From contig JANMQV010000004.1 in assembly GCA_031370645.1 (NCBI GenBank), positions 1 through 14,782 on the forward strand: a DNA stretch of 14,782 nt. The letters are read 5' to 3'. The notes under the pieces were generated by a model. The model worked only from the letters and a program-made list of their open reading frames with translations. It was not told the DNA's origin and did not search any database. The position numbers and the translations under genes were made by a program. The DNA comes from Candidatus Eiseniibacteriota bacterium (GTDB taxonomy: Bacteria > Eisenbacteria > RBG-16-71-46 > SZUA-252). Positions 1-14,782 of the stretch are shown piece after piece. The first letter of the stretch is position 1. Every line of letters begins with the position of its first letter.

Positions 1-1
1 G

Positions 2-1756
2 TTCACGATCCGGCGCCAGCTCCTCGGCAGCGCGCTTCTTGCGCTCGCGGGGTTCGTCCTCTTCGGTCTCGTGGCGTTCGCCACGCTGAACGAACTGAAG
101 ATCAACGGGCCGCGTTATCTCCGCATCATCCAGGGGAAGGACCTGGTGGCCGACCTCGTGCCGCAGCCGGTCACGCTGGTTGAGTCGTACCTGGCCGTCC
201 ACCAGATGCTGGGCGAGACCGATCGCCGCCGGCTGGACGAGCTGATCCGCGATTCGCAGGAACTTCGCGCCGAGTTCGAGGCGCGCCATCAGTACTGGGA
301 GAAGATGCTCCCGGCCGGCGCTCTGAAGACGGCGCTCCACGACCGCGCGTACCCGCCCGCGTCGGACTTCCTCCGCGTCGTGGAGAACGAGTTCATTCCC
401 GCGGTGCGCCGCGGCGACCAGGATGGCGCGCGTCTCATCGCCGACGGTTCGCTGAAGCCGCTCTACGAGCAGCACATGAAAGTAGTGCTCGAGATGGTGC
501 AGCTCGCGACGCAGCAGACGACGCAGGAGGAGAAGGCGGCGCTCGCCATCGCGCGTCAGCGTTCGGCGCTCGTGCCGCTCCTCGGCCTCGTGCTCGCCGG
601 CGTCACGCTTACGATCGGGCTCGTCCTCTCGCGGCGCATCGTCCGCGCCATCGAGCAACTTCGCCGCGTGGCGGAGCGGACGGCGGGCGGCGATCTGACC
701 TGCCGCGTGCCCTATACGGGAAACGATGAGCTCGGGCAGCTCGCCTCCTCCACGAACCAAATGGTCGACTCGCTCCGCGGCGTCCTCTCCCATATCGGGG
801 ACCGCGCCGTGACGCTCGCGACCGCTTCCGAGGAACTTTCGTCCGTCTCGACGCAGATGATCGGAAGCGCGGAGGAGACTTCTCGCCAGGCGAATGTGGT
901 TTCCTCCGGATCCGAACAGATCAGCCGAAGCGTGGAAAGTGTCTCCGTCTCCGTGGAGGAGATGATCGCGAGCATTCAGGAGATCTCGAAAAACACGGGC
1001 GAGGCGGCGAGGGTCGCCACCGTGGCCGCCGGCGAGGCGAGTATCACGAACGCCGCCGTGAACAAGCTCGGCGCGAGCAGTGGGGAGATCGGGAAGGTCG
1101 TGCAGGTGATCAATACGATCGCGCAACAGACGAACCTTCTCGCCTTGAACGCCACCATCGAGGCGGCGCGCGCCGGCGAGGCCGGCAAGGGATTCGCGGT
1201 CGTGGCGAACGAAGTGAAGGAACTCGCGAACGAGACGGCCGCCGCCACGAAGGACATTAGCCGGAAGATCGAGGCGATTCAGGCCGACACGCTCGACGCC
1301 ATCCAGGCGATCGGGAAGATCAGCGAAACGATTCAGCAGATCAAGGACATCTCGAACTCGATCGCGACGGCGCTGGAGCAGCAGTTGGCCACGTCGGGCG
1401 AGATCGGACGCAATCTTACCGAGGCGGCGCGAGGGAGCGGCGAGATCAGCGCCGGCATCGTGAAGGTGGCCGAGATCGCGCGCGACACCGCCGGCAGCAG
1501 CGAGAACACGCAGCGCGCGGCCGAGGAATTGGCCCGCCTGGCCGCGGAACTTCGGGGGCTGACGCAGCGCTTCCGAATCTCGAACGACGGATCGCCCGAA
1601 GAGGGCGACGCTTCGCTCCTGGCGGCGCGGGCGTCGCACGCCGCACCCGCTACGGTGGTCGCGATGGAAGCGGCGAGAGCGGCGCAGGCCGCGCGGGTGG
1701 CGCGCGGCGAAGGACGCCGGGGCGACGACGTCATGCCATTCGCGAACGCGGGTTAA
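2..1756 (+). CDS. Methyl-accepting chemotaxis protein (TM1, helical extracytoplasmic sensor, TM2, HAMP, signalling domain); 5' end lies outside the window
   Basis: The frame is open from nt 2 ([24 protein letters not shown] = TM1), so GTG 71 is not the true start. TM2 is [20 protein letters not shown]. The HAMP segment is ...[27 protein letters not shown]. The canonical tip motif is [37 protein letters not shown]. Confidence 0.96.
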
Positions 1757-1823
1757 CGATGAAGACTCTTGTCCCCAACGAACGGCGCGGACCGCGCGGA
1801 CCGAAACACGGAGGAAATCGATA

Positions 1824-2207
1824 ATGAAGGCCCTCGTAGTCGACGACTCGCGCTCCATGCGAGCGATTCTCTCGAAGCAGCTCCGAGAACTCGGATTCAC
1901 GGTCGTGGAGGCCCCCGGTGGAACGGAGGCGCTTCGGTCTCTGGATCAGGAGGGGCCGTTCGACATCGTCCTCCTGGATTGGAACATGCCGGAAATGGAC
2001 GGGCACGAAGTGCTGACGCTCATCCGGGCGCAGGAGGCGTACAAGGAAGTCCGCGTCATGATGGTGACGACCGAGAGCGAAATGTCTCAGGTCTCCGTCA
2101 CGCTCGAAGCGGGCGCCAACGAGTACCTCATGAAACCTTTCGACCGTGATGCCCTCGTGGAGAAGCTGGTGCTCCTGGGGCTCGACCCGAGCGGCCACAC
2201 GCTGTAA
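1824..2207 (+). CDS. cheY: Single-domain response regulator CheY
   Basis: 127-aa receiver domain with LVVDD, phosphoacceptor LLDWNMP, MMVTT and YLMKPF. A GGAGG RBS lies upstream, and the gene sits between an MCP and cheB. Confidence 0.93.
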   Translation: MKALVVDDSRSMRAILSKQLRELGFTVVEAPGGTEALRSLDQEGPFDIVLLDWNMPEMDGHEVLTLIRAQEAYKEVRVMMVTTESEMSQVSVTLEAGANEYLMKPFDRDALVEKLVLLGLDPSGHTL

Positions 2208-3313
2208 TGGGAGAAGTCATGCGCCGGATTCGCGTGATGGTGGTGGACGACGTCTCCATCGTTCGGAGGCTCGTGACGAACGCGCTCGGCGCCGACCCCG
2301 ACATCGAAGTCGTCGGAGCGGCGGCCAATGGGCGTGAAGCGCTGGAGAAGATTCCGGTCGTGAAGCCCGACCTGGTCATTCTCGATTACGAAATGCCGGA
2401 AATGGACGGCATGGAGACGCTGAAGGAGATCCGGAAGAAGCCGGGCGGCCCGAAGGTGATCTTTTTTTCGTCGTATACGCGGCAGGGCGCGAAGGTCTCG
2501 CTCGACGCGCTCTGGCAGGGAGCGGACGACTACGCGACGAAGGTGACGGCCGACAATCTGGCCGCGGCGACGCTTTGCGTGCAGTCGGAACTCCTTCCGA
2601 AGATCAAGGCGCTCTGCGAGAGCATGGCCGCTCCGCGGAGTCAGGCGCCGGCACCGGTCGCGCTCCCCGCCGCGCCGCCGGCGTCTCCGGCGACGTCCGG
2701 ATCGGGCCTCCACCGCGCCGAAATCCTGGCGATCGGAGCCTCGACGGGCGGCCCTCGCGCGCTCTCGGCCGTGATCGAAGCGTTGCCCGCCGAATTTTCA
2801 ATTCCGATCGTGGTGGTGCAGCACATGCCGCCCCTCTTCACCCGTTCGCTCGCCGAGCGGATCGCCTCCCGGTCGGCGCTTCGTTGCGCCGAAGGCGTGG
2901 ACGGCGCGTTGGTCGAACCGGGTACGGTTTGGATCGCTCCCGGCAACTGGCATATGTCGCTTCAGCGGGAGGGCGCCGACACGCGGCTTCGCCTCACGGC
3001 CGATCCTCCGGAGAACTCCTGCCGGCCATCGGTCGATCCCCTCTTCCGTTCGGTGGCCGAACTTTACGGCGCCGGAGCGCTCGGCGTGATCTTGACCGGC
3101 ATGGGGCAGGACGGGCTCCTCGGCGCGCGGAGTCTCCACGAGCGCCAGGGGAAAATCATCGTGCAGGACGAGGCGACGAGCGTGGTCTGGGGGATGCCAG
3201 GTGCGGTCGCCCGAGCGGGGCTCGCGAATCGAATCGTGCCGCTTCATGAAATGGCCGGAGAAATCCTCAAGCACGTGAGCGCCGCAGGCAGGCGCCGCGC
3301 CACCGTCGCCTAA
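2207..3313 (+). CDS. cheB: Chemotaxis response regulator / methylesterase CheB
   Basis: N-terminal REC (VVDD, ILDYEMP) and a Pro/Ala linker. Catalytic motifs GASTGG (Ser), VQHMP (His), CRPSVD and LTGMGQDG (Asp) are present, followed by QDEATSVVWGMP. The start overlaps the cheY stop (TAATG); ATG 2219, preceded by GGGAG, is an alternative start. Confidence 0.97.
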   Translation: MGEVMRRIRVMVVDDVSIVRRLVTNALGADPDIEVVGAAANGREALEKIPVVKPDLVILDYEMPEMDGMETLKEIRKKPGGPKVIFFSSYTRQGAKVSLDALWQGADDYATKVTADNLAAATLCVQSELLPKIKALCESMAAPRSQAPAPVALPAAPPASPATSGSGLHRAEILAIGASTGGPRALSAVIEALPAEFSIPIVVVQHMPPLFTRSLAERIASRSALRCAEGVDGALVEPGTVWIAPGNWHMSLQREGADTRLRLTADPPENSCRPSVDPLFRSVAELYGAGALGVILTGMGQDGLLGARSLHERQGKIIVQDEATSVVWGMPGAVARAGLANRIVPLHEMAGEILKHVSAAGRRRATVA

Positions 3314-3335
3314 CGCGAGGACCGACACGGACCCC

Positions 3336-4232
3336 ATGGATTCCATCGGTATTCCTTCCACCGCCGAAGTTTTGGATCCGGGCGGTTACGCCTATTTGCA
3401 GCGACTCCTCCTCGAACGGACCGGCATCGTGCTCGAGCCCGGGAAGGAGTACTTGGCAGAGGCGCGGCTTCACGCCCTCATGAAGTCGGAGGGATTCGGA
3501 AGCATTTCCGCGCTCCTCGAAGCACTGCAGATGGACGAGCGGAGGGGCCCGCTCCATCGCCGCGCGATCGAAGCGATGCTGAACGGGGAGACTTCGTTCT
3601 TCCGAGACCACTACCCGTTCGAAGCGCTTCGAACCACGATCCTCCCCGAGCTGATGGCGGCCCGGGCGGGGTCGAAATCGCTGAACATCTGGTGCGGAGC
3701 CGCATCGAGCGGGCAGGAAGCCTACAGCGTCGCCATGCTTTTCCTGGAACACGTTCCAGCGCTCCGGGACTGGAGGGTTCGCATCACGGCGACCGACCTT
3801 TCGGAGGGGAGCCTCCAGCGGGCCCGCGACGGCGTGTACCGGCAGATCGAGGTGAATCGCGGGCTCCCGGCGCCCTATCTGGTGAAGTACTTCGAGCGCT
3901 CGGGAGAAGAGTGGCGGGTGAAGGCGCGGGTCCGGGAAATGGTCGAATTCAGCCACATGAACCTGATCGAACCGTGGCCCAATTTTCCTCGGCCCGACGT
4001 AATTCTCCTGCGAAACGTACTCCTCTACTTCAGTTCCGAGGCGCGGAAGTCGATATTGCAGAACGTAGTGAGAACGCTTCGCTCCGACGGATATTTTTTC
4101 CTAGGGGGCGGAGAGACGATGCTGGCGCTCGATCGCACCTTCGAATCGGTGCGACTCGGAAAGGCCATCTGCTATCGGATCCGCGGCGATCACCCGATCG
4201 GCGCGCCGAAACCGGAGAACACGGCTCGATGA
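3336..4232 (+). CDS. cheR: Chemotaxis protein-glutamate methyltransferase CheR
   Basis: Motifs NGETSFFRD, IWCGAASSGQEAYS, ITATDLS, ILLRNVLLYF and GYFFLGGGE match CheR. Confidence 0.97.
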   Translation: MDSIGIPSTAEVLDPGGYAYLQRLLLERTGIVLEPGKEYLAEARLHALMKSEGFGSISALLEALQMDERRGPLHRRAIEAMLNGETSFFRDHYPFEALRTTILPELMAARAGSKSLNIWCGAASSGQEAYSVAMLFLEHVPALRDWRVRITATDLSEGSLQRARDGVYRQIEVNRGLPAPYLVKYFERSGEEWRVKARVREMVEFSHMNLIEPWPNFPRPDVILLRNVLLYFSSEARKSILQNVVRTLRSDGYFFLGGGETMLALDRTFESVRLGKAICYRIRGDHPIGAPKPENTAR

Positions 4233-4711
4233 GCACGACGACGATCGATCTCCAGGAGTGGCTCGATTCGCTGACCGAGATCGCGAAGCACTACGCCGCC
4301 AACCACCTTCGTTTCGACCGTAACGCCTCGCCGCCGAACCCCGCGGCTCCCAGTGCGCCCCGCCCCGCCGTTTACGTCTCGATTCTCGGCGCGCGGAGCA
4401 GCATGCACCTCGGGATCGCGACGACGCCGGAGGGAGCGCGCGCCCTCGCTCGCGCGTTCCTGGGCATGCGCGGTCCGGAAGAGCTCGCCGATCGCGACGT
4501 TGTGGATGGATTCAGCGAGATCCTCAACATCCTCGCGGGGAAAGTGAAGTCGCGGATGACGGCGCGGGACGCGTCGCTCAAGTTGGGGCTCCCGATGTAC
4601 GTCTCCGGTTCCGTGGGGCACGGCGACGGTACCGAGAAGGCGACCGCCGACGTGATGATGGGTCCGATTCCTTGCCAGATTCAGGTTTTCCGCCAGAGTC
4701 GTTCCGCGTAG
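4229..4711 (+). CDS. cheX: CheX-family CheY-P phosphatase (160 aa)
   Basis: The true start is ATG 4229, overlapping the cheR stop (ATGA); the 339-aa ORF-track version is over-extended. It carries the CheC/CheX motif DGFSEILNILAG (E-x-x-N) followed by LKLGLPMYVSG. Confidence 0.85.
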   Translation: MSTTTIDLQEWLDSLTEIAKHYAANHLRFDRNASPPNPAAPSAPRPAVYVSILGARSSMHLGIATTPEGARALARAFLGMRGPEELADRDVVDGFSEILNILAGKVKSRMTARDASLKLGLPMYVSGSVGHGDGTEKATADVMMGPIPCQIQVFRQSRSA

Positions 4712-4722
4712 GGAGACGCCCG

Positions 4723-6129
4723 ATGAACGCGACCGCACCGCTCGAACACCAGCGCGTATCGGCCACCTGGCTGGCCGGCCTTCTCGCGCTCGCCCTGGCC
4801 GCAATGATTCTCGGCAGGGCCGAACCCGCGCGCGCCGCCGCGAGCCGCGGAACGACGACGCTCACGGGCGTGGTCCCGGGCGAGACGTTCGGCTGCTCTG
4901 TTTCCTCGGCCGGCGACGTGAACGGCGACACCTTCGTCGATGTCATCGTCGGGGCGTACCAGAGCGGAACCGCCGCGAATCCCTCGGGGCGCGCCTACAT
5001 CTACTTCGGCGGACCGCGCGCCGACGAACGGGTCGATGTGGTCCTTTCCGGCGAGGCCGCGGGAGACGCCTTCGGGGTCAGCGTCGCGTCGGCCGGCGAC
5101 GTGAATCATGACGGGTTCGCCGACGTCATCGTGGGCGCCTATGAAAACGACGCGCGCGGAGCGAACGCGGGGCGGGCTTACATCTATTTCGGCGGTGCTT
5201 CGATGGACGACAAGCCCGATGTGGTCCTCACCGGCGAGATGCCGGGCGACGCCTTCGGCTACGCCGTCGCGGGCGCGGGCGACGTGAACCGGGACGGCTA
5301 TTCCGATGTGATCGTCGGCGCGTACGAGAACAGCGCGCGCGGCGCCGGCGCGGGACGCGCCTACGTCTACTACGGCGGTCAGCGCCCCGACCCGGTGGCC
5401 GACGCGATCTTGAACGGCGAAACCGCCGGCGATCGCTTCGGGATCTCGGTCGCCGGCGCGGGCGACGTGAATGGCGACGGATTGGCCGACATCCTGGTCG
5501 GTGCGTATCAAAACGACGCCGGCGGCGTCGACGCGGGGCGCGCCTACCTCTATCTCGGGAGCGCTCGCATCCTCGATCGGGCCGCCACCGTGCTCACCGG
5601 AGCGGAAGCGGGGGACTCGTTTGGATTCGCGGTCTCCACGGCCGGCGACGTGAACAAGGATGGACTGGCCGATATCGTGGTCGGCGCCTACCACAACGGG
5701 GCCGGCGGCAAGGACGCGGGGCGTGCCTACGTCTACTTTGGGGGCAAGTCGGTCTCTCCCGCGCCCGACGTGGTCTTCACCGGCGAGGCGGCGGGCGACG
5801 CGTTTGGTTACGCGGTCGGCTCGGCCGGCGATGCGAACGGAGACGGCTACGCGGACATCCTGATCGGCGCGTACGGAAACGACGCGGGTGGCTCGGCGGC
5901 GGGCCGTGCGTACGTTTACTACGGCGCGCCTACTCCTGATCCGGTGGCGGACTGGTTCCTTACGGGGTTTCAGACGTTGGATAATCTCGGGTTTGCCGTA
6001 TTCGGGGCTGGCGATGTCGATGGCGACGGGTTCGCCGACGTTGTTGTCGGTGCTCCCTATTCGGATGCTGGGCGTGCCTACATTGCCAAGACTGTCGGTG
6101 GGAAGAATCGGCCTGTCGTTACTCGGTAG
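4723..6129 (+). CDS. Secreted FG-GAP repeat protein, integrin-alpha-like seven-bladed beta-propeller (468 aa)
   Basis: ATG 4723 follows GGGAG. A hydrophobic signal peptide (WLAGLLALALAAMILG...ARAAA) precedes seven repeats of FG-x-x-V-x-x-AGD(V/A)(N/D)xDx(F/Y/L)xD-x-x-VGA...GRAY, each with a DxDxDG-type Ca2+-binding loop. Confidence 0.93.
   Translation: MNATAPLEHQRVSATWLAGLLALALAAMILGRAEPARAAASRGTTTLTGVVPGETFGCSVSSAGDVNGDTFVDVIVGAYQSGTAANPSGRAYIYFGGPRADERVDVVLSGEAAGDAFGVSVASAGDVNHDGFADVIVGAYENDARGANAGRAYIYFGGASMDDKPDVVLTGEMPGDAFGYAVAGAGDVNRDGYSDVIVGAYENSARGAGAGRAYVYYGGQRPDPVADAILNGETAGDRFGISVAGAGDVNGDGLADILVGAYQNDAGGVDAGRAYLYLGSARILDRAATVLTGAEAGDSFGFAVSTAGDVNKDGLADIVVGAYHNGAGGKDAGRAYVYFGGKSVSPAPDVVFTGEAAGDAFGYAVGSAGDANGDGYADILIGAYGNDAGGSAAGRAYVYYGAPTPDPVADWFLTGFQTLDNLGFAVFGAGDVDGDGFADVVVGAPYSDAGRAYIAKTVGGKNRPVVTR
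4885..6085 (+). repeat. Seven intragenic degenerate tandem repeats of 183 bp (61 codons)
   Basis: The Asp codon of each AGD motif falls at 4915, 5098, 5281, 5464, 5647, 5830 and 6013, an exact 183-nt period. The outer boundaries are approximate. Confidence 0.92.
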
Positions 6130-6131
6130 GA

Positions 6132-7781
6132 CTAAGAAGCAGCCCCCTCCGGAGCCTTCCAGGGGGTCTTGTTCTTGATGACCTCGATCCGCGCTTCCTT
6201 CAAGGCGGGCACGAACACCTCGACGACCTCCGCCGCGAACTGAGACCCAGCCTTCGTGGTCATCTGTTCCATCGCCTGCTCGGCGGTCATGCCGGCGCGA
6301 TAGGGGCGGTCGGTGGTCATGGCGTCGAAGGCGTCCGCTAGGTTCACGATCTTCGCGTGGAGGGAGATCTCGTCGCCCGTCAGGCCGTCGGGATATCCCT
6401 TTCCGTCCACCCGCTCGTGGTGGTGGCGGATCATGTCGATCGCCCTCTCGAGGAATTTGACGCCGCGAACCATTTCCGCGCCGCGGACGGGGTGCGCCTT
6501 CACCAACTTCCACTCCTCCTCCGTCAGCGCGCCCGGCTTGTGGAGAATTTCATCCTGCGTGTGGACCTTCCCGATGTCGTGGAGGAAGGCGCCGAACTGA
6601 ATCGTCTGGACCTCTTCAGCCGGTAGCTCCATCTCGCGCGCGATCGCGACCGAGTAGGCCGCCACGCGCTCGGTGTGTCCGTGCGTGTAGGGATCCTTCT
6701 CTTCGATCCGCGACACGAGGAGGCGTACCGTCGAGACGTAGGCTTCCTGAAGATCGCGGAAGAGTCGCGCGTTCTCGATCGCGATGCCCGCCGACTCGGC
6801 GAGCGAGCGGAGCATCTCGAGATCCGCGGACTGGAACTCCTGTCCGCTCACCTTCTCGCCCACCGCGACGAGGGCGGAGAGGCGGCCCTTCACGATGACC
6901 GGGCAGACGACCGTCAAGCCGGCCGAGAAGAGACGTCCCACGTCCTTCGCGATGCCGGGATCGCGCTCGAGGGAGGCGAGGCGAACCGATCGCTGGTCCT
7001 CGCCGTCGGCGGGCCGAAGCGCGCGCACCAGATCGCTGCCGTAGGAGAGCGCGATGCCCCGCACTTGTTCTTCCTTCAGTCCCTTGAAGGTTGAGACGTC
7101 GAGGCGGGTCGGGTTCTCGCGGTCGTCGGTGAGGAAGAGACAGGCTGAATTGACGCGCAACTGGCCCATGACGCTCAGAATCAGCGTGTTGAGCAGCGGC
7201 TCCAACTCGAGCGAGGCGTTCAGTTGATGCGTGAGCCCCATGAGCGTTTCGAGGCTGTAGACCTGGAAGCGGAGTTCCTTGTTCCGAACCAGCAGGTCTT
7301 CGCGGTTTCGCTGAACTTCGCTCTCGAGTTCCTGATTCTTCGTCGAGAGAACGTCGTGGCGCTCCATCCGCTCGAAGATGCGCCGCACCTTGATCAGGAG
7401 CTCCTTCGGCGAGAAGGGCTTCGTGAGGTAGTCGTCGGCTCCGTGCATGAGGCCCTGGAGCCGCGAATCGACCTCGGCGCTCGCGGAGACCATCACGATC
7501 GGGATGTGCGCGGTCTCGCGCGTGCTCTTCAGCGCGGCGCAGATCTCGAACCCGCTCTTCTTCGGCAACCGGAGGTCGAGGATCACGAGATCGGGCGCCT
7601 CGCGGCGGACGGAATCGAGCGCTTCCTCGCCGGTCATGGCGGTCTGGACGGTGTAGCCGTTCTGCGAAAGCGAAATCTGAAGCAGGTCGACGACGCGGCG
7701 GTCGTCGTCCACGACGAGAATGGTCCGCTTCGAGCGCACGATGTTCGGATCGGTGGCCGGCCGGAGGCTTTCGGTGGTCAC
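6132..7781 (-). CDS. REC-coiled coil-GAF-HD-GYP cyclic dinucleotide phosphodiesterase (RpfG-like response regulator, 549 aa), catalytic motifs intact
   Basis: Probable GTG start at 7781 with GGAG 8 nt upstream, overlapping the upstream stop (GTGA). REC motifs are ILVVDDD, VILDLRLP and DDYLTKPF. The GAF ends ...AGIAIENARLF. HD-GYP motifs are EKDPYTHGHTERVA, LHDIGK, HPVRG, HHHERVDGKGYPDGL and ADAFDAMTTDRPYR. Confidence 0.94.
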   Translation of the reverse strand: MTTESLRPATDPNIVRSKRTILVVDDDRRVVDLLQISLSQNGYTVQTAMTGEEALDSVRREAPDLVILDLRLPKKSGFEICAALKSTRETAHIPIVMVSASAEVDSRLQGLMHGADDYLTKPFSPKELLIKVRRIFERMERHDVLSTKNQELESEVQRNREDLLVRNKELRFQVYSLETLMGLTHQLNASLELEPLLNTLILSVMGQLRVNSACLFLTDDRENPTRLDVSTFKGLKEEQVRGIALSYGSDLVRALRPADGEDQRSVRLASLERDPGIAKDVGRLFSAGLTVVCPVIVKGRLSALVAVGEKVSGQEFQSADLEMLRSLAESAGIAIENARLFRDLQEAYVSTVRLLVSRIEEKDPYTHGHTERVAAYSVAIAREMELPAEEVQTIQFGAFLHDIGKVHTQDEILHKPGALTEEEWKLVKAHPVRGAEMVRGVKFLERAIDMIRHHHERVDGKGYPDGLTGDEISLHAKIVNLADAFDAMTTDRPYRAGMTAEQAMEQMTTKAGSQFAAEVVEVFVPALKEARIEVIKNKTPWKAPEGAAS

Positions 7782-9508
7782 GAGTTGTTCTCCAGGGACA
7801 GGGGGTCGAATGGATCGGGCGGAGCGCCGGGTGCTTCGCCGTCGGATTCGGAGGACTTCGCGGCCGGAGCCACCGGAATCGTGGCGCCCGAACCGAGCGG
7901 GTCGAGTTCGGCGCGCTCCGCCGGGGCGGCCGCCTCGCGAACTTCGTTCGCGGGGACGTCCAGACGCGGGCGCGAGCGTTTTTCCATCTTCTCCAACACG
8001 GCCAGGAACGTCTCGACGAGCGCGGGGTCGAACGGCGTCCCCCAGTTCTCCGAGATCACCTGCCGCGCCTTTTCGTACGGGAGCGCCCGGCGATAGGGGC
8101 GTTCGCTCGTCATCGCCACATAGGCGTCCACCAGCGACACGATCCGAGCGCCGATCGGGATTTCCTGCCCCTTGATCCCCACGGGATAGCCGTCGCCGCC
8201 CCAGCGCTCGTGATGGTTCAGCACGACCTCCACGACTTCGCGCGGCAGGTTCATCTCCTCGATGATCTGCGCACCCCGCGTCGGGTGCTGCTTGATCATC
8301 GACCACTCCTCCTCAGAGAGATGCGCCGGGTTCTTCAAGATCAGATGGCTCACCGCGATCATGCCGATGTCGCGGAGCACGGCACCGTAGATGAGGCCCT
8401 TCAACTGCTCCTGCGGCAACTGAAGCACGCGGGCCATAGCGGTCACGAATCGAACGACGCGCTCGGTACTTCCCTTCGCGTAGACATCGCGGCTTTCGAT
8501 GAGCGACATCATTCCGCGGACGAGGCCCAGATTCCGTTCCTCGGCCTGGCGGTGAAACCGCGCGTTCGCGATGGCGACCGCGGCCTGGTGTGCCAGAATG
8601 GTGAGGAGGTCGCGCTCATCCTCCTGGAAGGCGCGCCGACCACCTCGTCCCCCGAGGAAAAGCATCCCGATCAGATCCTGACGGATCCAGAGCGCGATCC
8701 CCCACTGGAGCCCGGAACGGCGGAGGAGTTCGGAGATCTCGGAAGCGTCCGCGTCCGGCTGACCGCCGACCATCGCTTCCTGCGATGCCGATGGCGCATC
8801 CACCGCGCCGAGATCGATAAAGATTCCATGCCGCGCGAGCGATTCGATCGTTGCGATCGGGAGAAGCAAGTCGCGGAAGTGATGCTGGCCGAATCCGCGC
8901 ACCTGGCGCGGCGCCATCTGCCCTTCGTGGTCCGGGTCGACGAGGAAGAGCGCGAGGCGCTCCACGCCGAACTGTCCCATCACGCTGAGACTGAAAAGAT
9001 TCAGAACCGCGTCGAGATCGCGCGCGAGGTTCAACCCCTGCGTGATCTCGAAGAGGCTCCGGAATTCGACGATCTTTCGCCGCAACTTGAGGTGGAGCGC
9101 CTGGTACTCCGCGGCGCTCGGACCCGGTGCCGCCGGGGAGGACGCGGTCGCTGCGTTGGCCGTGCCGCCGTTGCCATTGGCCACCTTGCCGGCGGCCGCG
9201 ACGTTCGAGGCATAGATCAGGGCTCCGGTGCCGACGAGCGCCTCGCGAACGCCACCACCGACGCCGTGAACCACGATCCGCCGTTCCGTGCTTTCGTAGA
9301 CGCGCGCCTGACGCTCGAGGACGGCGATTCCGAGCGTGGAAATCTCGCTCACCGACTCCACGTCGAGATGAACTTCCCTGGCGTCACGGGCCTGGCACCG
9401 AAACAGGAGCCGATCGAGCACTCGCGCGCCGTCGGCGTCGATGACACCGCGGAGCGCGAATCGGAATTCGTCGCGCGGAGCGAGCCGTTCGAGCGTGAGC
9501 TGCTTCAT
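7778..9508 (-). CDS. STAS-GAF-HD-GYP protein with a degenerate metal-binding site (probably a catalytically inactive phosphodiesterase homologue)
   Basis: STAS-like N-terminus (FALRGVIDADGA...VHLDVESVSEISTLGIAVL) and a GAF ending HQAAVAIANARF. The HD-GYP region has HHERWGGDGYPVG and RPYR, but LRDIGM replaces LHDIGK and YAKGSTERV replaces YTxGHxERV. The start overlaps the upstream stop (ATGA). Confidence 0.9.
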   Translation of the reverse strand: MKQLTLERLAPRDEFRFALRGVIDADGARVLDRLLFRCQARDAREVHLDVESVSEISTLGIAVLERQARVYESTERRIVVHGVGGGVREALVGTGALIYASNVAAAGKVANGNGGTANAATASSPAAPGPSAAEYQALHLKLRRKIVEFRSLFEITQGLNLARDLDAVLNLFSLSVMGQFGVERLALFLVDPDHEGQMAPRQVRGFGQHHFRDLLLPIATIESLARHGIFIDLGAVDAPSASQEAMVGGQPDADASEISELLRRSGLQWGIALWIRQDLIGMLFLGGRGGRRAFQEDERDLLTILAHQAAVAIANARFHRQAEERNLGLVRGMMSLIESRDVYAKGSTERVVRFVTAMARVLQLPQEQLKGLIYGAVLRDIGMIAVSHLILKNPAHLSEEEWSMIKQHPTRGAQIIEEMNLPREVVEVVLNHHERWGGDGYPVGIKGQEIPIGARIVSLVDAYVAMTSERPYRRALPYEKARQVISENWGTPFDPALVETFLAVLEKMEKRSRPRLDVPANEVREAAAPAERAELDPLGSGATIPVAPAAKSSESDGEAPGAPPDPFDPLSLENNS

Positions 9509-11232
9509 GCCGTTCCGTCCCCGCCTCCGCCCGGTGCCTCGCTCCCTCCGAACGCCGCGCCTCGCAGCCGGCGCATGACGGCCGCCGGATGGAGCACGAG
9601 CGTCACCTGCCCGTCGCTACCGATGATTCCACCGAACACCTCTTCCACCGGGTAGAGCCGCGGCGGAAGCGGCGAGAGGCGCGCGTTCTCGCGCCAGACG
9701 ATTCGATCGAAGCCGATGGCGCCCGTCCCGCCCCCGCAGCGAAGGACGGCGAGCGGCCCGTTCGAGGGCTTCGCCGTTTCGCTGGCGCGACGAGGAAGCG
9801 CGTCGGAGATTTCGATGGCCGTGAAGAGCGACGAAAGCGGAACGACCTCGGGCTGATCGGTACCGCCCACCCAGGAGAGTTCGTCGGCGCTCGAACAGAT
9901 TCGGTCGATGGAGCTCCAAGGGAGCGCCACCCGCTGGCCCGCCGCCTCGACGATGAGGAAGCCACGAAGGGAGCGCGCCATCGGGAACTGGAGATGCAGG
10001 AGTTCGGAACCGTTCTGCCCCGCTTGAATCGTGACGAATCCGCCGAGTTCCTCCAGTCCGCTCTCCAATTGCTGGAGAGCGTCGGGCTCGAAGCGCACGC
10101 GTCCCTCGATGGCGATACGCGCCTCCAGTCCCTCGCGGGCGGCCGTGAGCCGAAGCTCGCGCGTCACCTCGCCCTCGGGGGACACCGCCGTTTCGAGGAG
10201 CCGAAAGAGCAGGGGAAGGAGTATGGCGCCGATCTCCGGTTCGAAGCCCACTCCGCCCGTGTGGACGGTGAGGACGCTTCGCCTGGAGTCTGTGTCGCGA
10301 CGCGAGGCCGCGGCGTAGAACTCGTCGATGAAACGATCGAGCGGATCAAGGAATTCCCAGAGCAGATGCTCGTCGAGATCGCGCGCCCGCCGTTCGAGCG
10401 AGAACTGGATGCCGAGGAGCTGATGGAGATCGTGGACGAGCGTTCGCATCCCGCCCGCCACTTCCTCCAGTTTCTGATGGATCTGAATGGCTCGGGCAGC
10501 GACGGTCGGACCGGGATTCGTGCGCCGGCGGCCGCTCGTGGCGGCGGCGTCCGCCGCGGCGGGTCCGCCGCGCGCCGGATCGATCGCCTTCATGAGCCCG
10601 TCCCACTCGGTGAGGACGCTCTGCATGGAGCGGAGCGTGCCGCCGAGGCCGTCGCTGATCGCGCCGATCCGGTCGTTCTGATGCACGAGCGAGGACTTGA
10701 TCTCGAAGGTGAGCGCGAGGAGGTTCTCGCGAGGCGCCATGTCGGGCGTGACGTCGTCGATGACGCCGCGAGAGGCGTTCAGAGCCTCGGTCTTCGCGCG
10801 GCCGAGCCGGGCGCGCAGCTGATCGACCGCATCGCCGACGGAGGCGGCGTGCGCGAGAAGTGCCGCGAAGCCGTCGGTCCGAAGCTGCTCGGCGAGCTTC
10901 TCCTGCGTCTCGAGCGCGACGCGACAGTGCGTCACGAGTTCCTGGCGCTGCGCCGGGCGGAGGCTCCCCAATTGGTGGAGCGTCTCCCGGAGTTCCCGCG
11001 CCAACGACGCGACCGTGCCGATGTCGAGCCACTCGGCGCTCCGCTCCACGAGCCGGACCGAGAGTTCGACGAGCGGGCCCATCTCGTGCCCCTCCAGCTC
11101 GGGCGTGTCGCTGTCGAGGAAGCGCCGAACGATTTCGATCTCTTCGTGAATGAGCGCGCTGAACGTCGCGCTGAGGCGTGACATCATCTGTTCGTTATTC
11201 AGGTGTTCCGAAGCGGCGGTGCGCATGGTCAT
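9505..11232 (-). CDS. cheA: CheA-like protein (Hpt-like, dimerisation, degenerate HATPase, CheW/P5 domains), predicted pseudokinase
   Basis: The C-terminus matches the CheA P4/P5 region: LEELGGFVTIQ...LHLQFPMARSLRGFLIVEAAGQRVALPWSSI and VFGGIIGSDGQVTLVLHP. DLDEHLLWEFLDPLDRFIDEF resembles the P3/P4 junction (eLqe.vm..RmvPl..lF.rF). The N-terminal helices fit the Hpt pattern. It lies next to an MCP and cheW and has a GGAG RBS. Catalytic boxes are absent, but the frame is intact. Confidence 0.82.
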   Translation of the reverse strand: MTMRTAASEHLNNEQMMSRLSATFSALIHEEIEIVRRFLDSDTPELEGHEMGPLVELSVRLVERSAEWLDIGTVASLARELRETLHQLGSLRPAQRQELVTHCRVALETQEKLAEQLRTDGFAALLAHAASVGDAVDQLRARLGRAKTEALNASRGVIDDVTPDMAPRENLLALTFEIKSSLVHQNDRIGAISDGLGGTLRSMQSVLTEWDGLMKAIDPARGGPAAADAAATSGRRRTNPGPTVAARAIQIHQKLEEVAGGMRTLVHDLHQLLGIQFSLERRARDLDEHLLWEFLDPLDRFIDEFYAAASRRDTDSRRSVLTVHTGGVGFEPEIGAILLPLLFRLLETAVSPEGEVTRELRLTAAREGLEARIAIEGRVRFEPDALQQLESGLEELGGFVTIQAGQNGSELLHLQFPMARSLRGFLIVEAAGQRVALPWSSIDRICSSADELSWVGGTDQPEVVPLSSLFTAIEISDALPRRASETAKPSNGPLAVLRCGGGTGAIGFDRIVWRENARLSPLPPRLYPVEEVFGGIIGSDGQVTLVLHPAAVMRRLRGAAFGGSEAPGGGGDGTA

Positions 11233-11244
11233 CCCTGCTCCGTC

Positions 11245-12822
11245 TTAACTGCGGTGACGCGGCTCGATCCCCTCGAGCCAGTCGGGAATCTTCGGTAGGA
11301 CCAATGAGGCCGGATCGCCCGAACCGTGAGGTTCGGTGGTCGCCGAAGGCGCCGGCGAATCGGGACCGTCCGATCCATCCACCGCCTCCGTCGTCGTTGC
11401 TTCCGCGGGGGTCGACTCCAGGCGCGACGGCTCTTCCGGTACAACCGGCTCGGAATTCGAAACCGTCGGCTCGAATCCTCCGAACGCGACGTTACCGAAG
11501 TCGTTGTGCGTTTCGGACGGAGCGTCATGCGACGCCACGGAAGGCAGGGCGGTGCGCTCCTCGGCGTCCACAAAGCTCACGTGGACGTCGGCCGCGTCCG
11601 CTTCGGACGATTCGGATAGCGTGGGTGCGTGCACATAGGCGGGCCGATCGCTCGTATCGGACTCGACCGCGGCCGAAGCGACGGGGGCGTCGACCGCCAC
11701 CGGCTCCTCACGGCGGACGGCCGTCTTCTCGCGAAGAACGCGAACGCGGTGGAGTAGCGACTGGAGTGCCGTCACGGTCTCCGGCGCGACGCCGTGCGTG
11801 GCGGCTCCGGCGCCCGGTCCCATGGAGGCGACCGCCGCCTTCGCGTCCTCGCTGCTTTCTTGGATGGATGAGATCGTCTCGCAGACCTTGATCTCGATTT
11901 CACCCGAGAGGCGGGAGATCGTGTCGGTTGCTTCGCGCGCGTATTCGGCCAGGCGGCGCGTCTCCTCGGCGATCGAGGCGAAGGCCTCGCTCCCCGAACG
12001 CGTCGCTTCGAGCGCAGCGTTCAAGGCGAGGAGCGTCGCGCGATTCGTCACACGCTCCGCCACGCCCGCCAACTCGCTCGCGCGCATGAGGCCGGCGGCA
12101 AGGTCTTCGATACCGTCGGCAGCGGTCTGCACCAGGGCGTCCACCATCTTGGCCGGCGACGAATCGTGAACCGTCGAACCGGTGGAGCGTTCCGCTTGGA
12201 GCGACGTGACGACCGGCTCCAAGTCGTGCTCGATGGCGTTCAGTTCCTCACGAATCGGCTGGAGCGCTTCCTCCAGTTCGCGGATGACCGCCGCTCGGTC
12301 GTACGCCGGGGCGGAGACGCTCACCGCGTCGTTCTTGCGGACGCCTCCCACCAACTCTTCCTCGCCGTGCGAAGGGCTCGGCACGAACGCTCGCGGCGTT
12401 CCACCGTGCTCTTCGACCTCGCGGCGGACGCGCTCGACTTCCTGAACGGCGAGCGTCGCGGTCCGCTGCGCTTCGACGTGACCGACCGCTTGTGCGTAGA
12501 GCGTGGCCCAAGGCTCGGCGCGGAAACGCGACGGAGGGGTGGCGGGCGCGTTCTCGGCGGTGACCGCCTCGAGAAGCGCGATTGCCTTCACGTCGGGGGG
12601 CGTGCTCTTGATCGTCACGAACGTGGCGACGGACGCGCCCGCGACCGCGATGACCGCTGCGACGGCCAATCCGAGGAAGTCGCCCAAACCGTAGGCGCTA
12701 CCTGCAGCGCCGAGCCCCGTGAGGAGCACGACGGTGAAGATCGCGGCCGTCGGCGAGGGGGGCGACGAAGGCGCTCCCTGGCTCTTCGGAGATTCGTGGT
12801 GATCGCGACCTACGTCCGTCAT
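11245..12822 (-). CDS. Atypical chemoreceptor (MCP-like, 525 aa): hairpin of two TM helices with no extracellular sensor, short divergent signalling domain, long acidic tail
   Basis: ATG 12822 is preceded by AAGGAG. The hydrophobic stretch is AAIFTVVLLTGLGAAGSAYGLGDFLGLAVAAVIAVAGASVATFVTI. The MCP tip-like motif is RATLLALNAALEATRSGSEAFASIAEETRRLAEYAREATDTI. The gene lies between cheW and the cheA-like gene. Confidence 0.85.
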   Translation of the reverse strand: MTDVGRDHHESPKSQGAPSSPPSPTAAIFTVVLLTGLGAAGSAYGLGDFLGLAVAAVIAVAGASVATFVTIKSTPPDVKAIALLEAVTAENAPATPPSRFRAEPWATLYAQAVGHVEAQRTATLAVQEVERVRREVEEHGGTPRAFVPSPSHGEEELVGGVRKNDAVSVSAPAYDRAAVIRELEEALQPIREELNAIEHDLEPVVTSLQAERSTGSTVHDSSPAKMVDALVQTAADGIEDLAAGLMRASELAGVAERVTNRATLLALNAALEATRSGSEAFASIAEETRRLAEYAREATDTISRLSGEIEIKVCETISSIQESSEDAKAAVASMGPGAGAATHGVAPETVTALQSLLHRVRVLREKTAVRREEPVAVDAPVASAAVESDTSDRPAYVHAPTLSESSEADAADVHVSFVDAEERTALPSVASHDAPSETHNDFGNVAFGGFEPTVSNSEPVVPEEPSRLESTPAEATTTEAVDGSDGPDSPAPSATTEPHGSGDPASLVLPKIPDWLEGIEPRHRS

Positions 12823-12841
12823 GGCGCGCTCCTTTGCTTGC

Positions 12842-13336
12842 TCAACGACCGCCGATCCCACTCAGCCGGAAGGCGGCCGGGGGAGCGATCGAATCCATCA
12901 GGGACCAGTAGTCGAGACCGAGAACTTCCCGGCCGGCGATTTCATAGATAGCGAGGACGGCCGGCTCGTCGCGCTCGGCGTCCGGCTCGGCCGCCGGAAG
13001 TTCGCGATGCTGGGCGTCGCGCGAGAGCACGAGCCGCGGCATGCCGCGAACGAGAATCGCGAAGCGATCGGTTCCGCGCTCTAGCACCACCGCATACGCG
13101 CCGGCGCTGGTCGACTCTTCCACATGGAGCGCGGCCGCGAGGTCGAGTACCGGCACGACGCCGCCACGAAACGCCACGACGCCGGCCACCGGCCCGTTCC
13201 GGCCGGGGAGGAGCGAGAGCCGATCCGCGTCGAGAAGTCCGGCCACCTCTTCGACCGGCGCCGCATAGCGAGCGGCGCCCACATCGAAGGTGATCAGACC
13301 GCGCGTGGCGAGAACGGACCGCAGTGGCTCTTCCAT
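12842..13336 (-). CDS. cheW: CheW scaffolding protein (164 aa)
   Basis: ATG 13336 has GGAG upstream. LITFDVGAARYAAPVEEV...LLPGRNGPVAGVVAFRGGVVPVLDL...RFAILV matches the CheW pattern. Confidence 0.9.
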   Translation of the reverse strand: MEEPLRSVLATRGLITFDVGAARYAAPVEEVAGLLDADRLSLLPGRNGPVAGVVAFRGGVVPVLDLAAALHVEESTSAGAYAVVLERGTDRFAILVRGMPRLVLSRDAQHRELPAAEPDAERDEPAVLAIYEIAGREVLGLDYWSLMDSIAPPAAFRLSGIGGR

Positions 13337-13389
13337 CGTTGGCGCTCCGAGGCCGCGAAGGCTTGGGACATGAAGCAGATAAGTGGAAG

Positions 13390-13404
13390 GCAAGGAGCAT
13401 GCCA
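13390..13404 (-). promoter_or_regulatory. Sigma-54 (RpoN) -24/-12 promoter for the cheW-mcp-cheA-HD-GYP operon
   Basis: The minus strand reads TGGCAT-GCTCC-TTGC against the consensus TGGCAC-N5-TTGC, with exact GG-N10-GC spacing. The predicted start near 13378 is about 40 nt upstream of the cheW ATG. Confidence 0.8.
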
Positions 13405-13648
13405 CGAAGCAGCTTTCGCGCCCGGGCGTAACTCCCTGTCTTCCTTCTGCTTCCCTACGTTCCTATCGGCGGGGCAGAAGCGTTCCGGAGCGAATTCAGC
13501 CAGGGGGTGGTTGGCACGTTGCAATCCTGGCCGCAAAACGCAATCAAGCTCGGTCAAGGCGCGAAATTCCACCCAGTCATAGGGCTGAAACAAACCAGCG
13601 GTGGATCGAAGGAGCCGCCGATCGCGTACGGATGGATTCTGGCCATGC

Positions 13649-13669
13649 GGTGTAGTGCGCTGCCACACC
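13649..13669. promoter_or_regulatory. Palindrome GGTGT-N11-ACACC, candidate enhancer-binding-protein site
   Basis: A perfect 5-bp inverted repeat with a TGT-N11-ACA core lies between the two divergent sigma-54-like promoters. Confidence 0.3.
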
Positions 13670-13705
13670 AATGGTTAGGCGACTCGATTCCCCCCACAAG
13701 AGTTG

Positions 13706-13721
13706 CGGCACGGCATGTGCA
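13706..13721 (+). promoter_or_regulatory. Sigma-54-like -24/-12 promoter for the divergent hypothetical gene
   Basis: CGGCAC-GGCAT-GTGCA has exact GG-N10-GC spacing with GGCACG and TGCA cores. The predicted start near 13732 is about 60 nt upstream of ATG 13793. Confidence 0.62.
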
Positions 13722-13728
13722 GAGAGTG

Positions 13729-13777
13729 TCGGACGTGCGTTGCGGTGGTGCAGGGCCGCGACCGACGAAACGTCCGA
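13729..13777 (+). promoter_or_regulatory. Stem-loop occupying the predicted 5' leader
   Basis: TCGGACGT (13729-13736) pairs perfectly with ACGTCCGA (13770-13777). The inner stem GTTGCGGT/GCCGCGAC has two G-U pairs. The structure ends just before the purine-rich RBS. Confidence 0.5.
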
Positions 13778-13792
13778 AAGGGGGAGAGGGTC

Positions 13793-14572
13793 ATGGCGGG
13801 TACGAGAAAGGTCGTCGCGGGAAAGTCGGCTCCACGGAAGGTGCGACCGCACGCCTATGTCGCCATGAACTGTCTTCTGCTGACGCGAGCGGAAGGTACG
13901 CCTCAAAACGGCGATCCACTACCGCAAGAGGATGTGAACGCGTACCTCGAGGCGCTTCGCGACCAATTGGAAGCGAACGTGCCGCTCCCTCCGGAGCGGA
14001 CGCGACTCCTGTCGCGCTACGACATCGCCGCGTGGCGGCGGTTGGCCGGCACGAGCCGCGGCTCGCTCAAGTATCAGGTGCTTCGCACGCCGACCGATCT
14101 CCTTCTCGTCTCGGTGGGAATCTTCGAGCAGAGCGGCCCCTACATTCCGAGCCGTCGCGAGGGGATGCTCCCGGGTGAGGAGGCCGACATGGGCCGGAGC
14201 CCCGGTTGGTATCACTTCTCGTACACGTACGGCGAACTCCTCGAGAACCCGACGTCGACGCTCAGTTCGGTGCTCGAGAAGCTCACGGTAAGTTTGGAGC
14301 GCTATCACAAGATGCTGTCGCACATGAAGGGCGAGTACTGGAGCATGGCGTCCCGATTCGAAGACGCCCAGGTGATCCGCATCGAGCGCACCGTAGACGA
14401 GGAAGCCCGGGAACTGGCGATTCGCGCCATGCAGGACCGGCTTCTCGACGCCTACGCGGAGTGGAAGAAGACGGGCGCCCGGAAACACCTCGACCAGATC
14501 CGCGGCATCGCTCGCGAGATCCGGACTCTCTCGCCTGACTTCACTTTCTCGCTTCCGGCGGGAGGTAAGTAG
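13793..14572 (+). CDS. Hypothetical cytoplasmic protein (259 aa), no family recognised
   Basis: A strong purine-rich RBS (AAAGGGGGAGAGGG) precedes ATG 13793. Third codon positions are GC-rich and the amino-acid composition is globular. The ORF is flanked by a promoter-like motif and terminator-like hairpins. Confidence 0.85.
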   Translation: MAGTRKVVAGKSAPRKVRPHAYVAMNCLLLTRAEGTPQNGDPLPQEDVNAYLEALRDQLEANVPLPPERTRLLSRYDIAAWRRLAGTSRGSLKYQVLRTPTDLLLVSVGIFEQSGPYIPSRREGMLPGEEADMGRSPGWYHFSYTYGELLENPTSTLSSVLEKLTVSLERYHKMLSHMKGEYWSMASRFEDAQVIRIERTVDEEARELAIRAMQDRLLDAYAEWKKTGARKHLDQIRGIAREIRTLSPDFTFSLPAGGK

Positions 14573-14595
14573 CCGGAGCGAAACACGGTCCCCCC

Positions 14596-14643
14596 GCGTG
14601 CCCCTCGGTCCCCCGACCCGACATCTACACCCGGGGGGCACGC
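14596..14643 (+). other. 13-bp GC-rich stem-loop in the 3' region
   Basis: GCGTGCCCCTCGG (14596-14608) pairs with CCGGGGGGCACGC (14631-14643), with one U-G pair and a 22-nt loop. Confidence 0.6.
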
Positions 14644-14670
14644 ATCCCCCCTTCGCAGGGCAGCGCGCAA

Positions 14671-14712
14671 AGAAGGCCGGTCCGAGTCGCGGATCGGCTT
14701 TCTGCGTTATTC
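14671..14712 (+). terminator. Probable intrinsic terminator
   Basis: A 14-bp stem AGAAGGCCGGTCCG / CGGATCGGCTTTCT has a 5-nt loop. Its two G-U pairs form only on the + strand. The 3' side is moderately T-rich (TTTCTGCGTTATT) but lacks a long U-tract. Confidence 0.55.
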
Positions 14713-14782
14713 CAACATCTCGAAGGGCCCGGGCTGGGGAGCGGGAGCATTAAAGGTCGCTGGCCCCGAACTAACAGGGGCC

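Follow-up and report, generated by a model that had tools for sequence, protein, structure and literature searches.

A conserved operon with a probable kinase-dead CheA descendant and an HD-GYP protein pair in a family of Eisenbacteria

To our knowledge, all described chemosensory arrays signal through CheA autophosphorylation. In the Wsp system of Pseudomonas, an active CheA-type kinase, with its own CheR and CheB, drives a diguanylate cyclase. A survey of CheA architecture reports four core domains in all of the CheA homologues it covers (PMC10782961). In R. sphaeroides, CheA3 has no kinase domain, is phosphorylated by CheA4 and dephosphorylates CheY6 (PMC6829392). In the PA2573/PA2572 pair of P. 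aeruginosa, an MCP-like protein binds a protein composed of a receiver and a degenerate HD-GYP domain, and the interaction is receiver-dependent (PMC3411652). Regarding HD-GYP domains, a survey links the KPG and RxYR motifs to c-di-GMP binding, and it also describes domains that hydrolyse cGAMP and inactive forms that frequently bind c-di-GMP or work by protein contacts (10.1101/2021.11.05.467447; the source of the motif roles used here). That survey's main text contains none of the words STAS, CheW and chemotaxis, so a STAS-GAF-HD-GYP protein in a chemosensory operon is not covered there.

The candidate system described here consists of five co-directional minus-strand genes behind a putative sigma-54 promoter element, located in a 14,782-nt stretch of DNA from a Candidatus Eiseniibacteriota bacterium (hereafter, the window). 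From 5' to 3', the genes encode CheW, an MCP-like receptor, a CheA-like protein, a degenerate STAS-GAF-HD-GYP protein and an intact REC-GAF-HD-GYP protein. The first two intergenic gaps measure 19 bp (cheW/MCP-like) and 12 bp (MCP-like/CheA-like), and the remaining two junctions are ATGA and GTGA overlaps, as stated in a preliminary description of this DNA. That description had also pointed to an upstream sigma-54 motif. The element, TGGCAT-N5-TTGC (TGGCATgctccTTGC; 13390..13404, minus strand), lies 54 bp upstream of the cheW ATG and is the sole match in the window, where 0.01 is expected; among 200 shuffles, 3 contained a match. It is kept in 27/27 orthologous upstream regions, as TGGCAY-N5-TTGC in 23 and as GGCAY-N5-TTGC in 4. 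The GG-N10-GC element, its suitable distance and the presence of rpoN and approximately 20 enhancer-binding proteins in the genome are consistent with a sigma-54-dependent promoter. Divergent from the operon, a plus-strand gene for a hypothetical protein of about 259 aa (13793..14572) was found in all 26 assessable related loci at 68-95% identity. No family was assigned to it in Pfam and NCBIfam searches, and this conserved neighbour is probably unrelated. For this gene, look-alike clusters occur in several phyla.

The cheW paralogue (12842..13336, 164 aa) scores 62.2 bits against Pfam CheW (cut-off 23.5), with a dN/dS of 0.17-0.22. The MCP-like receptor (11245..12822, 525 aa) matches MCPsignal at residues 237-345 (38.9 bits, cut-off 34.6) and retains the NLLALNAA core of the signalling domain. 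Its signalling hairpin is short and its acidic tail is variable. The Pfam search returned MCPsignal only, with no HAMP or ligand-binding family. Kyte-Doolittle hydropathy indicated two hydrophobic segments near the N-terminus, with peaks centred on residues 32-37 and 49-65 and joined by a very short loop. These segments form a predicted transmembrane hairpin (approximately residues 27-72; 12607..12744), and the hydrophobic block is retained in orthologues. The earlier designation as a sensorless MCP with an eroded tip is borne out. The tip (RSGSEAFAAIAEETRRLAEFAREATDTISRL) is conserved across related loci and is two residues shorter than, and different from, its counterpart in the window's canonical MCP. 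Neither CheR nor CheB is encoded in the operon.

The central gene encodes a CheA-like protein of 575 aa (9505..11232). More than 120 homologues of equal length were found at 52-96% identity, none of them with a precomputed Pfam domain. The protein itself gave no match to Pfam Hpt, H-kinase_dim or HATPase_c, for which reason domain-based chemosensory censuses would be expected to miss it; its CheW/P5 match was weak (E=0.003) and below the cut-off. At the level of structure, residues 164-555 of the model match CheA P3-P4-P5 (Foldseek 2e-15; VIA Z 17.6) and align in VIA-align with residues 299..671 of T. maritima CheA. Within this alignment, a long helical hairpin (residues 164-294; 10351..10743) stands where CheA has its P3 dimerisation domain. 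The P5 domain (residues 420-555; 9568..9975) can be recognised by sequence: the family profile matches PDB CheA chains (E=3e-5), hhalign gives E=2.3e-6, and VIA-align gives Z 15.0 against residues 541-671 of 4jpb_A. The CheW-like, receptor-coupling domain of CheA is thus present, and the resemblance to the canonical CheA of T. maritima and E. coli extends to the P3-P4-P5 fold and to the CheW and MCP gene neighbours.

The differences from canonical CheA concern the catalytic parts. The Bergerat fold is retained in P4 (residues 294-419; 9976..10353; VIA-align against T. maritima CheA 354-540, Z 14.9, rmsd 2.5), but the alignment covers 123 residues against 187 in the CheA P4, and the domain is approximately 60 residues shorter. 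The family's own canonical CheA carries HLIRNAIDHGIE, DDGxG, PGFST and GRGVGMD. When it was aligned with the pseudokinase by hhalign, only the last strands of P4 were aligned and no counterparts of the N, G1, F and G2 boxes were seen, the residue-by-residue correspondence of these boxes being read by eye. No P2 was recognisable. A P1/Hpt domain with a conserved histidine is also lacking: across 16 orthologues, no histidine within the first 160 residues is invariant, and none of these 16 sequences matched Pfam Hpt even at E<=10. The N-terminal four-helix bundle (approximately residues 13-125; 10858..11196; AF2 model, pLDDT 81) has Hpt proteins and CheA P1 as its best Foldseek matches, at E 0.1-1, values that designed helical bundles also reach, and the model suggests a resemblance to P1/Hpt in shape only. 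The eroded His and ATP boxes of the preliminary description are therefore substantiated, in an intact reading frame.

These properties also bear on an alternative in which the pseudokinase serves as a docking protein and acts on the HD-GYP receiver as a phosphatase or phospho-sink. R. sphaeroides CheA3, likewise a CheA-family protein without a working kinase domain, offers a precedent (PMC6829392), the receiver in question is intact, and the P1-like general shape of the bundle is accompanied by seven invariant residues in its second helix (R60, L61, V62, R64, A66, W68 and L69). However, the P1 fold match is not significant, a known phosphatase motif was not identified in the pseudokinase, and CheA3 has a P1 with a phosphorylatable histidine, whereas the pseudokinase family has no conserved one and persists where no CheA kinase is found. 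We regard this role as improbable.

The eroded motifs could also reflect mere decay of genes in a chemotaxis operon that is being lost, given that three of the five proteins are without signature residues; this reading was rejected as extremely improbable. The frames are intact, dN/dS ranges from 0.05 to 0.37 over the five genes (0.09-0.20 for the pseudokinase), and the same catalytic-residue substitutions are fixed across four genera. Strong invariant blocks have newly arisen in the pseudokinase alignment, and the promoter is conserved. One in-frame TGA was present in 5 of 42 pseudokinase match rows, and the match was split in two pieces in two genomes (G023 and G105). Synteny was assessed in 36 related loci, each gene only where the contig allowed a check, and the gene order was identical wherever this was possible, with the MCP-like gene in 34/34 loci, cheW in 29/29, the degenerate HD-GYP gene in 35/35 and the active one in 27/27. 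Because the order is conserved, the degenerate residues are fixed, dN/dS is low and the promoter element is kept, the operon is not in decay. The checks proposed in the preliminary description, on synteny, on catalytic-residue loss and on selection, thus came out in its favour; no relatives with canonical motifs and dN/dS near 1, no variable gene order and no matching described class were found. The data support a conserved pseudokinase rather than a decaying gene, and we are nearly certain that the operon is conserved and built around a kinase-dead CheA descendant.

The last two genes encode the HD-GYP pair. In the STAS-GAF-HD-GYP protein (7778..9508, 576 aa; Pfam STAS_2, GAF and HD_5), GSTERV and LRDIG stand where the active neighbour has HGHTERV and LHDIG. 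The first metal-ligand histidine is replaced by S, T, G, N or A, and the histidine of the HD dyad by R, in 31/31 orthologues; the full set of metal-ligand residues of an active HD-GYP is thus not present. YVAM replaces FDAM and, in the window, NPA stands in place of KPG, while HHE, GYP and RPYR are retained. The dN/dS of this gene is 0.13-0.18, and its frame stops after 257 codons in a single locus (L012), near the contig end. The REC-GAF-HD-GYP protein (6132..7781, 549 aa; Pfam Response_reg, GAF and HD_5) carries HGHTERV, LHDIGK, HHHERVDGKGYP, HKPG and RPYR, the motif set of a predicted active enzyme. Every HD-GYP motif is canonical in 24/24 orthologues and dN/dS is 0.05-0.13, so that the pairing of an inactive with an active HD-GYP, as first proposed, holds across the family. 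The placement of GAF between receiver and HD-GYP in the active paralogue resembles that of the RpfG- and PmGH-type proteins of the HD-GYP survey (10.1101/2021.11.05.467447).

As the genome encodes six GGDEF-domain matches, c-di-GMP is probably made in the host, and it is the likely substrate of the active HD-GYP. An output other than c-di-GMP turnover, in which the HD-GYP proteins would act on, for example, cGAMP or mainly by protein contacts and the operon would have another target of control, has precedents in cGAMP-hydrolysing and in contact-acting inactive HD-GYPs (10.1101/2021.11.05.467447). The KPG and RxYR motifs retained in the active paralogue, together with the GGDEF-domain matches, make such an output unlikely. 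The receiver of the active paralogue retains its DD, D, S and K residues in 26-27 of 27 orthologues, and some kinase or small phosphodonor therefore probably acts on it.

The source of such a phosphoryl group could lie next door. On the plus strand of the same window, convergent with the operon and outside it, lies the end of a canonical chemosensory cluster (2..4232) that was overlooked in the preliminary description. Its Pfam matches comprise an MCP with HAMP and an open 5' end (to 1756), CheY (1824-2207), CheB (2207-3313) and CheR (3336-4232), and matching CheA and CheW genes sit on another contig (C170). The earlier statement that cheY, cheB and cheR are absent is correct for the operon itself and does not extend to its surroundings in this genome. 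The canonical cluster also adjoins the operon in 7 related loci, again in convergent orientation, and it is absent in 10 loci with at least 3 kb of downstream flank. Besides this genome, 20 others of the family have a complete canonical CheA cluster, at a distance of about 11-13 kb, and the canonical CheA lies 11-13 kb from the pseudokinase wherever a contig is common to both. In genomes having both, the two could work together. This arrangement, along with the intact HD-GYP receiver, is what would be expected if the operon were an accessory branch of the neighbouring pathway, in which the pseudokinase, together with its CheW, would enter arrays organised by the real CheA and the latter would phosphorylate the HD-GYP receiver, as in Wsp with a degrading output.

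The distribution of the operon tells against such a branch. The pseudokinase was found in 40 of the 41 genomes of a single Eisenbacteria family, whose members are uncultured soil bacteria, and in none of a sample of 160 further genomes from the phylum. A match to the CheA dimerisation domain was obtained in only 21 of the 41, and in none of the 13 genomes of genus g2. The 20 genomes without this match nevertheless keep the operon; some of them are incomplete (60-89%), but they include eight g2 genomes that are 91-99% complete. No CheW or MCP other than the operon's was found in 11/13 g2 and 6/10 g3 genomes, and in all five loci of this kind that were checked, the operon adjoins the ATP-synthase genes that elsewhere flank the canonical cluster. 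Furthermore, the receiver has RpaB-, PhoB- and PleD-type regulators, not CheY, as its best NCBIfam matches. An accessory branch is therefore improbable, though a little less so than a phosphatase or phospho-sink role or an output other than c-di-GMP turnover. Persistence of the operon with the genome's only CheW and MCP, where no canonical CheA is found, agrees with a scaffold whose function does not need CheA kinase activity.

We favour a mechanism in which a receptor-CheW-pseudokinase core signals to the HD-GYP pair by conformation or localisation, not by a phosphoryl group, and we give this reading as a whole a probability of about 60%. The sigma-54-dependent operon would encode a chemosensory-type core complex made of its own CheW, a membrane-anchored sensorless receptor and a CheA descendant, whose retained parts are the dimerisation hairpin, a pared-down P4 of Bergerat fold, devoid of ATP-binding boxes and of a lid segment, and the P5 that couples to receptors. 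Most likely, the three proteins come together at the membrane in the manner of a chemoreceptor core unit, with MCP, CheW and P5 in association. The scaffold may then contact the two co-translated HD-GYP proteins and localise or allosterically control the REC-GAF-HD-GYP protein, the putative c-di-GMP phosphodiesterase and output of the operon. Its receiver and the GAF domains of the pair could add inputs from a kinase and from ligands, and the STAS-GAF pseudo-HD-GYP is probably an adaptor, regulator or nucleotide sensor. More specifically, and more tentatively, a membrane-anchored, array-type scaffold may relay receptor conformation directly to the phosphodiesterase in a kinase-free core complex that has abandoned phosphotransfer altogether, with the STAS pseudo-HD-GYP as a coupling or feedback element. 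Since the CheA lacks the motifs needed for kinase activity, signalling probably proceeds by protein contacts and not by CheA phosphorylation. The scaffold had previously been proposed to be phosphorylation-independent, a term that is too strong: judging from the conserved receiver of the active HD-GYP, phosphorylation is probably part of the circuit.

The operon shares with Wsp a chemosensory-type module whose output is a receiver-bearing c-di-GMP enzyme. It is not a Wsp-like pathway, although a receiver-coupled c-di-GMP enzyme is present, as its CheA is kinase-dead, it has no CheR or CheB, and its output is a phosphodiesterase that has a pseudo-enzyme as partner. The PA2573/PA2572 pair is similar in joining an MCP-like protein to an HD-GYP-family protein, with a degenerate HD-GYP involved, direct contact being a feature of the P. 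aeruginosa pair (PMC3411652). As described there, neither a CheW nor a CheA-like partner takes part and the degenerate protein bears the receiver, whereas in the operon the active enzyme carries the receiver and the degenerate one carries STAS.

If the proposed mechanism is correct, a conserved, array-coupling CheA without the residues and segments required for catalysis would show that an array can signal without a kinase. The operon would provide a natural minimal system, with one receptor, one CheW and one scaffold, for the relay of receptor conformation through P5 and P3-P4, and a new means of controlling local c-di-GMP degradation. For this family of Eisenbacteria, it would represent a kinase-free chemosensory system that is the sole chemosensory module found in approximately half of its carriers.

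The minus strand of the window, an entire 14.8-kb contig (C4) of a 3.0-Mb metagenome-assembled genome (247 contigs, 95% complete), carries five genes in head-to-tail order. They comprise cheW (12842-13336; Pfam CheW, 62 bits), an MCP-like gene (11245-12822; Pfam MCPsignal, 38.9 bits, narrowly over the cut-off), a CheA-like gene encoding the protein referred to here as the pseudokinase (9505-11232; in Pfam, a sub-threshold CheW/P5 match alone, E=0.003), a STAS-GAF-HD-GYP gene (7778-9508) and a REC-GAF-HD-GYP gene (6132-7781), the architectures of the last two being confirmed by Pfam. The five-gene operon outlined in the preliminary description was confirmed as a whole, and its gene spacing was identical on re-examination, the first two gaps being 19 and 12 bp and the remaining two junctions overlapping as ATGA and GTGA. 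Through these stop/start overlaps, the HD-GYP genes may be translationally coupled to the pseudokinase gene. A sigma-54 element (TGGCATgctccTTGC, 13390-13404, minus strand) was located 54 bp 5' of the cheW ATG. TGGCAY-N5-TTGC occurs nowhere else in the window (0.01 matches expected), and 3 of 200 shuffles contained one. Among 27 orthologous upstream regions, 23 contained TGGCAY-N5-TTGC and four contained GGCAY-N5-TTGC, placed 55-82 bp from the called start. Within its 3 Mb, the genome encodes a single rpoN and some 20 sigma-54 enhancer-binding proteins, together with 6 GGDEF and 7 HD-GYP matches, and flagellin gave no match in this 95% complete assembly.

The pseudokinase was modelled with AF2 on 32 sequences (mean pLDDT 75). 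The top Foldseek matches of the model were CheA P3-P4-P5 structures, led by 6s1k_A (2e-15) and followed by 3ja6, 1b3q and 8c5v. With VIA-align, model residues 164-555 corresponded to residues 299-671 of T. maritima CheA (Z 17.6). Within this region, residues 294-419 matched P4 residues 354-540 (Z 14.9, rmsd 2.5, only 123 residues aligned) and residues 420-555 matched P5 (Z 15.0), the P4 of the pseudokinase being about 60 residues shorter than that of CheA. At the sequence level, recognition is limited to the P5 domain and the last P4 strands; PDB chains of CheA were matched by the profile of the protein family (E=3e-5), and hhalign against ten canonical CheAs from the same bacterial family gave E=2.3e-6. 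The canonical CheAs of this bacterial family carry the motifs HTIKG, HLIRNAIDHGIE, DDGxG, PGFST and GRGVGMD. In the pseudokinase, none of Pfam Hpt, H-kinase_dim and HATPase_c was matched, and neither Pfam nor NCBIfam offered a name for the protein. Its first 125 residues are predicted to form a four-helix bundle (pLDDT 81), for which Foldseek returned nothing at E<=0.001; the closest structural neighbours were Hpt proteins and CheA P1 at E 0.1-1, on par with designed bundles. Across 16 orthologues, no invariant His was found in the N-terminal region, and Pfam Hpt matched none of them, even at E<=10. The predicted fold and the profile matches thus identify the pseudokinase as a CheA descendant without kinase sequence features.

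Simple decay of a former kinase would leave the operon genes with dN/dS near 1. In pairwise comparisons of the window with five relatives, the values were 0.09-0.20 for the pseudokinase, 0.13-0.18 for the degenerate (STAS-GAF) HD-GYP protein, 0.05-0.13 for the active (REC-GAF) one, 0.17-0.22 for CheW and 0.21-0.37 for the MCP-like protein with its variable tail included, that is, 0.05-0.37 across the five genes. More than 120 full-length homologues of the pseudokinase (52-96% identity) were identified, none with a precomputed Pfam domain, and their alignment displays long invariant blocks. A search of 1.84 billion cluster representatives recovered the protein family as about three full-length clusters plus a set of fragments, beyond which ordinary CheAs appeared, matching profile positions 376-556 only. 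The pseudokinase is conserved and is not decaying.

The gene order is conserved as well. A locus scan with one genome per species yielded 36 loci, 28 labelled Candidatus Eisenbacteria and 8 with other submitter labels. Restricting the counts to loci with a sufficiently long contig, the MCP-like gene was present in 34 of 34, cheW in 29 of 29, the degenerate HD-GYP gene in 35 of 35 and the active one in 27 of 27, so that all five genes are kept in every assessable locus. Some copies are interrupted: the degenerate HD-GYP frame stops at 257 codons near a contig end in locus L012 and is split in two pieces in L010. In L013, from the complete-looking single-contig assembly G054, the active HD-GYP gene is in three pieces (12431-14076), and the same assembly has a CheR with an in-frame TGA (G054:C1:2994406-2994973); the pieces and the CheR stop may reflect a faulty assembly consensus or genuine disruptions.

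The two HD-GYP proteins differ consistently in their motifs. In all 31 sequences of the degenerate member, the first metal-ligand His is replaced by S, T, G, N or A and the His of the HD dyad by Arg; FDAM has become YVAM, and HHE, GYP and RPYR are retained. The active paralogue shows canonical motifs in 24 of 24 sequences. The inactive/active pair proposed earlier therefore stands, with the addition of an N-terminal receiver domain on the active protein that had gone unseen; it retains the DD, D, S and K residues and is conserved even in genomes without a CheA match. This receiver is probably fed by another kinase or by a small phosphodonor. At the STAS Ser position of the degenerate protein, S or C is found across orthologues, which makes regulation of this domain through Ser phosphorylation unlikely. 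An HD-GYP survey links the KPG and RxYR motifs to c-di-GMP binding (bioRxiv 10.1101/2021.11.05.467447). The active protein has both, and the degenerate protein of the window has NPA in place of KPG. The pseudo-HD-GYP may serve as a pure adaptor or may have kept nucleotide binding. The GAF domains may provide added ligand inputs.

The tip of the MCP-like receptor (EATRSGSE--AFASIAEETRRLA) differs from that of the canonical MCP encoded in the same window. The tips were compared directly, as BLASTP aligned the two proteins out of register in the coiled coil. The preliminary description had called this tip eroded. It does depart from the canonical sequence, but it is conserved among orthologous loci and is better called a fixed variant. 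At the C-terminus of the protein (11245-11330, minus strand), a variable acidic tail closes with a conserved short motif that reads IPDWLEGIEPR among close relatives and LLIEGLKPG among distant relatives, reminiscent of the C-terminal tether peptides of some chemoreceptors.

The operon was correctly described as having no cheY, cheB or cheR of its own, but a canonical cluster in the same window had been overlooked. Convergent to the operon, the plus strand encodes the canonical MCP with HAMP, CheY, CheB, CheR and then an FG-GAP repeat protein, and the CheA and CheW matching this cluster are found on contig C170 of the same genome, whose end fits the start of the window. A complete genome of the same family has the order ATP synthase, ECF sigma, anti-sigma, CheA, CheW, MCP, CheY, CheB, CheR, FG-GAP and the operon reversed. 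Where canonical CheA and pseudokinase share a contig, they are always 11-13 kb apart. The canonical CheA (contig C170; 14898-17750 in locus L037) has two CheW-domain matches in one frame on C170, likewise in most carrier genomes; a separate CheW gene follows it, and the ECF sigma/anti-sigma pair lies directly 5' of it. In the FG-GAP protein (485 aa; 4672-6129, plus strand), Pfam recognises seven FG-GAP repeats, and the N-terminus includes a hydrophobic stretch. The encoding gene sits between the canonical cluster and the operon, its stop codon being 2 bp from that of the active HD-GYP gene, and it was observed in 7 related loci, in the other orientation in two (L010 and L013). On the other side of the operon, a divergent gene of 259 aa (13793-14572, plus strand) without a Pfam or NCBIfam family was found in 26 of 26 assessable loci, with 68-95% identity and dN/dS of 0.05-0.08, a conservation exceeding that of the operon's CheW. 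It was set aside as a system member despite this constant adjacency; look-alike clusters occur in Omnitrophota and Chloroflexota, and in the single relative inspected the gene also neighbours IMP dehydrogenase and TilS.

The distribution was analysed in 201 genomes of the phylum, 41 from the carrier family (four genera, g1-g4) and 160 from 17 other families. The pseudokinase was detected in 40 of the 41 carrier-family genomes, the single miss being 63% complete, and in 0 of the 160 others. The CheA dimerisation domain was found in 21 of the 41, including the window's own genome, 7/7 genomes in g1, 9/10 in g4, 4/10 in g3 and 0/13 in g2, eight of these last being 91-99% complete. The operon's CheW and MCP are the single CheW and MCP matches of the genome in 11 of 13 g2 and 6 of 10 g3 genomes. 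Two g2 genomes have an extra CheW/MCP/CheR set on a separate contig without an H-kinase_dim match (G146:C38 and G160:C152), which may belong to another chemosensory class or stem from contamination during binning. CheR domains were found in 39 of the 41 genomes. Most of the g2 matches listed fall within frames of about 1000 aa or longer, the remainder within frames of 300-520 aa; the CheR count is therefore uninformative on a chemotaxis adaptation system there. A second CheR-domain match in the window's genome (contig C11:3784-4353, minus strand) lies inside a 1574-aa frame, and 900-1400-aa frames with this domain occur in most carrier-family genomes, those without CheA included. Ten loci whose downstream flank extends 3 kb or more do not contain the canonical cluster. 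Five of these were checked, and in all five the operon abuts the ATP-synthase genes that elsewhere flank the canonical cluster, with a sigma-70 region 4 match in between in one (L036). Loss and gain of the cluster are both compatible with this unrooted comparison.

The nearest described systems are canonical CheA, Wsp, PA2573/PA2572 of P. aeruginosa and CheA3 of R. sphaeroides. In P. aeruginosa, an MCP-like protein binds a protein with a receiver and a degenerate HD-GYP domain (PMC3411652), and CheA3 belongs to the CheA family but has no kinase domain (PMC6829392). A survey of CheA architecture assigns four core domains to every homologue covered (PMC10782961), whereas the pseudokinase matches none of Pfam Hpt, H-kinase_dim and HATPase_c. 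The words STAS, CheW and chemotaxis are absent from the main text of the HD-GYP survey (bioRxiv 10.1101/2021.11.05.467447). The literature covered, which largely excludes subscription journals, yielded no account of an operon combining a kinase-dead CheA with HD-GYP proteins.

The preliminary description had proposed that the MCP-CheW-CheA assembly may be a kinase-dead, phosphorylation-independent scaffold that localises or allosterically controls c-di-GMP degradation. Given the parts and folds of this operon and the conserved absence of catalytic motifs, a mechanism of this kind can be outlined. By analogy with established chemoreceptor core units, P5 would join CheW and the receptor tip in a membrane assembly, and the pseudokinase would dimerise through its long hairpin; by further extension, the stripped P4 and the His-less bundle could present contact surfaces for both HD-GYP proteins. 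For the complete pseudokinase paired with the degenerate HD-GYP protein's STAS domain, complex prediction scored 0.00, a value obtained without controls and uninformative either way. The reading of the pseudokinase as a scaffold is well supported by the comparative evidence. Purifying selection preserves the operon in genomes that gave no canonical CheA match, and there is a real chance that it constitutes a kinase-free chemosensory system.

Follow-up and report, generated by a model that had tools for sequence, protein, structure and literature searches.

CheA is commonly taken to be defined by its kinase activity. In the Wsp system of Pseudomonas, an ACF-class pathway with c-di-GMP output, an active CheA-REC hybrid phosphorylates a diguanylate cyclase. 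The Caulobacter protein DivL has a histidine-kinase-like fold in which the phospho-His is replaced, and it signals through contact with a receiver protein that it does not phosphorylate. DivL is named as a pseudokinase in the text of PMC12471899. According to the main text of a broad CheA survey, HATPase_c occurs in every CheA homologue, and P1, P3, P4, and P5 make up the minimal functional unit (PMC10782961). The same text describes CheA3 of Cereibacter (Rhodobacter) sphaeroides, whose internal P3/P4 region is structurally kept and non-functional, with helices and Mg/ATP residues missing (PMC10782961). In the open-access literature searched, we found no description of a CheA that lacks both the kinase chemistry and the phospho-His. 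For Eisenbacteria chemotaxis, no title or abstract referred to a kinase-dead CheA.

Herein, we analysed a window of 14,782 nucleotides, the whole stretch of DNA under study, from a Candidatus Eiseniibacteriota contig. One minus-strand gene in it encodes a 575 aa descendant of CheA (pseudo-CheA) that has kept the CheA fold, has lost the catalytic residues, is under purifying selection, and lies in a fixed operon context (Table 1). Structural evidence throughout comes from AlphaFold models; the full-length model has a mean pLDDT of 73.

Table 1. Coordinates of the genes and domains at the pseudo-CheA locus, with the basis of each assignment
Feature	Position	Strand	Basis or remark
Pseudo-CheA gene	9505..11232	(-)	575 codons, open frame; Foldseek and hhalign vs CheA
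P1-like four-helix bundle, residues 3-125	10858..11226	(-)	Domain model pLDDT 82.8; 1tqg superposition; hhalign
Long connecting helix and extended P3-like helical hairpin	10351..10857	(-)	Predicted secondary structure; VIA-align
P4-like Bergerat-fold remnant, residues 295-419	9976..10350	(-)	VIA-align; bridging alignments; residue tables
P5 (CheW-like) domain, residues 420-557	9562..9975	(-)	VIA-align; hhalign; profile vs PDB CheA
CheW, first gene of the operon, exact start uncertain	12842..13405	(-)	Pfam CheW E 5.1e-17
MCP-like receptor	11245..12822	(-)	Pfam MCPsignal E 1e-9, residues 237-345 of a longer frame
STAS-GAF-HD-GYP protein	7778..9508	(-)	Pfam; start overlaps pseudo-CheA stop
REC-GAF-HD-GYP protein	6132..7781	(-)	Pfam; GTG start overlaps STAS gene stop (GTGA)

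CheA ancestry and domain architecture

The earlier note on this DNA had described an intact gene for a CheA pseudokinase, and both parts of that description were borne out: the frame is open from end to end, and the product keeps the CheA fold, has Arg at the phospho-His position, and has lost the ATP motifs. The codon-position GC of the frame (0.73/0.48/0.83) resembles that of the adjacent genes, and relatives of the protein begin at the second Met, which is residue 3. In Foldseek searches, the best matches of the model were P3-P4-P5 regions of CheA (6s1k_A, E 2.3e-16; 1b3q, E 4.6e-15), and the top eight matches were all CheA, indicating the contiguous P3-P4-P5 fold of that family. The HMMER alignment to CheA covers the post-G2 helix, the last two strands, and P5, that is, the CheA-specific junction between the end of P4 and P5. 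The note had left open whether profile searches would detect CheA homology outside P5. When a family profile was aligned with 10 true CheAs by hhalign, the match ran over residues 14-549 (probability 98.9%, E 1.7e-17). Pfam Hpt, H-kinase_dim, and HATPase_c matched none of 30 family members at E<=1; for the single pseudo-CheA protein, NCBIfam gave no match and Pfam gave a sub-threshold CheW alone. Proteins of this kind would probably be missed by such surveys of CheA, since CheW, weakly, is the only Pfam model that detects them.

For the N-terminal bundle, a gapless alignment to P1 had been proposed that placed Arg60 (nt 11053-11055) at the phosphoacceptor His. The hhalign alignment set residues 16-121 on residues 4-109 of the genome's own CheA with no gaps, pairing R60, E63, and R64 with His48, Lys51, and Gly52, respectively. 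VIA-align placed model residues 15..119 on 0..104 of T. maritima P1 (1tqg), with 103 of 105 residues aligned (rmsd 2.8, Z 11.9). Given this offset of 15, R60 falls on T. maritima P1 residue 45, which we take to be the phospho-His. The profile alignment and the superposition therefore agree on Arg60, which is carried by the helix-B motif VRLVERSAEWL. The statistics of the P1 assignment are modest: hhalign with P1 alone, again gapless, gave E 0.0016 and a probability of 16%, Foldseek with the N-terminal model gave no match at E<=0.001 (best E 0.084), and VIA re-ranking put CheA P1 first (Z 11.9), tied with generic four-helix bundles (11.8 and 11.5).

The helix-B His that accepts phosphate in a functional CheA is absent, and R60, R64, and W68 are each present in 122/122 relatives. 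No His column is invariant among these relatives, the best being H184 (118/122). The conservation of His29 and His49, which the note had singled out for checking, is low (47/122 and 21/122, respectively).

There is no P2 domain. The helices of the P3-like hairpin are predicted to span residues 167-217 and 244-294, joined by a variable loop. Alignments with CheA P3-P4-P5 chains cover these two predicted long helices from model residue 164-166 on; for E. coli CheA, the chain from residue 264 on was covered by the model from residue 166 on. The region carries no detectable sequence signal (hhalign E 0.14). At the C-terminus, a CheW-like P5 is preserved, as had been read from the sequence, both in fold (VIA-align to 4jpb_A, Z 14.8, rmsd 3.1, 120 aligned) and in profile (hhalign E 1.1e-17; profile vs PDB CheA, E 7e-6). 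The single-sequence Pfam CheW score was 17.7 bits, under the cut-off of 23.5, and 23/30 family members matched Pfam CheW at E<=1.

The P4-like domain and its register

The P4-like domain comprises 126 residues, versus 187 in T. maritima CheA. VIA-align placed model residues 294-419 on T. maritima P4 residues 354-540 (123 aligned, rmsd 2.5, Z 14.8). None of the elements of a functional HATPase_c domain was found in it, namely the N-box Asn, G1 DxGxG, F-box, ATP lid, and G2. Two blocks, residues 279-303 and 325-335, are invariant.

For P4, the sequence aligners give one register and the structure another. The register that the earlier note had used for the N-box and G1 box is backed by the structural ranges on T. 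maritima P4 and by a transitive alignment through the lid-less CheA P0220, in which R344 takes the place of the N-box Asn and G377-x-V379-x-F381 that of DxGxG. The alternative from HMMER and hhalign, of weak significance (E 0.039), with TGGVG (325-329) on DDGAG as G1 and DPLDRF as N-box, was rejected because it conflicts with the P0220 bridge and with the structural ranges given by CheA, HK853, PhoQ, and DosS CA domains. In either register the N-box Asn, the G1 Asp, and the G2 box are missing. The proposed deletion of the lid and G2 also holds, as ~2-5 residues lead from the G1 position to the post-G2 helix, versus ~55 in canonical CheA.

The model resembles the compact CA domain of DosS (3zxo, VIA Z 14.5). 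DosS is an active kinase, and a lid-less CA domain alone is not proof against ATP binding. Pseudo-CheA is predicted to be incapable of canonical ATP binding or of carrying a phospho-His.

Selection, operon, and proposed function

The loss of both donor and acceptor chemistry is real and ancient, with R60 fixed in all relatives, no invariant His, and no N-box Asn, G1, or G2. In 7 pairwise comparisons, dN/dS was 0.08-0.27, overall and in each region (P1-like, P3, P4-like, and P5). Columns at least 95% identical make up 32-33% of the dead domains (41/125 in the P4-like domain) versus 33% of P5. Pseudo-CheA is present as a single copy in 39/40 other sampled genomes of one family and was found in 0/160 genomes sampled from the phylum outside it, which represent 17 other families. 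The low dN/dS in all regions, the conservation of the dead domains, and the fixed gene order indicate that the gene is not decaying, which supports selection for a non-catalytic role; the structural or adaptor role suggested from the sequence alone would be one such role.

The operon has the fixed order CheW, MCP-like receptor, pseudo-CheA, STAS-GAF-HD-GYP, and REC-GAF-HD-GYP. CheW lies upstream of pseudo-CheA in 27/36 related loci, and the other 9 have <=1.8 kb upstream before the contig end. The MCP-like receptor begins with two hydrophobic segments near its N-terminus, its signalling hairpin tip is short, and its tail is acidic, rich in Pro, and of low complexity; its likely ATG, at 12822, is preceded by AAGGAG. 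GGAG stands 7 nt ahead of the pseudo-CheA start, and the pseudo-CheA stop overlaps the start codon of the next gene (ATGA), in line with the translational coupling that had been claimed. STAS-GAF-HD-GYP follows immediately in 35/36 loci. Its metal site is degenerate: HD has become RD, with the first His lost and GYP retained. Since R379 and D380 are invariant in 28/28 orthologues, this protein lacks the HD metal dyad despite its GYP motif. REC-GAF-HD-GYP comes next in 27/36 loci (the remaining loci are cut by contig ends) and is better conserved than any other operon gene (71-95% identity). Its receiver residues and its HD and HHE..GYP motifs are intact, and by these HD and GYP motifs it is classed as a putative c-di-GMP phosphodiesterase.

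Pfam detected no HATPase_c in the five operon genes, and the gene order is the same in related loci. In two contiguous relatives (G054 and G115), the sole canonical CheA lies ~11.5 kb from pseudo-CheA in a convergent che cluster; the genome studied here has a single H-kinase_dim match. A search in other families of the phylum for an ancestral operon with a live CheA returned REC-GAF-HD-GYP homologues (43-48% identity) in four regions, with no CheA, pseudo-CheA, CheW, or STAS-GAF-HD nearby. The minus-strand ORF 13919-14641 was considered as a conserved upstream gene and rejected, because codon-position GC places the real gene on the plus strand at 13703-14572.

Pseudo-CheA probably has no enzymatic role and links a receptor complex, as an adaptor, to two proteins of the c-di-GMP phosphodiesterase type; the complex, its partners, and its c-di-GMP output are what we infer here. 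The best explanation, in which we place moderate confidence, is that this CheA-derived pseudokinase serves as a non-catalytic receptor-complex scaffold for the co-operonic HD-GYP proteins. Dimeric pseudo-CheA would join the co-operonic CheW and the membrane-anchored MCP-like receptor through P5 and P3 in a core-unit-like complex, and would use its conserved, chemically rewritten P1 and P4 surfaces to hold the two co-translated GAF-HD-GYP proteins or to regulate them allosterically. In this way, receptor state would reach c-di-GMP hydrolysis by protein contacts and not by pseudo-CheA phosphorylation. The intact REC domain suggests that phosphorylation still matters somewhere in the module; a different kinase probably phosphorylates this REC, which belongs to the second HD-GYP protein, and the sole canonical CheA would be the obvious candidate. 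A complex prediction for full-length pseudo-CheA with the STAS domain (residues 1-105) gave a score of 0.00, which speaks neither for nor against binding. We offer more tentatively, and regard as rather doubtful, the proposal that a chemoreceptor core complex signals here with no phosphotransfer of its own, a receptor change passing through the dead CheA directly to the HD-GYP phosphodiesterases; the former P1 face (Arg60, Glu63, and Arg64) and the P4 pocket, now empty, would serve for docking or allosteric control.

Several other readings were weighed against the scaffold. Pseudo-CheA might act on the receiver in the manner of CheA3 or DivL, binding the (phosphorylated) REC of REC-GAF-HD-GYP. 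It would then be either a specific phosphatase or a protein that reads REC~P (reverse signalling), and the phosphate would come from the true CheA nearby. The intact REC and the proximity of that CheA are consistent with this, as is the invariant helix-B surface around R60, E63, and R64, where P1 usually faces a receiver. In CheA3 itself, HATPase_c is degenerate with helices deleted, and the extra Hpt domains lack the His (PMC10782961); a phosphatase domain for CheY6 is ascribed to it in PMC6829392. We judge this reading unlikely as the main role; it overlaps the scaffold and is compatible with it. A ligand sensor, proposed on motif grounds, appears more improbable still: c-di-GMP or another nucleotide might bind in the altered P4 pocket, or at the P3-P4 junction with its invariant, Arg-rich LERRARDLDE (including an RxxD), and so feed back on the receptor complex, as the c-di-GMP-type enzymes of the operon and the two invariant blocks could suggest. 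The CA domain of CckA binds c-di-GMP.

Retained kinase or phosphotransfer activity would have to rely on unusual residues, such as His184 of the first P3 helix used in the way of a DHp domain, together with a compact, lid-less ATP site. The near-constancy of H184 and the DosS-like fold favour such a kinase, but H184 is replaced by Arg, Ser, or Asn in 4/122 relatives, one of them 89% identical, and the N-box Asn, G1, and G2 are missing in both registers, so we consider it very unlikely. That the gene is a functionless relic of a duplicated cheA, as the loss of every catalytic motif might suggest, deserves almost no credence, being contradicted by the intact frame, the dN/dS values, the presence across the family, and the conservation of the P4-like columns.

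Strong selection keeps a protein deprived of both chemistries next to its own receptor, CheW, and c-di-GMP-type enzymes, which suggests that the architecture of the array can be put to new use purely as a scaffold or as an allosteric device. If the direct-signalling proposal were true, it would represent a phosphorylation-independent output mode for chemosensory arrays. Pseudo-CheA offers a natural test case for the structural functions of CheA, and a way to study how, in a soil lineage that is uncultured, chemosensory modules connect to the turnover of second messengers.

Comparison with known systems

Pseudo-CheA shares with canonical CheA (T. maritima and E. coli; P1-(P2)-P3-P4-P5) the order and folds of P1, P4, and P5, with a predicted P3-like hairpin ahead of P4, and its gene likewise stands with those for CheW and an MCP-type receptor. 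It differs in having Arg for the phospho-His, a P4 that is ~60 residues shorter and devoid of the N, G1, F, and G2 boxes, an extended P3-like hairpin, no P2, and no Pfam Hpt, H-kinase_dim, or HATPase_c matches. Its operon lacks CheY, and HD-GYP proteins stand in the place of CheY. Lid-less CheAs (P0220, P0268, P0269, and P0270) are rare, four among the 120 matches listed, and have the same deletion from G1 to the post-G2 helix and no Pfam HATPase_c match. However, unlike pseudo-CheA, they have a Pfam-detectable Hpt with its His and an H-kinase_dim, and they are nearer to ordinary CheAs (~30% identity) than to the pseudo-CheA family.

Among published proteins, CheA3 of C. sphaeroides is the best precedent for a P4 that has degenerated, and it too carries Hpt copies devoid of the His (PMC10782961). 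At its N-terminus CheA3 retains a functional P1, whose His is phosphorylated by CheA4 from the same operon, whereas the sole P1 of pseudo-CheA has Arg. Nor is this a split CheA of the CheA3/CheA4 type, as the operon has no CheA4-like partner; the proteins encoded alongside pseudo-CheA are instead enzymes of the c-di-GMP type. DivL, unlike pseudo-CheA, is of the HisKA type; its CA domain has the usual length, and it lacks both P5 and the setting of a receptor array. The Wsp system resembles the present locus in tying a module of chemoreceptor, CheW, and CheA type to c-di-GMP metabolism; in contrast to Wsp, the CheA-type protein here is dead, and the enzymes are of the HD-GYP type, one of them degenerate.

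Descent of pseudo-CheA from CheA

Standard annotation overlooks the CheA ancestry of pseudo-CheA, the 575-codon product of an operon that also encodes CheW and a receptor. When the protein was scanned alone against Pfam, only CheW was matched, at residues 425-555 with 17.7 bits, below the 23.5 cut-off, and an NCBIfam scan gave no match. Among 30 family members, each scanned singly, 23 matched CheW at E<=1, and none matched Hpt (P1), H-kinase_dim or HATPase_c (P4) at that threshold.

Profile and structure comparisons showed that pseudo-CheA is a CheA descendant. Against the PDB, a profile of 30 relatives found T. maritima CheA P4-P5 (E 7e-6), aligned from the last P4 helix through P5. A phmmer search of 1.84 billion representatives gave 146 matches; those outside the family were proteins of 650-1000 aa aligned to query residues about 385-560, and the ten retrieved were canonical CheAs, the lid-less P0220 excepted. 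Profile-profile comparison with ten true CheAs covered residues 14-549 (probability 98.9%, E 1.7e-17). All top Foldseek matches of the AlphaFold model (mean pLDDT 73) were CheA P3-P4-P5, including the E. coli core signalling unit 6s1k_A (E 2.3e-16) and 1b3q (E 4.6e-15). With VIA-align, model residues 294-419 were superimposed on T. maritima P4 (354-540; 123 aligned, rmsd 2.5, Z 14.8) and residues 420-553 on P5 (541-671; rmsd 3.1, Z 14.8), while coverage of P3 began at model residue 164-166. CheA homology thus extends beyond P5, and P5 itself is retained, as the earlier note had claimed from the sequence, yet it stays below the single-sequence Pfam threshold.

There is no P2 domain. In the model, helix 93-153 is long and is joined by a short, disordered linker to a P3-like hairpin, whose two helices each span about 50 residues. 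Other CheAs, too, have extended P3 domains, according to a CheA survey (PMC10782961).

P4 remnant and probable P1 remnant

Residues 4-154, folded separately, formed four helices (pLDDT 82.8). Foldseek returned nothing for this model at E<=0.001, its best rows mixing designed bundles with HPt proteins of plants and P1 domains of CheA. On VIA re-ranking, the top entry was T. maritima P1 (1tqg; Z 11.9, rmsd 2.8, 103/105 residues; model 15..119 on chain 0..104), with unrelated bundles tied at Z 11.8 and 11.5; by itself, the predicted fold is no proof of P1 ancestry. The hhalign match was gapless over 106 columns (E 0.0016 for one comparison, probability 16%), and, together with the position of the bundle in the protein, it makes descent from P1 the reasonable interpretation. 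Both alignments put R60 on the phospho-His, in agreement with the earlier note: offset 12 places it on His48 of the genome's own CheA, and offset 15 on residue 45 of T. maritima CheA, the phospho-His of that protein. Residues that partner the catalytic His have changed as well (Lys51 to E63, Gly52 to R64, Glu70 to R82). R60, R64 and W68 each occur in 122/122 relatives and E63 in 120/122. His29 and His49, suggested as residues to check, are not conserved (47/122 and 21/122), and the highest-conserved His anywhere in the protein is H184 (118/122).

The P4-like domain has 126 residues versus 187 in T. maritima P4, a size matching the compact DosS CA domain (3zxo: 116/125 aligned, Z 14.5, VIA-align). 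The secondary-structure prediction gives the order helix, strand, helix, strand, strand, helix, strand, strand, which is that of canonical CheA P4 without the post-G1 helices and the lid. Two registers were compared. In register A, obtained with HMMER and hhalign local alignments, the G1 box falls on TGGVG (325-329) and the N-box on DPLDRF, at no better than E 0.039 for P4 alone. In register B, residues 332-348 (LLPLLFRLLETA) form the N-box helix, in which R344 takes the place of the Asn, and DxGxG is replaced by G377-x-V379-x-F381, immediately followed by the post-G2 helix. Register B, also that of the first reading, differs from the local alignments and agrees with the structural ranges on CheA, HK853, PhoQ and DosS, all of which start at the very beginning of the CA domain. 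It also agrees with the bridge through P0220, a rare lid-less CheA: across the N-box and G1 its alignment with canonical CheA is unambiguous, the next stretch spans 7 residues in place of the canonical 55, and from residue 343 of pseudo-CheA onward the two align nearly without gaps. The reported absence of the lid and G2 is upheld by both the length of the domain and the post-G2 helix directly after the G1 position. Among 122 full-length relatives, position 344 is Asn in none and Arg in 114, position 378 is unconstrained, and 379 and 381 are hydrophobic. Since the N-box Asn, the G1 Asp and G2 are absent in either register, canonical ATP binding would be very unlikely.

Four proteins of a rare group (P0220, P0268, P0269 and P0270) carry Hpt, H-kinase_dim and CheW and miss Pfam HATPase_c; the automatic annotation of two of them is CheA. 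In P0220, the one whose sequence was read, the Hpt His is present and about 48 residues are deleted between G1 and the post-G2 helix. These lid-less CheAs with intact Hpt indicate that the same deletion arose elsewhere too.

An intact gene in a conserved operon

Features of the pseudo-CheA operon and its surroundings
Feature	Coordinates	Strand	Remark
CheX-like domain	3692-4711	+	Pfam E 2.3e-10; frame overlaps cheR end
FG-GAP repeat protein	4672-6129	+	Pfam E 7e-54; between canonical che genes and operon
REC-GAF-HD-GYP	6132-7781	-	last in operon
STAS-GAF-HD-GYP	7778-9508	-	directly after pseudo-CheA
Pseudo-CheA	9505-11232	-	after MCP-like gene
MCP-like protein	11245-12822	-	Pfam MCPsignal E 1e-9
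CheW	12842-13405	-	operon gene
289-aa gene	13703-14572	+	divergently transcribed; no Pfam or NCBIfam match

The gene was described earlier as intact and translationally coupled, and this holds: the frame is open, and its stop overlaps the start of the STAS-GAF-HD-GYP gene in ATGA, whose own stop overlaps the GTG start of the REC-GAF-HD-GYP gene in GTGA. GGAG lies 7 nt ahead of the first ATG, and the second Met is the start in relatives. GC by codon position (0.73/0.48/0.83) follows the pattern of the flanking genes; long antisense frames at the locus are a usual by-product in a GC-rich genome.

The linkage of pseudo-CheA to CheW, to a receptor and to two HD-GYP-type proteins is fixed. STAS-GAF-HD-GYP follows directly in 35/36 related loci, the remaining contig ending there; REC-GAF-HD-GYP comes next in 27/36, the others being cut by contig ends; and CheW lies upstream in 27/36, the other nine having at most 1.8 kb of upstream sequence. 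Around four REC-GAF-HD-GYP homologues of other families in the phylum (L038-L041 in genomes G081, G027, G096 and G165; 43-48% identical), no CheA, pseudo-CheA, CheW or STAS partner was found; G081 has no H-kinase_dim match at all. Full-length STAS-protein matches, among those listed, came from the same family only.

REC-GAF-HD-GYP retains every receiver residue, HD and GYP, and is the best-conserved operon gene (71-95% identity). In STAS-GAF-HD-GYP, HD is changed to RD in 28/28 orthologues, the first metal His is gone, HHE..GYP is retained and the phospho-Ser position of STAS is not conserved. Judged from these residues, it is probably itself a pseudo-enzyme, which would give the operon two adjacent degenerate enzymes. 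The MCP-like protein has two N-terminal hydrophobic segments, a short signalling tip and a long, low-complexity tail that is acidic and rich in Pro, Ser and Thr; its gene diverges far faster than its neighbours, with tblastn coverage below 40% in most loci past close relatives.

Convergent to the operon lie the FG-GAP gene, syntenic across related loci and inverted in two of them (L012 and L014), and a canonical set of CheX-like, CheR, CheB, CheY and MCP. The true start of the CheX-like gene is probably downstream of 4232. The 289-aa gene is kept beside CheW in related contigs, as seen through antisense tblastn matches, and codon-position GC marks the plus strand as coding. The one H-kinase_dim match in the own genome (G000) lies on a short contig (C170, locus L001) and belongs to a canonical CheA in which all boxes are present. 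Two contiguous relatives carry this CheA on the same strand as the convergent cluster, at a distance of about 11.5 kb from pseudo-CheA (G054:C1:2988659-2988832; G115:C11:982548-982721). By eye, a second CheW-like stretch appears after P5 in this only canonical CheA of the family.

Selection, possible function and known CheAs

A word-indexed protein search found 180 relatives. Among the 120 listed, identity was 52-96% and at least 94% of the query was spanned in all but one; those bearing a name were mostly "hypothetical protein", and the named sources were mostly Candidatus Eisenbacteria MAGs. The gene occurred in 40 of 201 sampled genomes of the phylum, own genome included: within one GTDB family, 39/40 other genomes from four genera carry it, the sole exception being 63% complete, and it was found in 0/160 genomes of 17 other families, the unpublished G015 counted among them.

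All domains of pseudo-CheA are under strong constraint. Pairwise dN/dS against seven loci was 0.084-0.265 overall and 0.05-0.37 by region, values that are rough because dS is high (0.5-1.3), and the P1-like and P4-like regions were held at least as tightly as P5. Columns with an identity of 95% or more accounted for 32% of the P1-like region, for 33% each of the P4-like region and P5, and for 24% of the linker and P3 together. These data support the proposed selection on an intact gene and contradict the reading of pseudo-CheA as a relic.

We infer instead that P5 and P3 may still form a core unit of the receptor-CheW-CheA type. The co-translated HD-GYP proteins would dock on, or be allosterically controlled through, the rewritten yet conserved P1 face and the P4 remnant. 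The intact REC would be served by a different kinase, for which the true CheA nearby is the simplest candidate. Pseudo-CheA could alternatively be a receiver binder or phosphatase like CheA3 or DivL, less probably a nucleotide sensor and, very improbably, an unconventional kinase.

Our literature search found no kinase-dead CheA of this type; the supplementary tables of PMC10782961 might list such proteins. In this survey of 13,673 CheAs, all homologues are reported to have HATPase_c, and the one degenerate case described is CheA3 of C. sphaeroides, with hidden P3/P4 lacking some helices and Mg/ATP residues and with a phosphorylatable P1 served by CheA4 (PMC10782961). A phosphatase domain is also described in CheA3, according to another report (PMC6829392). 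In contrast to CheA3, the only P1 of pseudo-CheA is without His and its operon holds no kinase partner. In both respects, degeneration has gone further in the pseudo-CheA family than in CheA3.
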